From positions 49,531-113,530 of the forward strand of contig JAGWLB010000002.1 of NCBI GenBank assembly GCA_028865035.1: a stretch of DNA of 64,000 nucleotides, given 5' to 3'. Positions 1 to 64,000 of this stretch are shown here, piece by piece. Each line of letters starts with the position of its first letter. Position 1 is the first letter of the stretch. The position numbers and the translations under genes were made by a program. Below the pieces are notes generated by a model. It searched no databases. It was not told the DNA's origin and saw only the letters and a list, made by a program, of their open reading frames with translations. Source of the DNA: Patescibacteria group bacterium (lineage in GTDB: Bacteria > Patescibacteriota > Minisyncoccia > Phycocordibacterales > UBA9973).

Positions 1-60
1 AGAATTTGGTAGAGTATAGCATAAATAAATATATTTGTCAATATAGCCAAAATACGAATA

Positions 61-90
61 TTGACTAGTCTCAATATTTATAGTAATATT
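61..90 (+). promoter_or_regulatory. sigma70-like promoter (TTGACT-N17-TAATAT) upstream of the first CDS
   Basis: Read directly: -35 and -10 hexamers with 17-bp spacing about 45 bp before the ATG at 134. Confidence 0.4.
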
Positions 91-133
91 TTTACGAATT
101 GTTATTTTCTAAAATCTATTAAATCATTTAAAA

Positions 134-1015
134 ATGAAAAGAAATTTATGTTTATTAGGGTTATTCATCTGTATGATGTGTAGCACTACTGCCTTTGCAC
201 AACAAGTAGATCTTACTACAAGTAAAAGTTGCTTGAAATCTGCAACAGATTCCGCAATATTAACACCAACTTTTGCTGGATTTAGTTCTCGTATAAGTTG
301 GGAACTTCAAAAGTTAAATCTTGAATTTGGTAACTGGGATAGCATAGGAAGCCCAAACCTAATGCACTATATTGCTTCAGATTCAGCATCTGAGGCGTAC
401 AGAATTCAAGTTAAAGATTCTGCAACAAATGTAATAGCATTTTCAAACGCTATAATAATTTGCAGGTGTGGTGTTCTTCCCGTAACCCTTTCTTATTTCA
501 CAGGTTCGATAAAAAATAATGCCATAAATATATCCTGGGAAACAGTATCGGAGGAAAATTTCTTTCACTTTGAAGTGCAACGCAGTTTAGATGGAGATCA
601 TTTTTCTACAATTGAAGTTGTACCGGCCTCAGGTACTACTGATAATACTGTAGATTATAATGCCATTGATAAAAATATAAACAATAAGTATATATTTTAT
701 CGACTAAAAATTGTCGATAAAGATGGACACTACAGTTATAGCAATGTCATTGTAATGAGAATTAATGTTCCTCTTAATAAGAACATTATAATCGCTAATC
801 CTGTAGATGATCAAATTGCTATTATTTACAATGGTTTATTAGAACAGAACAAAGCTATTGTTCAACTATATTCTTTAGAAGGAAAAATATTAAAAAATCA
901 ATCCTTTGGAAACGGTATCGTTGATGTAAGCAATCTACCATCAGGGTTTTACATTTGTAGAATCATTGATAGTAAAGGAAATATTTTGTTTCATAAAGAA
1001 ATTATGAAACAATAA
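134..1015 (+). CDS. secreted protein with an FN3/Ig-like middle region and a C-terminal T9SS-type (Por) sorting domain
   Basis: N-terminal signal peptide (MKRNLCLLGLFICMMCSTTAFAQQ). The last ~70 aa (AIVQLYSLEGKILKNQSF...LPSGFYICRIIDSKGNILFHKEIMKQ) match the beta-strand pattern of Bacteroidota T9SS C-terminal domains. Confidence 0.6.
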   Translation: MKRNLCLLGLFICMMCSTTAFAQQVDLTTSKSCLKSATDSAILTPTFAGFSSRISWELQKLNLEFGNWDSIGSPNLMHYIASDSASEAYRIQVKDSATNVIAFSNAIIICRCGVLPVTLSYFTGSIKNNAINISWETVSEENFFHFEVQRSLDGDHFSTIEVVPASGTTDNTVDYNAIDKNINNKYIFYRLKIVDKDGHYSYSNVIVMRINVPLNKNIIIANPVDDQIAIIYNGLLEQNKAIVQLYSLEGKILKNQSFGNGIVDVSNLPSGFYICRIIDSKGNILFHKEIMKQ

Positions 1016-1039
1016 ATAAAATATCCTAAAAACAAAAAA

Positions 1040-1070
1040 CCTTTGTCCTAAAAAGCAAAGGTTTTTCTCT
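1040..1070. terminator. hairpin (AAAAAACCTTTG...CAAAGGTTTTT), a bidirectional intrinsic terminator
   Basis: Perfect inverted repeat with T/A runs on both strands, immediately after the stop of the 134..1015 CDS. Confidence 0.6.
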
Positions 1071-1189
1071 TGTGCGCCGGGAAGGAATTTCTCGCCCTAC
1101 GGTCGCTGGTACTTTTCTAAGATCACAGCTCTATAGAAAAGTCTTTCGAATCCTCCACGTAAGCAAAGCAGTTTGCTTACTCAGGCGCA
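1071..1189 (-). ncRNA. tRNA-like element of ~120 nt (degenerate duplicate of tRNA-Tyr with a divergent middle), bracketed by terminator hairpins
   Basis: The 20 nt at its 3' end are identical to the tRNA-Tyr 3' end (TTCCTTCCCGGCGCACAAGAGAAAA). 5' TGCGCC pairs with 3' GGCGCA like an acceptor stem. The interior has GGATTCGAAAG plus an extra hairpin (GTAAGCAAA/TTTGCTTAC). It sits between the hairpin+T8 at 1190-1215 and the hairpin at 1040-1070 on the minus strand. Confidence 0.4.
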
Positions 1190-1216
1190 AAAAAAACAGC
1201 CGAAGCTGTTTTCTCT

Positions 1217-1301
1217 TGTGCGCCGGGAAGGATTCGAACCTTCGTAGGCCGAAGCCGACAGATTTACAGTCTGTTGTAATTGACCACTCTACCACCGACG
1301 C
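1217..1301 (-). tRNA. tRNA-Tyr (anticodon GTA), 85 nt with a long variable arm
   Basis: The reverse complement folds as a cloverleaf: acceptor GCGTCGG/CCGGCGC, anticodon loop CTGTAAA, T-loop GGTTCGAATCC. Confidence 0.85.
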
Positions 1302-1361
1302 ATATGAAAGTGAGTATACACGCTTTTCCTTAATTTTTCAAGAAAATAAAAATATGCTAAA

Positions 1362-2390
1362 ATGCAACATATGTCACAACTTTATAGTAACTCAATCTTT
1401 TGGATAGATGTAGAAAAAATTAAACCAAATCCTTTTCAGCCTAGACGAGAATTTGATGAAGCACGTCTTCGTGACTTGGCTGATTCAATACGCCAGTATG
1501 GAGTGCTCCAGCCACTAACAGTCTCACGAATGGAAGTCCAAAGGGAAGACGGTGGCTTAGCCGTTGAGTATGAGTTGATTGCCGGTGAACGACGCTTGCG
1601 AGCTTCGAAAATTGCAGGTTTAGAGCAAGTTCCTGTGATTATTCGTGTTGGCGATGATAATATGGTGAAACTCGAACTTGCTATAATTGAGAATTTACAA
1701 AGAGAAGATTTGAACGCTGTAGAGCGTGCTCGTGCTTTCTTTCGTTTAGTTGAAGAATTTAAATTTACTCATAGTCAGATTGGGGCTAAAGTCGGGAAAA
1801 GCCGTGAACACGTTTCAAACACTTTAAGGTTATTAGCTTTACCTCAAGAGATTCTTGATGGTTTATCTGCCGGTAAAATTACTGAAGGTCATACACGTCC
1901 TATCCTTATGTTAGCTGATAGGCCTGAAGAACAAATGGTACTGTTTAAAGAAATAATGTTTAAGAAAATGACAGTTAGAGATGCAGAAAAGATTGCTCGT
2001 AAAATCGCCTTTGATCGTGTGCGTAAAAAGGAGTATATGCCTGACCCAGAGATAACAGAAATGGAAGATAAATTACAAGAAGCACTTGGTACTCGTGTTC
2101 ATATAGATCGTAAAGAGAATGGTGGACAGATAATGATTGATTTCTTTTCAAATGATGATTTACGTACTATCTTAGAATTATTAAAATCAAATCAAGATAA
2201 AAATCCAAATGAAATGCTAGAGAACTTTATTGCAGCTCAAAAGGATCAGGAGCAAGAAGTCGTTGGAGAAGTAGAAGGAGATACAACCGAAGATGATAAT
2301 ATACATCTTATAGATGATCGTACGCCCGAAGAAGTTGTTCAAGCTGAAGAAGATGTAGATTTGTACAATATTAAAAATTTCTCAATTTAA
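1362..2390 (+). CDS. parB: chromosome partitioning protein ParB (ParB/Spo0J/Noc family)
   Basis: ParB N-terminal box (IAGERRLRASKIAG) and a helix-turn-helix region (THSQIGAKVGKSREHVSNTLRLL); an acidic C-terminal tail. Confidence 0.85.
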   Translation: MQHMSQLYSNSIFWIDVEKIKPNPFQPRREFDEARLRDLADSIRQYGVLQPLTVSRMEVQREDGGLAVEYELIAGERRLRASKIAGLEQVPVIIRVGDDNMVKLELAIIENLQREDLNAVERARAFFRLVEEFKFTHSQIGAKVGKSREHVSNTLRLLALPQEILDGLSAGKITEGHTRPILMLADRPEEQMVLFKEIMFKKMTVRDAEKIARKIAFDRVRKKEYMPDPEITEMEDKLQEALGTRVHIDRKENGGQIMIDFFSNDDLRTILELLKSNQDKNPNEMLENFIAAQKDQEQEVVGEVEGDTTEDDNIHLIDDRTPEEVVQAEEDVDLYNIKNFSI

Positions 2391-3856
2391 TTTTTACCAA
2401 ACGATAGGAATTTAGAAAGTAAACTATGAGACTTAAGGTAGGCATTAATATGTTTACGTGCTAATCCTGTCTTTGTGTAAACTAACCATTTAGATGAGGG
2501 GTTAGTGTTCTTGTTGACTTGTATCTCTACAATATCATTTGTTTTTAATTTTGTATGGATAGCTACGTTTTTCCCATTCACTCTAGCCCCTTGAGTATGG
2601 TTTCCGATATCAGTGTGTATTGCATAAGCAAAATCTATCACACACGAATCTTCTGGTAAATCTATAATGTCTCCTTTAGGAGTAAACACAAAAACACGAT
2701 CTTTAAAGAAATCCATTTTAATTGTTTTTAAAAATATCTCAGGTTTTTCTTTGTTAATGTTATTGTCATTTAACTTTCTAAGCTCTTGGACCCATTCAAA
2801 TTGCTGTATGTTTATATTTTTGTTTTCTTTGTATGCGAAGTGAGCTGCAATACCATATTCAGCTTCTCTGTGCATTTCATATGTACGAATCTGAATTTCA
2901 ACTATCCCACCTGTTCCAGTAAATATCGTAGTATGTAAACTTCTGTAGCCATTTAATTTTGGAGTAGCTATGTAATCTTTAAAACGATGAGGGAGAGGAG
3001 TCCATGCTCCATGTATGATACCCAGGACATGATAACAGTCTGCAATGGAGTCAACCATTACCCTTAAGGCTAGTATGTCGTATATCTTGCCGATATCCAT
3101 ATCATACTTTTTTAATTTTTTCCATAACGAATACAAATGCTTTTGTCTGTAGTCAACGTTGGAGTTTTCTATGTGATCTTCTTTTAACTTTTTTATCAAT
3201 TCATTCTTAACTTCAATCAAATACTTTTCATCAACACCTTTCTTATCTAAAAGTAATTTGTATACTTCCTTGTATTCTTTAGGGTAAGCAAATTTAAATG
3301 CAGCATCTTCAAGTCGCCCTTTGAGTTGACCCATAGAAAGACGATTAGCCAAAGGTGCATAAACTTCAAGTGTTTCGAGGGCTATTCTTTTCTGTTTGTC
3401 TAGTCTGACATGTTCAAGTGTCTCTATGTTATGTAATCGGTCAGCAAGCTTAATAACTAGTACTCTTAAATCCTCAGTCATAGATACAAAGAATTTGCGT
3501 AAGTTTTCTACATTACGTTCTATTCCTTTGTATTTTATTGTGCCGAGTTTTGTTACTCCTTTTACAAGTAGTACTATTTCTTCTCCGAATTCGTTTTTTA
3601 ATTCTTCCTCGGTTGTATTAGTATCTTCAAGTACGTCGTGTAAGAAACCAGCAGCTATAACTACTGGACCCATACCTAAGTCAGCTAAATTTTTAGCAGT
3701 TTGAAAAACATGAGTAAAGTATGGTTTACCACTTTTACGAAGTTGGCCATTATGGGCTTTAAGTGCAAAATTATATGCTTTCTCAATAAGTGCTTTTTCA
3801 CTAGCATCAATATTGGGAATAATAGAGAATATTTGGTTTATATCTACATTAGGCAT
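2387..3856 (-). CDS. rel: bifunctional (p)ppGpp synthetase/hydrolase, short Rel/SpoT form (HD + synthetase + TGS domains, no ACT domain)
   Basis: HD motif FLHDVLEDT; synthetase motif RFKDYIATPKLNGYRSLHTTI; TGS segment DRVFVFTPKGDIIDLP; length 489 aa. Confidence 0.85.
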   Translation of the reverse strand: MPNVDINQIFSIIPNIDASEKALIEKAYNFALKAHNGQLRKSGKPYFTHVFQTAKNLADLGMGPVVIAAGFLHDVLEDTNTTEEELKNEFGEEIVLLVKGVTKLGTIKYKGIERNVENLRKFFVSMTEDLRVLVIKLADRLHNIETLEHVRLDKQKRIALETLEVYAPLANRLSMGQLKGRLEDAAFKFAYPKEYKEVYKLLLDKKGVDEKYLIEVKNELIKKLKEDHIENSNVDYRQKHLYSLWKKLKKYDMDIGKIYDILALRVMVDSIADCYHVLGIIHGAWTPLPHRFKDYIATPKLNGYRSLHTTIFTGTGGIVEIQIRTYEMHREAEYGIAAHFAYKENKNINIQQFEWVQELRKLNDNNINKEKPEIFLKTIKMDFFKDRVFVFTPKGDIIDLPEDSCVIDFAYAIHTDIGNHTQGARVNGKNVAIHTKLKTNDIVEIQVNKNTNPSSKWLVYTKTGLARKHINAYLKSHSLLSKFLSFGKN

Positions 3857-3893
3857 ATATCTAATTATATATTAAAAACTTAAAGTAAGCCCG

Positions 3894-6134
3894 TTATTTC
3901 TTTTTTACCTTTATATTTTCGCCTAGTTTATGAGGATTATGGTTTTTGCACATTTTATTCGAGCACCGCTCAGGTATCGTCTTCGTACCTTCCATCATAA
4001 GAGATTGACAATATGGACAGATGTTACCTGTGGGCTTGGCTTTAATTGCATTCTTACAATCTGGATAGTTACTGCAAGAATAGAATATTCCAAATCTTCC
4101 ACGACGTTCCATCATTTTACCTTTATTGCAAACTGGACAAGTGACATCAGTCATTTTCTTTTTCTTTTCTTCTTCATCTTCTTTTATAAATTTACATTTT
4201 GGGTATCGTGAACAAGAAACAAAAGCTCCGAACTTTCCTTGTCTTATTACTAGTTTTCCACCATGTACCTTTTTCTTTTTTTCTCCTGCCTGCGCAGGCA
4301 GGCCACAGAGTGGACACATTTCACCAGTTTCCTTTGGTCCCTCAAGCTCCAAACCTTCTATAGTACGAGCTCCATCACAGTCGGGGTAACGTGAACATGA
4401 ATAGAATTTACCATTACGAGCAAGTTTTATAATCATAGATGATCCACATTTAGGACAAATCATATCAGCAGGTGCTTCTCCCATATTTGTTGCTTTGGCT
4501 AATTTGTCTTTTTCCTTGATATCTTTCTGGAATGGAATATAAAAATCTTTTAGAGTTTTCACATATTCACGTTTACCATTTGCGATATCATCAAGCTCAT
4601 CTTCCATTTCAGCTGTAAAAGTATCACTTATATATTCAGCGAAATTATTCTCCAGAAAACTCGATACTACATCTCCGGTGTCAGTAGGGAAAAGAGTGCG
4701 ACCTTCTTTTGTAACATAGCCACGGTCTTCTATGGTACGCATTATAGATGCATAAGTACTTGGTCTACCGATACCTCGTGCTTCAAGTTCTTTTACCAAT
4801 CCTGCCTCACTGTATCTGTTTGGTGGTTCAGTGAACTTTTCTGTGTTTTTAAGTTCGAGTAGCTTTAATAGTGCACCGACTTCTACAAGTGGAAGCTCTA
4901 CATCATCACCACGTGCTTCACTATCGCATGCAAGCCATCCAGGAGATATCATTCTTGATCCATTCGCTGTGAAATCTGGTATATCAGCCGATTGAATATT
5001 TGCGATAATTTTTGTTTTCATAAGTTTTGCGTCTATCATTTGTGATGATACTGTGCGTTCCCATATAAGACGATACAATTTTTTCTGTTCATCGTTGGAT
5101 CCTTCATTCATAGACTCAATATGTGTCGGACGAATAGCTTCGTGTGCCTCCTGTGCATTTTTAGATTTAGTTTTATATACACGAAGCTCTACTTGGTCTT
5201 GACCATATTTTTTCTCTATAACTTTTTTAATTTGTTCTTGAGCAACCTTAGCAAGGTTTGTGCTGTCTGTACGCATATAAGTTATAAAACCAGCTTCGTA
5301 TAATTTTTGAGCAACTTGCATTGTTCTTGATGGTGAAAAACCTAAACGAGTACTTGCTGTTTGTTGTAGTGTTGATGTAGTGAATGGTGCGCGTGGGCTA
5401 CGTTTCTGCTCAGACGTTTTTATATCAGTGACAAACCATTTTTCTTTTTCTCCTTTTGTTAATATATTTTCTACAATTTTTTGGTCACGAGGTTCATCAA
5501 CACAAGTTAGTGTTAATTTTTCTTTTTTGGGTGTTTCAAATAATCCTTCAAGTGTCCAATATTGCTCTGGTACAAAAGCACGAATTTCGCGTTCACGTTC
5601 CATAATAATACGTAAAGCAGGGGATTGTACTCTTCCTGCTGATAGTCCATATCTTACTTTTTTCCAAATAATACCCGAGAGATCATATCCTACAAGTCTA
5701 TCAAGTACTCTTCGGGCTTCTTGTGCTTTACGCAGGTTTGTATCTATATCTCGGGGAGATTTCAATGCTTCCTCGACAGCTTCCTTTGTTATTTCATGAA
5801 AAGCCACTCTTTTAATAGGTGCTTTGATCTTACTATTGCTATGTAAGATTTCTTCTATATGCCAGGCGATTGCTTCTCCTTCACGGTCCGGGTCAGTTGC
5901 GAGCATTATCTCATTTGCTTTTAATGCTAAATCTGTCAATTCATTTACAACTTTTTCTTTACCTTTTGAAATTTCATAGTGTGGAACAAATCCACCAGGT
6001 ATATCAATTGCAGTTTTGTTAGATTTTGGTAAATCACGTATATGTCCGACAGATGCACGGACAGTAAAAGCTCCATCGAGATACTTCTCAATAGTTTTTG
6101 CTTTTGAAGGTGATTCAACAATTAATAATTTCAT
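3894..6134 (-). CDS. topA: DNA topoisomerase I with three C-terminal C4 zinc ribbons
   Basis: TOPRIM start MKLLIVESPSKAKTIEKYL; catalytic-core motifs; three CPxC...CxxxxC ribbons. The middle ribbon carries an extra LPAQAGEKKKKVHGG segment encoded by the palindrome at 4285..4302. Confidence 0.9.
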   Translation of the reverse strand: MKLLIVESPSKAKTIEKYLDGAFTVRASVGHIRDLPKSNKTAIDIPGGFVPHYEISKGKEKVVNELTDLALKANEIMLATDPDREGEAIAWHIEEILHSNSKIKAPIKRVAFHEITKEAVEEALKSPRDIDTNLRKAQEARRVLDRLVGYDLSGIIWKKVRYGLSAGRVQSPALRIIMEREREIRAFVPEQYWTLEGLFETPKKEKLTLTCVDEPRDQKIVENILTKGEKEKWFVTDIKTSEQKRSPRAPFTTSTLQQTASTRLGFSPSRTMQVAQKLYEAGFITYMRTDSTNLAKVAQEQIKKVIEKKYGQDQVELRVYKTKSKNAQEAHEAIRPTHIESMNEGSNDEQKKLYRLIWERTVSSQMIDAKLMKTKIIANIQSADIPDFTANGSRMISPGWLACDSEARGDDVELPLVEVGALLKLLELKNTEKFTEPPNRYSEAGLVKELEARGIGRPSTYASIMRTIEDRGYVTKEGRTLFPTDTGDVVSSFLENNFAEYISDTFTAEMEDELDDIANGKREYVKTLKDFYIPFQKDIKEKDKLAKATNMGEAPADMICPKCGSSMIIKLARNGKFYSCSRYPDCDGARTIEGLELEGPKETGEMCPLCGLPAQAGEKKKKVHGGKLVIRQGKFGAFVSCSRYPKCKFIKEDEEEKKKKMTDVTCPVCNKGKMMERRGRFGIFYSCSNYPDCKNAIKAKPTGNICPYCQSLMMEGTKTIPERCSNKMCKNHNPHKLGENIKVKKK
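4285..4302. repeat. 18-bp GC-rich perfect palindrome CCTGCCTGCGCAGGCAGG (21-mer shared with 13138..13158), in frame inside topA
   Basis: Exact 21-nt identity (CCTGCCTGCGCAGGCAGGCCA) with the copy inside intergenic repeat A1. GC-rich in an AT-rich genome. Encodes an insertion relative to the two sibling zinc ribbons. Confidence 0.7.
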
Positions 6135-6193
6135 ATGACTCTATTAGTAGCATTGATTATATTTTTTTGCAAACAATTTACATAAAATACAAT

Positions 6194-7078
6194 TTATATT
6201 TTATGTATTTCTCCCATCTCTTCTTTTATTAATTCTTTTATCTCCATTATCGAAAGCAAAGCATTTGCTGTAGATGTATCAGTATCTAGGAGTCGAATAA
6301 GTTCATCTCTTTCTATTGGTTCACGAAGTAGCTCAATGATTCTTTTTTCTTCTTTTGAACAATCAGCATACTTTTCTTTTTCATCTAAGAATGGTTTCTC
6401 GATAGTAAAACCAAGTGCTTCAAGAACTTCTTCGCTTGTAGTCACTGGAGTGGCTCCTTGGCGGATGAGAGTATTAGTGCCTCTTGAATTTGAAGAAAAA
6501 GCTGAACCAGGTACAGCTAAGACATCGCGATTATAATCGAGGGCCATACGAGCTGTGATAAGTGTTCCAGATTTTTCCTCAGCTTCTATAATAAGAACTG
6601 CTTTTGCTATTCCTGCCATTAAGCGATTTCTTTGGGGGAATGAATATAATGTAGCTTTCCATTTTGGGTCAAGTTCAGAAATTAAACATCCACCTTTCTC
6701 TACTATATCTTTTGCTAGATTAATATTACTTTGTGGATGCAATACACTATAGTCTAAACCAGATCCTGGGAAAGATATAGTTAAGAGAGATGCCTTAAGG
6801 GCAGCTCTGTGAGCAATACTATCAATACCAAGAGCAAGCCCTGAAACAATCACAATAGGATAACCTTTTAAACCTTCTATTAATTTCTCGCATATATCAC
6901 GACCATATGATGTATATTTTCGAGACCCAACTACTGCTAGGTAAACGTATTGGCTTGGAGGCATTTTACCACGCATATATAGAGTTCTTGGAGGTTGAGG
7001 TATTTCAAGTAATGGTTTAGGAAATTCTTCAGGTTTTAATTTTATAATATCTGACATATTAGTGAGCTGTATTATCAA
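6194..7078 (-). CDS. dprA: DNA processing protein DprA (Rossmann-like DNA-binding domain)
   Basis: Motifs VVGSRKYTSYGRD and SGLALGIDSIAHRAAL; a C-terminal winged-helix-like tail. Confidence 0.8.
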   Translation of the reverse strand: MIIQLTNMSDIIKLKPEEFPKPLLEIPQPPRTLYMRGKMPPSQYVYLAVVGSRKYTSYGRDICEKLIEGLKGYPIVIVSGLALGIDSIAHRAALKASLLTISFPGSGLDYSVLHPQSNINLAKDIVEKGGCLISELDPKWKATLYSFPQRNRLMAGIAKAVLIIEAEEKSGTLITARMALDYNRDVLAVPGSAFSSNSRGTNTLIRQGATPVTTSEEVLEALGFTIEKPFLDEKEKYADCSKEEKRIIELLREPIERDELIRLLDTDTSTANALLSIMEIKELIKEEMGEIHKI

Positions 7079-7117
7079 TTTGTCTATTGTATCATTTTTT
7101 TATATACTGATACTATT

Positions 7118-8428
7118 ATGCTAGACATTAAATTCATCAGAGAGAATAAAGATATAGTAAAAGCTGGCATTAAAAAAAAGAATGCCAATGTGGATATAGA
7201 TGAACTTCTCAAGCTAGACGAGAAGAGACTTTCAATTATGGCAAGTTCTGAGATTCTTCGCAGTGAACAAAACAGAATGAACAACTCAATTGCTGCAGAG
7301 AAAGATTTTAATACACGACAGCAAATGATAAATGAAATGAAGATTGTTAAGGATGAATTTAAAGAAAAAGAAGAAGAACTTCAAAAAATTATAGCTCAAT
7401 GGCAAGCCTTAATGTTAAAGATACCAAATATTCCATCTGTAGATACACCAGAAGGTCCAGATGAAACAGGTAATCAAGTTATAAGACAATGGGGAGAGAA
7501 GCCTGAATTTTCTTTTACTCCCAAAGAACATTTTGAACTTGGTAAAAATTTAGGAGTAATAGACACAGAAACTGCTGCAGAAGTTGCTTCATCACGCTTT
7601 TCTTACTTAAAAGGTGATTTGGTCCTTTTACAGTTTGCTCTTATACAGATGTGTTTAGAAATTTTAACAAATCAAGAAACTTTATCTAAGATAGCTCAAG
7701 AAGCTGGTCTTTCTGTAAATACAAAAGAATTCATTCCTGTTATACCTCCAGTATTCATTAGACCACTAGTACAAATAAAAATGGCACGTTATCTTACTCC
7801 AGATGATCATTATATTTTCCCTAATGATGATCTTATGCTTATAGGTAGTGCTGAACATACTTTAGGTTCAATGCATATGAATAAGATTTTTGAAGAGAAT
7901 GAATTGCCTATTAGATATGCAGGTTACTCGACTGCGTTTAGACGTGAAGCAGGTACTGCTGGTAAAGATACTAACGGAATCCTAAGACAACACCAATTTG
8001 ATAAATTAGAAATGGAGGTTTTTTCTTTACCCGAGAATTCAACCCAGGAACAGAATTTTCTAGTAGCAATACAAGAGTACATATTAAAGACTCTAAATTT
8101 ACCCTACCAAGTAGTTTCCGTTTGTACAGGTGATATGGGTTTCCCAGATACTAGACAAATAGATATAGAGACTTGGATGCCAGGACAGAACAAATATAGA
8201 GAGACTCATAGCTCAGATAGCACCGGCGGTTTTCAAGCTCGTCGTCTGAATACGAGAGTACGCAGGAAAGATGGAAGAATAGAGCCTGTGCATATGAATG
8301 ATGCTACTGTTGTTGCTGTTGGTCGCACTTTGATTGCTATTATGGAAAACTATCAACAAGAAGATGGAAGTATAAAAATCCCAGAAGTTCTAAGGAAGTA
8401 TTTTAATAAAGATATTATTTCTTCATAA
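7118..8428 (+). CDS. serS: seryl-tRNA synthetase
   Basis: N-terminal coiled-coil arm; class II aaRS motifs (FRREAGTAGKDTNGILRQHQFDKLEM...); 436 aa. Confidence 0.9.
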   Translation: MLDIKFIRENKDIVKAGIKKKNANVDIDELLKLDEKRLSIMASSEILRSEQNRMNNSIAAEKDFNTRQQMINEMKIVKDEFKEKEEELQKIIAQWQALMLKIPNIPSVDTPEGPDETGNQVIRQWGEKPEFSFTPKEHFELGKNLGVIDTETAAEVASSRFSYLKGDLVLLQFALIQMCLEILTNQETLSKIAQEAGLSVNTKEFIPVIPPVFIRPLVQIKMARYLTPDDHYIFPNDDLMLIGSAEHTLGSMHMNKIFEENELPIRYAGYSTAFRREAGTAGKDTNGILRQHQFDKLEMEVFSLPENSTQEQNFLVAIQEYILKTLNLPYQVVSVCTGDMGFPDTRQIDIETWMPGQNKYRETHSSDSTGGFQARRLNTRVRRKDGRIEPVHMNDATVVAVGRTLIAIMENYQQEDGSIKIPEVLRKYFNKDIISS

Positions 8429-8434
8429 TTTAAT

Positions 8435-9298
8435 ATGAAAGATATTCTTACGTCACCACGTATGGAAGATTTGAAACGCAGCCGTCGCAAGCGACGTTTA
8501 CGAATGGTAATTCTTATTTTTATATTACTTATTACAGTTGTATATGCCCTAGCTTTCTTCTCTAGTAATCCAAAAATTACACTAAATAAAATTATCGTCA
8601 CAGGTACTCGTATTATAAGTGATACGAAAGTAGAATCAGATACTAGACAAGTAATTTCTGGTAAATATTTACACCTTTTTGCAAGAGACAACAGTCTTAT
8701 CTATCCAAAAACAAATATATATAGTACGTTAATTAAAGATTTCCCTAGGATAAAAACTCTCACCATAAATCGCAGTGGTTGGAATACTTTGACAATAGAC
8801 ATAACAGAGCGCCTAGGCTCGTATCTATATTGTGGTTCTCAGATACCAACAGTAGAATCAAATATCGGAGAAAATTGTTATTTTGTAAATAATGATGGAT
8901 ATATTTTCGATAAGGCACCATATTTTTCTGGTAATGTATACTTCAAATATTATGCTCCACTTGGAGCGGGTGAAGCAAATCCACTTGGACAGCAATTACT
9001 TACGCCAGATCGTTTCCATAAAATAGCTAGATTCATCGATGGTGTTATTGCTGTTGGATTTAAGCCAACTTACTTAGTGATAGGTAATGATGATGATTAC
9101 CTGTATCTTGACCATAAATCCACAGATACTAGTCCACAGATCATATTCAATAATGAAAATGATTTAGATCAAATATTAAATAATTTATCTTTAGCAATGA
9201 CTAAACCAGAATTTGCCAATGTTATTAATTCTAAGTATACTACTCTTTTATATATAGACTTACGGTTTAAAAATAAGGTTTTATATAAATTTCAATAA
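8435..9298 (+). CDS. FtsQ/DivIB-like cell-division protein (basic cytoplasmic N-terminus, single TM helix, POTRA-like start)
   Basis: The RRKRRLR stretch followed by a TM helix, then ITLNKIIVTGTRIISDTKV which resembles the first POTRA strand. Confidence 0.45.
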   Translation: MKDILTSPRMEDLKRSRRKRRLRMVILIFILLITVVYALAFFSSNPKITLNKIIVTGTRIISDTKVESDTRQVISGKYLHLFARDNSLIYPKTNIYSTLIKDFPRIKTLTINRSGWNTLTIDITERLGSYLYCGSQIPTVESNIGENCYFVNNDGYIFDKAPYFSGNVYFKYYAPLGAGEANPLGQQLLTPDRFHKIARFIDGVIAVGFKPTYLVIGNDDDYLYLDHKSTDTSPQIIFNNENDLDQILNNLSLAMTKPEFANVINSKYTTLLYIDLRFKNKVLYKFQ

Positions 9299-9303
9299 TT
9301 ATA

Positions 9304-10269
9304 ATGAATAATTTTTGGACAAAATTACCAAAGCCATTCTTTGTTCTGGCTCCTATGGCTGATGTTACAGACGCAGCTTTTCGTCGCGTTATATGTAAGT
9401 ATGGTAAACCTGATGTTATCTGGACTGAATTTGTTTCTGCTGATGGATTGTCTAGTCCTGGTAGAGAAGTGTTAAAGAATGATTTAATTTATACTGAAGA
9501 CGAAAGACCAATTGTCGCACAGCTATTTTCTTCAAATCCTGAAAAAATGAGAGAAGCGTCTCGGCTTTGTGCTGACTTAGGTTTTGATGGTATTGATATT
9601 AATATGGGTTGTCCTGATAGATCTATAGAAAAGCAAGGGGCTGGTGCTGCTATGATTAAAAATCAAGAATCAGCCAAAAATATTATCCAAGCAGTAAAAG
9701 ATGGCATAAGAGATGCAGGGAAAGAGATTCCAGTTTCAGTGAAGACACGTGTTGGTTATAATAAAGTTCAAATTGAAGAATGGATTCCTTTTTTACTATC
9801 TCAAGATATAGCTGTGCTTACTGTGCATGCTCGTACTCGAAAAGAAATGTCCAATGTACCAGCACGATGGAGTCACATAAAAGATATTGTTGATATTCGT
9901 AACAGAATGAATGTTAAAACAAAAATAATTGGTAATGGCGATGCTCTTAATATCAATCATGCTAGAGAGCTTGTAAAAGAAACTAGTTGCGATGGTGTGA
10001 TGCTAGGGAGAGCAATCTTTGGTAATCCTTGGCTTTTTGCGGAGAAAGAACCAAATATAGAAGAAAAATTAAAAGTTATGGTAGAGCACACGAAACTCTT
10101 CTCAAAACTTCTAGGTCAAATAAAAAATTTTGCAATTATGAAAAAGCATTTTAAAGCTTATGTGAATGGTTTTGATGGTGCAAAAGAATTAAGAGTAAAA
10201 CTTATGGAAACTAATAATGATAAGGAGGTTGAAGATATCGTTAACCAATTCATAGGGCAAGGGGAATAG
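9304..10269 (+). CDS. dus: tRNA-dihydrouridine synthase (Dus family, FMN TIM barrel)
   Basis: FVLAPMADVTDAAFRR start, the INMGCP catalytic Cys motif, and a helical C-terminal domain. Confidence 0.85.
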   Translation: MNNFWTKLPKPFFVLAPMADVTDAAFRRVICKYGKPDVIWTEFVSADGLSSPGREVLKNDLIYTEDERPIVAQLFSSNPEKMREASRLCADLGFDGIDINMGCPDRSIEKQGAGAAMIKNQESAKNIIQAVKDGIRDAGKEIPVSVKTRVGYNKVQIEEWIPFLLSQDIAVLTVHARTRKEMSNVPARWSHIKDIVDIRNRMNVKTKIIGNGDALNINHARELVKETSCDGVMLGRAIFGNPWLFAEKEPNIEEKLKVMVEHTKLFSKLLGQIKNFAIMKKHFKAYVNGFDGAKELRVKLMETNNDKEVEDIVNQFIGQGE

Positions 10270-10329
10270 TCAATTTAAACAAATTAAATTACACTCAACC
10301 TCTTTATATCTCTGTGATATACTAAGTCT

Positions 10330-11367
10330 ATGTCAGAATTAAATATAGCATTATATAGAAAATATCGCCCAGAACGTTTCTCTGATGTGGTAGGGCAGGA
10401 TCATATAGTCAAAGCTATATCTGGCGCCCTTGCTGCTTCTAAGGTTGCCCATGCTTATCTGCTTTCGGGGCCACGTGGTACAGGCAAAACTACTATTGCT
10501 CGCATAGTTGCTCGCGAGTTAGAAACATCAGCCAATGATATCTATGAGATAGATGCAGCCTCAAACAGAGGTATAGATGAAGTTCGTAATATTCGTGAAA
10601 ATGTGAATACTATGCCTTTTGATTCCAAATACAAAGTTTATATTTTGGACGAAGTACATATGTTTACCAAAGATGCTTGGAATGCTCTTCTGAAAACTAT
10701 CGAAGAGCCACCTAAACATGTCATCTTTATCTTAGCAACAACTGAACTAGAAAAAATCCCTGAAACAATTGTTTCTCGATGTCAAACATTTATACTTAAA
10801 AAACCGACAGATATAATACTTTCACAAGTTGTAAAAAATGTTGCTTCTAAAGAAGGTTATGAATTACAAGCTGGAGGAGCAGAGCTTATAGCTGTACTTG
10901 CTGACGGAGCTTTTCGAGATGCTCTAGGTACACTTCAGAAAGTTATCTCCTATAGTAAAAGTAAAAAAATTACAAAGGAAGATATAGAAAAAGTAACAGG
11001 AGCACCAAGTACAACTTTGGTGAATGAATTCTTGGAAGCTTTAGCTTCGAATAATATAGAGAAAGGTTTCTTATCTATCAGACAAGCAAGCGAACAAGAT
11101 ATCGATATGAGTGTATATTTGAAAATGATTCTTACGAAACTTCGCTATGCCCTTATTCTTCGCTACGCACCAGCCGCCAAAGAATCAATAATCAATAGTA
11201 TTTCAGTCGAGGATTTAGAATTTATAGAAAATCTTATATCAACTAAACCTACACATATATCTTCAAATTCACTTTCCATACTGCTTGAAGCATATCAGTC
11301 ACTTAGAACTTCAGTTATAAGTGAAATACCTATAGAACTTGCGTTAGTAAGGATACTTAGCAATTAA
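10330..11367 (+). CDS. dnaX: DNA polymerase III gamma/tau subunit, short form (AAA+ clamp-loader ATPase)
   Basis: Walker A GPRGTGKTT, the VYILDEVHM box, and SRC sensor motif SRCQ; 345 aa, consistent with a truncated tau. Confidence 0.8.
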   Translation: MSELNIALYRKYRPERFSDVVGQDHIVKAISGALAASKVAHAYLLSGPRGTGKTTIARIVARELETSANDIYEIDAASNRGIDEVRNIRENVNTMPFDSKYKVYILDEVHMFTKDAWNALLKTIEEPPKHVIFILATTELEKIPETIVSRCQTFILKKPTDIILSQVVKNVASKEGYELQAGGAELIAVLADGAFRDALGTLQKVISYSKSKKITKEDIEKVTGAPSTTLVNEFLEALASNNIEKGFLSIRQASEQDIDMSVYLKMILTKLRYALILRYAPAAKESIINSISVEDLEFIENLISTKPTHISSNSLSILLEAYQSLRTSVISEIPIELALVRILSN

Positions 11368-11372
11368 GATAT

Positions 11373-12398
11373 TTAGCTTAATTTAATTTCTTTTTTATAT
11401 ATAGAGATCAGGCTATATAGCAAACTTAAAACAAGTGGTCCTATAAGGATACCCTCTGGGCCCATAAGCGAAATACCTCCTAGTATAGAGAATAGAATAA
11501 AAAATGGTGGCATCTCAGTTTTCTTAGAAATTATGAAAGGTGAGAGAAGGTCGTCTATGATTGCTACGAATCCGAGTGACCATACAAGAAGACCTATAGC
11601 TTGAACGTGCATTCCAGTGAAGAATAAGAAAAGTATTGCTGGAACGAATACTAAAGAAGTTCCAACTGTAGGCACAAAAGAAGCGATGCCTGCTGTTACT
11701 GCCCATAGTGTGGCATTGGGTACACCGAATATCATAAAGCCAATGCCAGTAAGAAATCCTTGGATAATAGCTATAATAAATGTGCCTTTAATAACTTGGT
11801 TGATAGTAGTATGAAGCTTAGAGAATATTTCATTTGTATTATTTTCTGAAATAGGCCATAACATAGAAAAACTTTTTTTCCATTCTTTTCCATTTCTTAA
11901 GAAATAAAAAATGGCTAAAATCATAAACATAAACATAATAATTGTTTGGATAGTAGCTGTGAAAAAACTTGTAGTGTTTTGAGAGATAAATGATACGATA
12001 TCCGCTGCTTTTGATTCAGTGTTTACAGACATACCTTGAGGTAAGACTTTATTTATAGAATTATCGAGAGTCTTAAAAAATGTATTATTTTGGTTACTTA
12101 CAGATGATATATAATCGTATGCATTATGTGTTTGTTTTAGCACGTTTGAGCCTATGAATAAGACTGGAGCACATAAAACAACAACAAAAAGTAATACTGT
12201 AAGGAAAGAAGCAACAGAAGAAAAACCAAAAGCAAGATGATGTTTAATCCATAAGTATACGGGGTCAAGAACAACTGCAAATGCAGCAGCCATAACAAGT
12301 ATTGTTATGAATGGATATAGAATCGCAAGCATTAGAAAAATAGTAATACCAAGCAGTGCGTAAAAAAAATACTTTTCAACTAAATGCGATGATTTCAT
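11373..12398 (-). CDS. AI-2E family transporter (PerM/YdiK-like permease)
   Basis: Eight predicted TM helices and the AI-2E family-like topology and length. Confidence 0.7.
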   Translation of the reverse strand: MKSSHLVEKYFFYALLGITIFLMLAILYPFITILVMAAAFAVVLDPVYLWIKHHLAFGFSSVASFLTVLLFVVVLCAPVLFIGSNVLKQTHNAYDYISSVSNQNNTFFKTLDNSINKVLPQGMSVNTESKAADIVSFISQNTTSFFTATIQTIIMFMFMILAIFYFLRNGKEWKKSFSMLWPISENNTNEIFSKLHTTINQVIKGTFIIAIIQGFLTGIGFMIFGVPNATLWAVTAGIASFVPTVGTSLVFVPAILFLFFTGMHVQAIGLLVWSLGFVAIIDDLLSPFIISKKTEMPPFFILFSILGGISLMGPEGILIGPLVLSLLYSLISIYKKEIKLS

Positions 12399-12484
12399 AT
12401 GGGAATATTATATCATAGATAATTGCGTTATTTGTCTATTTGGTGTATTTTAAAGAGGTATTAATAGGGGATAATAAAAACATT

Positions 12485-12555
12485 TGGGGATCGTCTAATG
12501 GTAGGACAGCGGCCTTTGAAGCCGTTAATTGGGGTTCGAATCCCTGTCCCCAAGC
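12485..12555 (+). tRNA. tRNA-Gln (anticodon TTG)
   Basis: Cloverleaf: acceptor TTGGGGA/TCCCCAA, anticodon stem GCGGC/GCCGT with loop CTTTGAA, T-loop GGGGTTCGAATCCC. Confidence 0.8.
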
Positions 12556-12716
12556 AAAGTGAGCCAAGCGAGATTTGCTTGGGGAAGAAAGTGCATTGCA
12601 CTTTCGCCAGGGATGAGAAGACCTTGAGTGTATCGCACGTAGCAAAGCAAGTACGATACGAAAGGCGTACTGAATCTGTAGGATTCGAAACTCCCTGTCC
12701 CAAAGCCAATAATTTG
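12556..12716 (+). other. structured ~160-nt spacer ending in a degenerate duplicate of the tRNA-Gln T-arm/acceptor 3' end (TAGGATTCGAAACTCCCTGTCCCAAAG); att-like scar or tRNA pseudogene
   Basis: Compare tRNA ...GGGGTTCGAATCCCTGTCCCCAAG with the copy ...GGATTCGAAACTCCCTGTCCCAAAG. Several hairpins lie in between (CCCCAAGCAAA/TTTGCTTGGGG; GTATCG/CGATAC). Confidence 0.5.
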
Positions 12717-12731
12717 TTTATAGTATTAAAT

Positions 12732-13121
12732 ATGAAAAAAGAAATAAAATTCACAGCTCTATTTGTAAAAGACATAAAAGATTTATTAAAAAGATTCCCT
12801 CCTAAGCATAAGAAAATTTTTGGACATCATTCAACGATTGAATTTCAACCAACTAGTCTAGATGGCATAGAAATAGGAAAAGAATGCAGTATAAAAATAA
12901 TAGGACGAGCTTGGGATGAATTTGGAGATGACCTTCTTGTTGAAAATTTAAAATCTAAAAATAAATACCCCCACATAACCGTGTCCCGAGCAGATAATGC
13001 TCCACCACTGTACTCAAAAATACTATTTGAAAAAACTGATATAGAATACTTTGATAATGAAGAAGTTAGGGTTATTGAAGGATATTCAGATGGGAATAAG
13101 TATATTACACAGAACCTATAG
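12732..13121 (+). CDS. small 2H phosphoesterase superfamily protein (LigT/CPDase-like, two H-x-T/S-x motifs)
   Basis: The GHHSTIEF and PHITVSR motifs are spaced ~60 aa apart. The ORF track begins earlier (12498), inside the tRNA; the first plausible ATG after the duplicated tRNA 3' end is at 12732. Confidence 0.5.
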   Translation: MKKEIKFTALFVKDIKDLLKRFPPKHKKIFGHHSTIEFQPTSLDGIEIGKECSIKIIGRAWDEFGDDLLVENLKSKNKYPHITVSRADNAPPLYSKILFEKTDIEYFDNEEVRVIEGYSDGNKYITQNL

Positions 13122-13122
13122 C

Positions 13123-13216
13123 TGTTCCAACTTCATCCCTGCCTGCGCAGGCAGGCCAGACTGTAAGCCAATAATTTGCTATAATATTAACTTATGGAAA
13201 AGAAAATTATTGTTAT
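13123..13216 (+). repeat. intergenic direct repeat family A, copy 1 (carries an extended -10 TGCTATAAT and the first 8 codons MEKKIIVI of a Nudix-like gene start)
   Basis: Near-identity to 14531..14604 (GTTTCAACTTC...CAGAC.GTAAGCCAATAATTTGCTATAATA.TAACTTATGGAAAAGAAAATTATTGTTA). In this copy the palindrome CTGCCTGCGCAGGCAGG is inserted. Confidence 0.8.
13138..13155. repeat. second copy of the GC-rich palindrome CCTGCCTGCGCAGGCAGG, inserted in repeat A1
   Basis: Identical 21-mer to 4285..4305. It is absent from the otherwise homologous repeat copies A2 and A3. Confidence 0.7.
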
Positions 13217-13237
13217 AACTTCTGGTATAATATTAAA

Positions 13238-13876
13238 ATGGAAGAACAACTCACTAATTATATTAAGGAAAAGTACAATCCATTAGCCATTGTATTACAT
13301 GGCTCACGTGCAAATGGGTACGCAAAGGAACATTCTGATTGGGACTTTTTAATTTTTACATATAAAGATGTTAACCCCGCAAGAGATATTAAATTTGGTG
13401 CAAATTTTGAAATAAAGCAAGTAATACTTCCTTTGTCTGATAATAAAATTAAGGAAGGTCTTGGTTTTTTATTTAGGACCGAAAATATAAAAATATTATA
13501 TGATAAAGATAGTATTGTTCCTGCTTTGCTTACTAAAAATGAAATAGTAATTGAAAAAGGAGACACGTTCAATGAGGTAGATAAACGTGCTCGATGTGCA
13601 TTTTTAAAATCAAGTTTAGATAGTATTGAAGATTATAAAAATAATGAGTTAATTGTTTTTTCCAAAAAGGCAATATTTTATAATAAGGTTGTGCCTACGT
13701 GGTTTAGATTTCTTCATAACGAATTCAAGCCCTCAGATTATTTAGCTCTACCTCGAATTAAAAGTGATGATCCAGAATTCTATAAATTACTTGAGGAGTT
13801 TATTGATGCAGATGCTGAGCAATCAATTCTTATTGGAAACAAAATGATCAATCATATTTTCTCAGATTTAGATTAA
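13238..13876 (+). CDS. pol-beta superfamily nucleotidyltransferase with a C-terminal helical domain (KNT/ANT-like or MNT-HEPN-like)
   Basis: Motif LHGSRANGYAKEHSDWDFLIF (GS...D.D). A leaderless-type promoter (TGGTATAAT) ends 6 nt before the ATG. Confidence 0.6.
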   Translation: MEEQLTNYIKEKYNPLAIVLHGSRANGYAKEHSDWDFLIFTYKDVNPARDIKFGANFEIKQVILPLSDNKIKEGLGFLFRTENIKILYDKDSIVPALLTKNEIVIEKGDTFNEVDKRARCAFLKSSLDSIEDYKNNELIVFSKKAIFYNKVVPTWFRFLHNEFKPSDYLALPRIKSDDPEFYKLLEEFIDADAEQSILIGNKMINHIFSDLD

Positions 13877-13881
13877 GAATT

Positions 13882-13910
13882 GTTTCAACTTCGCCTCAGA
13901 CGGTAAGCAA
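13882..13910 (+). repeat. repeat family A, partial copy 2 (GTTTCAACTTCGCCTCAGACGGTAAGCAA)
   Basis: Matches the 5' half of A1 and A3. Confidence 0.6.
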
Positions 13911-13966
13911 ATAAAAACCACCGGAAATAAATTTGGTGGTTTAATAGAAGTTTCATTCAAATAATT

Positions 13967-14452
13967 TTAATCTTGGAATTTTTTGATTGCCTCGATTCTT
14001 ACAGAATCATCAAAAAATTCTTTTGGATTAATTATCCCGAGGTTGTCATCCACTAATTTAATATCAAGAGGTAAGACACCTGCAGTCGGAATAATTCCTC
14101 CGTTACCATCATCTGCACCAAACTTTGAAGAAATAAAATAAATAATTATTGTTTCTTCACCGCCGCATTGTTCAATCATGTAATTTACAATATTTATATC
14201 CTTGTTTGGCCATTTTTTTACCGGACCAATCATAATTATTTCAAAATTTTCAGGCTGATAAAAAAAATTACCAGGATCAGCATTTATAGGAAAATGAAAT
14301 TGTTTACCGGTCAAATCAAAATTTTTTGATTCACCATACCATTGTAACCAAACTTCATTACCATGTTTTTTTTCACGAAATAAGGTTGGTTTTTTTACAA
14401 TTTCTTTGCATGTTTGATGAACGGGCTCGCTCACTGGCTTAACTGTTTCCAT
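13967..14452 (-). CDS. hypothetical protein (161 aa)
   Basis: Intact ORF with no family I can recognise from sequence. Confidence 0.4.
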   Translation of the reverse strand: METVKPVSEPVHQTCKEIVKKPTLFREKKHGNEVWLQWYGESKNFDLTGKQFHFPINADPGNFFYQPENFEIIMIGPVKKWPNKDINIVNYMIEQCGGEETIIIYFISSKFGADDGNGGIIPTAGVLPLDIKLVDDNLGIINPKEFFDDSVRIEAIKKFQD

Positions 14453-14530
14453 AATTTAACATTTTAATGGTTTATTTTATTGTTGGTTTTTCTTTACATT
14501 AACATTTACTACTTATTTGTCAACAATATC

Positions 14531-14604
14531 GTTTCAACTTCACCCCAGACGGTAAGCCAATAATTTGCTATAATACTAACTTATGGAAAAGAAAATTATT
14601 GTTA
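14531..14604 (+). repeat. repeat family A, copy 3 (contains the promoter and the start of the Nudix gene)
   Basis: Near-identical to A1. -10 TATAAT at 14569-14574, ATG at 14583, giving a leaderless-type arrangement. Confidence 0.8.
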
Positions 14605-15017
14605 GAGCTAGAGCTATTATTTTAAATAATAATAAATTACTAGTAGTAAAGCATTCACATGATTCGAGCTTCGCTGCTTTACCAGGGGGTCACCTTGAAT
14701 GGGGAGAAGATATCAAGGAATGTTTATCTAGAGAAATTGTAGAAGAACTTGGAATAAACCCTGAGATTGGAAGACTACTATATGTTAATAATTTTACAGA
14801 AAAAGATACTGAGCAATCAGTAGAATTTTTCTTTGAAGTTACAAATGGTTATGCGTATAAAGATTTTGAAAATCATACAAGAACACATGCATATGAACTT
14901 GCTGATATACTTTGGATAGAGCCTAACGATCTTGTGAACATTCTACCAAAAGAATTTGAAGAAGATTTTAAATTAGGGAAAATTATTTCTGATCAAGTAA
15001 GATATATACATTCTTAA
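14583..15017 (+). CDS. NUDIX hydrolase
   Basis: Nudix box GGHLEWGEDIKECLSREIVEELG. Confidence 0.8.
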   Translation: MEKKIIVRARAIILNNNKLLVVKHSHDSSFAALPGGHLEWGEDIKECLSREIVEELGINPEIGRLLYVNNFTEKDTEQSVEFFFEVTNGYAYKDFENHTRTHAYELADILWIEPNDLVNILPKEFEEDFKLGKIISDQVRYIHS

Positions 15018-15088
15018 ACAATAAAGATTTAAATGAAATTACTCCAGACTATAAATGAAAAAGATTTTTTCTGTTATAATATATATGT

Positions 15089-15511
15089 ATGAAATTTATT
15101 AGAATATTTCTCTTAATATTAATTATTATTGGTACAGGGCTTTTGTTGACTCAAAAAATTTGGGTTCCTAAGTTTGTAAATATTATTTTAAAAAATAATA
15201 CACAACAAGAGCAACCAATAAACGATGGAACTACTAAGATTGCTTTCCCTGAAGGCGGAGAAACTTTTATTCCTGGACAGACATATACTCTCAAGTGGTC
15301 ATACGGCCCTAATCCGCTCGATATTTTTCTTATAGATACATCTCTTAGAAAATATGGAGCGTCTGTGAGTCTTTCTGATCGAGTATACCGTATCACAAAT
15401 ACTGGTTCATATGAATATACCTTTCCTAAAAATCTTAAAGATGGCATATATCAATTTAGAATTGGAAATGTTATTAGTAATAATTTTAAAGTTACTTCAA
15501 CATTAAAATAA
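15089..15511 (+). CDS. hypothetical membrane-anchored/secreted protein (140 aa)
   Basis: N-terminal TM helix; terminator hairpin at 15510-15528. Confidence 0.45.
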   Translation: MKFIRIFLLILIIIGTGLLLTQKIWVPKFVNIILKNNTQQEQPINDGTTKIAFPEGGETFIPGQTYTLKWSYGPNPLDIFLIDTSLRKYGASVSLSDRVYRITNTGSYEYTFPKNLKDGIYQFRIGNVISNNFKVTSTLK

Positions 15512-15593
15512 CCTACAAAAAGTAGGTTATTGATAATTTAAATTTTAGGATTATGTTTTAACTTTATGTTTCGTATTTTTTAAAATATTTCTT

Positions 15594-15615
15594 TCTCTCT
15601 GAGAGAGTTTGTATT
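15594..15615. promoter_or_regulatory. palindrome CTCTCTGAGAGAG upstream of the P-type ATPase
   Basis: Perfect 6-1-6 palindrome ~110 bp upstream of the ATG; possible operator. Confidence 0.25.
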
Positions 15616-15725
15616 AAAGATGTTGTTAATATCCAAAATGCAATAATTGCAAGTATATAAATAATAAATACCAGAATATATAAGCCTCTCACACTAGGTC
15701 TATATATTTTGCTATAATAAACATT

Positions 15726-18185
15726 ATGGAAATAAGAAAAGTAAAAAATAAGGAAAAGGATAATCTGAAGTCACTTTCAATGGAAGATTTACAGAAAAAG
15801 ATAGATTCCTCAGTAAACGGATTAAGTCAGAATGAAGCAGAAAAAAGATTAATTACTTACGGGCGTAATGAAATAAAAGAAAAAGAAGCAAATCCTTTCC
15901 TTAAATTTCTTACATATTTTTGGGGACCCATTCCATGGATGATTGAAATAGCTGTAATTTTGTCAGCTATGGTTGCACACTGGGCTGATTTCTTTATAAT
16001 TTTACTCCTTCTTTTATCTAATGCAGTCGTTGGGTTTTGGGAAGAACATCAGGCTGGTAATGCTATAGCTGCGTTGAAAGCAAAGCTAGCTCTCACTGCT
16101 CAAGTGAAACGTGACGGTAAATGGATTACCTTAGATTCACATTTACTTGTGCCAGGAGATGTTATACACATACGTGCTGGTGATATTATTCCTTCGGATG
16201 CTCGTTTGCTTGAAGGTGATGAAATAGAAGTAGATCAATCGACTTTGACGGGGGAGTCACTACCAGTGACACGTAAATCAGGGGATGCTGTTTTTTCTGG
16301 CTCGATTCTACGACATGGTGAAATCGACGCTTTAGTATATGCCACTGGAGCTAATACTTATTTTGGTAAAACGGCTGAGTTAGTAGAAGAAGCACATACT
16401 GTTAGTCATTTCCAAAAAGCTGTGTTGAAAATCGGAAATTATCTTATATTTTTTGCTGTTATCTTGGTGGCAATAGTTGTTTTTGTTGCAATTATGCGCG
16501 GTAATCCTATTCTTACTACTTTAGAATTTTCTCTTGTACTTTTAGTAGCAGCAATTCCCGTAGCTATGCCTACAGTATTATCTGTGACAATGGCCGTTGG
16601 AGCAAAACTTTTAGCTAAAAAAGAAGCAATAGTCACAAGGCTCTCAGCGATCGAAGAGCTAGCAGGGGTAGATATTTTATGTTCAGATAAAACTGGAACT
16701 TTAACTCAAAACAAATTGACGTTAGGTGAACCATTTAGCGTTAGGGACATACCAGTCGAGCAAGTCATACTATATGGTGCCTTAGCTTCTCGCCCAGAAG
16801 ATAAAGATTCTATAGACCAAGCTGTTATCGATGGTGTAAAAGATAAGCAAGCCCTTGGAACATATAAGGTTATACACTTTCAACCATTTGATGCAATACG
16901 TAAACGTACAGAAGCTACTGTAGTTTCTGGAGATGGAAAACAATTCCAAGTAGCAATGGGTGCTTCACAAATAATCTTAGCGATGTCTGTTAATATAAAT
17001 GAAGTAAAGAATTTAGTTGATACGGCTGTTCACGATTTTGCGACGCGAGGATTTAGGTCTTTAGGTATTGCTAAAACAGACAATGATGGTAAGTGGCGTT
17101 TCGTCGGAGTACTTCCATTATTTGATCCACCACGCCCTCAGGCCAAGAAAACCATTGCAAGCGCTGAACAAATGGGTGTAAATGTAAAAATGATTACAGG
17201 AGATCAAATGGCTATAGCACAAGAAACTGCTAAGCAACTTGGATTAGGGTCAAATATCTTTGATGCCAGTGATTTAGATGACGATAAAATATCGAAAGAG
17301 TATGTAGATGCAATTGAAAAAGCAGATGGTTTTGCTCAAGTTTTTCCAGAGCATAAGTTTCATATTGTCGATATGCTACAAAAAAGAGGTCATATCGTAG
17401 GAATGACTGGAGATGGAGTAAATGACGCACCAGCACTCAAGAAAGCTGATTGCGGTATTGCTGTTTCTGGAGCAACCGATGCGGCTCGTGCGGCTGCATC
17501 TATCGTGCTTTTGACACCAGGACTTTCGTTGATAATTGATGCGATAAAGGAAAGCCGAAGAATTTTCCAGAGGATGAATAGCTATGCTATTTATCGTATT
17601 GCTGAAACTATGCGAGTTCTTTTGTTTATGACGCTCGCTATTCTTGTCTTTAATTTTTATCCGGTTACGGCTGTGATGATTGTGATGCTTGCTCTTCTAA
17701 ATGATGGCGCCATTTTATCTATTGCTTTTGATAATGTTATTTATAAAAAGAAGCCGGAGGCTTGGCAGATGCATAAAGTTTTAGGTGTTTCAACTGTTCT
17801 TGGTGTTATTGGTGTAGTATCTACTTTTGGACTTTTTTATCTAGCAGAGAAAGTATTTCACTTAGATAATGATCATATTCAAACTTTAATGTATTTAAAA
17901 CTTTCAATAGCAGGACATCTTACTATTTTTGTAACTAGGACGAGAGGTCCGTTCTGGTCGCATCGTCCAGCAAAAATTCTTTTCTTTGCTGTTTTATGTA
18001 CTCAAATAATTGCAACTTTAATAGCTGTTTATGGAGTGTTTATGACTCCTCTTGGATGGGGATGGGCGTTGTTTATATGGATATACGCAATAGTGTGGTT
18101 ATTCATCAATGACCGTGTAAAACTTTTGGCATATCGTATTTTTGACCCATTACCATCAACACCAACTATAGCCACTCAATCTTAA
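15726..18185 (+). CDS. P-type cation-transporting ATPase (type IIIA plasma-membrane H+/Mg2+-ATPase-like)
   Basis: Motifs DKTGTLT, TGES, MITGD and GDGVNDAPALKKADCGIAV; 10 TM helices; TATAAT 8 nt before the ATG (leaderless). Confidence 0.9.
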   Translation: MEIRKVKNKEKDNLKSLSMEDLQKKIDSSVNGLSQNEAEKRLITYGRNEIKEKEANPFLKFLTYFWGPIPWMIEIAVILSAMVAHWADFFIILLLLLSNAVVGFWEEHQAGNAIAALKAKLALTAQVKRDGKWITLDSHLLVPGDVIHIRAGDIIPSDARLLEGDEIEVDQSTLTGESLPVTRKSGDAVFSGSILRHGEIDALVYATGANTYFGKTAELVEEAHTVSHFQKAVLKIGNYLIFFAVILVAIVVFVAIMRGNPILTTLEFSLVLLVAAIPVAMPTVLSVTMAVGAKLLAKKEAIVTRLSAIEELAGVDILCSDKTGTLTQNKLTLGEPFSVRDIPVEQVILYGALASRPEDKDSIDQAVIDGVKDKQALGTYKVIHFQPFDAIRKRTEATVVSGDGKQFQVAMGASQIILAMSVNINEVKNLVDTAVHDFATRGFRSLGIAKTDNDGKWRFVGVLPLFDPPRPQAKKTIASAEQMGVNVKMITGDQMAIAQETAKQLGLGSNIFDASDLDDDKISKEYVDAIEKADGFAQVFPEHKFHIVDMLQKRGHIVGMTGDGVNDAPALKKADCGIAVSGATDAARAAASIVLLTPGLSLIIDAIKESRRIFQRMNSYAIYRIAETMRVLLFMTLAILVFNFYPVTAVMIVMLALLNDGAILSIAFDNVIYKKKPEAWQMHKVLGVSTVLGVIGVVSTFGLFYLAEKVFHLDNDHIQTLMYLKLSIAGHLTIFVTRTRGPFWSHRPAKILFFAVLCTQIIATLIAVYGVFMTPLGWGWALFIWIYAIVWLFINDRVKLLAYRIFDPLPSTPTIATQS

Positions 18186-18268
18186 TATGTTATTTAATGG
18201 AATAAAAATAAAAGGCTAAACACATTTAATGAATAACCTTTTGTAAAAAAATAACAAAGAACAGTTTT

Positions 18269-18646
18269 TTAATTTTCAAACGCTGTGGAAATAATAGTTA
18301 TAGGTTGTTCAGGATCCAAACTTTCCCATTTAGTAGCATTTTTATTATTTTCCTTTAGCAATTTTACCACTTGCTTTGCTTTAAAAAAATAATACACTCT
18401 GTCGTCTATCGGTTTAGCATTTTTCGTTATTGTATTACCAGTACTTTTATACCAGAATTGGGCCATTGGTGTTACTAGTATTGTTAAGCCGATTAAACTT
18501 TTAAATAATTCTTTGTATTGAATCAAGCCGTCTACGTTAATCATTTTTACATGTTTCTTTTTGCCTATTGGAAACCAGTTTACTCCTGTCATAATATTAT
18601 TTTTATTTTTAGAAATTTTATATGTATAATAACATCTATTAAACAC
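18269..18646 (-). CDS. hypothetical protein (125 aa)
   Basis: ORF only. Confidence 0.35.
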   Translation of the reverse strand: MFNRCYYTYKISKNKNNIMTGVNWFPIGKKKHVKMINVDGLIQYKELFKSLIGLTILVTPMAQFWYKSTGNTITKNAKPIDDRVYYFFKAKQVVKLLKENNKNATKWESLDPEQPITIISTAFEN

Positions 18647-18710
18647 TTGTCAATAGTATGTTTTATAAATACAACAAGCGTCCAATCATTTTTCGTGTTA
18701 AACTTAAAGC

Positions 18711-19253
18711 ATGAGGAATACTAAAACAATCATCTTGGTTTTGATATCAACTATAATAATAGGTAGCGGAGCGTACATTATTTATCATAAAAATAAAAGT
18801 GTATCGAATGTAGCTGTTACTCCTACAATAAATACTTCGGTAGTATACAAAAATAATGAATACGGATTTACTTTTTCATTACCTGATAGCTGGAGGGGGT
18901 ATACAATTGTACAGAATACTTGGCAAGGGTATCCAGTAAATGATCCTAAATCAAATGAAACTGGACCAAAGATTTTGATACGTAATCCAAATTGGACTTC
19001 AGCTGTTCACTATGAGGATATTCCAATATTAATATTTACCACAGCACAATGGGATTCATACGTAGCTGAAGATTTTGCTGTATCCGCTGCTCCTATTCCT
19101 GCAAGTAAATTAGCTAGCAACAACAAATATGTATTTGCTCTTCCTCCACGTTGGGATTATGACTTTAGTAAAGGATACGAAGAAGCAGAGAATATAATAA
19201 AAAGTAAACCTATAATTGGATTCGACATAGATAAGTTATCAGTTACGAAATAA
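18711..19253 (+). CDS. hypothetical membrane-anchored protein (180 aa)
   Basis: N-terminal TM helix followed by a periplasmic-type domain. Confidence 0.45.
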   Translation: MRNTKTIILVLISTIIIGSGAYIIYHKNKSVSNVAVTPTINTSVVYKNNEYGFTFSLPDSWRGYTIVQNTWQGYPVNDPKSNETGPKILIRNPNWTSAVHYEDIPILIFTTAQWDSYVAEDFAVSAAPIPASKLASNNKYVFALPPRWDYDFSKGYEEAENIIKSKPIIGFDIDKLSVTK

Positions 19254-19539
19254 GACAAATAGTATTATATCTTATGTCACTGATTATGAAGTAATAACTT
19301 GTTTTACTATAGAATGATTGCAAATAAAAAAAGGGAGCGGGTCCAAACCCAAACTCCCTCTATTGCTAACCCCCAAGAAAATATATTTTTAATTAATCTA
19401 AAATGACAATTGATTTTCCTTCATACTAACATACTATAATTTATTGTCAATAGAAAAATTAAAAGTTATTATGTATCCATAAAATAAAAAAAGCCAGATT
19501 TTAATCTAGCTTTTAATCATTTTTGGGATTAGTTCGCTT

Positions 19540-20172
19540 TTACTGTTGTAAATAATAGTGTAGCTCGGGGCTTACCATTTGAACTTTATTAGCACTTTTC
19601 TTTAACTTTGCTTTGTGATTAAAGTTTCTGTTAGGTGGTATCAAATCATTTGAATGAAATTCTGGCATACCATTCAATGGTGGTAGATCTATTAGAAAAA
19701 TAGGTATTTCCTGATACTGTAGTGTTTCATTCTCTAACTCAGTATTTATTTCATCAAACAAATTACCAACATCATTTGGACACAATTTTTTATTGTGATG
19801 TGGTTCCGGCAATTTTCTTCCTTCGTGAAGATTAATTAATTTTTCGCTTATACATAAAGCATATTCCTCCCAAAGGTTGGCATATTTAATCCTTTGAGAA
19901 AAGTAAGAAATTAAAAAATTAATTTCCCCGATTAGGTGTTTAACCTTGGTGCTATTTTTTCTCTCCTCAAAAATTTGATTTTCCAAATCAAGTTTTTCAT
20001 AAAAAAATCTTTTCTTACATTGCAAATGAAATTTAAAAACTTCAGGTGCATTGATTGTAGATTTTAAACAAATTGATAAGAACTCAGTTCTTACATTAAG
20101 ATGTTTTTGATTATCTAGTTTTTCAATAATACTAGACATTTCTTTTCCGAGTAAACTGAAAGTCATTGGCAT
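19540..20172 (-). CDS. hypothetical protein (210 aa)
   Basis: ORF only. Confidence 0.4.
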   Translation of the reverse strand: MPMTFSLLGKEMSSIIEKLDNQKHLNVRTEFLSICLKSTINAPEVFKFHLQCKKRFFYEKLDLENQIFEERKNSTKVKHLIGEINFLISYFSQRIKYANLWEEYALCISEKLINLHEGRKLPEPHHNKKLCPNDVGNLFDEINTELENETLQYQEIPIFLIDLPPLNGMPEFHSNDLIPPNRNFNHKAKLKKSANKVQMVSPELHYYLQQ

Positions 20173-20263
20173 AATCTTGTAGTTTTAAAATGAAAAAATA
20201 TTTTACTTCATCGTACCACCTCAACAATTTTTGTCAATATATGCTTATAACACAATGATTAAA

Positions 20264-20272
20264 GGGGGGGGG
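20264..20272. repeat. homopolymeric G9 tract in a divergent intergenic region
   Basis: Nine consecutive G in a ~30% GC genome, 11 bp upstream of the -35 of the 20321 gene. Confidence 0.9.
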
Positions 20273-20282
20273 ATAAATAGTA

Positions 20283-20311
20283 TTGACAAAATGATGTAAT
20301 GGCGTTATAAT
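20283..20311 (+). promoter_or_regulatory. consensus sigma70 promoter TTGACA-N17-TATAAT
   Basis: Perfect hexamers with 17-bp spacing; ATG 9 nt after the -10. Confidence 0.7.
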
Positions 20312-20320
20312 ACACCTATT

Positions 20321-20710
20321 ATGAAAAAAGTATATTCTATATTTTTAATACTCGTCGTATTTATTAGTTACGGACTTTTATCAAATCCAACTAAATCAGA
20401 AGCAAGTTGGAGAGTTTCTATTGGTTTAAATTTTGGAAGAGGTTACACTCCTTATTACGGAGGTTATAATAATGTCTATCCAGGATCTGGTTTTAATAAT
20501 GGTAGTCCATATTATTCAGGTAATTACTATATGAACAGTCCTTACTACGGTGGTTACAACCCTGGTTATTATAGTTATTCCAGTAGTTCTTATTATAGTA
20601 GTTATAATAGCTATGGCTATGGTAATAATTACTATAATCCTGGATATGGTGGTTACGGAGGTTACTATGGTAGCTATGGATGTATGTCGAACGTCTATCC
20701 TTCTTGTTAA
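20321..20710 (+). CDS. small secreted Gly/Tyr/Ser/Asn-rich low-complexity protein
   Basis: Signal peptide, then GYNNVYPGSGFNNGSPYYSGNYY... repeats. Confidence 0.55.
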   Translation: MKKVYSIFLILVVFISYGLLSNPTKSEASWRVSIGLNFGRGYTPYYGGYNNVYPGSGFNNGSPYYSGNYYMNSPYYGGYNPGYYSYSSSSYYSSYNSYGYGNNYYNPGYGGYGGYYGSYGCMSNVYPSC

Positions 20711-20749
20711 TGAATAATAAAATCCCTTCAGATATCTGAAGGGATTTTA

Positions 20750-21796
20750 TTATTCTTCTGTTTGTGGTTTTTCTAAGGTTAAATTTTCTATTTCTATTGC
20801 TTCTCCAGTTATTCTCATTACATCTTTGTCTATTTTTCTAAATTCGTGATTTGATTTATTGAAATGATTCACTGTAGTAGCTATAGAATTACCAAGCTTC
20901 TGGTGAACTTCTTCGTATACCCTTAGGTGATTACCAAGCTCACCAACACGTTTGATAATATCTTTAGCACTTTCTTCTATTTGTAGAGCTTTAAGGCCTT
21001 GTAAGACAGTTTGTAAGTAAGCAAGAAATGAAGTCGGGGAAACAATTATAACTTTATATTTACCGGCAGCACGCTGTATGAGGTTCTCATTATCGTCTGT
21101 AACCGCTCCAATTTTATTTATTAGTAAATCATAATAGATTGCCTCATGAGGTATAAACATAAAAGCGAAATCCATAGTGCCTTCCTCGGGTTGTATGTAT
21201 TTTGAAGTTTCTATAATACGATTCTTTAAATCATTTACAAATATTTTTTCTAAACGATCTTTTTCTTGTTTATCATTTGTTTCCGAAATACGATTATAAT
21301 TCTCAAGTGAGAATTTTGAATCAATAGGAATAACTTTATCTTTTACAAATACTGCAGCATCAACAATAGTGCCATCTGGGAAAGGGTACTGCATCTGGTA
21401 AGATCCTGGAGGCATAACATTCTTTAAAAGTGTCTCTAAATAATATTCTCCAAGTATGCCACGCTGTTTTGGATTCTTTAGGACATCTTGTAGGTTCTGT
21501 AGTTGATCTGCGAAAGATACGACTTGCTTATTTGTCTCGTCGAGCCTTGTTATCTTCTCGGTGATATCAGCAATGATACGAGAAGTTTCACTCGATTGAT
21601 AACGCATTGTCTGATTGATTTCTTTTTGTGATTCGCCAAGTTTATTGTCTATCGTACGAGAAAGCTCATTTATCTGAGCAAGAAGCATTTGCATAGCTCC
21701 ATCATTCTGTTCAATTGGTTTCTTTTTTAAAGCAGAAAATAATCCAATAATAAGAGCTACTAGTATTAAAAGGAATATAATTATAACTGCGTTCAT
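20750..21796 (-). CDS. rmuC: DNA recombination protein RmuC
   Basis: N-terminal TM helix, a coiled coil, and a C-terminal RmuC domain (VIPIDSKFSLENY). Confidence 0.7.
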   Translation of the reverse strand: MNAVIIIFLLILVALIIGLFSALKKKPIEQNDGAMQMLLAQINELSRTIDNKLGESQKEINQTMRYQSSETSRIIADITEKITRLDETNKQVVSFADQLQNLQDVLKNPKQRGILGEYYLETLLKNVMPPGSYQMQYPFPDGTIVDAAVFVKDKVIPIDSKFSLENYNRISETNDKQEKDRLEKIFVNDLKNRIIETSKYIQPEEGTMDFAFMFIPHEAIYYDLLINKIGAVTDDNENLIQRAAGKYKVIIVSPTSFLAYLQTVLQGLKALQIEESAKDIIKRVGELGNHLRVYEEVHQKLGNSIATTVNHFNKSNHEFRKIDKDVMRITGEAIEIENLTLEKPQTEE

Positions 21797-21888
21797 ATTT
21801 TCATTTTAGCACAGCTCGTATTTTATTGATATTTCCTTCTATTTACAAATAATATAAATCATGCTATTTTGTAAAAAAAATCCATAAA

Positions 21889-22137
21889 ATGGACAATCTA
21901 AAGAAGTTTAATTTAGTTAATGTTGACACAAAAGAGGTAGAAGGTACAGGCAATGTTGATTTTCTAGGAGAAAATATTAATTCTGTAAAGGAGGTAACCT
22001 TTATTGAAAATGGAGAAGAGACAGAGTTTGGAAGAATTGGAAATGGCTTCAAAAAATTATTTGAAGATCCTATGAGTAACGGAAGATGTTTTTCACAAAA
22101 TGCACCCTCTTATTCTTTTGTAGAAGTAGAAAACTAA
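21889..22137 (+). CDS. hypothetical small protein (82 aa)
   Basis: Followed by a shared convergent terminator. Confidence 0.4.
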   Translation: MDNLKKFNLVNVDTKEVEGTGNVDFLGENINSVKEVTFIENGEETEFGRIGNGFKKLFEDPMSNGRCFSQNAPSYSFVEVEN

Positions 22138-22157
22138 ATTTGTTTTAATTCAGTAAA

Positions 22158-22190
22158 CATCAGGTATTCAGCACCTGATGTTTTTTATTG
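22158..22190. terminator. bidirectional intrinsic terminator (AAACATCAGGT...ACCTGATGTTTTTT)
   Basis: Hairpin with flanking A/T runs between convergent genes. Confidence 0.6.
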
Positions 22191-22910
22191 TAATTTACCA
22201 AGATAGTATTTTAGTGTATATATCCAATCCTCTTCATTGTCTGGGTTTTGTTCTTTTTGGGCTAACATCCATTCAAGGTAGCCTGGGTCAATATCTCTTA
22301 CTTCTTCAATAGTTTTACCGTTGTATTTTCCGAAAGCAAAGCTATTCATAAGTGAAGGTCTGGACGATATATCTATCATTTTATCGATTGCTTTTTCTTC
22401 GTCTATATTGTCTTCCTTCATTATCTTATCTAAAAGTCTTTTATACAGTTGTTCAAGAACAAGGACATCGCCAAGTGCATCGTGAGCATCAGCTTCGATA
22501 TCGATATCAAGATAGTAACGCAAATATTGTAATTTGTATTGAGGTATTACATTCTTCTTGTCTAAGGCACGAGAGACACGCAATGTACAAATAATATTTG
22601 CAGGTATGATGCCTTCCTTTTCTATAATAGCAGTATCGAATTTGGCATTATGTGCGACCATAACAGAAGTCGGATCTTCTAGTAGTAATTTTGTTGGCCC
22701 GTAGTTATCACTTTCCTGAAATACTTTTTTATCGGCGACCATTTTGTTTGTTATATGAGTGACGGCACTTGCTTCTGGGGGAATTGGGATTGGTGGTTTG
22801 AAAAGTTCACAAAAAGTTTCTTCTTCTGTTTTGTATGCTAGCTGACATAAGAAATCTTTCACTGGTTCATTGCCAGTAGTTTCAGTATCTAGAAAAATAA
22901 TTTTTTTCAT
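22185..22910 (-). CDS. DnaQ-like 3'-5' exonuclease (DEDDh) with a C-terminal DUF3820-like domain
   Basis: Exo motifs IFLDTETTG, HNAKFD and HDALGD. Confidence 0.75.
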   Translation of the reverse strand: MKKIIFLDTETTGNEPVKDFLCQLAYKTEEETFCELFKPPIPIPPEASAVTHITNKMVADKKVFQESDNYGPTKLLLEDPTSVMVAHNAKFDTAIIEKEGIIPANIICTLRVSRALDKKNVIPQYKLQYLRYYLDIDIEADAHDALGDVLVLEQLYKRLLDKIMKEDNIDEEKAIDKMIDISSRPSLMNSFAFGKYNGKTIEEVRDIDPGYLEWMLAQKEQNPDNEEDWIYTLKYYLGKLQ

Positions 22911-22982
22911 AATAATTATTGTATCACAGCAAATAAAATTCTGTATGTGGCATTATCCCATTTCTTTTGATAGAATACATTT

Positions 22983-23438
22983 ATGTCATTACACGAACAA
23001 ATCAAAAATCAATTAAAAGAAGCTATGAAAGCTCGTGATACTGTACGACTTGAAGTAATGAGAGGATTGATTACAGCATTTACGAATGAATTAGTAGCCA
23101 CAGGTAAAACACCTCAAGATATGCTCGAAGATACTGATGTCATTAAAGTCATCACCCGTGCATCAAAACAAAGGAAAGATTCCATCGAACAGTTCACTAA
23201 AGGCGGACGTATGGATTTGGTAGATGTCGAAAAATCTCAGCTAGCTGTCTTAGAAGAATTTCTGCCGAAATTAATGTCTAAAGATGAAGTCGAAAAATTC
23301 GTTAAAGAAAAATATCTTCAACTTGAAGTGAAAGATCCCACCAAGAAAGGTATGTTTATGAGCACTCTCATGAAAGATCTGAAAGGTAAAGCTGACGGTG
23401 CAATAGTTAAAGAAGTAGTTGATGTTTTGTACGTATAA
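22983..23438 (+). CDS. GatB/YqeY domain protein
   Basis: Full-length similarity pattern of the YqeY family (MSLHEQIKNQLKEAMKARD...). Confidence 0.7.
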   Translation: MSLHEQIKNQLKEAMKARDTVRLEVMRGLITAFTNELVATGKTPQDMLEDTDVIKVITRASKQRKDSIEQFTKGGRMDLVDVEKSQLAVLEEFLPKLMSKDEVEKFVKEKYLQLEVKDPTKKGMFMSTLMKDLKGKADGAIVKEVVDVLYV

Positions 23439-23446
23439 TTAAATTT

Positions 23447-23791
23447 ATGAAAATTATTTTACATTGGATTATTCTTTCGATTGCAGTTTGGGTCACGACT
23501 CAAATCGTCTCTGGTATAGCAGTGAATCCTATTTGGGTTTCACTTGTAGTGGGGGCTTGTCTGACTTTGTTTAATATGTTCATAAAACCAATTATAAACA
23601 TATTAACTTTACCTATAAATATTGTTACACTAGGTATCTTTTCTTTGGTAATAAATGGTCTACTTTTTTGGTATTTAGGGACAATCATAAAAGGATTTAC
23701 TGTTACAACTTTCGGAGCAGCTTTCGTGGGAGCTATACTTGTATCAGTAATTAATTGGATTATTAAGAAATTTTTCCATTTTAATTTCTAA
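23447..23791 (+). CDS. DUF360/YvlD-type small membrane protein (phage holin 4_2 superfamily-like)
   Basis: Four TM helices; family-typical length and motifs. Confidence 0.5.
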   Translation: MKIILHWIILSIAVWVTTQIVSGIAVNPIWVSLVVGACLTLFNMFIKPIINILTLPINIVTLGIFSLVINGLLFWYLGTIIKGFTVTTFGAAFVGAILVSVINWIIKKFFHFNF

Positions 23792-23797
23792 TTAATT

Positions 23798-24412
23798 ATG
23801 TTTACGTTAAATCATTTAAAACATTTTGTTGAACTACATGCTAACATAGCTTATATACTTATTACTCTTGGTGTTATTATTGAAGGAGAAATAGTAGTTG
23901 GTATAGCTGGTATATTTTCGAACTTAGGAGCATTGAATATTTTTATTGCATTCATAGCGACAATTATAGGTGGCGGAGCTAAATCGGTTATAGGTTATAG
24001 TATAGGCTATTACTTGCAACGTAAACACTCTGGTCGTCCTGTTATTAAAATGGTTGAAAGAAATGTTCACTACTTACTACCTAGGTTCGCCACACGGCCT
24101 TTTTGGTCAATTTTCGTATCACGGTTTTTGATTTTTGGTGCTCACTGGTTTTCTTTATTATTTTCTGGGTATAAGAAAGTTAAGGTTCGTACTTTTGCTG
24201 AAGCAGAGCTGTCTTCTTTGCTTATATGGACAGTAGCGGTTTTAGCTGTAGGTTACTTCTTTAGTATGACTGCTCTTGCTATAAGTCGCGATGTCCGTAA
24301 ATTTATAGGAATTATATTTTTGTTCTTTGTTGCTTTCTTTATCCTAGAGAAAATCATTTCTTTCATTATCGAATTAATAAATATTGATGATAAAGACAAT
24401 GCTTCAGATTAA
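23798..24412 (+). CDS. DedA/SNARE-associated (VTT domain) membrane protein
   Basis: Motif GEIVVGIAGIFSNLGALN and overall topology. Confidence 0.6.
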   Translation: MFTLNHLKHFVELHANIAYILITLGVIIEGEIVVGIAGIFSNLGALNIFIAFIATIIGGGAKSVIGYSIGYYLQRKHSGRPVIKMVERNVHYLLPRFATRPFWSIFVSRFLIFGAHWFSLLFSGYKKVKVRTFAEAELSSLLIWTVAVLAVGYFFSMTALAISRDVRKFIGIIFLFFVAFFILEKIISFIIELINIDDKDNASD

Positions 24413-24414
24413 TT

Positions 24415-25329
24415 ATGAATATATTCAAGAAAAATAAAATATTGGTCACTCACAACGGGTCTTTTCACGCTGACGATCTTTTTGCAACAGCAGCGTTATC
24501 GATCTTAAATAATGGTAACATTAAAATAATTCGTACCCGTGATCCAAAAATAATTGAAACAGGTGATTACGTTTATGATGTTGGTGGTAAGAATATTGAA
24601 GAAAAAAATCTTTTTGATCATCACCAAAAAGGTGGTGGAGGAGTAAGAGAAAATGGAATACCATACGCTGCTTTTGGACTTGTGTGGAAAGCATATGGAG
24701 AAACAATATGTGGAAACAAAGAAGTAGCTGATAGGATAGATCAAAGTATTGTTCAACCAATTGATGCCAAAGATAATGGTGTCGATATCATAATACCTAA
24801 ATTTGAAAATGTATTTCCGTATTCTGTTGAGCAAATATTTCTATCTGTAATTCCGACATGGAAAGAAACTAATAAAAATATTGATAAAATTTTTAAAAGA
24901 CAAGTTATAAATGTTGTTAAACTTTTAAAAAGAGAAATCAAGGTTGCTTCGGTAGATATCGAGGGGACGAATTTAATATTAAATTCATATAGAAATTCAA
25001 AAGATAAAAAAATTATAATAATAGAAAATAACTTTCCTCGATATTTATATCAAAATACTTTATGCAGGTTAGAAGAACCTATATATGCGATAATCCCTGG
25101 AGGCTCCAATAAATATTGGAAAGTAGAAGCGATAAAGAAAAATATTAATACAATGGAAAGTCGCAAACTTTTTCCAGAGGAATGGAGAGGTTTAATGGAA
25201 AGTAGTGGAAAACTAAAAGAAGTAACAGGGGTTCCAGATGCTCAGTTCTGTCATCAGAGCGGATTTTTCTTAACCGTCGGATCTAAAGAAGGAGCTATCG
25301 CACTTGCCGAAAAAGCATTATTAACGTAA
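24415..25329 (+). CDS. MYG1/UPF0160 family metal-dependent hydrolase
   Basis: N-terminal THNGSFHADD motif and DHHQ. Confidence 0.7.
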   Translation: MNIFKKNKILVTHNGSFHADDLFATAALSILNNGNIKIIRTRDPKIIETGDYVYDVGGKNIEEKNLFDHHQKGGGGVRENGIPYAAFGLVWKAYGETICGNKEVADRIDQSIVQPIDAKDNGVDIIIPKFENVFPYSVEQIFLSVIPTWKETNKNIDKIFKRQVINVVKLLKREIKVASVDIEGTNLILNSYRNSKDKKIIIIENNFPRYLYQNTLCRLEEPIYAIIPGGSNKYWKVEAIKKNINTMESRKLFPEEWRGLMESSGKLKEVTGVPDAQFCHQSGFFLTVGSKEGAIALAEKALLT

Positions 25330-25343
25330 GCTAAACACTCAAT

Positions 25344-26318
25344 ATGTTCATAGACGAAATAAAATTTCATGCACAAGCTGGCCGTGGAGGAGACGGGGTT
25401 GTTCGCTGGCGCCGCGAAAAGTTTATCGATAAAGGTGGTCCAAATGGCGGTGATGGCGGTCGTGGTGGTAGTGTCATAGCTGTTGCAGTATCTGATATAA
25501 ACTTACTTTCTAAATATAAACATAAAAAAGAATTTAAAGCTGAACGTGGTGATGATGGTGCTGGAGGTAGTCGTCATGGTAAAGATGGAAAAGATTTGAT
25601 TATTGAACTACCTATAGGATCAATCATTACAAATATAGAAAGTGGAGCTTCTGTATCATTGGATAAAGTTGGGCAGAAAGAACTTTTGCTTAAAGGTGGT
25701 ATGGGTGGATGGGGTAATGAGCAGTTTAAGACTTCTATAAATACTACTCCTACAAAAGCTACTAAAGGTAAGCTTGGTGAGCAAGGTAACTTTAAGATAG
25801 AACTTGAGCTTTTTGCTGATATCGGTTTAATAGGTTTACCTAATGCTGGCAAATCATCACTTTTAAATGCTGTGACACACGCACAAGCAAAAATAGGTAG
25901 TTATCAATTCACAACACTTGACCCAAATCTTGGAGATTTCTACGGTAAGATTATTGCCGATATTCCTGGGCTTATCGAAGGAGCATCAGAGGGTAAAGGC
26001 CTTGGTATTAAATTCTTAAAGCATACAAAACGTACGAATATGCTTGCGCACTTAGTGTCATTTGAGAATGATAAAGATATGATGAAAGTCTACAAGCAGA
26101 TTCGTAAAGAATTAGGAGCATATGATAAGGCAATGCTTGATAAAGAAGAAGTCATAGTTCTGACAAAAACTGACGTTGTTAATGATCAGAAAATAATCGA
26201 TAAAAAAGTTAAAGAATTTGAAAAGCTTGGAAAGCCAGTATTAACACTTTCTCTATATGATGACACTTCAGTAAAAAAGTTTATGAAAGATTTGGCTAAG
26301 ATGTTAAAAGATAAATAA
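25344..26318 (+). CDS. obg: GTPase Obg (Obg fold + G domain, no C-terminal extension)
   Basis: Gly-rich Obg domain (GGDGGRGGSV), G1 GLPNAGKSS, G3 DIPG. Confidence 0.9.
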   Translation: MFIDEIKFHAQAGRGGDGVVRWRREKFIDKGGPNGGDGGRGGSVIAVAVSDINLLSKYKHKKEFKAERGDDGAGGSRHGKDGKDLIIELPIGSIITNIESGASVSLDKVGQKELLLKGGMGGWGNEQFKTSINTTPTKATKGKLGEQGNFKIELELFADIGLIGLPNAGKSSLLNAVTHAQAKIGSYQFTTLDPNLGDFYGKIIADIPGLIEGASEGKGLGIKFLKHTKRTNMLAHLVSFENDKDMMKVYKQIRKELGAYDKAMLDKEEVIVLTKTDVVNDQKIIDKKVKEFEKLGKPVLTLSLYDDTSVKKFMKDLAKMLKDK

Positions 26319-26354
26319 AAAATTCAGTAATAAATTACTGAATTTTTTATAGTG

Positions 26355-26427
26355 TGCCCCGTGAGGGAATCGAACCCCCGACCATCTCCTTAAGAGGGAG
26401 CTGCTCTACCAGCTGAGCTAACAGGGC
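26355..26427 (-). tRNA. tRNA-Lys (anticodon CTT)
   Basis: The reverse complement folds as a cloverleaf: GCCCTGT acceptor, anticodon loop CTCTTAA, T-loop GGTTCGATTCC. Confidence 0.8.
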
Positions 26428-26515
26428 AAATAATATTAAACTCTGTTATTATTACAGATATATTAGTCTTTGTAAATGATTTTAATTTTTAATTACAAAA
26501 GAGTATAATTTAGCT

Positions 26516-26869
26516 ATGTCACAAGAAACACCAAAACCAGATAATAACTTTAATTTTAAAAAGATTGGTAGTCTTAAGTCTATACAAGAAGAAGTTAAAG
26601 CCAAAATGGAGAAAGAAGAACTAGAAAAATTGGCAAAAATAAACTCTATAAATAAATTAATAGAAGAAGCTAAAAAGAATAAGATAGATGTGGTTAATGA
26701 AATAAATAAAAAATACCCTAACGCCAAAATTTTCCCAGAATCTGTGACTGTTAATGAAAAAGGTGAATATATGAAAGGTAATTATACTTTAGAAGAATAT
26801 GCTAATTTGGTAAATAAATCTTACGATGACGATGATGTTAGCGATAATTCAGCTATGTTTAAACACTAA
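26516..26869 (+). CDS. hypothetical Lys/Glu-rich protein (117 aa)
   Basis: ORF only. Confidence 0.4.
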   Translation: MSQETPKPDNNFNFKKIGSLKSIQEEVKAKMEKEELEKLAKINSINKLIEEAKKNKIDVVNEINKKYPNAKIFPESVTVNEKGEYMKGNYTLEEYANLVNKSYDDDDVSDNSAMFKH

Positions 26870-26910
26870 GAATCTATTATTTCTCAAGGCATTTTCATTA
26901 TAATAAACAC

Positions 26911-26938
26911 TTGACTTCTTTTCTTATATGTATATAAT
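26911..26938 (+). promoter_or_regulatory. rRNA promoter candidate (TTGACT-N16-TATAAT)
   Basis: About 170 bp upstream of the 16S 5' end. Confidence 0.5.
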
Positions 26939-27105
26939 AGAACCCACAGTCTGGTTAATGCCGGCTGTATTTCTTTGATAATAGAATAGGTATGCAAAAT
27001 CATAAATCAAAAGCAAGTAAGGTCCGCATAGGTATCCAACCTGTGGCGCGACGATAAATAAGTCAGTTAATGGAATAAATGTTTTTTCTTTTGTTCCGTT
27101 CTATT

Positions 27106-28643
<1,538 letters not shown>

Positions 28644-28846
28644 TGAAACCGATCATGTATCTTATTTATAAGTACATTCGATCTTATTGAGTCGATATTA
28701 TGTGCCTCAATTGAGCACATAATGGACATTGATTTTAAGTCCTAAAAGAAATCTGACAAGGAGGGAAAGACCCCTAGAACGGAACAAAAGAAAAGATATT
28801 TTATTCTGACATTTGATTTACATCGCAACCTATTTTATTACAGAAC

Positions 28847-28876
28847 AAAAAACATCTCATTATGAGATGTTTTTTG
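28847..28876 (+). terminator. intrinsic terminator after the 16S trailer
   Basis: AAAAACATCTCATTATGAGATGTTTTTT. Confidence 0.6.
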
Positions 28877-28922
28877 TTCTGTAAGTGATATAATGAAAAT
28901 ATATTATAATTAAACTAATTTT

Positions 28923-30560
28923 ATGATTACACCAGAATTGGTACAATTCGTAAGAAGCGAGCTTGCACGCGGTGCAACTAAAGAATTAATTACCGCACAA
29001 TTAAAAACACAAGCATGGACAGACGTAGACATAAATGAAGTTTTTAAATCTGTCTCATCATCTACATCAAGTGCATCTTCCCCATATCCTAAAAAATCAA
29101 AGGTATTTTTAGGATTCGTACTTATTGTATTATTCTTCATAATTATTATTCTGGGAGGCTTTATTGCCTATGCTTCTGGTTATGTTATTCCTTTAACAAA
29201 TGTTTTTTCTGAATCTGTACAATCGTCAAAAAGTAGCACTGGTACAACTTTTGATATCGCTGTTACTGTCGATAGCTCAGGAATGAAATCATTAAAAAAC
29301 AGTGAAGGTTTTATGTCCGGAACATCAAATATTTCAACCCTCGATGCGAAAGGCTCTTACGATATTCTTGATCCTAAAAATATTAAAGGGAATCTTTCTT
29401 TACTATTAGAATCAGGAACATTCGAAACAGGTATAGATGCTAGATCTGTAGATGGTTCCCTGTATTTAGATTTAACCAAAGCTCCTGATTTTGGATTTAT
29501 ATCTTTAAAACCATTTGAGAATAAATGGGTTGTCGTACCATACAAATCCAATCCAAGCGAACTCACAAATAATCCGCTGCTTTCAGCTTCTGGTATATCT
29601 AATATAGATAATAGTCCTTTAAGTAAATTAACAGATGAACAAAAACAGCATATTGCCGATATTACCCAAAAAGCAAACTTTATAAAAATTACTAGCAGAC
29701 ACTTACCAGTAATAATTGATGGTAATCTTTCTTATCATTTTAATTTTGATATAGATTTTAATGGCATTGCTTCGTATATTACAGACATAACAAATTATCT
29801 GAAAAGTATTGATACCAATAATACAAACATTTCATCAATTGATACTACTGAATATAGTAAATGGGCTAATGCAATAAAGAATTTTAAAGGAGAAGCTTGG
29901 ATAGGGGTATTTAACCATTTGCCATATAAAATTATTTCTAATTTTGATATTTTAAACCCAGATAAACCTGAGGATGGTACTATCAATATTAATACATCTA
30001 TTGCTTATAGTAATTGGAATAAACCTGTCGTCGTTGAAGTACCACAAGGTGCCATAACCTTTGATCAATTAATGTCTTCGGTTAACTCAAATCCTTATAA
30101 TATATCTTCATCTACAAATGATAATTCAAATTCATTCATTGATGCGCAAAATAAAAGCAGAGATGCCTCTATGGAATCTATTATTAGCAATATGAGAGCG
30201 CAAGCAGAATTATTTTATAATGCTAATAATACTTACAAAGGATTTTGTACTTCACGTTCTCAGAATGGTGCTTATACCCTTGCCGTAACATTACCACAAA
30301 ATACTGTATATAAATGCAATGATTCCTCAAACGAATGGGCATCTTGGGCAAAGTTATCTACGAATAGTTACTGGTGTGCTGATTCTACTGGATTTTCAGG
30401 TAGTGGTAACATTGAAAAATCAAGTGATACTAAATGTCCTTTCCTCTATCCTACGGGTCTTATATCAGCAACACCAGCAGAGTTAAAAAATATTGAGTCA
30501 GCTAATTCTATCCCTGATAGTAGTCTCCCTTGTATCCCTGGCCCAGGTATATCTTGCTAG
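28923..30560 (+). CDS. hypothetical membrane-anchored surface protein (545 aa; N-terminal helical domain, one TM helix, large Ser/Asn-rich ectodomain with a Cys-rich C-terminus)
   Basis: Hydrophobic segment FLGFVLIVLFFIIIILGGFIAYA. Confidence 0.5.
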   Translation: MITPELVQFVRSELARGATKELITAQLKTQAWTDVDINEVFKSVSSSTSSASSPYPKKSKVFLGFVLIVLFFIIIILGGFIAYASGYVIPLTNVFSESVQSSKSSTGTTFDIAVTVDSSGMKSLKNSEGFMSGTSNISTLDAKGSYDILDPKNIKGNLSLLLESGTFETGIDARSVDGSLYLDLTKAPDFGFISLKPFENKWVVVPYKSNPSELTNNPLLSASGISNIDNSPLSKLTDEQKQHIADITQKANFIKITSRHLPVIIDGNLSYHFNFDIDFNGIASYITDITNYLKSIDTNNTNISSIDTTEYSKWANAIKNFKGEAWIGVFNHLPYKIISNFDILNPDKPEDGTININTSIAYSNWNKPVVVEVPQGAITFDQLMSSVNSNPYNISSSTNDNSNSFIDAQNKSRDASMESIISNMRAQAELFYNANNTYKGFCTSRSQNGAYTLAVTLPQNTVYKCNDSSNEWASWAKLSTNSYWCADSTGFSGSGNIEKSSDTKCPFLYPTGLISATPAELKNIESANSIPDSSLPCIPGPGISC

Positions 30561-30608
30561 CACATAAACAAAAAACATCCCAAACCGGGATGTTTTTTGT
30601 TTATGTGC
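30560..30608. terminator. long perfect palindromic terminator (22-bp arms)
   Basis: GCACATAAACAAAAAACATCCC/GGGATGTTTTTTGTTTATGTGC. Confidence 0.65.
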
Positions 30609-30862
30609 TCAAGTCAGCGGGTGCTAAACTCCAACACAATTGCCTATGTGAGTGCAGCCGCTGACTAGAGAACACAAGCGGCTACTTAAGTATTATATAG
30701 TATAGGAAATTTAAACGCTAGAGTTTATATGTATTTAAAATATTTAAATTTGTATAAACACAAAACCCTCCCGATTTCTCGAGAGGGTTTTGCTAGGCAA
30801 TTGTTTTTAATAATTATCGGAATTCTTTACTCACACTATGAGTATATCAGACACAATCTATA

Positions 30863-30891
30863 TTGTCAAGTTCTACATATTCTGGTATAAT
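30863..30891 (+). promoter_or_regulatory. rnpB promoter TTGTCA-N17-TATAAT
   Basis: Hexamers read directly. Confidence 0.6.
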
Positions 30892-30897
30892 CATATT

Positions 30898-31318
30898 GGT
30901 TTGTATTGGATAGATGCGTTCACTTTATTGTGAATGAGGAAAGTCCGAACACATATCATTGAGCAACCTGCATGCGCAGGCATGTCAATGAAAGCGTAGT
31001 GGGTAATACCCATCGTGAGTAATCATAGAGGTGCGAGCAGTGACGTCTATAATCGAAAGAGAATAGATAACCTGTACCCTTGTATGTCTGGAATTTTTCA
31101 GACAGAAACTCGGATAAGTTCAGCAGGTTAATACAGAAGATATAAAAGGGTATTTGAAGCTTCTGAGTGAAACGGCTAAATCCTTACGTGTGTGCAAGAC
31201 CGTGCTTTGACTTCTGTCAAAGAGAGTCGCTTGAGCCTTTGTGTAAATAAAGGCCTAGATAAATATCTATCGTCTGCTTTAAAACAGATACAGAATTCGG
31301 CTTATAAATACAAATCAA
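30898..31318 (+). ncRNA. rnpB: RNase P RNA (bacterial type)
   Basis: P4 strands GAGGAAAGTCCGAAC and ACAGAATTCGGCTTATA; P1 pairing TTTGTAT/ATACAAA; terminator hairpin at 31325-31356. Confidence 0.85.
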
Positions 31319-31435
31319 GATATGAAAAACACCTTGTCCAAAGCAAGGTGTTTTTCATATCTACCAGATCAATTTTAGTAAATTCAAATTTCTATTATTT
31401 GAAAATTATTAAAATTAGTTTTTTATATAAATAAC

Positions 31436-31660
31436 TTTTTATTTTTTTATTTACAAAAATTTTTTAAAAATTTAACAACATTTTTTTTACAAAAAAATAA
31501 AAAGTTATCCACACTTTTTTTGTAAAAAGTATTGCAGTAAGAGTTTATATGTAAGATAATATATGTATGAGTGTGATTAATTTTTTTACAAAATTTTTTT
31601 AAAAATTTTGTAAGGTCGTGAAATCATACATCTTTTAAAAATAATTAATTTTTTAAACAA
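31436..31660. promoter_or_regulatory. AT-rich region with five TTTACAAAA motifs (three forward, two reverse, forming palindromes) and one consensus DnaA box TTATCCACA at 31505-31513
   Basis: Motifs read directly; for example TACAAAATTTTTTTAAAAATTTTGTA is a perfect palindrome. Confidence 0.5.
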
Positions 31661-31661
31661 T

Positions 31662-31763
31662 ATGGCAGCTAAAAAAAAGGCTAAAAAAAAGACTGTTAAA
31701 AAAGTAGCTAAGAAAAAGGCAGTTAAAAAAACAGCTAAGAAAGCAAAAAAAGGTAAGAAATAA
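31662..31763 (+). CDS. 33-aa lysine/alanine-rich basic protein (AKK repeats; histone H1/Hc1-tail-like), not in the ORF track
   Basis: MAAKKKAKKKTVKKVAKKKAVKKTAKKAKKGKK; followed by terminator AAAAATCCCCTCTCTATCGGGGATTTTTT at 31777-31808. Confidence 0.45.
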   Translation: MAAKKKAKKKTVKKVAKKKAVKKTAKKAKKGKK

Positions 31764-31830
31764 TTTTACCAAATTATAAAAAATCCCCTCTCTATCGGGG
31801 ATTTTTTATTTATGTTAGAATGTTAAAACT

Positions 31831-34335
31831 ATGAGTATATTAAAGGGAATATTCGGTACAGAGAATGATCGAATGATCAAGAAATGGCAACCGTTAGTCA
31901 ATAAAATAAATAATCTTGAGCCAGAAATGAAAAAGCTTGAAGATGGTGACTTTGTTAAACAGACAGAGCTTCTTCGTTCTAGGATTGCAAAAGGGGAAAC
32001 ATTAGATGATGTTTTACCAGAAGCTTTCGCTTTAGTGAGAGAAGCATCATTAAGAATTCAAAATCAACGTCATTATGATGTTCAAATTATAGGAGGTATA
32101 GCTCTACATATGGGTAACATCGCTGAGATGCGTACTGGTGAAGGAAAGACATTAGTAGCAACTTCACCAGCTTATTTGAATGCACTTACGGGCAAGGGTG
32201 TCCACATTGTTACAGTTAATGATTACTTGTCACGCCGTGACGGTGTTTGGATGGGTCCTATATATGCAATGTTAGGTATGTCAGTTGGTGTTGTTAATTC
32301 TTTAAATACTTCTTTTGTGTATGATCCATCACATAAATCTCCAGATAAAGAAAGTGATGACGATACAAGTTCATTCAAAGTTCAATACGAATTCCTTAGA
32401 CCTTGTAGTAGAGCTGAAGCTTATGCTTGTGATATTACATATGGTACAAATAACGAATTTGGTTTCGATTTTTTGAGGGATAATCTGGCAAATAATGTAG
32501 GTGAAATTGTTCAACGTGGCCACAACTATAGTATTGTTGATGAGGTTGACTCTATATTAATAGATGAATCTCGTACTCCACTTATTATATCGTCACAAAC
32601 AGAAGATTCTGAGGATTTATATTATACTTTTGCAAAAATTGCTAAACAGTTAAATCTTGAAGAAGATTACACTGTTGACGAGAAGCTTAAGGCAATTTCA
32701 CTTACTGATGCAGGTATAACTAAAGCAGAGTCGTTATTGGGTATCTCTGATATTTATACCCAAAAGGGTATTAAATATGTTCATCATCTAGAGACTGCCG
32801 TCAGAGCGCGTGCTTTATATGAAAATAATAAAGATTATGTCGTGAAAGATGGAGAAGTTGTTATTGTTGATTCTTTCACAGGAAGATTACAGCCAGGTAG
32901 ACGATGGAGTGAAGGTCTTCATCAAGCTATTGAAGCAAAGGAAGGTGTAAAAATTGAGAAGGAAACTCGAGCTGTAGCCTCTATAACATTCCAGAATTAT
33001 TTTAGATTCTACGATAAACTTTCAGGTATGACAGGTACCGCTGAAACCTCAAAAGAAGAATTTTTAAAGGTTTATGGTCTTGACGTGGTTGTGATTCCCA
33101 CACACAGAACTATAAATAGAATTGACCACAATGATTTAATATATCAGACAGAGAAAGGTAAATTAGAAGCAGTTGCCAGTAGAGTGAAAGAGTTGAACAA
33201 GGCTGGTCAACCGGTTTTGATTGGTACGGTTTCCATTGAAAAAAATGAACTTTTATCTGCATATCTTACTAGTGCTGGTGTGCCCCATACAGTGCTAAAT
33301 GCTAAAAATCACGAACGCGAAGGTGAGATCATAGCTAATGCAGGACGCAAAGGTGCTGTTACTGTGGCTACAAATATGGCAGGACGCGGAGTTGATATCA
33401 AACTAGGCGGAGTACCATTTGATACTAAGCATTACGATGAAGTTAAATCACTTGGTGGTTTATTTGTCCTTGGTACCGAACGACACGAAGCCCGTCGTAT
33501 CGATAACCAGTTACGAGGTCGTTCTGGACGTCAGGGTGATCCCGGAGAAACTCAGTTCTATGTTTCTTTAGAAGATGATTTAATGCGTATTTTCGGTTCA
33601 GATCGTATTAAGAAAATGATGGGTCGTTTTGGTATACCAGAAGATCAGCCAATAGAGAATCGATTCATCTCTAATACTTTAGAAAATGCTCAAGCAAAAA
33701 TAGAAGGTTTTCATTTTGATTCTCGTAAGCATACTCTTGAATACGATAATGTAATGAATCACCAACGTAAAATTATCTATGATCGTAGACGCGTAATGCT
33801 AAAGGGTAGTTTTGATGATCTAAATAAATTCTTAGACGAATTGGCAGAAATTTATCCAGATTTAAAGGAAGTAATAATAGAGAAAAAGGCAGCATTTGGA
33901 GATAATGCTTTCTTTGAGACCGTTCGTCGTATTGCACTTTATACTACAGATACTCTATGGGTGGAACATTTAGAGACTATGGAATATACTATGTCTTCTG
34001 TTAATCTTAGAGCCTATGGTCAAAGAGAACCTTTAATTGAATATAAAAAGGAAGGTTTGCGTTTATTTAAGGAAATGGAGGCCTTGTTTAAGGAACAAGT
34101 AGCTTCTTTGATAAGAACTATGAACGTAGAAGGCACTGATAGACCGATAGAAGTGATAGCTGAGCAACCTGCTTTGATTTTGAGCTCTTCTGGGAGTGAA
34201 GGGGATGCATCTAATTCAAATATAAACAAATCAAGCACTCAAACTATATCAAAAAATGAACCCAAAACCGGACGTAATGACCCCTGCTATTGTGGATCTG
34301 GCAAGAAGTATAAGCATTGTCACGGAAAAGAGTAA
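31831..34335 (+). CDS. secA: preprotein translocase ATPase SecA, with a C-terminal zinc-binding tail
   Basis: Walker A MRTGEGKT, DEAD-like motif, C-terminal CYCGSGKKYKHCHG. Confidence 0.95.
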   Translation: MSILKGIFGTENDRMIKKWQPLVNKINNLEPEMKKLEDGDFVKQTELLRSRIAKGETLDDVLPEAFALVREASLRIQNQRHYDVQIIGGIALHMGNIAEMRTGEGKTLVATSPAYLNALTGKGVHIVTVNDYLSRRDGVWMGPIYAMLGMSVGVVNSLNTSFVYDPSHKSPDKESDDDTSSFKVQYEFLRPCSRAEAYACDITYGTNNEFGFDFLRDNLANNVGEIVQRGHNYSIVDEVDSILIDESRTPLIISSQTEDSEDLYYTFAKIAKQLNLEEDYTVDEKLKAISLTDAGITKAESLLGISDIYTQKGIKYVHHLETAVRARALYENNKDYVVKDGEVVIVDSFTGRLQPGRRWSEGLHQAIEAKEGVKIEKETRAVASITFQNYFRFYDKLSGMTGTAETSKEEFLKVYGLDVVVIPTHRTINRIDHNDLIYQTEKGKLEAVASRVKELNKAGQPVLIGTVSIEKNELLSAYLTSAGVPHTVLNAKNHEREGEIIANAGRKGAVTVATNMAGRGVDIKLGGVPFDTKHYDEVKSLGGLFVLGTERHEARRIDNQLRGRSGRQGDPGETQFYVSLEDDLMRIFGSDRIKKMMGRFGIPEDQPIENRFISNTLENAQAKIEGFHFDSRKHTLEYDNVMNHQRKIIYDRRRVMLKGSFDDLNKFLDELAEIYPDLKEVIIEKKAAFGDNAFFETVRRIALYTTDTLWVEHLETMEYTMSSVNLRAYGQREPLIEYKKEGLRLFKEMEALFKEQVASLIRTMNVEGTDRPIEVIAEQPALILSSSGSEGDASNSNINKSSTQTISKNEPKTGRNDPCYCGSGKKYKHCHGKE

Positions 34336-34459
34336 ATAGTAAATATACTGTAAATATAACGATTTTTATGATATATTTTCAGTAATATGTCAATAAATCC
34401 AAACTATCCTTGTTTTACAAGCTAATTATGAAACAAAAAGACTAGTTTTGTCAAATACC

Positions 34460-34500
34460 AAAACGTAAAATACCCTTATAAATAAGGGTATTTTACGTTT
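34460..34500. terminator. 18-bp-arm perfect palindrome downstream of secA
   Basis: AAACGTAAAATACCCTTA-TAAA-TAAGGGTATTTTACGTTT. Confidence 0.5.
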
Positions 34501-34528
34501 GACGACAAGAAAAACAGTGGTATAACTA

Positions 34529-34557
34529 TTGACTTTTCAAACGCTTCGTGATATTAT
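34529..34557 (+). promoter_or_regulatory. promoter TTGACT-N17-TATTAT with a 120-nt leader containing the palindrome TAATCATTTATTAATAAATGATTA (34616-34639)
   Basis: Hexamers and palindrome read directly. Confidence 0.5.
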
Positions 34558-34677
34558 CCTTGTAGGTCCAAGTATGTTGTCAGTGTGATGATGTATATGG
34601 GCTTTTTAATTTAGCTAATCATTTATTAATAAATGATTAATACCACCATGGTGTTTGGCGAAGCATAATCGCCAATT

Positions 34678-35253
34678 ATGAATAAACAAAAATTAACATG
34701 GTTCCTACAGTCATTTGTTGCTATTCCAATGGTTATAGCGACATCACCACTTACGAGTCTAACACCTTCAGTAAGTCCGACAGTAGCTCCAAGTCATATA
34801 ATAGCTCCGAATGAAGCTTCTGTGATAACAACACAAGAAACCAAAATTCGTGAAAAGCATGCTGAAGAAATTGATAAATTTCTAGCAAGCTATCATTCTC
34901 CTCTAACGGGGTTGGGTATGAAATTTGTTACCGAAGCCGAGAAGAATAATATTGATTATCGTCTTCTTGTAGCCATAGCTGGCCGTGAATCTACTTTTGG
35001 TTTGAATTCATGTAAAGGTGCAACAAACAGTTTCCTGGGTTATGGTTCATGTAAAATTAACTTTAAATCACCAGAAGAAGCTATCGAACGTGTATCTGCA
35101 AGTTTGGGTGGTAATAATGAAAATACTAAAATCCACTATGCAGGCAAGAACACTGTACAGATCCTTAGAAATTATAACTCAATCATCCCTAATTATCCTG
35201 AAGAAGTGATTGAAATAATGAAAAGTATTGATAATACAGAAAAGATAGCATAA
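34678..35253 (+). CDS. secreted lysozyme-like / glucosaminidase-family peptidoglycan hydrolase (tentative)
   Basis: Signal/TM segment; LLVAIAGRESTFG resembles the FlgJ/glucosaminidase AxxxESxxG segment. Confidence 0.4.
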   Translation: MNKQKLTWFLQSFVAIPMVIATSPLTSLTPSVSPTVAPSHIIAPNEASVITTQETKIREKHAEEIDKFLASYHSPLTGLGMKFVTEAEKNNIDYRLLVAIAGRESTFGLNSCKGATNSFLGYGSCKINFKSPEEAIERVSASLGGNNENTKIHYAGKNTVQILRNYNSIIPNYPEEVIEIMKSIDNTEKIA

Positions 35254-35279
35254 AAAATCCCCATCATTAGGGGGTTTTT

Positions 35280-38200
35280 TTATTGCAACTTTTTAAAGTT
35301 TTCGATAATTATGCTCTTCTCTCCATTTCTCTGGGTTACTTTTCCAGAAAGCGCAATAATATCATCTTTTATCAATAAACTCTTGGTTTGTTCGAATAAT
35401 TTATTAAAGACAACACAATCTATTGATCCTGAAGTATCTGATATTTTAATAAAGGCCATTAAATTATTACTTTTGGTATTTATAATTCTTACATCATTTA
35501 TAATAGCTGCAACAGTGACAGGCATTCCAACCTTTACTTCTTCTATTATTTTTTTAATTAGGACTCCAAATTTTTCAATTTTTTCTTTGTAGCTATCTAG
35601 TGGATGTCCTGATATATAAAGACCTAATAAATCTTTCTCCCAAGTTAACTTCTCATTCATAGTGGCTTCCTCTTGCTTCACTAGAGATAATTTTACTTCA
35701 GGTGTGCCAATATCACTAAAAAGTGAATTTTGAGAGGATACAATTTTAGATTCTTTATTAAATGCAAGTAAAGTTTCCAAGTTACCGATAATCATATTAC
35801 GGCTAGCTAAATCATCCATCGCACCTGATTTGGCTAACGCCTCAACTGATTTTTTGTTTAAATTTTTATGATTAATACGTTCAAAAAAATCAGTCAGTGA
35901 TTTGAATCGGCCTCTACCTACGGGTGGATTTTTTCGTTCTTCGATAATTGCATCTGCTATATCTTTACCTAAATTCTTAATAGTATATAACCCAAATCTT
36001 ATTGTCTGTCCCTCTGGTTTATCACTACCAACTACAACGGTAAAACCACCAAAGCTTTCATTGATGTTCGGAGGTAATACTTTAATATTCATTTTTTCAC
36101 ATTCGTGAACTATTTCAGCAACTTTATCAATATCACCAGATTCAGCTGTCATTATAGCTGTCATATATTCTACTGGGAAATTGGCTTTCATATATGCTGT
36201 CTGGTATGCAACACGTCCATAACTTGCAGAATGGGCTTTATTAAAACCATAAGCCGCGAATGGTTCTATTTGGTCCCATAATTGTACAGCTTTCTTATGT
36301 GGCCACTTACTGTGCTTTACACATCCATTAATGAAACGGTCCTTCTGCTCTGCCATTTCTTGAGGTATCTTTTTACCGACGGCTTTACGGAATTTATCTG
36401 CTTCACCCCAACTATAACCTGCAATATTGATGGCAATTAACAGAAGATCATCTTGGTAAACCAGCACACCGTATGTTTGTCTTAATATCGGTTCCAAACT
36501 ATCATCAAGATATTTTATTAATTTTTCATTGTATTTACGCTCTATATATAGTGGAATAAATTGCATAGGACCTGGTCTATACAGAGCCACCATAGCATTA
36601 ATATCATGTATAGTGTTGGGCTTTAATTCTTTTAGATAGTGAGTCATACCAGACCCATTTAATTGAAAAAGACCAATAGTTTCTCCTCTGGCTAACATTT
36701 CAAATGTCTTCTTGTCATCAAGGGGTATTTTATTAAGGTCGATGCTTATATTATGTATTGTTTTTACAAGCCTCACTGCATCTGCCAAAATTGCTAGATT
36801 TCTTATGCCAAGGAAATCAAATTTAGGTAAGCCTGCGTCTTCGATATTGTACATATCGTACTGAGTTATCATATTTCCACCTTTAGGATCGAATTGGATA
36901 GGGGAAAATTCATAAAGCGGTCGTGGTGCAATAACAATACCAGCAGCATGGACTGATATGTGGCGTACACAACCTTCCATTTTTTTAGCTAAATCAATTA
37001 TCTTTTTTGTATCAGCTTCCTTTTCATAAGCTTCTTTTAATTCAGGAACTATCTCCATAGCATAATCAATAGTCATAGCTGAACCCTGTGATCCAAGTGG
37101 AATCATACTAGAGATACGATCTCCTATAGTGTATGGGTATCCTAAAGCTCTAGCAACATCACGGACAGAACCCTTTGCCATCATTGTTCCAAATGTTCCG
37201 ATTTGTGCCACTCTATCTTCTCCGTATTTTTTCTTTGCATATTGAATCATCTCATCGCGTCTGTTATCTGCGAAGTCCATATCTATATCAGGTAATGATG
37301 GGCGTTCTGGGTTTAGGAAACGTTCAAAAGGAAGTTTGTATTCAAGTGGATCAATGTTTGTAATTCCAAGCAGATAAGTAGTGAGTGACCCTGCGACTGA
37401 TCCTCTAACATTAGTAAGAATACCATGATTGCGTGCATAAGTAAGAAGATCACCCACAACTAAAAAGTAAGTGGGATAACCTTTTTGTTTTATGATACCC
37501 ATTTCATATTCCAGACGATCGACATACTCTTTGGATTGCGGTAAATCTCTAAATTTAAATCCTTCATACGCAAGGCCCCGAAGGATTTCATCTGCAGTTG
37601 TACCTTCTGGGATAGGAAAATCAGGGAAGTAAGCCTTACCTAAATCAAGATCGTAAGTTTCGCATAAATTAGCTACTATTAATGTATTTTCAACTGCTTC
37701 TGGAATTTCTTTAAAATATTCTTTTGCTGTTTTTTCGTTAATAAGAGAAAAATCATCCTCGGAGAATTCAAATTTACCGTTAGTTCCATCACTTCCTGTA
37801 TTAACTTGAAGAAGAGTGTGATGAGCTTCATGGTCATCTGCACAAGGGTAATGTGAATCTTGAGCTGCGACAATGGGTATCTGCCATTTCTTGCCAAGTG
37901 CAATAATGCCATCACGGAGTTTCTTATCTCCATCTATATGTGGATGTGAATGTGCTTCAAGAAAATAATTCTCTTTACCAAAAATATCTTGATGCTCTTT
38001 CACAAGTTCATCTGCTCGTTCGAAGTTATCTGCTAATATAGCTTGAGAAAGCTGACTACCCATACATCCAGATAAACAGATAATACCCTCATGAAATTCT
38101 TTTAGAATTTCTTTATCCATACGAGGTTTATAGTAATATCCTTCAAGATTAGCAATAGTAACTAACCTCATTAGATTTTTATATCCTTGAATATTTTTAG

Positions 38201-38480
38201 CAAGTAATGTAAGGTGGTATCTTTTATTATCTATTCCAGGTTCTTTATCTTTTAGCCCACGTTCAGCAATATATGCTTCTACTCCTATGATTGGCTTAAT
38301 TCCAGCTTTGTTACACTTTTTATAGAATTCAATAGCTCCATACATATTACCGTGATCTGTGAGCGCTACAGCAGACATTTTGTGCTCTTTTGCTATGCGG
38401 ACAATGTCTTCTATTTTAGATAATCCATCTAGTAAAGAATAGTGTGAGTGGGTATGTAGATGAATAAATTTGGAGTCCAT
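35280..38480 (-). CDS. dnaE: DNA polymerase III alpha subunit
   Basis: PHP domain (HLHTHSHYSLLDG), polymerase core, OB fold; 1066 aa. Confidence 0.95.
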   Translation of the reverse strand: MDSKFIHLHTHSHYSLLDGLSKIEDIVRIAKEHKMSAVALTDHGNMYGAIEFYKKCNKAGIKPIIGVEAYIAERGLKDKEPGIDNKRYHLTLLAKNIQGYKNLMRLVTIANLEGYYYKPRMDKEILKEFHEGIICLSGCMGSQLSQAILADNFERADELVKEHQDIFGKENYFLEAHSHPHIDGDKKLRDGIIALGKKWQIPIVAAQDSHYPCADDHEAHHTLLQVNTGSDGTNGKFEFSEDDFSLINEKTAKEYFKEIPEAVENTLIVANLCETYDLDLGKAYFPDFPIPEGTTADEILRGLAYEGFKFRDLPQSKEYVDRLEYEMGIIKQKGYPTYFLVVGDLLTYARNHGILTNVRGSVAGSLTTYLLGITNIDPLEYKLPFERFLNPERPSLPDIDMDFADNRRDEMIQYAKKKYGEDRVAQIGTFGTMMAKGSVRDVARALGYPYTIGDRISSMIPLGSQGSAMTIDYAMEIVPELKEAYEKEADTKKIIDLAKKMEGCVRHISVHAAGIVIAPRPLYEFSPIQFDPKGGNMITQYDMYNIEDAGLPKFDFLGIRNLAILADAVRLVKTIHNISIDLNKIPLDDKKTFEMLARGETIGLFQLNGSGMTHYLKELKPNTIHDINAMVALYRPGPMQFIPLYIERKYNEKLIKYLDDSLEPILRQTYGVLVYQDDLLLIAINIAGYSWGEADKFRKAVGKKIPQEMAEQKDRFINGCVKHSKWPHKKAVQLWDQIEPFAAYGFNKAHSASYGRVAYQTAYMKANFPVEYMTAIMTAESGDIDKVAEIVHECEKMNIKVLPPNINESFGGFTVVVGSDKPEGQTIRFGLYTIKNLGKDIADAIIEERKNPPVGRGRFKSLTDFFERINHKNLNKKSVEALAKSGAMDDLASRNMIIGNLETLLAFNKESKIVSSQNSLFSDIGTPEVKLSLVKQEEATMNEKLTWEKDLLGLYISGHPLDSYKEKIEKFGVLIKKIIEEVKVGMPVTVAAIINDVRIINTKSNNLMAFIKISDTSGSIDCVVFNKLFEQTKSLLIKDDIIALSGKVTQRNGEKSIIIENFKKLQ

Positions 38481-38516
38481 TTCATCATTATAGCAAATAG
38501 GTTATGATAGCTCTAT

Positions 38517-39128
38517 ATGGACAAAAAGCCGAAATATATTGTTGGTATAGATGAAGTTGGACGTGGTCCAATAGCTGGACCAGTTGCTGTATGCTCTTTT
38601 ATTATAACTTTAAATAATTACGAATCTTTGATTAATAATGGGCAGAATGATTTAAAAATCAAAATAAAAGATTCTAAGAAATTAAGTAAAAAACAAAGAG
38701 AGAAGTGGTATGAATATCTGAAGAACGAAAAAAACAACGAAAGATGTAATTTTTTTGTTTCTTATGTATCAGCTGAAAATATAGATAAGTTTGGTATTGT
38801 TAAAGCAATAAATAAATCTTTAGAAACATCATTATTAAAAATCGTTTCAAACCCCAAAGACACTTTTGTTTATTTGGATGGGGGATTAAGAGCTCCAGAA
38901 CAATTTATTTATCAAGAAACAGTTATAAAAGGTGATGAGCTTCACCCTGTGATTTCATTTGCCTCAATTGTAGCTAAAGTTTCAAGAGATAAAGTTATGT
39001 ATAATTATTCGAAAGAATATCCAAAATATAGCTTTGAAAATCACGTTGGTTACGGTACAAAAGCCCACTACGAAGCAATTAAAAAGTATGGAGTATTAGA
39101 TATCCATAGAAAAAGTTTTCTAAATTAG
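38517..39128 (+). CDS. rnhB: ribonuclease HII
   Basis: VGIDEVGRGPIAGPV catalytic motif. Confidence 0.85.
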   Translation: MDKKPKYIVGIDEVGRGPIAGPVAVCSFIITLNNYESLINNGQNDLKIKIKDSKKLSKKQREKWYEYLKNEKNNERCNFFVSYVSAENIDKFGIVKAINKSLETSLLKIVSNPKDTFVYLDGGLRAPEQFIYQETVIKGDELHPVISFASIVAKVSRDKVMYNYSKEYPKYSFENHVGYGTKAHYEAIKKYGVLDIHRKSFLN

Positions 39129-39643
39129 AAGAAAAGGTGATAAATAAAGCCAACGATGGGATCAACATTTGGTCCATAAACTATAGCACCACCAAGGCCA
39201 CCTGTTATGGTTATGGCTATTAGTCCAATCAAAGCTAAGACAATCATAATAGTACTAGTCTTTAAAATATAGTTTGCAATATTAGAAATGCTTTTCCACA
39301 TATCACCAATTAAACTTTTGGAAAGTTGTTGATCTAATTCAGATTTTTTGATCCAAACTATTAAATAAATTAATGCAATAAATCCGAAAATTAGAGTAGA
39401 AGCCGCTGCAAAATTTGCATGCATATTTATAAGAGGTCTTAAATCAGCTTTAAGTAGATGTTCAGCATCGTCACCAGTACTAAGTGCTAAAAATGCAGTA
39501 AGGGTACCAGTAATAACTAGTATGGCTTTAACATGAAACCAATATACGGTATCTGCGAGTTTTTTATGCCTTATCAATTCTGCAATTGCATATAATGTCA
39601 TAAGGGCAATTGGGAAATGAACAAAAATAGGATGTATATTCAT
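39125..39643 (-). CDS. DUF2231-type membrane protein
   Basis: HPIFVHFPIAL motif; 4-5 TM helices. Confidence 0.5.
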   Translation of the reverse strand: MNIHPIFVHFPIALMTLYAIAELIRHKKLADTVYWFHVKAILVITGTLTAFLALSTGDDAEHLLKADLRPLINMHANFAAASTLIFGFIALIYLIVWIKKSELDQQLSKSLIGDMWKSISNIANYILKTSTIMIVLALIGLIAITITGGLGGAIVYGPNVDPIVGFIYHLFF

Positions 39644-39655
39644 ACGGATATTATA

Positions 39656-42229
39656 CTATTTTTTATATTTTCCTTCTAGCCATTTTTTAATATCATTTTT
39701 ATCTGACTTTAACCACGCTTCATTTGAATATACGCGCTCATAAACTTGTTCGAGTGTTCGTTCTGCTCCAGGAGCATTATTTTTCTTAAAGAATTTTTTT
39801 GCATCATTTACATCTTTTGCTTTTATGTGGTTACCAAGAGGTGATAAAAGACGAGAAAGGAAATGTCCACCCTCCCCATACTTTTTAAGAATAATCTCCC
39901 AATTTTTCTGCACATATTTCCAAGTAAGATCTCTTCCGTAAGAATTCTGCCACACAGCCCCTATTATGAATGGTGCATCTTGAGTGCGAACATCTTTTGA
40001 TAAAGCTAAGGTAAGTGTTTTAAGTAGAAGTTTCTCATTCTTGAAAGATGCCAAGGCGATACTATATCTATCTTTCTCTTCATGTAATTCTTCTTTTAAG
40101 AAAAGATTTTTAAATTGTTGGTAATCTTTTTCGTTACCATTTGCTGCGACTATACTATAGACTATAGTACGTAAATCTGAAGAAACATTATTTTTCTTTA
40201 TGTTTTTAAATAGATTTTGAGCTTTTTTAATTATCTTTGTATCACCATATTTTGCTGCTTGTGCTATAGAAAGATTACGTAAAAAAGTATCAGAATGATT
40301 TTCGTTTGATATTTTCTCAAAAGTCATTTTCTCTGCTAAAGGTGAAAAAAGTGATAATACATATGATTTATATAGGTCTTTCCATTTCTCTTCTGAAATT
40401 ATGTTATAAACTCTATTTATTCCATTAGCTAATTCAGACCAAACTATGTAATCCTTTTCATTTCTGTAGCAAAGTGAAAATTCAAGTGCATCAACTGTAG
40501 ATATATAACCACCCTCAGCCAGCGCAAATAAATCACGAATAATACCAAGTCGGTCACGTACATTCAGTGAGTTGGTTTTAATCTCATTTTTTAATTTTTC
40601 TAATGTTTCTTTATCGTATCTTGTACGTATGAATGAATTCTCACTTTTATTGATTTTTCCGATAGATGAACCAACAAGAGGCATTAATCTTTTGTTCGTA
40701 ATTATTTTTAATATTTTGTTGTCTGTTTCATATTGAAGGGGAATAGGCCAGATAGTTTTCTCTTTATCTATTTTTGCTGACAATCTGCTTGAGAAAAAGC
40801 GTTCTTGCTCTATAAAATATTTTCCTTTATTTTTTGTAAGTGTCACTAGTGGATACCCGGTTTGCCTTGTCCAAGATTTCATTATTTTTTTAATAGGTTT
40901 CTTGCTAATTTTTTCAAAAGCTTCCCAAAGATGTATTGTCTCTGTATTTTTATAGCTATGCTTCTTTAAGTAATAGCGCAAACCATCTCTAAATGTATTA
41001 TCACCAAGATATTCAGCGAGCTGGCGTATTACAGCTGAACCTTTTGCGTATGAAACCATATCGAAAATCTCGTTTATCTCATCTGGATGATTAACTGTAA
41101 CTTCTATTGGGTGTGAATTAGCAAGAGCGTCAAGACGTAGTGCTACTGCGTAACGATCTGCTAGATACAAATCCCAGACATGCCACTCTGGGAACATGTG
41201 ATCTGTACAATAATTTTCCATATATGAAGCAAATCCTTCATTGAGCCATAAATCTGTCCACCATTCCATAGTAACTAAGTTCCCAAACCATTGATGAGCA
41301 AGTTCGTGAGCTATTACAATAGCTACCCATTGTTTAGTTGAGAGCGATGAGTTTTCTTTATCTATAAGTATTGCAGTTTCTCTGAAGGTCACTGCTCCCC
41401 AGTTTTCCATTGCGGCACTCTCAAAATCTGGAATGGCAATCAGGTCAAGTACTGGAAGAGGGTACGGTATGTCAAAATAATTATTATAAAATTCTAACGA
41501 TTTGATTGCGACCTCAAGAGCAAACTCGGCTTGATGCTTTTTGCCTTTTGTCGTAAATACACGTACTTGGATTTTATCCTTTGTCATACCTTCGATGAAT
41601 TCGAACTCTCCTATAATAAATGCTAGTAGGTATGTAGACATACGAGGAGTAGAAGCGAACTCAACTATTTTATATCCAGCTTCGTGTTCTTGAATACTCA
41701 CAGGTAAAGTATTTGATATAGCTGTATGGTTACCAGGGATAATAAGCGATACATTAAAAGTAGCTTTATGTACTGGTTCGTCAAAACAAGGGAATGCACG
41801 TCTAGCATCCGTGGCCTCGAATTGAGTAGTCGCTATATGTTTAGTCTCTCCATCTATTACATATCTACTTCTGTAAAATCCTCTAAGTGAATCACTTATA
41901 ATACCTTCGAAAACAATAGAAAGTTTTGCTTTACCTTTTTTAATTAAATTTTTAAATGTGAATGTTACAGTTTCTGCTTTTGTATTATAAGAAATTTTAT
42001 TGGCATATTGTGATTGTTTACCTTGAGTTATTTCTACTGTAATTATCTTAATGTCTTTTGAATGTAGAGTAATAGATGATATAGATTTATCTATGTTAAT
42101 AGTAATAATTTCTTTACCAGTGAAAATAAATGATTCTATGTCAGGTTTTAATGTAAGGTTATAGTTGTCTGGTTTGATGTGAGTTACTAGACGAACTGAT
42201 TCCTTAGTTTTTTTATTCTTTTTATCCAT
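39656..42229 (-). CDS. pepN: aminopeptidase N (M1 family zinc metallopeptidase)
   Basis: GAMEN and HELAHQWFGNLVT...E zinc motifs; 857 aa. Confidence 0.9.
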   Translation of the reverse strand: MDKKNKKTKESVRLVTHIKPDNYNLTLKPDIESFIFTGKEIITINIDKSISSITLHSKDIKIITVEITQGKQSQYANKISYNTKAETVTFTFKNLIKKGKAKLSIVFEGIISDSLRGFYRSRYVIDGETKHIATTQFEATDARRAFPCFDEPVHKATFNVSLIIPGNHTAISNTLPVSIQEHEAGYKIVEFASTPRMSTYLLAFIIGEFEFIEGMTKDKIQVRVFTTKGKKHQAEFALEVAIKSLEFYNNYFDIPYPLPVLDLIAIPDFESAAMENWGAVTFRETAILIDKENSSLSTKQWVAIVIAHELAHQWFGNLVTMEWWTDLWLNEGFASYMENYCTDHMFPEWHVWDLYLADRYAVALRLDALANSHPIEVTVNHPDEINEIFDMVSYAKGSAVIRQLAEYLGDNTFRDGLRYYLKKHSYKNTETIHLWEAFEKISKKPIKKIMKSWTRQTGYPLVTLTKNKGKYFIEQERFFSSRLSAKIDKEKTIWPIPLQYETDNKILKIITNKRLMPLVGSSIGKINKSENSFIRTRYDKETLEKLKNEIKTNSLNVRDRLGIIRDLFALAEGGYISTVDALEFSLCYRNEKDYIVWSELANGINRVYNIISEEKWKDLYKSYVLSLFSPLAEKMTFEKISNENHSDTFLRNLSIAQAAKYGDTKIIKKAQNLFKNIKKNNVSSDLRTIVYSIVAANGNEKDYQQFKNLFLKEELHEEKDRYSIALASFKNEKLLLKTLTLALSKDVRTQDAPFIIGAVWQNSYGRDLTWKYVQKNWEIILKKYGEGGHFLSRLLSPLGNHIKAKDVNDAKKFFKKNNAPGAERTLEQVYERVYSNEAWLKSDKNDIKKWLEGKYKK

Positions 42230-42378
42230 ATTTCTAATTTTTTGTTTATATAAATTGCTATTATACTATTTTTGATAGCTGTTCCATAATTTTTATATAA
42301 AATACTTATATAACAAGGCTTATTTTATAATAGGGTATACACTTGACAAATAGCATATATATATGCTATAATACAGCA

Positions 42379-42999
42379 ATGAAAATTAAAGCAATAAAAA
42401 ATTTAATAGCAGTAATGGTTTTTACACTTTTATTCGTGAATGCAGGTTCTGTGCTTGCTTATACTCCAGATTATTCAAACCCACAAACTCAAATACAAAA
42501 CCAAAATAATGTGTATGCTCCTGCTCCATATTTTACAAATAACACAGGTGTATATGTTCCTACGTATCCGAATGATGTGCCAGTAGCTCCATTACAACCT
42601 GTTGCTCCATATATAGTGAATAGTTATTCACCATACAGTAATACAAGTAATACAAATTCAAATAGTAATACTACTGTGACTCATACTACTCCAACACAGA
42701 CTGTACCTAGAAATACAGCAACCACTACTACTATTCAGAAAGTTACAGCACCATCACCAAGTGCATCAGAGTATTCAAATACACCTGGACCTGATGTAAG
42801 AGCATTGCCGCCAGTCGTCACAACTGATGCATCTAACAATGGTTTAGCAGCTCTTTCTTTAGCTGGTACTGGTAGTTTTATGCCAAGCTCACTATGGCAA
42901 TGGTTACTAGTTGTATTATTAATATTCGTTATTATAATACTTGCTCGTTTAATTGGTAGATCTAGAGTACATGAAGTACACACAGTTGCTACACATTAA
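42379..42999 (+). CDS. secreted Pro/Thr/Asn-rich protein with a C-terminal TM anchor
   Basis: The ATG at 42379 follows promoter TTGACA(42343)-N18-TATAAT; the track's earlier start is a TTG inside the -35. Confidence 0.5.
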   Translation: MKIKAIKNLIAVMVFTLLFVNAGSVLAYTPDYSNPQTQIQNQNNVYAPAPYFTNNTGVYVPTYPNDVPVAPLQPVAPYIVNSYSPYSNTSNTNSNSNTTVTHTTPTQTVPRNTATTTTIQKVTAPSPSASEYSNTPGPDVRALPPVVTTDASNNGLAALSLAGTGSFMPSSLWQWLLVVLLIFVIIILARLIGRSRVHEVHTVATH

Positions 43000-43053
43000 A
43001 ATATATTATTTAAAAATAAAACTTCCCTCATAAAAGAGGGGAGTTTTATTTTT

Positions 43054-43179
43054 TTATTTAGATTTCTTCTTTGATGCTTTTTTCTCTAACATTAATTTTT
43101 TAACCTCTAATCTTTTCTTAGTCTTATGAGAGTGACGTGATCTCTTTTTAGGACCAAGAGTTGTATCTCTTTTTGCCAT
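43054..43179 (-). CDS. 41-aa highly basic protein (possible small ribosomal protein, bL32-like PKKRSRHSH segment), not in the ORF track
   Basis: MAKRDTTLGPKKRSRHSHKTKKRLEVKKLMLEKKASKKKSK. Confidence 0.3.
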   Translation of the reverse strand: MAKRDTTLGPKKRSRHSHKTKKRLEVKKLMLEKKASKKKSK

Positions 43180-43335
43180 ATATAAACAATGTTTGTTATT
43201 AATAAGATAAGCTATATTATACTTTAAGTTTGAAGATAATCCTATTTTTGCTTTTTTATCGATTTTTTGATAGTATTTGACTATTCAGGGGTCGGTTTAA
43301 TATCTATTTATTGACACTGTGTCCTGATAAAACAT

Positions 43336-43408
43336 TCCGGAGTAGCTCAGCGGTAGAGCAAGCGACTGTTAATCGCTTGGTCGCAGGTTCGATCCCTGCC
43401 TCCGGAGC
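43336..43408 (+). tRNA. tRNA-Asn (anticodon GTT)
   Basis: TCCGGAG acceptor, anticodon loop CTGTTAA, T-loop GGTTCGATCC; terminator hairpin at 43437-43468. Confidence 0.85.
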
Positions 43409-43470
43409 ATTTAAAAATTTTATAAGAATGTAAAGAAAAAATCCTGCCTTTTAAAAGACAGGATTTAAGA

Positions 43471-43700
43471 TTGTGTGAACCCATAAGTAGACGTTTAACC
43501 GCGTCTGCTGGCACGTCAATTAGACACTTACTTTCTCTTAGCAACATTGGCATACGTTCCGTGTTAACTACTGGCTCACTTATAAAAAGTGTTATTCTTT
43601 GGGCGGTGTGTACAAGGACTGTTTTTACGCCCTATTAAAGCTCGCTTTCGCTCAGTCCCCCAAAGCACTTTATCTAAGGTACAATCTCAAGACTATATTA
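43471..43700 (-). other. mosaic of near-exact universal 16S rRNA motifs in non-rRNA order (1400-region CCTTGTACACACCGCCC; 530-loop GTGCCAGCAGACGCGGTTAAACG; GGGCGTAAA; GGACTGAG)
   Basis: Exact 17-mer match to the decoding-site consensus and 20/23 match to the 530 loop, both on the minus strand, ~90 nt apart. These differ from this genome's own 16S at those positions. Confidence 0.6.
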
Positions 43701-43709
43701 GCATATTAT

Positions 43710-43741
43710 ACTCTTCCGAACATCCTCCCAGGTTTGGAGCC
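43710..43741 (+). repeat. cassette-associated inverted repeat, copy 1 (ACTCTTCCGAACATCCTCCCAGGTTTGGAGCC)
   Basis: Half-sites CCGAAC/GTTYGG separated by 10 bp, immediately upstream of the promoter of 43809. Confidence 0.75.
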
Positions 43742-43808
43742 ATACTTGACAAATTACTTTATATATTATATTTTAGAGTTAAATTGTTAAACTAAAAATT
43801 GAATAATT

Positions 43809-44312
43809 ATGAAAAAAGTTTTTCTTGTTCTTTTAATAACATACTCAATAGTATGTACAGGTTATATTATTTATCTAAAGTCACCTCTCAATGACCATGG
43901 GCATAGACTCTACGGAGTTAAGAATCCAAAAACTATGTTAGTTTTAGATTCAATATTCCGTGATGTAGCTAACCTTCATAGGGATTTGGTCTTTAAGGTT
44001 GGACCGAGTACTCAGGCAATTTACGACAACGGCAGAGTTGGCTTAAATTATATAAGCGACTCAACAGTGGATCTTCCATTATCTGGGCCCAGCTTCGTTG
44101 TCAGTAATCCAGAAGAATCAGCACAAAAAGCCGCTAGGATTCTAACCCGAAATGGATTTAATGCCAGAATTATTGTTAATTTTGACTCAACTTTATCCAA
44201 TAAATTAGTTTTACTTCAAAGTAACTCTATTAATTGGACACTTGTTTTTAGAAGAGATATTCTAAATATGGGCAAGAAACCAAAAGACATAGGTTTCGGA
44301 TGGGCAAAATGA
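43809..44312 (+). CDS. hypothetical membrane-anchored protein (167 aa)
   Basis: N-terminal TM helix; terminator hairpin at 44341-44370. Confidence 0.45.
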   Translation: MKKVFLVLLITYSIVCTGYIIYLKSPLNDHGHRLYGVKNPKTMLVLDSIFRDVANLHRDLVFKVGPSTQAIYDNGRVGLNYISDSTVDLPLSGPSFVVSNPEESAQKAARILTRNGFNARIIVNFDSTLSNKLVLLQSNSINWTLVFRRDILNMGKKPKDIGFGWAK

Positions 44313-44389
44313 TTTTCAAAAAAAGATGATTTTTTTATTGAAGGAATCGTGTAACAACGATTCCTTTTTTATTTATCCATATCAACCAA

Positions 44390-44421
44390 ACTCTTCCGAA
44401 CATCCTCCCAGGTTCGGAGCC
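44390..44421 (+). repeat. cassette-associated inverted repeat, copy 2 (ACTCTTCCGAACATCCTCCCAGGTTCGGAGCC)
   Basis: 31/32 identical to copy 1; perfect CCGAAC-N10-GTTCGG. Confidence 0.8.
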
Positions 44422-44477
44422 TAAATTTTAATTTGATTTGTAAGAGGAAAATTGTATAATTAAAGAAAACTTTAGTA

Positions 44478-45125
44478 ATGGAATTAAATGTATCAAAACA
44501 GTATTATGAATCACTTGATTATACTGCCATTTCTTTAATAGAAACCGTTACCCGTTTTAATACTAATTGTGGAAGTATTAACAATATTATATCGACAGAA
44601 GATAACTTTCCTTTGAAAAGGAATCCGGGAGCTAATATTGAAGATTGGAATGGTTTTTTTGTTTCTCGTAATTTTAGATTTTTATTGAAGCTAAATTGTT
44701 TTGGAAAGATAATGGAAATTCCTTACCACAAAAATATTAGCACCCTAATTAGTTGTGCTAGATATGATGAAAAGTTTAATAATGTGGTAATAAATAATGA
44801 TTATTGTCTTAGAAAAGCCAATTTTCTGAAGTCAGTAACAAACCATCAGCTTTTTGGATATCTGTTTTCTAAATCAAATGAGCTATCAATAATGACACTG
44901 GACGATATCAGTTTCCTGTGGATGATTCTAAGTACACTCCTATTTCATGAAAATTTGCTAAATCATGGAGAATGGTGCCACAACGTATTTATGGGTTGGA
45001 AAAGAAATAGTCCTTTAATAGTTCAGAGAATTGGAAAATTATGGCATCTTTCAAATGATGAATTTTATCCTGAACATTCGTATCATGTAAAAGATGAAAC
45101 ATTATTTTTCCCGGTTATCAAGTGA
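44478..45125 (+). CDS. hypothetical protein (215 aa)
   Basis: Promoter TTGATT-N16-TATAAT upstream; terminator at 45131-45172. Confidence 0.45.
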   Translation: MELNVSKQYYESLDYTAISLIETVTRFNTNCGSINNIISTEDNFPLKRNPGANIEDWNGFFVSRNFRFLLKLNCFGKIMEIPYHKNISTLISCARYDEKFNNVVINNDYCLRKANFLKSVTNHQLFGYLFSKSNELSIMTLDDISFLWMILSTLLFHENLLNHGEWCHNVFMGWKRNSPLIVQRIGKLWHLSNDEFYPEHSYHVKDETLFFPVIK

Positions 45126-45277
45126 TTATAAAGACACCATTTTATTTAACGGTGTCTTTTTAATAATATCTAGAACATTTTCCAATCTTTTCTTAATTTT
45201 ATTCCAATTAGAATTCTGAACTTGTCCACTAAAGCGAGCCAGATAGATTCTCGTTAAAGTTTTGATATAATAAACTT

Positions 45278-45832
45278 ATGAGAAAAATAATTGTACAAGA
45301 AATGATTAGTGTTGATGGATTTTTTGCTGGAGAAAACGGTGAAATAGATTGGCATAATGTGGATGCCGAATTTAATAAATATGCTATTGAATTTCTTAAT
45401 ACCATAGATTCTTTGTTGTTTGGCCGCATTACTTATGAACTCATGGCAAGTTATTGGCCTACAGAAGCTGCTTTAAATGATGACCAAATCGTTGCTTCTA
45501 AAATGAATAATCTTTCGAAAATTGTTTTTTCTAAAACCAGGAATATATTAGAATGGAATAACTCAAAAGTGTTTTCTGAAATTAATGCAGAAGAAATAAA
45601 AAAATTAAAACAAACTGAAGGTAAGGATATTGCCATATTTGGCAGTGGTACTATTGTATCTGAACTTACCAAACTAAGATTAATTGATGAGTATCGGCTT
45701 ATTGTAAATCCTATAGTTCTTGGTAAGGGTAAGTCATTATTTTCATATATAGAAAAAAGATACAAGTTACAGCTCGTAAAAGTAGAAAAGTTTAAATCAG
45801 GAAATGTTTCCCTTCACTACAGTCTTTTATAG
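45278..45832 (+). CDS. dihydrofolate reductase-like (RibD C-terminal domain family)
   Basis: MRKIIVQEMISVDGFFAGENGEIDWH start and a DHFR-like fold pattern. Confidence 0.6.
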   Translation: MRKIIVQEMISVDGFFAGENGEIDWHNVDAEFNKYAIEFLNTIDSLLFGRITYELMASYWPTEAALNDDQIVASKMNNLSKIVFSKTRNILEWNNSKVFSEINAEEIKKLKQTEGKDIAIFGSGTIVSELTKLRLIDEYRLIVNPIVLGKGKSLFSYIEKRYKLQLVKVEKFKSGNVSLHYSLL

Positions 45833-45862
45833 AATCAATAAGGGTTAAGAACATTTAATAAT

Positions 45863-45893
45863 ACTCTTCCGAACATAATCCAAGGTTTGGATC
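45863..45893 (+). repeat. cassette-associated inverted repeat, copy 3 (ACTCTTCCGAACATAATCCAAGGTTTGGATC)
   Basis: Conserved half-sites and 10-bp spacer length; the spacer sequence diverges. Confidence 0.7.
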
Positions 45894-45929
45894 TTGTTAA
45901 TTTTGTAGTAGAGATGTTATATTTCTATC

Positions 45930-46403
45930 ATGGAAGAAAGAGATACAGAAGGAGCTTTTAGATGGATTGTAAATATAATTAAAAAACATAATATACCTTT
46001 TCAGATAAAAGGTGGTTTTGCTTCACGTCTATATGGAGTAAAAAGGGAACTGGCTGATATTGATATATCTATCCCAGAGAATAGATTTGATGAATTAATT
46101 CCTGAAATAAAAGAGTTTATTGTATATGGACCAGAACAATATTTAGATGATGAATGGGATATAAAACTCATAACTCTAACTTACAAAAATCAGGATATAG
46201 ATATAGCAGGAGCATATAAAAAGAAAAACTTTGATAAGATGAACCAGAAATGGGTAAATATACCGACTAACTTTGATACTAGTGTGTATATGGATGTATA
46301 TGGTTTAAATGTACCAGTGATTTCTAAGACAGACCTAATAAATTACAAGAAACTCATTCAAAGAGATGTAGATATATTTGATATTAATGCTTTAAGTAAG
46401 TAA
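45930..46403 (+). CDS. small nucleotidyltransferase-fold protein resembling lincosamide (Lnu) or aminoglycoside nucleotidyltransferases
   Basis: IKGGFASRLYGVKRELADIDISIP parallels Lnu WLDGGWGVDVLTG...HRDIDIDFD; 157 aa. Confidence 0.45.
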   Translation: MEERDTEGAFRWIVNIIKKHNIPFQIKGGFASRLYGVKRELADIDISIPENRFDELIPEIKEFIVYGPEQYLDDEWDIKLITLTYKNQDIDIAGAYKKKNFDKMNQKWVNIPTNFDTSVYMDVYGLNVPVISKTDLINYKKLIQRDVDIFDINALSK

Positions 46404-46408
46404 CTTAA

Positions 46409-46438
46409 TATTCTTCAGAACATAGTCTCAGAATTGTA
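46409..46438 (+). repeat. degenerate fourth copy of the cassette repeat
   Basis: TATTCTTCAGAACATAGTCTCAGAATTG, about 60% identical to the others. Confidence 0.35.
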
Positions 46439-46516
46439 GTTTAGTGAATTTGTAAACGTTATTAATTTTAAATAAGTACTTACATATATGTAAACTTTTA
46501 TGATATAGTCATTGTT

Positions 46517-47119
46517 ATGATAAAAGTATTAATTTTTGATGCTGACGGTGTTCTCATAAATGGTGAGATGTTCAGTAAAATACTTGCTAAAGAATACGGA
46601 ATCTCAACCGAAATAACAGAACCATTTTTTGACGGACCTTTTAGTGAGTGCTTAGTTGGTAATATTGATTTGAAAGAAGCTATTTCTCCATATTTAGAAG
46701 GTTGGGGATGGAAAACAGGTGTGGATAGTTTCCTAGATTATTGGTTTTCTGCAGAGCACTCTATTGATCAAGATTTGATTGCATATATTCAAGAATGTAG
46801 AAAGAGGGGAATCAAGTGCTATGTTGCAACCAATCAAGAAAAGCATCGAGCTGAGTATATGCTTGATAAATTAGGATTTGTAAATAACTTTGATAAGCTT
46901 TATGCTTCTGCGCATTTAGGGCATAAAAAACCAAGTTTGGATTTCTATGAAAAATTAGTAAACGATCTCGACGGCATAAATAAAGAAGAAATCCTATTTT
47001 GGGATGATTCACCTAAAAATATAACGGCCGCACGACAATTTGGAATTAATGCAGAATTATATACTACTTTTGAAGATTTTAATAAGAGAATGAAGATTTA
47101 TCCTGATTTTGATAAGTAA
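46517..47119 (+). CDS. HAD superfamily hydrolase (subfamily IA)
   Basis: IFDADGVL motif I; bidirectional terminator at 47152-47175. Confidence 0.75.
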   Translation: MIKVLIFDADGVLINGEMFSKILAKEYGISTEITEPFFDGPFSECLVGNIDLKEAISPYLEGWGWKTGVDSFLDYWFSAEHSIDQDLIAYIQECRKRGIKCYVATNQEKHRAEYMLDKLGFVNNFDKLYASAHLGHKKPSLDFYEKLVNDLDGINKEEILFWDDSPKNITAARQFGINAELYTTFEDFNKRMKIYPDFDK

Positions 47120-47236
47120 TACTAATTCGAATATCCTATCTATTCTTCTAAGCGAGCAAATAAAAAACCCTGTTATAGGGTTTTACGGCAATTTAAAATC
47201 TTAAGTAATATGTATATATTTATAATTATGACTATA

Positions 47237-47422
47237 TTACCTGCGAATCTTATCAGAAGGCTTAATATTTAGTCTTCTTAAGATTTCACTTTTTAATTGG
47301 CTTTTGTCAAATGGGCTTTTACCATTTCCATTATCTTTAGCGTCTAATTCTATAGAACGCTGAAAATTATCTAACAATTGTTGATTAGATAAAGCTTCTA
47401 GCTCCTTTTTATTCATACTCAT
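47237..47422 (-). CDS. hypothetical small protein (61 aa)
   Basis: ORF with a convergent terminator. Confidence 0.3.
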   Translation of the reverse strand: MSMNKKELEALSNQQLLDNFQRSIELDAKDNGNGKSPFDKSQLKSEILRRLNIKPSDKIRR

Positions 47423-47510
47423 TTTAAATTATTTAAATGAAAAATATTGATTTAATTTATTGGAATATTATATCTTAATCTAAAAAATGTCAAAATGACT
47501 AAATATTACA

Positions 47511-48656
47511 TTATTGATATTGTATAAAGCTTGGTTGGGGTTCTAATTCTAGTATTTGCTTGGGTGTAAGAAGTGCGTGCGTTGGTGCGACGAGATCTGT
47601 TTTATAGAATAGTTTAATGCCTGTAAACTGTACTGGTTCATTGCTTATTATTCCATTATAAATATGAATTTTCTTTTCTGGTGTACTCCATCCATCCATA
47701 TCCATAACAATCTGAACTTCTGGTAGGGGAGTTATCTTTTTATAGTTAGTAACCATATTTTCAGTAAAACGATGCACAATAAGAACTTTCGGTGGAAGAT
47801 TATATTTTTTAACTAGAGAGGCTAAGTAATTTGCAGTATAATTAATATCCGTTGCGTCCATAGTGCCGATAATTGTACCAGGGCGCCTGTCGTTCTTCAT
47901 TGAGAATTCTGGATCTAAAGCTAGTTCTACTTGTGGAAGTTTAAGATATTCTTCCAGAAGGGGAATTTCTGTTTGCACATTACTTTTACCTACTTGCACA
48001 TCAAGTATAACTATTCCATTAATCTGTTCGGCAAGTGCAATTGCTTTTTGAATCTGGTCTGCTGGCATACGAGCACGATATTTATTATCAGCACCTGGGC
48101 TCGATTGAGCTGTAACTGTAACATAATCAATAGCAGGTATAACAGGAGTACTGGGATCAGCTTTTTTCCATTCGTCGACAGCATTTTGGAGTCTCCGTAA
48201 AACTTCTTGCGGAGGGTATTCCCCAAGTATCCCCATTTTAGTTGAATAGAAGTTACCGTAATATGCAACGATGCGATTGAATGGTAGAAGAGCTCCTCCT
48301 ATCGGATAGATTCCTTTAACAGGCCATAATGGTACAGCAGAGGGTATAGAATTGGTAGTTGTTGAAACCTTTGAGATGGGAGAAACAGGGGTTGGAGGAA
48401 CATTTGCTATCTGAAGTAACTTTGCATCGTATGCCACCTTGTCTAAAACAGCTACTGCCACAGGAGCAATAGAGGTAACACTTTTTGTGTTATTTTGTGT
48501 AGTTGAGTTATATCGAATTGTAAGTAAACTAGAAGAACTTATAAAATATGCAGTAGCATAAATAATAATCACCCCACAAAAAATCCAAGCAGTTGCTTGA
48601 AAATATTTGTTCTTGAAAATATGATTCTTTTTGGTTTGCTTAGTAGCATTCGGCAT
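47511..48656 (-). CDS. hypothetical membrane-anchored extracytoplasmic protein (381 aa from the internal Met)
   Basis: The track ORF extends to 48875 but overlaps the 48775 plus-strand gene. MPNATKQ... is followed by a TM helix and a Pro/Thr-rich linker. Confidence 0.5.
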   Translation of the reverse strand: MPNATKQTKKNHIFKNKYFQATAWIFCGVIIIYATAYFISSSSLLTIRYNSTTQNNTKSVTSIAPVAVAVLDKVAYDAKLLQIANVPPTPVSPISKVSTTTNSIPSAVPLWPVKGIYPIGGALLPFNRIVAYYGNFYSTKMGILGEYPPQEVLRRLQNAVDEWKKADPSTPVIPAIDYVTVTAQSSPGADNKYRARMPADQIQKAIALAEQINGIVILDVQVGKSNVQTEIPLLEEYLKLPQVELALDPEFSMKNDRRPGTIIGTMDATDINYTANYLASLVKKYNLPPKVLIVHRFTENMVTNYKKITPLPEVQIVMDMDGWSTPEKKIHIYNGIISNEPVQFTGIKLFYKTDLVAPTHALLTPKQILELEPQPSFIQYQ

Positions 48657-48774
48657 AATATACAGAAGTGTAGCATATAATTTTATAAATATGCTAAAAA
48701 TACCCCCTAAATCATCTATTAGAATATTTTTTAAATTAAACGTAAAGAAGTCGAGAAAGTGATATAATATAAAT

Positions 48775-49017
48775 ATGAAACAAGAATATGAAGAAGAGTT
48801 TAAATTATCTGGAGAGGAAGTGCTAAAGAAAGTTAAAGAAATAATTAAAGAAGGTAATGCTCGGAAAATTATCATAAAAAATGAAAATGGTAAAGAAGTT
48901 GTAACTATTCCGCTTACGGTGGGAGCAGTAGGAGCTGTCCTTGCTCCAGCTTTGGCAGCAATAGGTGCTGTCGCGGCTCTTCTTACTAACTGTACAATAG
49001 TTGTTGTTAAGAAATAA
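48775..49017 (+). CDS. hypothetical small protein with a C-terminal hydrophobic Ala/Gly-rich segment
   Basis: ORF only. Confidence 0.4.
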   Translation: MKQEYEEEFKLSGEEVLKKVKEIIKEGNARKIIIKNENGKEVVTIPLTVGAVGAVLAPALAAIGAVAALLTNCTIVVVKK

Positions 49018-49262
49018 TCTTTTCGATTATTGTTATACCATTATAGTTAATTTACTCTAATTATCATCTATTTATTTTTCAAAAAGGTGATACAATATAC
49101 ATATTGCTTAATATTTAATTTAGCAATAAATATATTTGACATTGTATAAAAATATATTTGTAATAATTATCTTGTAATAAATAACAAGATCGGTTCGTCA
49201 TATTAAACATAATGCTCAATCGAAAGCATTTTATTATTAATAAATTAATTTTATTAAGTTTT

Positions 49263-50612
49263 ATGAAAAAAATTTTATTAGCAAGTTCTATAGTTTTAAC
49301 AGTGCTCGGCTTAGTAGCTGCGACAGCTTATGCATCGGCACCTACTATTACAGCAGGAGCAGCTCAAAGTATAACATTACCAACTAGTTCGGTTTCACTT
49401 ACAGGCTCTGCGACAGCACAGGCTCCAGCGACTGCTATCGCAAGTTATGCATGGGTTCTTACTTCAGGTCCAGTTGTAAGTCCAGCTGTAGTAATAACTC
49501 AACCAAATCCTACTACTTCTGCAAATGCCACAGCTACAGGTTTAACAGTTCCTGGTACTTATGTATTTACACTTACTGCTACAGACAATGCAACACCGAC
49601 AGCCTTTAGTGCAACAGCTACTACAACAGTAACTGTAAATCCAGCACCAGTCGTAACTGTAAATGCTGGAGCAAATCAGACTATCACATTACCTACAAAT
49701 AATGTGAACCTATCAGGTTCTGCTACAGCTACAAGTCCTGCAACAATTGCAAGTTATACATGGACACAAGTTTCTGGTCCAGTAACAGCAGTTATAGCTG
49801 CTCCATCAAATTCTTCAACTGCCGTTTCTGGCTTAACAGCTGCTGGTACATATGTGTTCAAGCTTACAGCTACTGATAATACTACTCCAACAGCTCTAAC
49901 TGGTTCTGCTGATGTTACAATCGTTGTAAACTCAAGTACAACAAATCTTCCTGCAGGTTGTCAGCCTGGTGCACTATACAGTTCTACAACAGGTCAACCA
50001 TGTACTACTCAAACTCAAACACATGTTATTAAATCTAAGCTTGAAATTAATAGTAATGGTGACGTAAACCTTACTGGTGAATTGATGTCAAATACTGGCA
50101 CTGTTCTTACTGTGAAAGTTTGGGGTATGATATTTACAATTAATACTGCAAATGTAAATACAATTGGCCAAGTTCAAAATCTCTCTTCATTTGCCGTTGG
50201 AGACCAAGTAAGCGTGAACGGTCAAATTGATACAACTTCATCAACTCCTACTGTTAATGCTCGTTCTATAAGAGATGATATAAATAGTAACAATAATCCG
50301 ACAAGTATTGGTAATATTTTCTCTCGAGAGTTATTAATGAGAGGTATGATGGGTGACGATGTAAAGAAAATTCAAAAACTTCTTGGTTTAAGTGAAGATG
50401 GAGTTTTTGGGCTAAATACAGCAAATAAAGTAAAAGAATGGCAATCAAAAAAAGGTTTACACGTAGATGGTATTTTGGGTAAGCAAAGTCTTGGTGAGAT
50501 GGAAAAAGAGATCGAAACTGAGGGTGGCAACGATAATAGTACAAATAGTTCAGAAAATATGAATATGAATAATTCTAGTACTATTAACCGCAACAATTCA
50601 GGCGACAATTAA
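49263..50612 (+). CDS. secreted protein with two tandem PKD/Ig-like repeats, a Cys-containing LYSSTTGQPC motif and a C-terminal peptidoglycan-binding domain (PG_binding_1)
   Basis: Repeats ...QSITLPTSSVSLTGSATA...IASYAWVLTSGP... occur twice; C-terminal DDVKKIQKLLGL...DGVFGLNTANKVKEWQ. Confidence 0.65.
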   Translation: MKKILLASSIVLTVLGLVAATAYASAPTITAGAAQSITLPTSSVSLTGSATAQAPATAIASYAWVLTSGPVVSPAVVITQPNPTTSANATATGLTVPGTYVFTLTATDNATPTAFSATATTTVTVNPAPVVTVNAGANQTITLPTNNVNLSGSATATSPATIASYTWTQVSGPVTAVIAAPSNSSTAVSGLTAAGTYVFKLTATDNTTPTALTGSADVTIVVNSSTTNLPAGCQPGALYSSTTGQPCTTQTQTHVIKSKLEINSNGDVNLTGELMSNTGTVLTVKVWGMIFTINTANVNTIGQVQNLSSFAVGDQVSVNGQIDTTSSTPTVNARSIRDDINSNNNPTSIGNIFSRELLMRGMMGDDVKKIQKLLGLSEDGVFGLNTANKVKEWQSKKGLHVDGILGKQSLGEMEKEIETEGGNDNSTNSSENMNMNNSSTINRNNSGDN

Positions 50613-50776
50613 TCCATAAATCCTAATATTAAAACAATCAGCCAAGTGGCTGGTTGTTTTAAAATATGGGTATACTTTTATCATATTGAATATATATTTA
50701 TAGTTGATATACTTATCCCTAAGCGTCGAGTTCGCGAATTATTTTATTATTTAAATGAATTTTAATATAAACATAT

Positions 50777-51091
50777 ATGTCTAAAAAAGTAGTCATTATA
50801 ATAGTTTCAGTTATAGTTTTGATTTTGATTGGTGTGTGGTGGCGTTCAAGCAATAAATCAGTTCCCACAACCCAAACACAATCCTCAGATTCTCAGCCTA
50901 CTAACAATCAAACGCAAACAACTATGGGTGATAATAGTGCAGCTACTAGTAATAGCGGTCTCTCAACTTCTAGTTCGAATACTTCAGATGCAGCTCTTAA
51001 TCAGGATTTAAATAGTCTTGATGCACAAATGAATAATTTGAATAACGATAGTGCAAGTGCAGACAATGGATTAAATAATCCAAATCAATAG
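50777..51091 (+). CDS. small membrane-anchored Ser/Thr/Asn/Gln-rich low-complexity protein
   Basis: N-terminal TM helix. Confidence 0.4.
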   Translation: MSKKVVIIIVSVIVLILIGVWWRSSNKSVPTTQTQSSDSQPTNNQTQTTMGDNSAATSNSGLSTSSSNTSDAALNQDLNSLDAQMNNLNNDSASADNGLNNPNQ

Positions 51092-51122
51092 TATCTTTAA
51101 TTTAAAATAATTAACAAATCAT

Positions 51123-51920
51123 ATGAAAAGTAAAAATATATTAAATATAGTTTCCTCAATCACAAGTTCACTCTTATTTATTGGTGTGTCTATGCTACCA
51201 GCGTACACATATGCTGCTGTAACTACTACGCCAACTAAAGCAGAAGTTAATGCGGCTACACGTCTAACAAACATCATTGCTAAAAGCGATGAAGCCATAA
51301 ATGCTAGAATTGCTTCACTTAATAAAATTGATGAAAAAGTTCAACAGATGGCCCATGTTTCTTCTGCCGAGAAATTAAATATTTCAAATGAAATACAAAC
51401 AAATATTACTGGATTATCTGAACTAAAATCAAAAATTGATTCAGATACAGATGCAAAGACTGCCCACACAGACAGTAGTTCTATATATGGTAAATTCCGT
51501 ATATATGCTCTCATTATTCCACAAGGGTATATAGAAGCTTCTGCAGATAGAATAGATACAATAGTCGGTATGCTGACAACCATTAGCACGAAATTGCAAT
51601 CACGCATAAATTCAGATCAATCAGAAGGCAAAAATGTTACAGCTTTGCAAAATTCTTTGAATGATATTAATACAAAAATAGCTGATGCAAAAACTCAATC
51701 AGCAGCAGCACTAAATAGAGTTGCAAATTTATCTCCAGATGGTGGTGATAAAACCTTACTTGCTTCAAATACTGCATCGCTTAAAGCTTCTAGAGCGGAT
51801 ATTAAATTAGCAGTTCAAGATTTTAAAGCTATAAGAACAGATGTTAAAACAATAATACAAGGTTTGAAATCTGATGAGTCCAATAAATCAAATAATGATG
51901 CTGTGACAGGAAATCATTAA
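51123..51920 (+). CDS. secreted alpha-helical hypothetical protein (265 aa)
   Basis: Signal peptide; terminator at 51936-51969. Confidence 0.45.
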   Translation: MKSKNILNIVSSITSSLLFIGVSMLPAYTYAAVTTTPTKAEVNAATRLTNIIAKSDEAINARIASLNKIDEKVQQMAHVSSAEKLNISNEIQTNITGLSELKSKIDSDTDAKTAHTDSSSIYGKFRIYALIIPQGYIEASADRIDTIVGMLTTISTKLQSRINSDQSEGKNVTALQNSLNDINTKIADAKTQSAAALNRVANLSPDGGDKTLLASNTASLKASRADIKLAVQDFKAIRTDVKTIIQGLKSDESNKSNNDAVTGNH

Positions 51921-52083
51921 ATTGTGAAATATACAAAAAGCCTATCGTTATATACGATAGGTTTTTTTTGTAAATATTAGAATAAATTCTCAAATTATTA
52001 GGTATTTTTATAAAATTATACTAGTATTTATAAAAAAGCAATTTTGCAAATAGTCATTTAAAATTAAAAATAGGAGGTATATT

Positions 52084-53493
52084 ATGAGAAAAATAATTCA
52101 AGGAGGAATGGGTATTTATATTGCAACCCCTGGTCTCACAAAGGCTTCGTCAATTAATGATGATGCTTTAGGTACATTGTCCTGCACTGCCGCAGAGCGT
52201 ATAGTGCCACATATTCTTCAGATGGGTGACCCTAACGAAGATATACGTAGAGCTTTTAGTTATTTCCCTTTTCAGGAAGTTACTGATGGGATCCTTAAAA
52301 AATATTTTATCAAAGGTGGAAAACCCCCAAATAAAAATTTTAAAAGAGTACCAGCTTTCAGTATGTACCCTCGAGCGGATTTAATAAAGCTCACAGTTGC
52401 TTCTAGTTTCGCTCTTACTTGGCTTGCTAAAGAAGGGCATAGTAACCCGATTAGTGTGAATTATCTAGAGAAGATTCAGATTCCGCACATCTACCATATC
52501 ACTGGAATGATGTTAGCTGGTGCTGACTTCATAACTATGGGGGCAGGGATTACTCGTCAAATACCGTCAGTTCTAGATGCTATTGCATCAGGTGGTACCC
52601 CTAGCTACCGAGTACTAGTAGAAGGGAGTAAAGAGGGAACTAAGACTATTAGTTTTAACCCACGCTCATTTTTTGGTGGAGAATTCCCAAAAGATTTAAA
52701 ACGTCCCGACTTTTTACCCATCATATCATTAGATAGGTTAGCTTCAATTATGGTTGCAAAGTTACCAGCGAATAGTATTCAGGGCTTTGTGATTGAACTA
52801 CCGACTGCCGGTGGGCACAATGCCCCACCACGACAAAAAGGTATTTTCGATAATAAGGGTCAGCCAATTTACGGAAAGGAAGATGAAGTTAACTTTAGTA
52901 ATCTTCAGGATTTAGGTATACCATTTTGGATTGCAGGTTCATATGCTTCACCACAGGGTTTGATTAAGGCTCAATCACTCGGTGCTGTAGGTATCCAAGC
53001 CGGTTCAATTTTTGCACTTTCTGATGATTCTGGTATGGATCCAGTTTACCGAAAAGAAATCAGAAGACTTGGGTATAGGAACGAATTAATCATAAGAACT
53101 GATCCAAATGCTTCGCCTACTGGTTTTCCATTTAAAGTCATACAATTACCTGGTACACAATCTGAAGAGAATGTATACAATAATCGTAAAAGAATTTGCG
53201 ACCGTTCTGCACTTATCGTGCCTTACCAGCAAGAAAATGGCAAAGTTGGTTTCCGCTGTGCTAGTGAACCAGTGGAAGATTATAAGAGTAAAGGAGGTAA
53301 GATAGAAGATACGATAGGCGCAAGATGTCTATGTAATGGACTGTTTAGTGCCTCAGGAATTGGTAATCCAAATGAAAAGCCAATTTTCACTATGGGTGAT
53401 GACGTGAGTTTCCTTCGTTATCTTATGAAAGATGAGAACGATTCCTACAATGCTTCAGATGCGATAAAGTATTTGTTAGGTACAAAAATGTAG
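52084..53493 (+). CDS. FMN-dependent NMO/FabK-family oxidoreductase (nitronate monooxygenase / PfaD-like enoyl reductase fold)
   Basis: IQGGMG motif and TIM-barrel pattern; the only gene in the window with a perfect AGGAGGT Shine-Dalgarno 8 nt before the ATG. Confidence 0.55.
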   Translation: MRKIIQGGMGIYIATPGLTKASSINDDALGTLSCTAAERIVPHILQMGDPNEDIRRAFSYFPFQEVTDGILKKYFIKGGKPPNKNFKRVPAFSMYPRADLIKLTVASSFALTWLAKEGHSNPISVNYLEKIQIPHIYHITGMMLAGADFITMGAGITRQIPSVLDAIASGGTPSYRVLVEGSKEGTKTISFNPRSFFGGEFPKDLKRPDFLPIISLDRLASIMVAKLPANSIQGFVIELPTAGGHNAPPRQKGIFDNKGQPIYGKEDEVNFSNLQDLGIPFWIAGSYASPQGLIKAQSLGAVGIQAGSIFALSDDSGMDPVYRKEIRRLGYRNELIIRTDPNASPTGFPFKVIQLPGTQSEENVYNNRKRICDRSALIVPYQQENGKVGFRCASEPVEDYKSKGGKIEDTIGARCLCNGLFSASGIGNPNEKPIFTMGDDVSFLRYLMKDENDSYNASDAIKYLLGTKM

Positions 53494-53513
53494 TTTAATT
53501 AAATTTTTAAAAA

Positions 53514-53547
53514 GCAAAACACTCCGAATGTTTCGGAGTGTTTTTTA
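53514..53547. terminator. bidirectional intrinsic terminator
   Basis: AAAACACTCCGAA...TTCGGAGTGTTTTTT. Confidence 0.6.
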
Positions 53548-53556
53548 ATTATTATT

Positions 53557-54540
53557 TTATTTAGTGTTTGGGTTTAAGATGGCACCGGTCATAGGTATAA
53601 AGTATACGCCTACATCTTTCTTTGAGTGGACACGACCGTCCTTGTCTTTGGTGTAGATGTATAACACCTGACCTCTCTTAAATGGTTGTCCGACTGGTAT
53701 AACCATAGTCCCGTTTGGTTTTAGCTGATCAATAAGAGCTGGTGGTACATATTTTGCTGCCGCTGTAACAATGATAATATCGAAACCACCTTTGACTTCA
53801 GGCCAACCATAGAAGCCATCACCAACACGAGCTTGAATATTGTTATAACCTAGAGGTTTATAAATCTGATCGACTGCTTGACCTAAAGGTTTAATAATTT
53901 CAATAGTATATACTTGTTTTACTATACGTGAAAGAATAGCACTTTGGTAACCACTACCAGTACCTATTTCAAGTACTACATCGTCTGGTTTTGGTTTAGC
54001 TATCTGAGTCATATACATTTGTCCAAGGTAATCAGACAAAGCAGATCCCCAGCCAATTGGCCAAGGCTTTACTTTTGAAGCTGGGTTTTCATAAGTAACA
54101 TCAGCAAATGATCGGTTCTCTTGGTATTGATATTGGAAATATTCACGAGGGACTTCATTGAAAGCTTTTTCAACTGCAGGATCAGCAGTTCCAAACTTTT
54201 GCTTTAAATAAGTATCTACAATGTCATTTGCAATTGATTTCCTTTTTTGTATTTCATCAAATATATTCTGATCAATCCCTGGGTTTCTACCACTTTCAGT
54301 CATAAGACTCTGGTAACGATCAAAGGTCCAGCTTGGTGATGAAGCATCAACGGCTACAGATGAACCTTCCACCTGAGAACCTGGCGTAGAGCTTGTTGTA
54401 TTTGCTGATACGGCACTAGTATTATCGGCAGTATTTTTCTGGTTATTTACTTTGGACTTTGATTTATAAGCTATTAAAACTATTATTAAGAAAACTACTA
54501 TTATTAGTAAAGCAAGAACCTTTGATTTTTTATATTTCAT
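53557..54540 (-). CDS. pcm: protein-L-isoaspartate O-methyltransferase with an N-terminal TM anchor and a Ser-rich linker
   Basis: Motif VLEIGTGSGYQSAIL and the PIMT pattern. Confidence 0.75.
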   Translation of the reverse strand: MKYKKSKVLALLIIVVFLIIVLIAYKSKSKVNNQKNTADNTSAVSANTTSSTPGSQVEGSSVAVDASSPSWTFDRYQSLMTESGRNPGIDQNIFDEIQKRKSIANDIVDTYLKQKFGTADPAVEKAFNEVPREYFQYQYQENRSFADVTYENPASKVKPWPIGWGSALSDYLGQMYMTQIAKPKPDDVVLEIGTGSGYQSAILSRIVKQVYTIEIIKPLGQAVDQIYKPLGYNNIQARVGDGFYGWPEVKGGFDIIIVTAAAKYVPPALIDQLKPNGTMVIPVGQPFKRGQVLYIYTKDKDGRVHSKKDVGVYFIPMTGAILNPNTK

Positions 54541-54541
54541 A

Positions 54542-57013
54542 TTAATTTTTTGTGATTTCGGGATAAGTTATAAAGACAATTATATAGAAAATAATTGATA
54601 ATGCAAGTATACTCTTATAACCCAAGGAAAGTATTATAATACTAGCGAGGGGAGTTGCAATAACAGAGAATGATCCGTTAATACTCCAAGCCCAAGGTAA
54701 AAGATATTCTCTTTCTCCTCTAAACAGTGAAAGACCTAGGGAAAACGGGAAACCCAGTGCAACTGAAAGTGGTGCAATCATAACAACAAGGAATAAATAC
54801 TTTAAGAAAATTGACACAGACATTAAACTCAATAGTATCGGATCTAAGAAAAAGTACATAGCTATAACCCAGATCAGTATTACAGAACATACTAATAGTA
54901 ATCCACGACGTGGCTTGTCTAAATATTTTTCTGACATAAAACTTCCTATACCTGAGAATATAAGCATTGTTGCAATTACTGCTGCGAATCCATACATACT
55001 ATCGCTTAGTAAGAATGATGCTTTTCCTATAAGATAGATTTCAATAAAAAAGAATCCTAAACCTAAACCAGAGAAATACAAAATAGGTTTTATTATGTCT
55101 TTAGCTTTTGGTAAATACTTGCGCCAACGAATCAATGGAAGAAGTAATATGATTATTGCTATGATTATTGATTGCACCAGAACAGCCAGGTTTACCAATG
55201 ATCCCATATTCTTCTCAGGTACGAGCTCAATATTATTCAATATACTTTTTAGTTTAGATATACGTAATATTGAATAGAAATCAGGTTGATCAAATGTTAA
55301 TGGTTTAATTCTAAAAAAATTATTCTTCAGAAATTCGGTATGTTGATTTGAGAATAATTTTAAAATATCATCTCTTAACGAATCTGATACCCCGTCATTA
55401 TTGGTAACAGTATTATTGCTTGGTTCAAAAGATATTGCTGGTAAGTCATTCCAAACATTAATATTTTTATTTATACCATTAAAATATGATATATCGAATG
55501 AGCGTTTATTTGTGAACTCACTTAACTTCTGTATATCACTTTTTGTAAATACAGACGGAGAAACTAAGATACGATCATTCCAGCTTGAGCGATATACTAA
55601 CACATGATCTTGTGGCGAACTGATACCCATAGATTCGAGCGTTTGATATATAGTTTCAATTATTTTTAATGAATATGCAGTTGAATCACGAATAGAATCT
55701 GGTATAGATAGTACACCATCATTTTTAAGCATATTCATATAACCGTGAATAGCTTCAGATGTAAATGCATATTTATTGGAATCAGATTGATCTAAGAAAT
55801 TAGAAGCGATATCTATAATATCAAATTTGTTTTTATTTCCAGATTCTATAGATAGAGGAGTAGTTTCTAATAGTTTTATTTGGGGGTTAGTTAATATGCT
55901 TGATACAGAATTATTGTTTTTTACTAAAGAATATATTACTGGGTCAGGCTCTAAGGCGGTCAAAGAGTTTACTCCGAGTTGATCTGCTCTTAAAATATTA
56001 AAACCACCTTGAGTTCCTACAAGTAATACAGAAGCTTTTGGTTTAAGATAATAAGGGAATACTCCTAACGTAGCTGGAATATAAGTACCGCTATAATTTT
56101 CATCTTTAGGAATAGATGCGATACGATCACCGTCTTTATATAATCCATATGTAATTGGTGGCTCAGTTGCATTAATTAACTTTGCGTTGTTAGAAAAATC
56201 TACATTAAGACGCTCGGTAAAATTATCTAATATAAGGAAATATCCTCGAGGTGAAAGGATTTCTTTTTTGACTTTATTGCCTTGCACATGCATAGATGCA
56301 AAAATAGCCTTGTACTCATTAAAATCAGCTTGGTTATATTTAACAATAGATACCTCACATACTATTGTTAGCAAAATAAATATCACTAAAAATATGCCAC
56401 GTTTCATCCTAAATGGCGAAGATTGGAAGATAACAGCAATAATAAGTAATGGTAATAATATTGTTAAAAGTAAGAAAGGATGAATCCAGAACATTACGAC
56501 TAATATGAATAATGTTCCTACGCCAGCACCAACAAGATCAGCTGCGTACACACGGGGTATGGATTTAAGTCCAAACATAAAGTACAAACCTATGTACAAT
56601 CCAGTAGTAAAAAAGAAGGGGAAGAGAGCCCCGTAATATTTCCATATGTTAATAAGTTGTGCTAGCCAAGTGTTAGGATCTTGAAATTCTAGAGGATTGA
56701 AAGGAATAATTGTAATGGCCAAGTAGCCTAGAGTAGCAGTAACTAAAAGTATTAAAGGTATTATAGAAAGTAATTGTTTTGTATGCTTTTCAAAAAAATT
56801 TTTAAATATACTTAGTATTACACCACTAACAGCAAATCCGACCATAGTAATAGAAATAACCCAGTAACTATATTGTGACCAGCTTGTAATACTAAAATAA
56901 CGAGTTAAGGTCATCTCAAAACCAACAGCTACGGCTGAAATAATAAAAATTGGAACTAATGATATTCTCTCTAATGCATTGCCGTTAGGCTTTTTAAAAA
57001 TAAATTTAAACAT
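54542..57013 (-). CDS. large polytopic membrane protein with a central spermidine-synthase-like (class I MTase fold) domain
   Basis: The N- and C-terminal regions each carry multiple TM helices; central VLLVGTQGG resembles the SpeE GGGDGG site. Confidence 0.4.
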   Translation of the reverse strand: MFKFIFKKPNGNALERISLVPIFIISAVAVGFEMTLTRYFSITSWSQYSYWVISITMVGFAVSGVILSIFKNFFEKHTKQLLSIIPLILLVTATLGYLAITIIPFNPLEFQDPNTWLAQLINIWKYYGALFPFFFTTGLYIGLYFMFGLKSIPRVYAADLVGAGVGTLFILVVMFWIHPFLLLTILLPLLIIAVIFQSSPFRMKRGIFLVIFILLTIVCEVSIVKYNQADFNEYKAIFASMHVQGNKVKKEILSPRGYFLILDNFTERLNVDFSNNAKLINATEPPITYGLYKDGDRIASIPKDENYSGTYIPATLGVFPYYLKPKASVLLVGTQGGFNILRADQLGVNSLTALEPDPVIYSLVKNNNSVSSILTNPQIKLLETTPLSIESGNKNKFDIIDIASNFLDQSDSNKYAFTSEAIHGYMNMLKNDGVLSIPDSIRDSTAYSLKIIETIYQTLESMGISSPQDHVLVYRSSWNDRILVSPSVFTKSDIQKLSEFTNKRSFDISYFNGINKNINVWNDLPAISFEPSNNTVTNNDGVSDSLRDDILKLFSNQHTEFLKNNFFRIKPLTFDQPDFYSILRISKLKSILNNIELVPEKNMGSLVNLAVLVQSIIIAIIILLLPLIRWRKYLPKAKDIIKPILYFSGLGLGFFFIEIYLIGKASFLLSDSMYGFAAVIATMLIFSGIGSFMSEKYLDKPRRGLLLVCSVILIWVIAMYFFLDPILLSLMSVSIFLKYLFLVVMIAPLSVALGFPFSLGLSLFRGEREYLLPWAWSINGSFSVIATPLASIIILSLGYKSILALSIIFYIIVFITYPEITKN

Positions 57014-57187
57014 AAATAAGCTAGATTATATCATTAAATTGTTTAAATGCTAATGTGTTCATTTTCGGTATTCTTATAATCTTATAGTTTATTGTTTTAC
57101 TATCCTACACTAATTACAATAAATTAACCATAATATGTTTATGGTTAATTTATTGTAAAAATATTCAATTATAATAAGATATAAAAT

Positions 57188-58396
57188 CTAATTAAAAATC
57201 TTATACCGTGTATAATACCCCACAACTCCATCTGGTGAAAGTCCATAGTTTTGTTGAAAGGTAATAACTGCACTCCTTGTTTGGTAATCAAAATAGGCAT
57301 TAAGATTACTACTGCTAAGATAACCCAAGTTGTATAAGTAAGATTGTAAACAATATACATCGTCGCCAGTCATTCCTAAATATAAATTAGTTGAGAACCT
57401 GCATGATGGTTTTTGATTTGTGTTGTTATATGAGTATTGAGTGTTTATATTTTGAGTATATACAGGACTATAACCAGTAACAGTGATATAAATAGTATTA
57501 CAATTATTTGTATTTGTCTGACAAAGTGAAATACTAGTCGATCCAGCTGAATTAGCAGATATCAATGCAGACGTATTGTTGCTTGTATACATTGAACAAG
57601 GTTGTCCTGTTGTTACACTATATAGCGATGTCAAAGTACATCCAGGAACTAAATTTGATATCTGAACTGAAGCTATATTAGGATTTGAATTAGTAGATAC
57701 ATACAATCCTTGGTTGTTAGAAGTAGAAATAGTGGCAGAACTTCCTATGGGAATGATAAGTGTTGAAAGATTAAGATTTTGATTATTATAAGAATAATAA
57801 TAATTACTACCACTAACTGTAACATAAACGGTTCCGCAGTAATTCATTGAACCACTCTGACAAATTGTAATAGATGAACTTCCTGTGCTATTTGCATAAA
57901 AAGTAATAACATTACCATTAATCGATGGTGTAACTACATTCGGATTAGAATTTGTTGATACATAAAGAGAACCGACGGTAGTATTATATACAGTAATAGT
58001 AGAAGTTTGGCCTACATAAAGTGAAAGATTACTTTGGCTAAGCGAAAGATTGTTGTACGAATAATAAGGCCATAATACAGATGCGGACTGTTGACCATTA
58101 ACTATGACATAAACAGAAGTACCAGTTGTTATACCGTAATCACCAGTGTTCAAAGTTCCTGAATAGTAACCATTATAGTTTGTACTTCCTATAAATCTAT
58201 TTTGCATGCCATAACTCAGATTATAGTAAAGAGTTATAGTAGAATTTGGATCACCATTAACTGTAATGTAAATAGTATTAGTGTTACCAGTATTAGAAAG
58301 TGATAGTGTAGGTGTCATTGCGTAAGTATAATGAGCAAACAACAAAACAGTTAGAGCAATAACATTCACTATAAAAATTTTTAAATAATTTTTCAT
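57188..58396 (-). CDS. secreted Ig-like repeat protein with an LYSVTTGQPC motif and a C-terminal peptidoglycan-binding domain
   Basis: C-terminal GDDVYCLQSYLYNLGYL...DGVVGYYTRYKI; paralog of the 49263 and 60557 proteins. Confidence 0.6.
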   Translation of the reverse strand: MKNYLKIFIVNVIALTVLLFAHYTYAMTPTLSLSNTGNTNTIYITVNGDPNSTITLYYNLSYGMQNRFIGSTNYNGYYSGTLNTGDYGITTGTSVYVIVNGQQSASVLWPYYSYNNLSLSQSNLSLYVGQTSTITVYNTTVGSLYVSTNSNPNVVTPSINGNVITFYANSTGSSSITICQSGSMNYCGTVYVTVSGSNYYYSYNNQNLNLSTLIIPIGSSATISTSNNQGLYVSTNSNPNIASVQISNLVPGCTLTSLYSVTTGQPCSMYTSNNTSALISANSAGSTSISLCQTNTNNCNTIYITVTGYSPVYTQNINTQYSYNNTNQKPSCRFSTNLYLGMTGDDVYCLQSYLYNLGYLSSSNLNAYFDYQTRSAVITFQQNYGLSPDGVVGYYTRYKIFN

Positions 58397-58714
58397 ATAA
58401 TAGTATTTATTAATTTCTCTAATAAAATCGACTTTTATTTATAATATACTGTCACAAAATAGAAATGAGCTTCATGCTGCCTAACACGTATATTATAAAA
58501 CTATAGTCAAATAAAGTCATCTGTTATTGATATATCATAGGATATTTTTTGATTTATTAAAATGTTCATATTTATATTGATATATTTTACACATAATAGG
58601 TAATATAAAATTTTTTATCCATAATATTGACAACATAATTGTTGCCACAGATATAGAGGTATGCTAAAAGAAAAATTCCTATTAATAGGAATTTTTCTTT
58701 TAGCATACCTTGTA

Positions 58715-59263
58715 TTATTCTTGGATCAGGATTGTTGCTACATTTTGAGATGCATCACAATCAACTAGAAGAGTCTTTGATTTTAAGTAAACATCAGGTA
58801 GAACTATAATCTTAAATCCATATGGTTTAATAGTATAGTTGGTACCAATTTTAACTGTACGAGTTTCCGCTGATCGGTTGTCGATCATAATACCAGTGTT
58901 ATCTTTATAAGTCACTGTATTAGGACTAGCTTGACACATGTTATCTAACTGAATTCTTCTGTCTGCATATTTAGCTAATGCATTAGTATAAGATATGGAA
59001 ACAGCTCCTATACCAGTAGTCTGACTGGTGTCTTGTACTGATTCAACCTTATTTGCAGTTTGAGTATTATCAGTAGTACTAGTAGTGTTAGTATTTTCTG
59101 TTACTGGAGCAACTGCGTTTTTATTTCTAAAAACAAAGAATAGAATACCTGCAGCTACTATTATAATAACGACCCACATTAATATGTTTGAATTATTTTT
59201 ATTCATAAATTTATTTATTGTTGTTAAGAATATCTTATCCGTATAATTGACGGACGAGTTCAA
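58715..59263 (-). CDS. hypothetical membrane-anchored protein (182 aa)
   Basis: N-terminal TM helix; large palindromic terminator at 58648-58705. Confidence 0.4.
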   Translation of the reverse strand: MNSSVNYTDKIFLTTINKFMNKNNSNILMWVVIIIVAAGILFFVFRNKNAVAPVTENTNTTSTTDNTQTANKVESVQDTSQTTGIGAVSISYTNALAKYADRRIQLDNMCQASPNTVTYKDNTGIMIDNRSAETRTVKIGTNYTIKPYGFKIIVLPDVYLKSKTLLVDCDASQNVATILIQE

Positions 59264-59394
59264 TTACAGATAAAACAAACTTTCCGAGTACGACTATACC
59301 TCAGAAAATTCACTATATTAATTATAGCCTTGTTTGACTTTAATAGCTATTACTCTAAAATGTGACAAATGTGTTGATTTCTATAGGTATTTAT

Positions 59395-60006
59395 CTACAC
59401 GTTGTTTTTTAATTTAGCGATAATTTTTTTCCAAAAAAGAGATACCCCTAGTACTATTAATAAGAATATAAGCAAACTGAAATTTCCAATTAGGCTATTG
59501 ATTGCTTGCCAGCTGTCTCCAAATATATACCCAAGCATACCGTAGAACATAACGCTAGCTATAGTTCCTAATATTTCAAATGTTAAATATTTTTTGTAGA
59601 CTGTTTTACCAAAACCACAAATAAAATTAATAGTAAGAGTAGAAACAACTTCAAAGCGGCTCACTAATACTAGAGCCCCTGGGTGTTTTACTATGCCTCT
59701 TTCTATTAAAGCAAAATTTTTTGAAATTAATATTCTATTTATGAAACCAATACGAGAAAGAACTTTTCTACCATAAAATCTAGCTAACCAATATGATGTA
59801 TTATCTCCAAGTATGTTTGCTAAAATTACAACAATTAAAACTTTAGTGATACTAAAATATCCTTGGCTTGAAAAAGCAGCAGAAGCTATAAGCAACGTTC
59901 CAGATGGTATTGGTATTGCTAATGCTGCAATAAAAGTAATAATAAATAGTGCTAAATATTTATATATTAATATGTACGGTAAAATAGCCTGTACTAAAAA
60001 ATTCAT
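59395..60006 (-). CDS. DedA family membrane protein
   Basis: VTT-domain pattern. Confidence 0.6.
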   Translation of the reverse strand: MNFLVQAILPYILIYKYLALFIITFIAALAIPIPSGTLLIASAAFSSQGYFSITKVLIVVILANILGDNTSYWLARFYGRKVLSRIGFINRILISKNFALIERGIVKHPGALVLVSRFEVVSTLTINFICGFGKTVYKKYLTFEILGTIASVMFYGMLGYIFGDSWQAINSLIGNFSLLIFLLIVLGVSLFWKKIIAKLKNNV

Positions 60007-60007
60007 A

Positions 60008-60418
60008 TTAATTGGAATGCTGATAATTAGTAATAGCTTGTTTTATTTCAAATATAAATACTGACGGACTAATATTTTTTCGTTTTACATACTCGCTGAT
60101 ACGAATATTAGGATATTTTTTATCGTCAATATTTAGAGAAGTTTTCAGGTAATCTGGTGGTAATTTAAATATGAAATTTAAATAATCAAATGTCATCCAA
60201 ATTCTAATACTATTTATAGTAACAGGAGTACGAAAGTGAGATATATATCCATTATTTATATTCAAATCTTCCGCATTGTCCAGATATTTTACAGATTGAA
60301 TAAACCACAAAAATGATAATATGCATAATATTATCAACAAGATAATCCCCAATTTTTTTAATAACAGATTTTTATATTTGTGAAATTTATTCATATGTAT
60401 GTTTATTGTATCATTCAA
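60008..60418 (-). CDS. hypothetical membrane protein (136 aa)
   Basis: ORF abuts the DedA gene; one TM helix. Confidence 0.4.
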   Translation of the reverse strand: MNDTINIHMNKFHKYKNLLLKKLGIILLIILCILSFLWFIQSVKYLDNAEDLNINNGYISHFRTPVTINSIRIWMTFDYLNFIFKLPPDYLKTSLNIDDKKYPNIRISEYVKRKNISPSVFIFEIKQAITNYQHSN

Positions 60419-60556
60419 ACAAAAACTAAAATAGTACGTAAATCATAGTACAATCTAGAAGAGGTGATTTGTTGACATATCTAGTAATATTATGTAATAT
60501 TTACACATAAATACTAATTTATGTGTTTATTTATTATTTAATAAGAGATAATATAT

Positions 60557-61264
60557 ATGTCTAATAAAACTAATAATTTCAGCATAAATGTTTTACTCAC
60601 AATACTTTTTCTTGCAACTTTTATAGCAAGTGGTTTCATAATTAATAGCAAAATTGTATTTGCAGATACGACATCTTTAACTGCTACTGCTTCTCATATA
60701 GCATCTACAAAAACAATTATTTATGGGTTTAACGAACCTGTTCAACTCATTAGCCAATCTGATGGTCTTGCGTATCCTTTTACTAAAGACAAGTTTGCTA
60801 TTTACAAAGTAGATGCAAATGATAATTATAATTTATCGTCAAAAGCAAATGTAGATATTACTTCAGTTAGTTTGTCTTCAAATACGCTAACTATCACATA
60901 CTCTGGATCTCTCACACAAAGTACAAATACTAATTACATAGCAGATGCAATGGGTTATAATATTTCTGATTTAAATGGTAATAAGATTGAAAAATCAAAA
61001 CAAGTGTTTACTGTTGCTGGCAATCCTCAAAAAGTTCTCGGAGCAGAAACATTTCATTTCACACAATTCCTTAAGATAAACTCAAGAGGGAATGATGTTA
61101 TTGAACTTCAGAAATTTTTAAATTTAAATGGATATAATTGTGGTTTAGCAGATGGAATATATGGACCCAATACCAAGAATGCAGTTATGAAATTCCAAAA
61201 TGCTAATGGTTTGACAAGTGACGGTATGGTTGGTATTCAGACTCGTGGTGTATTAAATAAATAA
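60557..61264 (+). CDS. secreted protein with a C-terminal peptidoglycan-binding domain
   Basis: C-terminal GNDVIELQKFLNLNGY...DGIYGPNTKNAVMKFQ...DGMVG. Confidence 0.6.
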   Translation: MSNKTNNFSINVLLTILFLATFIASGFIINSKIVFADTTSLTATASHIASTKTIIYGFNEPVQLISQSDGLAYPFTKDKFAIYKVDANDNYNLSSKANVDITSVSLSSNTLTITYSGSLTQSTNTNYIADAMGYNISDLNGNKIEKSKQVFTVAGNPQKVLGAETFHFTQFLKINSRGNDVIELQKFLNLNGYNCGLADGIYGPNTKNAVMKFQNANGLTSDGMVGIQTRGVLNK

Positions 61265-61369
61265 TTTGTAAAGTCTACCTAGAAAACCCTGCATTTTAAT
61301 GCAGGGTTTTCTAATGTATAATAAATATGTATTTTTATACTCGAGATATGCTTAACAGATTCTTTATAT

Positions 61370-62038
61370 ATGAATGATAAGATAAAACAAATTGAAAATA
61401 TTGAAGATGTAGTTAACTATGTTTCTTCAGTTATAAATGAAAAACTACAACTTGGTAGAAATGTTCTTTGGTTTGTCTCAGGGGGTTCGGCTATTTCTCT
61501 CGAAGTTGCTATAGCTAAAAGAATTAATGTATTCGAGGCTAATAAATTAGCCGTAACTCTTGCAGACGAAAGATTTGTTAAAATAAATGACCCAGAATCA
61601 AATTGGTTTAAGTTAATTAAGGCAGGTTTTAGTATTAAAGATGCTAAATTCATACCTTTTTTGAAAGGAAAGAGTTTTACAGAAACAACGAATAGTATAA
61701 AAGAAGTATTAGAAGTAGAATTAAATAATGCTCAATATAAAATAGGAATATTTGGTATAGGAGCGGACGGTCATACGGCTGGTATTTTGCCTCACAGTAA
61801 AGCAATAAATAGTAAAGATATAATTTGTAATTATGAAACTGATTTGTATAATCGCATTACAATTACACCTAAAACTATTTCTATGCTAGACGAAGCAATT
61901 ATATCTGCAGTTGGTGAGTCAAAATGGAAAGTAATAAAAGATTTAGAACATTCTATACCCGTAAATGATATGCCTGCTCAAATTTTGAAACAAATACCAT
62001 TATTAACAATATTTACTGATTTTAAAAATAATATATGA
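61370..62038 (+). CDS. pgl: 6-phosphogluconolactonase
   Basis: Motifs GGSAISL and GIGADGHTAGILP of the NagB/Pgl family. Confidence 0.75.
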   Translation: MNDKIKQIENIEDVVNYVSSVINEKLQLGRNVLWFVSGGSAISLEVAIAKRINVFEANKLAVTLADERFVKINDPESNWFKLIKAGFSIKDAKFIPFLKGKSFTETTNSIKEVLEVELNNAQYKIGIFGIGADGHTAGILPHSKAINSKDIICNYETDLYNRITITPKTISMLDEAIISAVGESKWKVIKDLEHSIPVNDMPAQILKQIPLLTIFTDFKNNI

Positions 62039-62937
62039 AAATTGCAATAATTGGTCTAGGTAAAATGGGTTCTCAAATTGCTTCCAAATTACATAATGCT
62101 GGTCAAACAGTGATAGTTTACGACAGAAATGCAGATACTATAGATGAAATGAAGAAGTTGGGAATGATAGGTTCTAGTACAAAAGAAGAAGTTATTTCTG
62201 CTTTTTTAGATGATCAAGTTATTGTTTGGTTTATGATACCGTCTGAAATTATTGATAATGAATTAAGTATCTGGTTGAAGCTAATTCCAAACGGAAGTAT
62301 TTTGATTGACGGAGGGAATTCTAAATGGACTGACACAAAAAGAAGGGCTGAAGTTGTATCGAATAATGGATCAGCGCTTATTGACGTTGGCACAAGTGGT
62401 GGTATCTGGGGTTATCAAAATGGTTTTTCTATGATGGTTGGTGGTGATAAAAACTCTTTTAATATTATCAAACCCATACTTGATATATTAGAAAAACCAA
62501 GCGGAAAATATGAATATTTCGGTGAGAGTGGCTCAGGTCATTATGTTAAAATGATACATAACGCAATTGAATATGGAATGATGGAAAGTTTTGCCGAAGG
62601 TTATCGATTACTTAAGGAAGGTCCCTATAGAAATCTAGATTTAGTTAAGGCTGGTAATGTGTGGCAGCATCATAGTGTTATTACTTCTTGGCTTAATGAA
62701 TTGACTATGAATATTATTAGCAATAATCCCAATCAAGATGGAGTATCTGGTGTGGTTAAGGAATCAGGAGAAACACGTTGGGCTTTAGAAGTTGCCAAAG
62801 AGTATAATATAGAAACAAGTGTCATCTCAGCTGCTTTTGATGTTAGATTAGATTCACAAAAAGGTAAAGTTAATTTTGCTACCAAAATATTATCATCTAT
62901 GCGTAATGCTTTTGGAGGCCATAAAATAAATGAATAA
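62035..62937 (+). CDS. gnd: 6-phosphogluconate dehydrogenase, short NAD(P)-binding form (YqeC/GntZ-like)
   Basis: MKIAIIGLGKMGS Rossmann start and 6PGD C-terminal pattern. Confidence 0.75.
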   Translation: MKIAIIGLGKMGSQIASKLHNAGQTVIVYDRNADTIDEMKKLGMIGSSTKEEVISAFLDDQVIVWFMIPSEIIDNELSIWLKLIPNGSILIDGGNSKWTDTKRRAEVVSNNGSALIDVGTSGGIWGYQNGFSMMVGGDKNSFNIIKPILDILEKPSGKYEYFGESGSGHYVKMIHNAIEYGMMESFAEGYRLLKEGPYRNLDLVKAGNVWQHHSVITSWLNELTMNIISNNPNQDGVSGVVKESGETRWALEVAKEYNIETSVISAAFDVRLDSQKGKVNFATKILSSMRNAFGGHKINE

Positions 62938-64000
62938 TAAACCTACCATTCTTATAATTATTGGTATTTCAGGAGATTTATCAAAAAGAAAACTTTTGCC
63001 GGCTATTGGGCAAATTGGGGCAAATGGTAAGTTACCAGATTATTTTAAAATAGTTGGGGTAACTAGACAATCTGATATAAATTTAGAAAGTCTATTACAA
63101 AATACTATTAATAAAGATTGCTTACGTAAAAATACTGAAATCTTCCAAATGGACATAGAAGAAAGTATGGAATATAGAAGATTACAAGATCGTTTAAATG
63201 ATATAGAAAAAGAATTCGGGTCAACCTCTCAATATTTATTTTATTTTTCTGTCCCACCTAAGGTTACAGAATCCATTATTAAATTAATAGGTGAATCTGA
63301 TTTATTGAAACATGATATTAAACTTCTGCTAGAGAAACCATTTGGCACAGATTTAAAAAGTGCTAAAGATTTAATAATCTATATTGATAAATATTTTAAA
63401 AAAGAGCAAGTATACAGAATCGATCATTATTTAGCTAAAGAAGCAGCGCAGAATATTATAATTTTCCGTGATAGTAATTCTCTGTTTAAAAAAACTTGGA
63501 ATAAAAATTTTATAAAGAAGATTGAAATAAGTGTAAGCGAAGAAATAGGTATAGAAGGACGAGTTAAGTTTTATGAGCAGACTGGAGCATTGCGTGATCT
63601 TATCCAAAGTCATCTTTTGCAATTATTAGCTCTTGTTATTATGGATATACCCGAAAATTTTAATTTTAAAGAAATACCTCATTTAAGATATAAAGCTCTC
63701 AGTAATCTTCATTTGAAATCTGTAAAGTCGACACAGGATAGTGCTATTCGTGGTCAATACATAGGTTATCGTGAAGAGGTAAATAACTTAAACAGTATGA
63801 CAGAAACTTTTGCATCTATTAACCTAGAATCAGATGATCCAAATTGGAAAGATGTTGATATTAAATTAACTACAGGTAAAGCCTTAGATAAAAAATTTGC
63901 AGAAATTAAGATTTTATACAAAAAAATTAAAACTTATGAATCGAATGAACTATTGATAAATCTACAACCAAATGAAAAAATATCTTTAGGTATTTCAATA
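62930..64000 (+). CDS. zwf: glucose-6-phosphate dehydrogenase, 3'-truncated at the window edge
   Basis: GISGDLSKRKLLPA N-terminal motif and YRIDHYLAKE active-site motif; the start overlaps the gnd stop by 8 nt. Confidence 0.8.
   Translation, partial: MNNKPTILIIIGISGDLSKRKLLPAIGQIGANGKLPDYFKIVGVTRQSDINLESLLQNTINKDCLRKNTEIFQMDIEESMEYRRLQDRLNDIEKEFGSTSQYLFYFSVPPKVTESIIKLIGESDLLKHDIKLLLEKPFGTDLKSAKDLIIYIDKYFKKEQVYRIDHYLAKEAAQNIIIFRDSNSLFKKTWNKNFIKKIEISVSEEIGIEGRVKFYEQTGALRDLIQSHLLQLLALVIMDIPENFNFKEIPHLRYKALSNLHLKSVKSTQDSAIRGQYIGYREEVNNLNSMTETFASINLESDDPNWKDVDIKLTTGKALDKKFAEIKILYKKIKTYESNELLINLQPNEKISLGISI

Follow-up and report, generated by a model that had tools for sequence, protein, structure and literature searches.

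The stretch of DNA analysed here (the window) comprises 64,000 nt of a Patescibacteria genome, and near its start a tRNA-Tyr gene is followed by an element of about 120 nt that ends in a second copy of the tRNA 3' end. A sequence-only reading of this locus proposed either recurrent integration scars at tRNA genes or a family of tRNA-derived small RNAs. The question raised by the locus is thus what this element is, and what its relation to the preceding tRNA might be.

The tRNA-Tyr and tRNA-Gln loci

The tRNA-Tyr(GTA) gene (1218..1301, minus strand), identified by ARAGORN and by Rfam RF00005 (60.3 bits), has no encoded CCA, and its discriminator A73 lies at 1219. The hairpin plus U8 previously noticed behind this gene does separate the tRNA from the element; it is located at 1189..1210 on the minus strand (T1, AACAGC-TTCG-GCTGTT plus U8). 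The second terminator, said to close the element, was also found as a hairpin plus U run (T2; 1033..1066, minus strand; inverted repeat I4), and it doubles as the terminator of the convergent ORF 134-1015. T1 and T2 were identified by direct reading of the sequence, because a consensus terminator scanner reported neither hairpin of the Tyr locus. The Tyr copy is boxed in by the bidirectional terminators of two convergent genes. The neighbouring ParB protein gave no record in an exact look-up.

The element itself, on the same minus strand, starts with a 5' arm whose acceptor part, GCGCCTG (1182..1188), was assigned from the sequence and from the behaviour of this arm across the family described below. 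It pairs at five of seven positions with the acceptor 3' strand CCGGCGC, both that of tRNA-Tyr and that of the element's own 3' arm, and the ends of the element do pair in an acceptor-like manner (GCGCC/GGCGC), as had been suspected. A branch hairpin, hp1 (1159..1180; 9-bp stem, CUGC loop; folding and sequence), interrupts the arm exactly at its acceptor/T-stem boundary. The arm then resumes with its T part, GGAGGATTCG (1147..1156; inverted repeat I3). This part is reverse-complementary to the T loop and T-stem 3' strand of tRNA-Tyr, and its pairing with the 3' arm yields helices P2 and P3. The string GGATTCGAAAG had been interpreted as a T loop, but it is the reverse complement of tRNA-Tyr TTCGAATCC and pairs with the 3' arm within the same inverted repeat I3. 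Two further hairpins follow, hp2 (1111..1142; ACUUUUC...GAAAAGU; folding and sequence), the variable apical hairpin of a three-way junction, and hp3 (1093..1105; CGACC-GUA-GGGCG; from the sequence), the type-1 form of a (U)GUA(A)-loop hairpin conserved in the family. The interior thus contains three hairpins and not the single one originally described.

The 3' arm (1073..1092, minus strand) is delimited by an exact repeat and starts with a degenerate remnant of the T loop, after which it repeats tRNA-Tyr from the T-stem 3' strand through the acceptor 3' strand to the discriminator. The two copies of the tRNA 3' end agree at 24 consecutive positions, 1209-1232 being identical to 1063-1086 (TCCTTCCCGGCGCACAAGAGAAAA); the 25-nt string first reported was wrong in its first base. 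An exact 24-nt repeat at a spacing of 146 nt excludes chance. In summary, GCGCCTG and GGAGGATTCG of the 5' arm are complementary to TTCGAATCCTTCCCGGCGC of tRNA-Tyr, the 3' arm is a direct copy, and T1 with the trailer forms the centre of a palindrome that extends from the tRNA-Tyr 3' end to the 5' arm.

The proposed recurrence at tRNA-Gln was correct as regards the architecture, but the element occupies 12574-12705 and does not begin at 12485. The tRNA-Gln(TTG) gene (12484..12555, plus strand; ARAGORN and Rfam) is followed on the same strand by a 5' arm (12574-12585 and 12608-12617) split by hp1 (12587-12605), then by hp2 (12622-12665), hp3 (12672-12686) and a 3' arm (12687-12705). The segment TTTGCTTGGGGA of this 5' arm is complementary at 12 of 12 positions to the tRNA-Gln 3' end (inverted repeat I1). 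No terminator was found between tRNA-Gln and the element, nor before the ORF that starts at 12732, 26 nt beyond the end of the copy, and therefore co-transcription with tRNA-Gln would be the only option for this copy. The 129-aa ORF behind it looked by eye like a 2H phosphoesterase, an assignment discarded as Pfam support was absent.

When folded alone, the Tyr element gave z = -2.1, and the tRNA plus the element gave z = -5.8, the tRNA-Tyr 3' third pairing with the 5' arm across the T1 hairpin in the whole-transcript fold. The whole-transcript folds (z = -5.8 and -3.8) join the 5' arm to the 3' third of the tRNA itself.

The tRNA-Tyr element belongs to a family absent from Rfam

The Tyr element is a member of a family of structured elements that is not contained in Rfam release 15. 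The elements of this family measure about 110-175 nt, and more than 150 copies have been found in Paceibacteria-type CPR genomes and metagenomes. They directly follow tRNA genes, with 19 anticodons represented, and in one case a tmRNA gene, and they invariably share the strand of that gene. The covariance model R1, which was built from 72 type-2 copies and no type-1 copy, matched the Tyr element (1070-1193, minus strand) over its full model length with 40.0 bits (E = 2.2e-7). The Gln copy, a type-2 member without hp4, scored 66.2 bits, being itself part of the seed; the two copies of the window thus represent different subtypes. Twenty R1 matches were found in relatives linked through the neighbouring parB gene and 115 in metagenome loci. 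A tRNA gene on the same strand lies within 400 nt upstream of 128 of the 175 R1 matches; of the other 47, eight were found where a contig ends, several have upstream of them a gene missed by ARAGORN, such as the tmRNA of locus L100, and several represent pieces of one copy. At L159, L101, L155 and L103, a GC-rich RNA without a gene call precedes the copy.

The scan of the window and of 22 element loci against Rfam 15, which includes tmRNA, Y RNA, ribozymes, riboswitches, T-box and group I and II introns, gave no match to the element at the gathering score, and only tRNAs, 16S rRNA and tmRNA were above threshold. At relaxed E-values, two regions yielded PyrR, rimP and similar models, far below their cut-offs. 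We have found no description of these elements in the literature; the group I introns of Patescibacteria tRNAs described in a 2026 paper lie in the anticodon loop.

An element stands behind roughly half of all tRNA genes, and behind some three quarters of those for tRNA-Ser, in the sample studied, which is biased. Within the window, R1 detected none behind tRNA-Lys and tRNA-Asn. Since only some tRNAs carry the element, an essential role in tRNA maturation is unlikely. Clustering of the neighbouring genes revealed only synteny partners of the tRNAs, which were assigned by eye as ParB, a RelA/SpoT-like protein and a DNA topoisomerase I-like protein, and neither a recombinase, a transposase, a reverse transcriptase nor an RNA enzyme was enriched. 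The same clustering found no partner protein or effector gene linked to the elements.

Core, arms and strand

Every member of the family contains hp1 and a short helix P3 (UUCG:CGAA) enclosing hp2 and hp3, and most of them also a mini-hairpin hp4, so arranged that the core sits between two locus-specific arms. The structural conservation that the sequence-only reading had asked about is strong. The alignment supports 39 pairs in seven helices, with 88.1% of the cells paired against 68.7% in shuffled alignments; none of 500 shuffles, which ignore phylogeny, was as high, and slid controls gave 36-48%. Compensatory changes occur in 34 of the 39 pairs, and both-side changes were observed in 575 cells compared with 174 in the shuffles. 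RNAalifold independently recovered hp1, P2, hp2, hp3 and hp4, with 22 of its 25 pairs compensated. Across the family, hp1 is paired in 94% of the cells and shows compensatory changes in all nine pairs, the base of hp2 is paired in 95.5%, and hp3 reaches 99.7% in type-2 copies. The alignment also shows conserved hairpin loops (UGUAA, UACU and CUGC).

Several known motifs were considered for this core and discarded. The hammerhead ribozyme suggested by eye would need the core CUGAUGA...GAAA, which is not present, CUGA varying to CAGA; the bases that would make GAUGAGA/CUGA a K-turn or C/D box are variable; and an H/ACA-like pocket lacks the lower stem and the ACA box. The hp3 loop CUGUAAG is similar to the anticodon loop of tRNA-Tyr, but it is identical behind every tRNA species.

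As judged from the aligned copies, the core is independent of the tRNA species. Core identity is 0.81 when the tRNAs of two copies carry the same amino acid and 0.79 when they do not, and some cores at Tyr and Ser loci are identical once the hp2 interior is trimmed off. The arms, on the contrary, follow the tRNA. The 5' arm is reverse-complementary to the last ~21 nt of the upstream tRNA, with the complementarity extending from the T loop past the discriminator into the trailer, and it is interrupted by hp1 precisely at the T-stem/acceptor boundary. It shows a median of one mismatch in 15-16 nt to the cognate tRNA compared with seven to tRNAs of other anticodons; the cognate is its best tRNA match in 45 of 59 copies, and in 17 of 59 the complement is perfect (15/15). 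The 3' arm repeats that tRNA segment in direct orientation; its T-stem part is nearly always retained (P2 is 91% paired) and its acceptor part matches the tRNA in about 40% of the copies (at most two mismatches in 15 nt), the 5' arm being the better conserved of the two. The T-loop variants TTCGAAT, TTCAAAT and TTCGATT of the tRNA are followed by both arms, a three-way co-variation, and the arms of the tmRNA-adjacent copy match the tmRNA 3' end.

Since the arms correspond to the T-stem/acceptor segment of a tRNA and the 5' arm is split by hp1, the predicted topology is tRNA-like, with an acceptor/T-stem helix, one body hairpin and a greatly expanded "T loop", the strands running in the order acceptor strand, body hairpin, T-stem strand and then T-stem and acceptor 3' strands. 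The earlier suggestion of a family of tRNA-derived small RNAs holds in that the family is large, its structure covaries and its arms are templated on tRNAs.

The tRNA end, the terminator and the 5' arm form one long hairpin in 59 relatives, with a median of 10 pairs into the tRNA end, and a strong terminator hairpin with a U run stands between the tRNA and the 5' arm in 47 of 59 copies. This intervening terminator, together with the lack of room for a separate promoter, implies that these copies could be made as RNA only by read-through. On sequence grounds, the G.U pairs and the folding energies favour an RNA transcribed from the tRNA strand, with 134 G.U against 78 A.C pairs and a sense fold more stable than the antisense fold in 76 of 91 copies (p = 1e-10); in the two copies of the window the antisense fold is slightly the more stable. 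Tandem G.A motifs appear only in the tRNA-sense strand of the alignment. These three asymmetries disfavour the opposite-strand reading, that of a convergent gene with a shared terminator.

Possible roles and comparison with known systems

The most probable function of the family, which we infer tentatively and at slightly less than an even chance, is that of a tRNA-specific RNA module co-transcribed with its tRNA, which would act in cis on the read-through precursor and whose structure would be used as RNA. The element RNA would arise from the tRNA strand, through co-transcription in cases like tRNA-Gln and, in cases like tRNA-Tyr, through transcripts that pass the tRNA terminator. Its 5' arm would pair, in mutually exclusive ways, either with the 3' third of the tRNA itself, by way of the terminator palindrome, or with the internal copy of the element. 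The module would show either a tRNA-like minihelix or a long duplex to the tRNA-processing nucleases. Alternatively, it might serve as a mimic or antisense pair directed at this single tRNA. An unlinked factor would use the conserved three-way junction as its binding platform, and the unit might be gained or lost as a cassette by recombination between the flanking direct copies of the tRNA end, which would account for its patchy distribution.

The same features could be read as those of a non-autonomous mobile cassette, i.e., a selfish unit of terminator, 5' arm, core and 3' arm that a recombinase encoded at another site would place at tRNA 3' ends, with the arms rebuilding the exact duplex of the tRNA-gene 3' end in a folded single strand of DNA or RNA. 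We regard this explanation as possible, although rather unlikely. It would account for the patchy presence at the orthologous tRNA-Tyr/parB loci of close relatives, where the element, sought there as the sequence-only reading had advised, was found as type 1, 2 or 3 or not at all. It is also consistent with the tandem arrays of different core types (L022, L076, L116 and L130), in which the tRNA-adjacent unit is the intact one, with the truncated and decayed copies (among the latter L026 and L034), with near-identical cores beside different tRNA species, with the several copies sometimes found within about 10 kb and with the direct repeats of the target that bound the unit. In fact, patchiness, truncation and arrays are as suggestive of a selfish cassette as of a host function. 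However, no enrichment of a recombinase, transposase or reverse transcriptase was seen around the elements, two core patterns gave no match in viral contigs, BLAST gave none in phage and plasmid records, and no sets of identical copies were found, which argues against a recent burst. Moreover, as the arms are tRNA-specific, each move would have to re-template about 40 nt, by no known mechanism. The elements also differ from MITE- or REP-like repeats in that the arms change with each tRNA, the repeat consists of 15-54 nt of the tRNA end and the window's copies are not of one subtype. The orthologous copies of L021 and L003, which share their flanks, show compensatory changes in hp1, indicating selection in place. 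Finally, because two direct copies of the tRNA end bound the unit, it could be lost or gained by recombination, and such losses, with gene conversion between copies, could explain the patchy distribution without transposition.

A trans-acting role is quite improbable. The element would be a guide or antisense RNA in which the 5' arm halves flanking hp1 bring an unlinked protein to the cognate tRNA, or to the gene encoding it, where that protein would act in modification, cleavage, repair or recombination, with the 3' arm as an internal mask. The better conservation of the 5' arm and its adherence to the cognate tRNA point in this direction, as do the conserved loops UGUAA, UACU and CUGC and a layout of guide, hairpin and guide with a conserved junction, like known guide-RNA scaffolds. 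Nevertheless, the complementarity extends into the 3' trailer, which is missing from the mature tRNA, the pairing requires the unfolding of a folded tRNA, and neighbour clustering linked no candidate effector gene.

Template switching during replication leads to the correction of quasipalindromes, and a functionless DNA palindrome, in which the tRNA terminator hairpin is extended and kept perfect in this way with the core as a passenger repeat, has a similarly small probability. It fits a 5' arm that is contiguous with the terminator and often a perfect complement of the tRNA end, the short extensions into the tRNA end seen at the element-less loci L007, L010 and L062, and array junctions that resemble deletions of a palindrome centre, but it leaves unexplained the conserved core with its covarying 3-9-bp hairpins and conserved loops, the sense-strand bias and the arm complementarity across the hp1 insertion.

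Classical integration scars, i.e., attL/attR of an integrase-borne island or prophage later mostly deleted, are very improbable, despite the intact tRNA followed by a direct repeat of its 3' end and a relative (L034) with a 2.3-kb insert splitting tRNA-Tyr from its old 3' end. More than 100 copies have a constant interval of about 110-175 nt and the same covarying core under structural selection; no integrase or cargo accompanies them, and the inverted copy of the tRNA end would not be expected of an att scar. In addition, by-eye reading shows that the tRNA-adjacent terminators of the window, L009 and L014 closely resemble the single terminators (AACGGC..GCCGTT) of the element-less L002, L053 and L058. 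A decayed tandem tRNA duplicate, or a riboswitch- or T-box-like leader of the downstream gene, is hardly credible in spite of the tRNA-like topology and 3' end and of the ORF close behind the Gln copy, since ARAGORN called only the four true tRNAs and RF00005, even with the limit relaxed to E <= 10, had no match besides tRNA-Tyr in 950-1400. The gene that follows runs in the direction of the element in 47 cases and against it in 36, the one facing the Tyr copy is convergent, and a core conserved across 19 anticodons excludes independent decay.

Beyond the cis-acting module, an unlikely, more far-reaching possibility is that many tRNA genes each have their own programmable RNA, with an antisense or template arm and a mimic arm on a common protein-binding junction, which might guide 3'-end processing, surveillance, templated repair or recombination at tRNA genes in a tRNA-specific manner. 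To our knowledge, no comparable tRNA-specific RNA-guided system is known in bacteria, and we know of no other RNA or repeat family with a constant core and ends rewritten to the neighbouring gene. The genomes of CPR/Patescibacteria are tiny and streamlined. If the elements are an RNA machine, they would represent an unrecognised layer of tRNA handling in organisms short of the usual machinery, and if they are mobile cassettes, a new way to target tRNA genes. In practice, they yield partial tRNA duplications that can be mistaken for prophage att sites, and R1 provides an easily searchable marker of Paceibacteria-type genomes.

Among known systems, the attL/attR duplications of tRNA integrases share an intact tRNA and, behind it, a direct repeat of the tRNA 3' end beginning in the T loop or T stem, but the present elements have a constant length of about 130 nt, a covarying core, an inverted copy and 19 anticodons, with no integrase or cargo. 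Other tRNA-like non-coding RNAs or domains are the tRNA-like domain of tmRNA, the bacterial Y RNA (YrlA), viral tRNA-like structures and mascRNA. In these also the ends form an acceptor/T-stem helix and other structure replaces the tRNA body; in contrast, the helix described here is copied from the upstream tRNA and runs through the discriminator into the trailer, a three-way junction takes the place of the T loop, and there is no Rfam match. The attP(+) hairpin of the CTX phage mimics dif, and folded integron attC sites work similarly. As in them, two inverted copies about 100 nt apart fold into a duplex target site, and the integrated order is direct copy, inverted copy, spacer and direct copy; however, neither a phage genome, a cassette ORF nor an Xer- or IntI-type partner was found here, and the core is conserved, unlike that of attC. 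Small palindromic repeats (REP/BIME, Correia and Rickettsia palindromic elements) and group IIC introns, which insert after terminators, are likewise short, non-coding, hairpin-rich, multi-copy and often placed beside terminators, but their ends are fixed and none copies a neighbouring gene; Rfam found no group II intron in the window.

In plant dicistronic tRNA-snoRNA genes (reference 66 of PMC12045711), a non-coding RNA downstream of the tRNA is freed by the tRNA-processing enzymes. The position directly 3' of the tRNA, on the same strand and without a separate promoter, is common to both arrangements, but those genes carry no copy or complement of the tRNA, and here a terminator usually intervenes (47/59). 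TIGR-Tas systems produce 36-nt RNAs from arrays of 5-15 units with 9-nt spacers, beside a Nop-domain Tas gene, and the two spacers of a TIGR RNA pair with opposite DNA strands (PMC12045711). Compared by their published description, they differ from the single units of about 130 nt placed after tRNAs, which have no recurrent neighbour gene and in which both arm halves match one strand. They resemble them in their occurrence in Patescibacteria (CPR bacteria and phages) and in having two short guide segments around a conserved hairpin (PMC12045711).

Layout of the tRNA-Tyr and tRNA-Gln loci

The tRNA-Tyr(GTA) gene (1218-1301, minus strand; ARAGORN and Rfam) is followed on the same strand, as read from the sequence, by the trailer CAAGAGAAAA, a hairpin with a U8 run (1189-1210), an element of about 116 nt (1188-1073), a repeat of the trailer and, closing the locus, another hairpin plus U run (1033-1066). 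The sequence-only reading had described this architecture, and only small corrections were needed. It had also proposed that the element repeats the 3' end of the tRNA, and in fact the repeat finder yielded a single exact direct repeat of 24 nt (1209-1232 = 1063-1086), spanning the 3' strands of the T-stem and acceptor, the discriminator and 10 nt of trailer. However, the interior GGATTCGAA, which had been taken for T-loop-like, is an inverted copy of TTCGAATCC of tRNA-Tyr (inverted repeat I3, repeat finder). The recurrence claimed at tRNA-Gln (12484-12555, plus strand) holds: the layout is the same, with a degenerate direct repeat, and the 3' end of the tRNA forms a perfect 12-nt inverted repeat (I1) with the start of the downstream element (repeat finder).

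The Tyr copy belongs to core type 1 (15 copies found), with a GUA triloop in hairpin hp3 and without the mini-hairpin hp4, and the Gln copy, which lacks hp4 as well, to the common type 2. We aligned 72 non-redundant type-2 copies, cutting out the variable interior of hairpin hp2 (alignment A1), and the covariance model built from it (R1) contains no type-1 sequence. R1 matched the Tyr element (1070-1193, minus strand) over the full model length (40 bits, E = 2.2e-7) and the Gln copy with 66 bits, and nothing else in the 64-kb window, where tRNA-Lys and tRNA-Asn have no element.

Several neighboring features deserve mention. An ORF convergent with the Tyr locus (134-1015, plus strand) carries a C-terminal Por_Secre_tail sorting domain (PF18962, E = 2.4e-8), a domain usually associated with type IX secretion in Bacteroidota. 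A 129-aa ORF (12732-13121, plus strand) begins 26 nt past the Gln element; it has no match in Pfam, and its two H-x-[ST]-x motifs (GHHSTIEF, PHITVS) are reminiscent of 2H phosphoesterases. The following ORF (13238-13876, plus strand) encodes a Pol-beta-type nucleotidyltransferase (PF18765, E = 2.9e-9). An isolated hairpin, UGAUUCUGUAAGAAUC (13994-14009, minus strand), resembles hp3 in form (R1 12 bits, E = 0.86) and may be due to chance.

Conserved fold and tRNA-templated arms

In the 5'-to-3' direction of the tRNA strand, a typical copy starts at the U run of the tRNA's terminator. The 5' arm complements the acceptor 3' strand, the discriminator and the first trailer bases; then follow AG, hp1 (9 bp, loop CUGC), CGU, the remaining 5' arm, which complements the T loop and the 3' strand of the T stem (..GGAUUCGAA), AGAC, hairpin hp2 (variable, in many copies with a tandem G.A base), GUAC and hp3 (5 bp, loop UGUAA). 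The 3' strand of hp3 and the GAAA after it reproduce GGUUCGAA of the tRNA. The mini-hairpin hp4 (3 bp, loop UACU), present in most copies, precedes a copy of the 3' strand of the T stem, which in about 40% of copies continues through the acceptor strand and discriminator into the trailer. The topology is tRNA-like, with hp1 in place of the D and anticodon arms and a three-way junction replacing the T loop.

A model of 7 helices and 39 pairs was tested on A1 against shuffles, which ignore phylogeny. Paired cells amounted to 88.1% versus 68.7% in shuffles (0 of 500 reached the observed value), both-side changes to 575 cells versus 174, and the covariation score to 0.536 versus 0.179; sliding the 3' partners by 1-3 columns left only 36-48% of cells paired. 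By helix, pairing was 94% in hp1, 91% in P2, 92% in P3, 95.5% at the hp2 base, 99.7% in hp3, 93.5% in hp4 and 67% in the outer acceptor helix P1. RNAalifold, given no structure, recovered hp1, P2, hp2, hp3 and hp4, with 22 of 25 pairs compensated. The structure of the family is under selection. Since G.U pairs exceed A.C pairs (134 versus 78), tandem G.A motifs occur on the tRNA-sense strand only and, in 76 of 91 copies, the sense fold is more stable than the antisense fold (mean difference -3.0 kcal/mol, p = 1e-10), these data favor a nucleic acid that is single-stranded and corresponds to the tRNA strand, RNA being the simplest case.

Over 15-16 nt, the median number of mismatches between the 5' arm and its own tRNA is 1, versus 7 for tRNAs of another anticodon, and in 45 of 59 copies the best-matching tRNA is the cognate one. 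Core sequence is independent of the tRNA species: identity between cores is 0.81 at tRNAs for one amino acid and 0.79 across amino acids, and with the hp2 interior trimmed, some Tyr and Ser tRNAs are followed by identical cores. Variants of the tRNA T loop are tracked by both the 5' arm and the internal copy: TTCGAAT goes with TTCGAA and TTCGAAA, respectively (29 copies), TTCAAAT with TTTGAA and TTCAAAA (11 copies), and TTCGATT with ATCGAA and GTCGATA (1 copy). Unexpectedly, the 5' arm is better kept than the 3' arm, of which the T-stem part alone is often retained; of 59 copies, 17 have a 5' arm complementary at 15/15 positions, and 28 have one with no more than a single mismatch. The 5' arm is contiguous with the terminator, and tRNA end, terminator and 5' arm make one long predicted hairpin that extends into the tRNA end by a median of 10 pairs, and by up to 28 perfect pairs. 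In minimum-free-energy folds of whole tRNA-plus-element transcripts it pairs with the tRNA end (z = -5.8 and -3.8 for the Tyr and Gln loci), and in the Tyr fold the element's 3' arm also pairs with the tRNA 5' acceptor strand. Given this pairing and that with the internal copy, the 5' arm has two alternative partners. A conserved structured family with tRNA-templated arms is almost certainly what these copies represent.

In three fetched loci without an element 3' of tRNA-Tyr or tRNA-Leu (L007, L010, L062), the terminator palindrome extends 5-8 nt into the tRNA 3' end (e.g., GTGCCGAA opposite TTCGGCAC); these extensions could stem from elements since lost or be typical of such terminators in general.

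Distribution in relatives and metagenomes

Through the neighboring ParB protein we gathered 71 relative loci, nearly all from MAGs labeled Paceibacteria, Nomurabacteria or similar CPR groups, and tRNA-Tyr adjoins parB in most. The comparison of the tRNA-Tyr locus that had been suggested gave a divided answer: 3' of the gene, many relatives have the modules of the window element and others have no such sequence. R1 gave 20 hits at E <= 0.01 in these loci, 19 of them adjoining a tRNA-Tyr gene, the exception being an internally deleted copy in L034; 18 of the 56 loci with a tRNA-Tyr gene have an adjoining R1 copy, and type-1 and type-3 copies add several more. In nine relatives (L008, L011, L013, L024, L028, L030, L042, L051 and L053), tRNA-Tyr is inverted with respect to parB, along with its element if there is one.

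A degenerate 24-nt pattern from the most conserved part of the element had no match in viral contigs and retrieved 94 metagenome stretches, in which the element sits, in the same orientation, 3' of many tRNA species (Tyr, five Ser anticodons, Gln, His, Ile, Leu, Pro, Val, Trp, Asn, Arg and Gly). An nhmmer census of all fetched sequences gave 175 hits, 128 of them with a same-strand tRNA within 400 nt upstream (19 anticodons). The family was not present in the phage and plasmid collections searched.

The sole tmRNA-borne copy lies in L100, where a tmRNA gene (1-302, Rfam 64 bits) precedes a member at 339-492. The 5' arm of this member, GTGTGGAAGTG, matches the tmRNA 3' end as its reverse complement and the other arm matches it too, so the element follows any gene whose 3' end is tRNA-like. 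A third core type (GGATTCGAAC-GNCGGAG...GTGACC-GAATCC) with the same arm logic was found in L016 (~120-330, with a 5' arm uninterrupted by hp1), L023 (~1-190), L030 (3380-3520) and L070 (1590-1690). Since L070 is a Zambryskibacteria MAG, the two-arm architecture predates the type-2 core. A conserved sequence, GC-rich and ending ..TTCGAACTTTGTCCA..ACACCGC, occupies the expected tRNA site before some elements whose arms are Ser-like (L159, ~1620-1830; also L101, L155 and L103), with no Rfam or ARAGORN match. In L125 (~300-670), the 5' half of a tRNA-Val is joined to the 3' portion of an element, and two further elements follow in tandem; ARAGORN no longer calls a tRNA at this site.

Possible role and alternatives

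It is likely that the element acts as a sense-strand RNA. In the mechanism that we propose, it would be transcribed together with the tRNA; at tRNA-Gln this would be forced, because no terminator lies between tRNA, element and next ORF. A terminator separates tRNA and element in 47 of 59 copies, and there, as at tRNA-Tyr, the RNA would arise by read-through of a strong terminator, a requirement that is the main weakness of the co-transcription idea. The 5' arm could then pair with the 3' third of the tRNA itself, in a duplex longer than 25 bp, or, alternatively, with the internal copy, giving a tRNA-like acceptor/T minihelix that carries the conserved junction on top. Because of these two choices within a co-transcript we tentatively favor a cis-acting, tRNA-specific module that might handle read-through precursors, or mimic and mask that tRNA, the junction perhaps being bound by an unlinked factor.

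The strongest rival, a selfish cassette, seems rather doubtful. It would account for the patchy presence among close relatives at one locus, although such patchiness could also be obtained by repeat-recombination loss and gene conversion between copies. Decayed copies exist, direct repeats bound the unit, and tandem arrays mix core types with the intact unit adjoining the tRNA, their junctions resembling palindrome-center deletions (TCCTACCCGG/GTAGGA in L076; TCCAACCCG/TGTTGGA in L116 and L130). Nevertheless, no enzyme and no burst of identical copies were found, orthologous copies show compensatory changes, and each move would require about 40 nt of arms to be rewritten, for which no mechanism is known. 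A trans-acting guide RNA is improbable, as is a palindrome that has no function and stays perfect through template switching during replication.

The data contradict three further readings, as an integration scar, a pseudogene or a leader. The integration-scar reading offered earlier conflicts with the constant size and the covarying core, and neither integrase, cargo nor a recurrent neighbor gene was found. An insert of 2.3 kb in L034 (480-2924), with a 669-aa ORF lacking a Pfam match, is a genuine insertion into a tRNA 3' end, distinct from the family; it parts the intact tRNA-Tyr from an orphan 'GGCGCAC', its terminator and the internally deleted element. As to a tRNA or its pseudogene, ARAGORN calls nothing in the element and the tRNA model has no match even at E <= 10. 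A leader of the next gene is countered by gene orientation (co-directional in 47, convergent in 36) and by the Tyr copy, which faces a convergent ORF.

The initial observation was real, but both readings attached to it, scars or tRNA-derived small RNAs, fall short of a considerably more interesting finding. A TIGR array was rejected against the features given in PMC12045711. No Rfam 15 family matches the element and the full-text literature searched holds no description of it; the family is abundant, and its ends copy the neighboring tRNA.

What the first reader, a model, noticed from the sequence alone, without database searches (positions are those of the whole stretch)
4285..4305. Identical 21-bp GC-rich palindrome inserted in frame in topA and into an intergenic repeat, with a relative in rnpB
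CCTGCCTGCGCAGGCAGGCCA occurs at 4285-4305 inside topA and at 13138-13158 inside repeat A1. In topA it adds LPAQAGE... to the middle zinc ribbon, a segment the two sibling ribbons lack. Sister repeat copies A2 and A3 have CCCCAGACGG in place of the palindrome, so it looks like a discrete insertion. rnpB carries CCTGCATGCGCAGGCATG (16/18, with compensatory A..T for C..G) in a peripheral hairpin at about 30949-30966. In-frame palindromic mini-insertions into genes recall Rickettsia palindromic elements, but at a far smaller size.
Basis: seen in the sequence. Interest (0 to 1): 0.6.

Follow-up and report, generated by a model that had tools for sequence, protein, structure and literature searches.

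The report
Mini palindrome shed by nuclease cassette
An 18-base palindrome pasted into a topoisomerase gene, the RNase P RNA gene and a promoter repeat of this ultra-small (candidate-phyla) bacterium is the fused pair of ends of a nuclease-carrying mobile cassette that inserts in frame inside genes of many bacteria and that I could not find described.

Summary
CCTGCCTGCGCAGGCAGG ("P") is a clean 18-bp insertion in topA (4285-4302) and in promoter repeat A1 (13138-13155). A copy with 2 mismatches sits in rnpB at 30967-30984, not at 30949-30966. Orthologues or paralogues lack exactly 18 bases at all three sites.

P is not local. It has no target-site duplication, a purine|pyrimidine flank preference, and is stop-free in all six frames. 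In genes it is read as LPAQAG in 56 of 78 cases.

P equals the two 9-nt termini of a 282-bp in-frame cassette (CCTGCCTGCGCCGCG…CGCGGCAGGCAGG). The cassette encodes a 94-residue GIY-YIG nuclease bounded by LPAPRPG…GRxRQAG and is embedded in at least 33 host protein families. Intermediate forms of 30, 33, 39 and 51 nt exist.

The nuclease is 41% identical to an Ssn-type nuclease. Ssn enzymes are site-specific single-stranded DNases whose genes are flanked by hairpin repeats (PMC11893778).

Best reading: P is the ORF-less minimal hairpin derivative of this cassette family. Mobilisation in trans is inferred, not shown. I rate it a new variant of a known kind, of high interest.

The parts
4285..4302 (.). 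Exact copy of the 18-bp palindrome P inside topA. It is read on the minus strand as (G)LPAQAG.
   Evidence: Empty site in orthologue L121 and in 98/120 orthologues.
3894..6134 (-). Host gene topA (746 aa). P splits the Gly codon after CPLCG of the second C-terminal zinc ribbon.
   Evidence: 100% identical to P0001, annotated type I DNA topoisomerase of a Patescibacteria MAG.
13138..13155 (.). Exact copy of P in the intergenic promoter-type repeat A1.
13117..13237 (+). Repeat A1, the host of the second copy. It carries a TATAAT-like box and the start of a duplicated MEKKIIV ORF.
13879..13914 (+). Repeat A2, an empty site (…CTTCGCC|TCAGACGG…, between 13895 and 13896).
14528..14626 (+). Repeat A3, an empty site (…CTTCACC|CCAGACGG…, about 14544|14545, ambiguous by 2 nt because of the C run).
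30967..30984 (+). Decayed copy of P (CCTGCATGCGCAGGCATG, 2 mismatches) in rnpB. It is inserted after the GCAA loop of the hairpin CATTGA…TCAATG.
30898..31320 (+). Host gene rnpB (bacterial class A RNase P RNA).
   Evidence: Orthologues L152:1181-1534, L153:3841-4190 and L154:5169-5490.

Best explanation
P (CCTGCCTGCGCAGGCAGG) is the minimal, ORF-less member of a family of mobile elements. The full-length form is a 282-bp cassette with inverted ends, CCTGCCTGC-GCCGCG… and …CGCG-GCAGGCAGG. It encodes a 94-residue single-domain GIY-YIG nuclease and has no start or stop codon of its own. It sits in frame inside host genes.

Shown:
- P equals the outer 9 + 9 nt of the cassette.
- Cassette and P share the same insertion geometry: between the 2nd and 3rd base of an NNY codon, LPA…QAG frame, no target duplication.
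- A length series exists: 282/285, 51, 47, 44, 39, 33, 30 and 18 nt.
- All three window copies are clean 18-nt insertions.
- P copies decay by point substitution.
- P survives in coding DNA mostly in the LPAQAG frame. It can survive because it is 3n long and stop-free in all six frames.

Inferred:
- P arises by loss of the cassette interior, by deletion between the GC/GCGC microhomologies of the two ends or by abortive copying.
- P is then propagated as a hairpin recognised on single-stranded DNA by a cognate Ssn-like GIY-YIG nuclease, either cassette-borne or one of the free-standing 80-95-aa homologues common in Patescibacteria. The nuclease would cut at the foot of the hairpin, and host functions would rejoin the DNA.
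- Insertion would favour single-stranded or hairpin-loop DNA.
- At topA the element also spreads between lineages by short homologous-recombination tracts.
For: Insertion status:
- topA.
- A1.
- rnpB.
- dus and a second topA site in relatives.

Dispersal:
- 125 exact sites in 120 genome loci, about 70 of them from named Patescibacteria lineages, with unrelated flanks.
- 25 viral-contig loci.
- Flank -1 is a purine in 80% and +1 a pyrimidine in 77% of sites, and this holds in non-coding DNA too. There is no target-site duplication.

Coding filter:
- 78/125 sites lie in ORFs of at least 150 codons.
- Frames are 56 LPAQAG, 14 PACAGR and 8 CLRRQ, against 26.6, 19.7 and 31.7 expected from R|Y targeting alone (p = 5e-12).

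Link to the cassette:
- The hsdR gene of L070 carries a full cassette, a 39-nt form and a plain P.
- L155, L158, L241 and L269 give 282- or 285-nt elements with the same termini.
- About 44 close homologues are bounded by D|LPAPRPG…GR(T/A)RQAG.
- An exhaustive search gave 335 representatives at E<=1e-10. In the best 150, nearly all 150-1100 aa long, the match starts at LPA and ends at QAG.
- 33 Pfam host families are hit, and HsdS accounts for 45 of 89 proteins.
- The residue before LPA is mostly D, G or N for both P and the cassette.
- The cassette is present in a Patescibacteria Ogt protein.

Nuclease kinship:
- 41% identity (E 4e-14) to an Azospirillum GIY-YIG gene flanked on both sides by NTS-like hairpins.
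- Ssn enzymes are hairpin-directed ssDNA nucleases with an IS-like repeat-gene-repeat layout (PMC11893778).

Hairpin-loop targeting:
- 4/125 sites lie at the centre of palindromes of at least 5 bp per arm, against about 0.1 expected.
- Further examples are the rnpB loop, tRNA D-arm fragments and NTS-like hairpins.

Decay:
- L151 has 1 and L148 has 3 synonymous changes. rnpB has 2 changes.
Against: - No cassette and no GIY-YIG gene lies in the 64-kb window.
- None of 120 topA orthologues has a full cassette at the P site.
- In the mostly-Patescibacteria genome loci that carry P, only one full cassette was seen, in a WOR-3 MAG.
- GIY-YIG nucleases are hydrolytic. No strand-transfer activity is known for them, so 'mobilisation' needs unshown host steps.
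- At topA, P is always linked to a downstream block (EKKKKV[HY]GG, against KKGK[SN]GGG in empty alleles). That is evidence of spread by recombination rather than by re-insertion.
- P is 18/18 identical between lineages with saturated synonymous flanks. Neutral decay does not predict this.
- P does not match the published SRM search pattern: 0/156 sites, against 4 hits in the Azospirillum positive control.
- No biochemical data exist.
Confidence: 0.7

Rival explanations
1. P is only a scar. Each copy marks a site where a full cassette once sat and was then deleted down to its ends. P itself never moves.
For: - The size series 282 > 51 > 39 > 33 > 30 > 18 exists.
- The same site carries a 47-nt form in L172 and a 30-nt form in L221.
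- A cassette, a 39-mer and an 18-mer occur in one gene.
- GC/GCGC microhomology at the ends would give exactly P.
Against: - No cassette or intermediate is seen at the topA, rnpB, dus or A1 sites among 120 + 3 orthologues.
- In the P-selected genome loci, about 70 of 120 from Patescibacteria, exact P copies greatly outnumber cassettes.
- P occurs in places where a 282-bp insertion would destroy function, such as the rnpB hairpin loop.
Confidence: 0.2
2. P is kept because it is a functional DNA site: a binding site for a conserved protein, a DNA-uptake or transformation-control signal like DUS or NTS, or a parS-like site. Its spread reflects selection or biased uptake, not transposition.
For: - P is 18/18 conserved while flanking synonymous sites differ.
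- The topA allele carrying P is patchy and moves with a short linked block.
- No canonical parS lies in the window although parB is present.
- In Neisseria, NTS hairpins with SsnA modulate transformation (PMC11893778).
Against: - Every copy examined is a discrete 18-nt indel, which point mutation or biased uptake cannot create.
- Copies decay.
- The identity with the cassette ends is not explained.
Confidence: 0.08
3. P is a REP- or MITE-like repeat mobilised by an unrelated transposase (RAYT/IS200-IS605 Y1 or a DDE enzyme). Its match to the cassette ends arises because the cassette inserted into P.
For: - P is a short GC-rich hairpin repeat without a target-site duplication, as with IS200/IS605 and REP elements.
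- A homing-type gene sitting in the centre of its own palindromic target is a known theme.
Against: - No transposase family recurs within 1.5 kb of P in 120 loci.
- The cassette's inverted ends extend beyond P's halves (about 15-20 nt), and intermediates keep those extensions.
- P has no GTAG or CGTC tag.
- P lies mostly inside genes.
Confidence: 0.04
4. P is an assembly or sequencing artefact.
For: P is a perfect palindrome, and most sources are metagenome assemblies.
Against: - The same in-frame insertion occurs in independent assemblies from different studies.
- Copies show synonymous decay and frame selection.
- P is present in isolate genomes, Litoribacter and Rosettibacter.
Confidence: 0.01

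Closest known systems
Ssn nucleases with NTS/SRM hairpin repeats (Chenal et al. 2025, PMC11893778)
   Same: - The nuclease is a single-domain GIY-YIG protein of about 94 aa.
- The gene is bracketed by hairpin-forming inverted repeats in an IS-like layout.
- Many ORF-less hairpin copies are dispersed in the genome.
- The cassette nuclease is 41% identical to an SRM-flanked Azospirillum homologue.
   Different: - Here the two arms of one hairpin bracket the gene.
- The unit has no start or stop codon and sits in frame inside host genes.
- The repeats are mostly intragenic, whereas only 2% of NTS copies lie in genes.
- The repeat is an 18-bp perfect palindrome that fails the SRM pattern.
- The main hosts of P are Patescibacteria, which that paper does not mention.
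Rickettsia palindromic elements (RPE)
   Same: - They are palindromic selfish repeats.
- They insert in frame into protein genes and into RNA genes.
- They are tolerated as extra peptide segments.
   Different: - RPEs are about 100-150 bp, against 18 bp for P (my knowledge).
- RPEs are restricted to Rickettsia and relatives (my knowledge).
- No coding parent has been described for RPEs, and there is no sequence similarity to P (my knowledge).
- The Ssn paper lists Rickettsia among SRM-rich genomes.
MITEs (miniature inverted-repeat transposable elements)
   Same: They are non-autonomous derivatives made of the ends of an autonomous element, produced by loss of the interior.
   Different: - MITEs derive from DDE transposons.
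- They make target-site duplications.
- They are usually more than 50 bp long and intergenic.
- P has no duplication, is 18 bp, and its parent encodes a GIY-YIG nuclease.
REP elements and RAYT transposases
   Same: They are short GC-rich hairpin repeats paired with a small nuclease that acts on single-stranded hairpins.
   Different: - REPs are extragenic.
- They carry GTAG or CGTC tags (PMC3733652).
- They are lineage-specific and depend on HUH Y1 enzymes.
Inteins and other in-frame homing-endonuclease insertions
   Same: A nuclease-encoding selfish element is inserted in frame in conserved host proteins.
   Different: - The cassette has no Hint splicing domain or splice-junction residues, so it presumably stays in the mature protein.
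- It has inverted DNA ends and miniature derivatives.
GC clusters and byp elements of yeast mitochondria
   Same: They are small GC-rich palindromes scattered through an AT-rich genome, including coding and rRNA genes.
   Different: - They are organellar (my knowledge).
- They have different sequences and some make target duplications (my knowledge).
- Byp elements are bypassed by the ribosome rather than translated (my knowledge).

Membership tests
Ssn / SRM system | Nuclease is a single-domain GIY-YIG protein of about 94 aa of the cd10448 clade | tested here: inconclusive
   The cassette is 94 codons and matches Pfam GIY-YIG only. It is 41% identical (E 4e-14) to an Azospirillum gene flanked by NTS-like hairpins. 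A CDD cd10448 assignment could not be run. The nearest PDB entries are UPF0213 proteins.
Ssn / SRM system | Repeat matches the SRM pattern HGTCWY…RNCYNB | tested here: not met
   0 of 156 P sites (±25 nt) and 0 cassette ends match. The Azospirillum control locus gives 4 matches.
Ssn / SRM system | Hairpin repeats flank the nuclease gene on both sides | tested here: met
   Inverted ends bracket the nuclease coding region in L070, L155, L158, L241 and L269. They are the two arms of one hairpin rather than two separate hairpins.
Ssn / SRM system | Site-specific cleavage of single-stranded DNA next to the hairpin | not testable with these tools
   This needs biochemistry. The only indirect hint is that P inserts into hairpin loops and palindrome centres.
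Rickettsia palindromic elements | 100-150-bp element of the RPE sequence families | tested here: not met
   P is 18 bp. The longest relatives are the 282-bp coding cassettes.
Rickettsia palindromic elements | In-frame insertion in ORFs and insertion in RNA genes | tested here: met
   topA, dus, sod and mur genes, among others, and rnpB.
MITE | Target-site duplication flanking terminal inverted repeats | tested here: not met
   89/125 sites have no flanking direct repeat and the remainder are 1-3 nt matches at chance level. The empty and filled sites differ by exactly 18 nt.
MITE | Derived from the ends of an autonomous element | tested here: met
   P is the outer 9 + 9 nt of the cassette, and intermediates of 30-51 nt exist.
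REP / RAYT | Extragenic location, a GTAG or CGTC tag, and an associated Y1 transposase | tested here: not met
   62% of sites lie in ORFs of at least 150 codons. No conserved flank extends beyond one base. No recurrent transposase lies nearby.
Intein | Hint domain with Cys/Ser/Thr at the N-terminal junction and His-Asn followed by Cys/Ser/Thr at the C-terminal junction | tested here: not met
   The cassette begins with LPAPRPG and ends with RQAG. The next residue is variable: G, A, E or V. GIY-YIG is the only Pfam family shared by all 89 proteins scanned, and no Hint or intein family is among the 25 most frequent families listed.
parS / DNA-uptake-type functional site | Arises by point substitution, with high density or origin-proximal clustering | tested here: not met
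   All copies are discrete indels. Three exact copies were found among the fetched loci of a 598-kb scaffold, at 41, 151 and 344 kb.

The most novel reading that the evidence does not exclude
An Ssn-like GIY-YIG nuclease acts as the mobility enzyme of a previously unrecognised class of bacterial mobile elements. These elements have no start or stop codon of their own and are expressed only as an internal domain of the invaded protein. They make no target-site duplication and are targeted to single-stranded or hairpin-loop DNA. They shrink to an 18-bp perfect palindrome that is still propagated. That would be the smallest mobile DNA element known, spread across Patescibacteria and into Bacteroidota, WOR-3 and Proteobacteria.
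Probability: 0.3. Interest if true: 0.95.

Novelty: new variant of a known kind. Interest (0 to 1): 0.8.

Why it matters
- It explains a recurrent six-residue insert (LPAQAG, PACAGR) and odd hairpins in proteins and RNAs of candidate-phyla bacteria. These would otherwise be read as lineage-specific features or errors.
- It links those inserts to a nuclease cassette found inside hundreds of unrelated proteins, especially type I restriction specificity subunits.
- It extends the newly described Ssn/hairpin-repeat systems to a form that lives inside coding sequence.
- It gives a concrete, testable pair: an 18-nt hairpin and a 94-residue nuclease. The pair bears on an open question raised by the Ssn authors, namely whether repeat-ssn-repeat units are mobile elements and how their repeats multiply.
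- Such a pair could also serve as a tool for cutting single-stranded DNA.

Tried and rejected
- **Literature.** The 18-mer and LPAQAG appear in no paper. LPAPRP appears in two unrelated papers. Several GIY-YIG/in-frame/palindrome queries gave nothing relevant. Only the Ssn paper is close.
- **Known RNAs.** Rfam finds no family at P sites in Bacteroidota or tRNA-Gln loci.
- **parS.** There is no canonical parS in the window, and P's dispersed positions argue against a parS role.
- **Neighbour enrichment.** No enzyme family recurs within 1.5 kb of P in more than 5 of 120 loci. The small GIY-YIG genes are common but not tightly linked: 8 of about 154 loci, 4 of them within 500 nt of P.
- **Phage source.** Only 25 viral contigs carry P.
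- **Telomerase-like addition.** I considered addition of (CCTG)n at breaks and dropped it. The predicted 16-mer is absent, and the cassette ends explain the sequence.
- **Other palindromes.** P is the only GC-rich perfect palindrome of at least 14 bp in the window.
- **Metagenome scan.** The left-end 15-mer returned mostly GC-rich chance hits. About 25 of 120 loci were informative.
- **Plasmids.** tblastn of the cassette found only the Azospirillum Ssn-like gene.
- **Source contig.** The window's own topA product is not on record in the contig index, so the rest of the source contig could not be read.
Full report
**1. The observation**

The window has about 33% G+C. Its 16S rRNA gene stands alone, and its proteins match Patescibacteria MAGs. 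The topA and secA products are 100% identical to NCBI proteins of a 'Patescibacteria group bacterium' on a 115,856-bp contig.

The 21-mer CCTGCCTGCGCAGGCAGGCCA is exact at 4285-4305 and 13138-13158. A 3-mismatch relative lies at 30967-30987. None was expected in shuffles. Only the first 18 bases form a perfect palindrome, which I call P. P is the only GC-rich perfect palindrome of at least 14 bp in the window.

**2. All three copies are clean 18-nt insertions**

- **topA (3894-6134, minus strand).** The gene reads TGT GG[C CTG CCT GCG CAG GCA GG]A GAA. Removing P restores a Gly codon. The syntenic relative L121 (72% nucleotide identity in the BLAST segment spanning topA) reads TGT GGA GAT AAG at that place.
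- **topA orthologues.** Of 120 orthologues at 80-100% identity, 98 are empty (CPLCG[ED]KKGK[SN]GGG). Seven carry LPAQAG. About eight carry decayed-looking versions: LPAQTGE, LPQPEGK, [LV]P[SA]PAGQ and TPSPEGV.
- **Repeat A1.** A1 carries P where its paralogues A2 and A3 have an 18-column gap.
- **rnpB.** rnpB (30898-31320; RF00010, 93.6 bits, just below the gathering score) was compared with three orthologues. I fetched these through SecA homologues. They lack exactly 18 nt. In the window the insertion follows the GCAA loop of the hairpin CATTGA…TCAATG.
The proposed compensatory A..T pair is not in the palindrome register and is not used in the predicted fold.
- **Further indels in relatives.** L149 has dus …GFPAYAGRDG… where the window has …GF|DG…. 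There is also a second topA site, D|IPDF.

**3. P is a widely dispersed element**

It returned 120 loci with 125 sites.
- By record titles, about 70 loci come from many Patescibacteria classes: WWE3, Microgenomates, Gottesman-, Woese-, Shapiro-, Beckwith- and Dojkabacteria, Saccharibacteria, Paceibacteria, Kaiser-, Nomura-, Uhr- and Magasanikbacteria, and others.
- About 15 come from Bacteroidota. The rest come from low-GC 'Gammaproteobacteria' MAGs, WOR-3 and Ignavibacteriota, plus a few GC-rich genomes that may be chance hits.
- Flanks are unrelated and show no target-site duplication.
- Only the adjacent base is biased: a purine at -1 (80%) and a pyrimidine at +1 (77%). This holds in non-coding sites too.
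- Four sites lie at the exact centre of pre-existing palindromes of 5-14 bp per arm, against about 0.1 expected.
- Others lie in tRNA D-arm fragments or NTS-like hairpins.
- Among copies not selected by the search pattern, exact and one-mismatch copies predominate.

**4. Life inside genes**

P is 18 nt long and has no stop codon in any frame. Its two strands are identical.

- 78 of 125 sites lie in ORFs of at least 150 codons.
- The frames are 56 LPAQAG, 14 PACAGR and 8 CLRRQ.
- The R|Y preference alone predicts 26.6, 19.7 and 31.7 (p = 5e-12). The peptide is therefore under selection.
- In the favoured frame P splits an NNY codon. That keeps the original residue (mostly D, G or N) and adds LPAQA-G.
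- P sits in loops and termini of SOD, Mur ligase, a NUDIX-like protein (L022), NusB (L103) and the S16 tail.

**5. The parent element**

I searched for isolated half-sites. This revealed an hsdR gene in L070 (a WOR-3 MAG) that carries three things in frame: a plain P, a 39-nt form (CCTGCCTGCGCCGCAAAGTGAAGCGGCGCGGCAGGCAGG, read as LPAPQSEAARQAG), and a GIY-YIG domain bracketed by CCTGCCTGC-GCCGCGCCCCGG… and …CCGCGGCGCG-GCAGGCAGG.

- **Homologues.** Close homologues of that domain are bounded by D|LPAPRPG…GR(T/A)RQAG. They sit inside Ogt, HsdR, HsdS, MsrB, TrmD and DUF899 proteins. More distant hits are free-standing proteins of 79-100 aa from Patescibacteria without those boundaries.
- **DNA termini.** The DNA of L155 (an Ogt fusion) and L158 shows an element of exactly 282 nt, CCTGCCTGCGCCGCG…CGCGGCAGGCAGG. 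L241 (282 nt) and L269 (285 nt) agree.
- **Exhaustive search.** An HMMER search over 1.84 billion representatives found 335 proteins at E<=1e-10. In the best 150, nearly all 150-1100 aa long, the match begins at LPA and ends at QAG.
- **Host families.** 33 Pfam host families are hit. Type I specificity subunits make up 45 of 89 proteins.
- **Size series.** Forms of 30, 33 (seven cases), 39, 44, 47 and 51 nt keep longer pieces of both ends. One site carries 47 nt in one contig and 30 nt in another.
- **P from the cassette.** P is exactly the outer 9 + 9 nt. Deletion between the GC of …CTGC|GC… and the GC of …CGCG|GC AGG… yields P.
- **Presence in Patescibacteria.** The cassette exists there too: Ogt protein MEK7143449.1.

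**6. Kinship of the nuclease**

The cassette matches only Pfam GIY-YIG. Its nearest solved structures are UPF0213 proteins.

It is 41% identical (E 4e-14) to a 97-aa Azospirillum gene lying between sufB and sufC. That gene is flanked on both sides by CGTCATCCCCGCGAAGGCGGGGATCC hairpins. This is the layout described for Ssn nucleases. Ssn enzymes are 94-aa single-domain GIY-YIG proteins that bind hairpin repeats (NTS/SRM) on single-stranded DNA and cut beside them. Their authors call the NTS-ssnA-NTS layout 'identical to' insertion sequences (PMC11893778).

That paper does not mention in-frame insertion or candidate phyla. P fails its SRM search pattern. I therefore treat Ssn/SRM as the closest known system, not as the family of P.

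**7. Mechanism: what is shown and what is inferred**

Shown:
- the insertions;
- the identity of P with the cassette ends;
- the shared geometry;
- the size series;
- decay of copies;
- selection on reading frame.

Inferred:
- P is generated by loss of the cassette interior.
- P is then propagated as a hairpin on single-stranded DNA by a cognate GIY-YIG nuclease, with host rejoining.
- Loops of other hairpins are preferred targets.

Points against, or left open:
- No nuclease gene lies in the window.
- No cassette is seen at P sites.
- GIY-YIG enzymes are not known to join DNA.
- At topA, P is strictly linked to a downstream block (EKKKKV[HY]GG). These alleles are scattered over the tree among empty ones. 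At that site P therefore spreads by short recombination tracts rather than by re-insertion.
- P stays 18/18 identical in four lineages with saturated synonymous flanks, whereas L151 and L148 have 1 and 3 synonymous changes. I could not decide whether homogenisation, selection or re-insertion keeps it intact.

**8. Verdict**

The finding is real. It points to a phylum-spanning family of in-frame palindromic insertions derived from a GIY-YIG cassette.

Within the searchable literature I found no description of the 18-mer, its peptide or the cassette. That library is incomplete.

I rate it a new variant of a known kind (hairpin repeats paired with Ssn-type nucleases; selfish in-frame palindromes), of high interest.

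Noticed in passing
L027:1660-2110, L110:385-820 (minus), L037:3465-4020, L038:6700-6920 (minus), L042:300-490: There is a recurrent locus in Paceibacteria-type genomes. It has the first ~25 nt of tRNA-Gln with P inserted between nt 10 and 11, then a small GIY-YIG ORF (HNH in L037, none in L042 and L038), then an intact tRNA-Gln. It looks like a homing-endonuclease gene parked at a tRNA gene, with P in the duplicated target.
   Followed up: partly
window 4225-4365 (topA) and orthologues P0001-P0120: The P-bearing topA alleles always carry EKKKKV[HY]GG just downstream, and empty alleles always carry KKGK[SN]GGG. Yet P alleles are scattered across the topA tree. This two-haplotype block seems to move by short recombination tracts.
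   Followed up: partly
L149:11152-11169 and proteins P0021, P0013, P0014 (topA residue ~385; window equivalent about 4975-4985): There is a second independent P insertion site in topA (D|IPDF). It is intact as DLPAQAGQAG in P0021 and decayed to DLSAQAD in L149. The window is empty there.
   Followed up: partly
window 30898-31320: Besides P, the window's rnpB has about 53 extra nt in two blocks relative to three orthologues (alignment columns ~176-202 and ~242-269, in the P12 region). It scores below Rfam's gathering threshold (93.6 against 100).
   Followed up: no
window 27106-28643: The 16S rRNA gene has a 39-nt insertion near its 5' end relative to the Rfam model and no adjacent 23S gene. 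It reads GGAGCGGTAATAC where most bacteria have GCCGCGGTAATAC.
   Followed up: no
window 1362-2390 and whole window: A parB gene is present, but no canonical parS (TGTTTCACGTGAAACA, up to 3 mismatches) occurs anywhere in the 64 kb.
   Followed up: partly
window 43710-46441: There is a direct-repeat family of 32 nt (ACTCTTCCGAACATCCTCCCAGGTTTGGAGCC) in four copies within 2.7 kb. Its nature was not examined.
   Followed up: no
window 20712-20755 and 58657-58710: Two long AT-rich perfect palindromes (44 and 54 bp) are probably bidirectional terminators. They are unrelated to P.
   Followed up: no
L076:7920-7975, L145:5600-5670, L072:5930-5990: P sits inside NTS-like hairpins (GTCATTCC…GGAATC) in some Gammaproteobacteria-labelled and viral contigs. 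One hairpin repeat family has therefore inserted into another.
   Followed up: no
proteins P0328-P0468: Half of the full-length cassettes sit in type I restriction specificity subunits (HsdS). Many are at the same conserved C-terminal site, …DPND|EPAS…. Whether this reflects homing at that site or a function in restriction systems is open.
   Followed up: no
proteins P0241, P0242, P0245: Some cassettes are read in another frame at their ends (ACL[LP]RR…RRQV instead of LPAPRP…RQAG). This implies 1-nt offsets between the ends and the nuclease core.
   Followed up: no

Follow-up and report, generated by a model that had tools for sequence, protein, structure and literature searches.

The window analyzed here, a 64,000-nt stretch of Patescibacteria DNA, carries an islet of four small genes downstream of a tRNA-Gln(UUG) gene (Table 1). 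The islet can be read, in order, as tRNA-Gln, a tRNA-like element (TLE), a 2H phosphoesterase gene, unit A1, a nucleotidyltransferase gene, unit A2, an inverted gene encoding a 161-aa protein, unit A3, a Nudix gene and a degenerate unit, A4. The four genes lie where an earlier note on this DNA had placed them, and the three enzyme families it had assigned hold.

The 129-aa product of the first gene carries the motifs H33-S-T35 and H81-I-T83, which are invariant in 32 homologues, and has the two lobes and pseudo-twofold symmetry of the 2H fold. Both HxT motifs and the fold are shared with the 2H superfamily (CNPase, LigT/ThpR, CPDase, Acb1, Usb1), whereas its length is much below the typical roughly 180–220 aa; no Pfam or NCBIfam model matched it at threshold. 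In the 212-aa nucleotidyltransferase, the hG[GS]-x9-13-Dh[DE]h catalytic motif is present as HGSRANGYAKEHSDWDF (GS-x10-DWD) and the C-terminal half is helical. Examined for a specific kinship with kanamycin nucleotidyltransferase, it matches ANT(9) (E 0.1) and MntA (30 bits for a cut-off of 60) weakly; its PDB sequence matches are weak as well, and no homologue was found in any of 45 related loci. The 144-aa Nudix protein has an intact Nudix box (GX5EX7REUXEEXGU; GHLEWGEDIKECLSREIVEELGI) and matches Nudix hydrolase 1 and MutT in the PDB. The 161-aa protein matched nothing in Pfam, NCBIfam, PADLOC or PHROG, and its AF2 model was unusable (pLDDT 40); only seven homologues were found, one of them inside an Asn-type array (see below) of a related locus (L043). 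Every islet gene has its own predicted −10 box, TGnTATAAT-like and 6–8 nt before the ATG.

Table 1. Features of the tRNA-Gln islet and of the second array, with positions in the 64,000-nt window
Feature	Position	Strand	Evidence
tRNA-Gln(UUG), array anchor	12484..12555	+	ARAGORN; Rfam tRNA 61 bits
tRNA-like element (TLE), Gln type	12577..12707	+	GC, fold z, family alignment
A0, TLE 3′ end, near copy of tRNA-Gln 3′ third (T-loop TTCGAAA, TCCCTG, TCCCAAA, G, CC)	12679..12707	+	
Putative promoter module of 2H cassette, AATAATTTGTTTATAGT	12708..12731	+	7 nt before ATG; sequence
Cassette gene 1, minimal CNPase-like 2H phosphoesterase, 129 aa	12732..13121	+	
Unit A1, Gln type: GTTCCAACTTCATCCC + 17-nt palindromic insertion (13140-13156) + CAGACTGTAAGCC	13124..13169	+	
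Duplicated promoter module (AATAATTTGCTATAAT) + fossil Nudix start ATGGAAAAGAAAATTATTGTT, then nucleotidyltransferase gene's own TGGTATAAT	13170..13237	+	
Cassette gene 2, pol-beta-fold nucleotidyltransferase, 212 aa	13238..13876	+	Pfam Polbeta 2.9e-9, NTP_transf_2 1e-7, above cut-offs
Unit A2, Gln type, left and core part only: GTTTCAACTTCGCCTCAGACGGTAAGCA, then AATAAAAACC	13879..13914	+	
Bidirectional terminator hairpin between convergent nucleotidyltransferase and 161-aa genes	13915..13942	.	−17.9 kcal/mol, z −2.9
Cassette gene 3, inverted, 161-aa protein	13967..14452	−	No family match
Unit A3 (GTTTCAACTTCACCCCAGACGGTAAGCC), then promoter module AATAATTTGCTATAAT	14528..14582	+	
Cassette gene 4, MutT-like Nudix hydrolase, 144 aa	14583..15017	+	Pfam NUDIX 1.9e-16; NCBIfam MutT-like
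A4, degenerate fifth copy (tentative, weak): CTCCAGACTATAAATG, then TGTTATAAT promoter of next gene	15037..15077	+	Sequence; 15055-15079 76% to A1 module
Second array of same kind: tRNA-Asn(GUU) 43336-43408, then five co-oriented single genes	43336..47158	+	
Canonical Asn-type units, second array	43714-43741, 44394-44421, 45866-45893		E 1e-11, HMM built without window sequence
Variant units, second array	45214-45240, 46411-46439, 47124-47158 (R6)		

Repeats A1 to A3, already noticed earlier, are real: the chance expectation of their core patterns in the 64-kb window is zero. As repeats, they span 13124-13237, 13879-13914 and 14528-14626. A1 and A3 are 88% identical over 82 nt, the module upstream of the nucleotidyltransferase gene matching 14545-14626, and the shared stretch includes TTGCTATAAT as well as the MEKKIIV start codons that had been reported in both. 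In A1 no stop follows this start immediately; about 30 codons stay open, in a frame other than that of the nucleotidyltransferase. Without its palindromic insertion, A1 is close to a unit of a related tRNA-Gln array (L046; GGTTCCAACTTCGTCCCAGACTGTAAGCC), with 3 mismatches. The hairpin after A2 has its stronger T-run on the minus strand. After the Nudix gene, the degenerate copy A4 reads CCAGACTATAAAT at about 15040. The tail AAGCCAATAATTTG of the A repeats also terminates the spacer behind the tRNA (A0, 12703), and an alignment of 3′ ends showed that the tRNA-Gln 3′ end, ...CCCCAAGC, is common to the unit ends. This tail, the palindromic insertion in A1, A4 and the length of the open MEKKIIV frame had escaped the earlier note. 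Because A1 is interrupted and A4 is degenerate, the array at tRNA-Gln may no longer be active. The module in front of the 2H gene also precedes 2H genes in relatives (upstream regions of L003, L040 and L042 compared), and its consensus suggests that it is a promoter.

The spacer (12556-12707) had been described as structured and as ending in a copy of the tRNA 3′ end, and both observations hold. Its GC content is ~50% compared to roughly 32% for the genome, and it folds better than its shuffles (z −2.5 alone, z −3.8 with the tRNA). The spacer end, TCCCTGTCCCAAAGCCAA (12692-12709), is 89% identical to the 3′ end of tRNA-Gln (12541-12558) and is preceded by a T-loop-like GGATTCGAAAC. Read 5′ to 3′, the TLE consists of an acceptor-like strand CTTGGGG, an 8-bp hairpin (GAAAGTGC/GCACTTTC), a T-stem-like CAGGGA, a variable insert of ~75 nt, TCCCTG and a second (3′) acceptor-like strand TCCCAAAG, then CC. 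Aligned with six Asn-type members, 11 of the 23 pairs show compensatory change, and the hairpin shows it in 6 of 7 pairs (92% paired). Judged from this alignment, the spacer is a member of a conserved family of tRNA-like elements with a covarying hairpin. Rfam covariance models run on the spacer, the TLE and the units returned no family, only tRNA and 16S rRNA matches. A0 acts as the first unit of the array.

A second array of the same kind lies at 43.4–47.2 kb of the window, at tRNA-Asn. The earlier note missed it, and it also missed that the repeat is a lineage-wide element. The five genes of this second array encode proteins of 167 aa and 215 aa, a RibD_C protein, an ANT(2″)-like nucleotidyltransferase and a HAD hydrolase. 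Both tRNA-Gln and tRNA-Asn are intact, and the arrays begin at their 3′ ends.

The Asn-type unit, aligned from copies in the window and in relatives, is 27 nt long (TTyCGAACATCnTCCCArGTTyGGAGC), and its core is nearly invariant in 66 distinct copies. Scanning for the pattern picked up 34 stretches, spread over about 30 species-representative genomes, of which nearly all are labeled Patescibacteria, Paceibacteria or Nomurabacteria. By nhmmer, each 8-kb locus holds 2–8 units, always uniform in orientation within the locus and with a median spacing of 925 bp. Where tRNA-Asn is visible (12 loci), the array is downstream of it and co-oriented in all but one (11/12); in the exception (L008) the units lie upstream. 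All these genomes are metagenome assemblies, in which repeats can cause errors, and the arrays recur in many independent assemblies.

When aligned with the 3′ thirds of both tRNAs, the unit (~27–30 nt) resembles a tRNA 3′ third: TTCsAAC is like a T-loop, TCCCAG like a T-stem and the tail like an acceptor strand, and the unit also has a conserved insertion of 5 nt. The left half does not vary with the array type; the last 5–7 nt are those of the anchor tRNA 3′ end, yGGAGC(C/A) at Asn and AAGC(C/A) at Gln. Units other than A0 align to the tRNA 3′ third but carry the insertion, and share exact sequence with the tRNA only in these last nucleotides. The strict Asn-type profile did not detect the Gln-type units of the window (E above 1), and a metagenome scan for these units of the window found nothing. 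That the two types are homologous is suggested by their architecture, by a partial motif and by the L046 unit, an intermediate that agrees with the Asn consensus at 19 of 27 positions. The arms of the Asn type can pair as a 7-bp stem in 56 of the 66 copies if G-T wobble on the top strand is allowed, and in 13 with Watson-Crick pairs only; this inverted repeat is absent from Gln-type units. In many copies, a TTGACA-like −35 begins 3–6 nt past the unit.

The sequences between units are very mixed. Their 106 ORFs match 109 Pfam families, none more than 4 times, including NUDIX, GNAT, Fic, HAD, methyltransferases and glyoxalase. Exactly one ORF is present in 28 of 57 inter-unit intervals, and 80% of the ORFs are co-oriented with the units. 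Cassettes often have terminators, and some units lie between two of them.

Comparison of loci showed that segments of this kind have moved as blocks. Two species share 755 bp at 98% identity (L003:3298-4052 and L036:916-1669) in unrelated flanks. The right edge of this cassette is exactly a unit end (...GTTCGGAGCA), and its left edge directly follows the 3′ end of tRNA-Asn in one species and a unit in the second. More cassette-sized matches (82–94% identity) terminate at unit ends. As for the islet itself, the earlier reading as an accessory, att-flanked islet at the tRNA, with a gene order reshuffled at the repeats, is supported. In L046, tRNA-Gln is followed by three units of the same type and four unrelated genes that adjoin the same AI-2E transporter gene as the islet, and the closest relative found (L045) has neither tRNA-Gln nor an array at this position. 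Homologues of three of the four islet genes (2H, Nudix and 161-aa) are separate cassettes elsewhere with unrelated neighbors; the Nudix homologues with 51–55% identity are cassettes in two arrays (L032 and L012).

We observed the architecture, its spread across the lineage, the transfer of cassette-sized segments with unit edges and the match of unit ends to the anchor tRNA directly. The islet is probably a tRNA-anchored array of independent single-gene cassettes, not an operon. A recombinase whose gene lies elsewhere in the genome would have captured the cassettes site-specifically at the 3′ ends of tRNAs. Each cassette has one ORF with a predicted extended −10 promoter shortly upstream of the ATG, a unit at its 3′ end and, in many cases, a terminator. 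Cassettes would enter, leave and change places through site-specific recombination, with a unit as one partner and the tRNA 3′ end or another unit as the second, the tRNA end playing the part of attI and the unit that of attC by analogy with integrons. The duplicated unit-promoter-MEKKIIV module before the nucleotidyltransferase gene would have been left by an insertion or unequal exchange just upstream of an ancestral arrangement of 2H and Nudix. The enzymatic, site-specific nature of the recombination, the place of the crossover and the activity of the promoters are our inferences. Searches for a tyrosine-recombinase motif or homologue found none in the window or in 44 of 45 related loci, no recombinase family recurs among 140 ORFs flanking the arrays, and no excised circle or empty site was observed in these metagenome assemblies.

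The absence of an integrase nearby would also suit a fossil island, in which successive insertions of integrase-carrying, tRNA-targeting elements (tycheposons, small prophage-like islands) have decayed, leaving cargo and att remnants, and the units are functionless now. A0 plainly copies the 3′ third of tRNA-Gln, A4 is degenerate, A1 is interrupted, and tandem tRNA integration leaving partial-tRNA repeats is documented for tycheposons (bioRxiv 10.1101/2020.12.28.424599). Remnants should drift, however, and among 66 copies from about 30 species the 27-nt core of the Asn type hardly varies. The unit also differs from a plain tRNA copy in its conserved 5-nt insertion and constant left half, units are spaced at single-gene intervals (median 925 bp), and the 98%-identical single-gene cassette stops on the right exactly where a unit ends and starts on the left where a tRNA or a unit ends. 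We consider this origin unlikely. Less probable still is that the unit is an operator, a UP-like site or a 3′-UTR RNA hairpin of a regulon of small accessory genes and not a recombination site. Terminators, not promoters, follow the terminal units (A2; R6, 47124-47158), some units sit between two terminators, units cluster beside tRNAs, and transferred segments have their edges at unit ends. The −35-like sequence shortly after many copies speaks for a regulatory element, and the excess of wobble over Watson-Crick stems (56/66 vs. 13/66) fits a folded single strand; however, the hairpin is not conserved between unit types, because the right half follows the anchor tRNA and the left arm does not compensate.

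One claim of the earlier note, that 2H phosphoesterase, nucleotidyltransferase and Nudix hydrolase form a single system for RNA-end or nucleotide-signal processing or for defence, was not supported, and we judge it very improbable. While the accessory tRNA islet, the reshuffling at repeats and the enzyme families stood, this functional set did not: each gene has its own predicted promoter, every pair is separated by a unit, an inverted gene stands among them, the neighbors of 2H homologues differ in 8 of 8 contexts examined, and the nucleotidyltransferase has no homologue in the 45 related loci. All three chemistries do target nucleotides or RNA ends, and the anti-CBASS enzyme Acb1 is among the 2H-fold relatives. 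In L041 the last part of the 2H gene overlaps with a Nudix gene, but the Nudix encoded there is only 33% identical to the islet Nudix. PADLOC detected no described system in the islet, only generic matches to the single-protein candidate families PDC-S07 (Nudix) and PDC-S09 (nucleotidyltransferase), and left the 2H and 161-aa proteins without a match.

A broader reading is possible, which we advance tentatively and with less confidence: that Paceibacteria, within the Candidate Phyla Radiation (CPR), own a gene-capture platform unlike integrons. Its primary site would be a tRNA 3′ end (Asn; Gln in some lineages), its cassette site the 27-nt mimic, and an enzyme encoded elsewhere would move promoter-bearing cassettes between genomes, with the TLE as a functional part. 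The invariant left half of the unit would then be the recognition part and the right half would be matched to the target tRNA, while the TLE could serve for secondary docking or as a guide or decoy RNA. The genomes of ultra-small CPR bacteria are tiny and have few recognizable mobile elements, and we know of no clear route by which these bacteria acquire genes. If true, a tRNA cassette platform would explain how they keep small accessory enzymes in a common pool, among them Nudix hydrolases, nucleotidyltransferases, acetyltransferases, kinases, glyoxalases and Fic proteins. It would be a sign, too, of a new recombinase whose modular target site is matched to the tRNA and that could attract interest for programmable integration. 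The analysis supplies a concrete motif, and the prediction is that circular cassettes and presence/absence polymorphism occur at unit ends. For annotation, neighboring genes in such arrays should not be taken as operons or defence systems.

We found no description of this cassette-array layout in the papers searched. The arrays resemble integrons and CALIN arrays (attC clusters without integrase) in their co-oriented, mostly single-ORF cassettes of very mixed accessory function, in the short recombination-site-like repeat that closes each cassette, in a fixed primary site at one array end and in the presence of the same cassette in different arrays. They differ in that IntI is not adjacent (no tyrosine recombinase within 4–10 kb in 44 of 45 related loci) and in that the primary site is a tRNA 3′ end. 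Integron attC sites are 57–141 nt imperfect inverted repeats with R″/L″/L′/R′ boxes, conserved in structure, whereas the units are 27–30 nt and conserved in sequence; integron cassettes are promoterless and use a common Pc promoter, whereas these appear, on sequence grounds, to come with promoters and terminators of their own. On Acinetobacter plasmids, pdif modules are small gene modules with 28-bp, Xer-dependent sites (XerC/D are encoded elsewhere). These sites have an 11-6-11 structure, alternate in orientation and are not tRNA-linked. Small modules bounded by short sites and a recombinase encoded elsewhere (putative in our case) are common to both, but here all units are direct repeats on a chromosome. 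Tycheposons of Prochlorococcus are tandem, multi-gene islands targeted to tRNAs that carry integrase and replication modules, with repeats that simply copy about 40 nt of the tRNA (bioRxiv 10.1101/2020.12.28.424599). No integrase or replication module of such tRNA-targeting islands was found inside the arrays. The two are alike in island growth beside tRNA genes in streamlined genomes, in direct repeats between insertions that at least resemble part of the tRNA, in insertion immediately 3′ of a tRNA left intact and in newer insertions displacing older ones outward; here, each module is a single gene, and the repeat mimics the tRNA 3′ third in modified form, its invariant core not being tRNA sequence.

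The ~150 nt 3' of tRNA-Gln in the window have a GC content of ~50%, compared to ~32% for the genome, fold better than shuffled sequence and end with a close copy of this tRNA's T-loop, T-stem and acceptor 3' strand. A tmRNA or a second tRNA was rejected, as ARAGORN and Rfam detect neither in the spacer. Our analysis confirmed the positions of the three repeats (A1, A2 and A3) that the earlier note had described in the Gln islet, for which the chance expectation is none. The AAGCCAATAATTTG tail also ends the spacer (copy A0), and a degenerate copy (A4) lies 3' of the Nudix gene. A 17-nt GC-rich palindrome, TGCCTGCGCAGGCAGGC, interrupts the conserved spacer of A1 and is found neither in A2 and A3 nor in the units of L046, a related locus. 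Folds of A1–A3 alone were no better than those of shuffles, and a hairpin reading of these Gln-type units was dropped. The window stems from a metagenome-assembled genome of the Patescibacteria (Paceibacteria); its 2H-like, 161-aa and AI-2E transporter proteins match NCBI proteins of a single contig at 100% identity (locus tags KGI58_014xx). Coordinates are collected in the table.

Coordinates of the features discussed (window positions unless a related locus is named; locus positions are local to each)
Feature	Position	Remark
tRNA-Gln(UUG)	12484-12555	
TATAAT-like boxes	12708-12732; 13224-13238; 14566-14583; 15069-15089	
Palindrome in A1	13140-13156	
AGCAAATAAAAA(A)CC after the last units of the two window arrays	13906-13919; 47153-47168	
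tRNA-Asn of second window array	43336-43408	followed by five single genes, a unit or variant before each
16S-like matches	within 43409-43713	minus strand
Shared cassette module	L003 3298-4052; L036 916-1669	
Upstream copies of anchor tRNA 5' end	L003 2902-3213; L046 5340-5431	
TTAGGA(n)GTTCGAACCTAA motif	L003 5940-5975; L042 about 5960-5985; L022, L024	in L022 and L024 just 3' of tRNA-Asn
2H and the Nudix gene that overlaps it	L041 6001-6725	
Xer-like gene	L041 9877-10881	by tRNA-Thr
Split tRNA-Asn(GUU)	L043 1440-1790	

In L003, a related locus with a 2H homologue, small co-oriented genes lie 3' of tRNA-Asn with the repeat CTTyCGAACATCATCCCArGTTCGGAGC between them (Asn-type unit). The second window array carries two unknown genes, RibD_C, an ANT(2'')-like nucleotidyltransferase and a HAD hydrolase. 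A degenerate pattern scan of a species-representative genome set returned 34 stretches, from which we built a unit profile. Their labels are Patescibacteria, Paceibacteria or Nomurabacteria in nearly every case; a single contig is binned as Cytophagales. According to the profile search, each 8-kb locus holds 2–8 units, co-oriented within every locus and spaced at a median of 925 bp, and the 27-nt core is almost invariant over 66 distinct copies. The array is downstream of and co-oriented with tRNA-Asn in 11 of the 12 loci where this tRNA is visible. REP or MITE-like dispersed repeats were ruled out, as the units occur in clusters, share one orientation and are linked to tRNAs. The 106 ORFs between units match 109 Pfam families, each at most 4 times, which is typical cassette-pool content. 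Starting from the islet, the analysis arrived at a feature that is testable and conserved throughout the lineage. Viral contigs gave no match to repeat A or to either unit type, and neither the spacer nor the units nor the relatives' tRNA-like elements match an Rfam family. A second boundary motif, the T-arm-like hairpin TTAGGA(n)GTTCGAACCTAA, is located just before cassette promoters, including that of 2H, and appears to substitute for the 27-nt unit.

A1–A3 escape detection by a strict Asn-type HMM, and the Gln-type units were therefore called a divergent type, outside the Asn profile. No match to the Gln-type unit was found in metagenome contigs, nor did a search of genome and metagenome contigs with the AI-2E flank return relatives, and exact look-ups of the window's AI-2E, Nudix and 2H proteins gave no record; synteny was compared through homologues instead. 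In L046 (AI-2E 58% identical), tRNA-Gln(UUG) precedes three units and four small, unrelated genes. One of these units, GGTTCCAACTTCGTCCCAGACTGTAAGCC, has 3 mismatches to A1 minus the insertion, and 19 of its 27 positions equal the Asn consensus. When both unit types are aligned with the 3' thirds of both tRNAs, a T-loop-like TTCsAAC is followed by a conserved 5-nt insertion and then by TCCCAG, which occupies the place of the T-stem strand. The unit tail ends as its anchor tRNA does, in GGAGC(C/A) where the array lies at tRNA-Asn and in AAGC(C/A) where it lies at tRNA-Gln. Between types the left half is constant and the right half changed, without compensation in the left arm; the 7-bp stem of Asn-type units is therefore not conserved between them. 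This stem is fully paired in 56 of the 66 Asn-type copies when top-strand G-T wobble is allowed, and in 13/66 with Watson-Crick pairs only. We assign the Gln islet to the same system as the Asn arrays, as a divergent type and a somewhat decayed example of it. The earlier note would have counted conservation of the whole block at this tRNA in all relatives, without the repeats, as a refutation. The islet passes this test as a variable region: the closest relative found, L045 (AI-2E 68% identical), has neither tRNA nor array beside AI-2E. In both window arrays the last unit leads into an identical AGCAAATAAAAA(A)CC with a terminator hairpin behind it, a stretch that may represent the ancestral sequence 3' of the tRNA.

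The gene calls of the earlier note hold for the 212-aa pol-beta nucleotidyltransferase and for the Nudix hydrolase (144 aa, MutT-like, Nudix box intact). The 161-aa minus-strand protein has only seven homologues, no family match and a predicted structure with a pLDDT of 40. The 2H family comprises 170 members at 65–84% identity, a conservation far higher than that of the AI-2E flank protein, whose relatives are 55–68% identical. The 2H promoter is always abutted by a tRNA-3'-like remnant, and the neighbours of the gene vary among arrays (DUF1428, glyoxalase, OmdA, DUF305, Exo_endo_phos). L032 and L012 carry Nudix homologues (51–55% identity) as cassettes, and L043 a homologue of the 161-aa protein; no nucleotidyltransferase homologue was found among the sampled related loci. 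PADLOC returned only generic candidate-family matches for the islet genes, and the 2H alignment, run as a profile against PDB sequences, matched only McyI, spuriously. Since the cassettes are independent across arrays and the PADLOC matches only generic, we reject the proposal that 2H, nucleotidyltransferase and Nudix form a single functional system: the four islet genes are independent cassettes. A Nudix gene directly follows 2H only in L041, where a 112-aa gene, distant from the Nudix gene of the window, overlaps 2H in an operon-like manner. A1 repeats the promoter of the Nudix gene together with its first seven codons, which suggests that 2H and Nudix were formerly adjacent in the window too.

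Evidence for cassette movement comes from L003 and L036, which belong to different species and share 98% identity over 755 bp with unrelated flanks. The identity ends exactly after ...GTTCGGAGCA on the right. Its left edge directly follows the 3' end of the intact tRNA-Asn in L003 and a different unit in L036. These edges therefore define one promoter-ORF-unit module, located at the tRNA in L003 and deeper in the array in L036, with junctions at the shared ...CGGAGC. Four further cassette-sized matches (82–94% identity) likewise end at unit ends. Duplicates of the anchor-tRNA 5' end occur upstream as well. An 82-aa GIY-YIG gene in L003 is flanked by the two copies of TTCCGCGG, and ~85 nt before the tRNA-Gln gene of L046 there is a 19-nt copy of that gene's 5' end. 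Insertions therefore occur on the 5' side too.

The simplest account, which we infer from the junctions, would be site-specific recombination of a unit with the tRNA 3' end or with another unit, the crossover falling within the shared 5–7 nt. A crossover in the T-loop-like left arm was ruled out, because the tRNA stays intact and the right half of the unit is not a functional tRNA 3' end. The enzyme would act in trans, like XerC/D on pdif modules. No tyrosine-recombinase signature or homologue was found in the window or the array loci except one Xer-like gene in L041, 3.6 kb from the overlapping 2H and Nudix genes and the sole recombinase seen in any locus, and the 140 flanking ORFs contain no recurring recombinase family. 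The arrays could alternatively be decayed conventional islands. Tandem tRNA-targeted islands such as tycheposons are similar to the array (bioRxiv 10.1101/2020.12.28.424599); however, they have integrases and multi-gene modules, both absent here, and the array repeat, unlike theirs, is a modified tRNA mimic and not a copy. Integrons work alike in layout, but here there is no intI and no attC structure, and the cassettes own their promoters. In the literature searched, with partial coverage, integron-like or cassette arrays are not described in CPR/Patescibacteria; one paper reports IslandViewer-predicted islands, without tRNA or repeat detail.

The units could also be a regulatory or RNA element. 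A terminator hairpin resembling the one 3' of tRNA-Asn frequently comes after a unit, and some units lie between two terminators, which favours a role at the DNA level. The spacer itself belongs to a family: similar elements occur in L007, L025, L029 (twice), L003 and L040, 3' of tRNA-Asn or of a unit and terminator. Their 5' strand is complementary to their own 3' acceptor-like end and matches the neighbouring tRNA; it is followed by a 7–8-bp hairpin, GUAGGA-UUCGAAC, a variable insert of 60–100 nt, UUCCUAC, the acceptor 3' strand and AGCC. RNAalifold on six element sequences showed compensatory changes in 11 of 23 pairs, and overall covariation was above all 500 shuffles. Covariation in the acceptor and T-stem helices may be inherited, not selected, since both are copies of the local tRNA. 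Covariation of the hairpin, in 6/7 pairs with 92% of cells paired, is independent evidence. No promoter of the element is evident, and in L025 it lies between terminators. The order in L040 (tRNA-Asn, terminator, element, promoter, 2H) mirrors tRNA-Gln, element and 2H in the window.

All promoter calls are predictions made solely from the TGnTATAAT consensus; a generic sigma-70 scan did not flag the extended -10 promoters, and its site count was not above shuffles. TATAAT-like boxes lie 6–9 nt before ATG without a Shine-Dalgarno sequence, suggesting that the cassette mRNAs may be leaderless.

Two observations concern tRNA-Asn. The ~300 nt from its terminator to the first unit in the window carry 16S-like matches to the universal '1392' site (16 nt, 1 mismatch, E 0.02) and to the '519' site (11 nt, E 0.09), in scrambled order, with E values from comparison with the 16S gene of the window. 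That gene reads GTACTCACCGCCC where the fragment shows the canonical GTACACACCGCCC; the fragment could be a scrap of a foreign rRNA gene at an insertion hotspot, or chance. In L043, tRNA-Asn(GUU), missed by ARAGORN, is split after CCTGT in the anticodon loop by a ~290-nt insertion that looks like a group I intron, and an Asn-type array lies 3' of this split tRNA.
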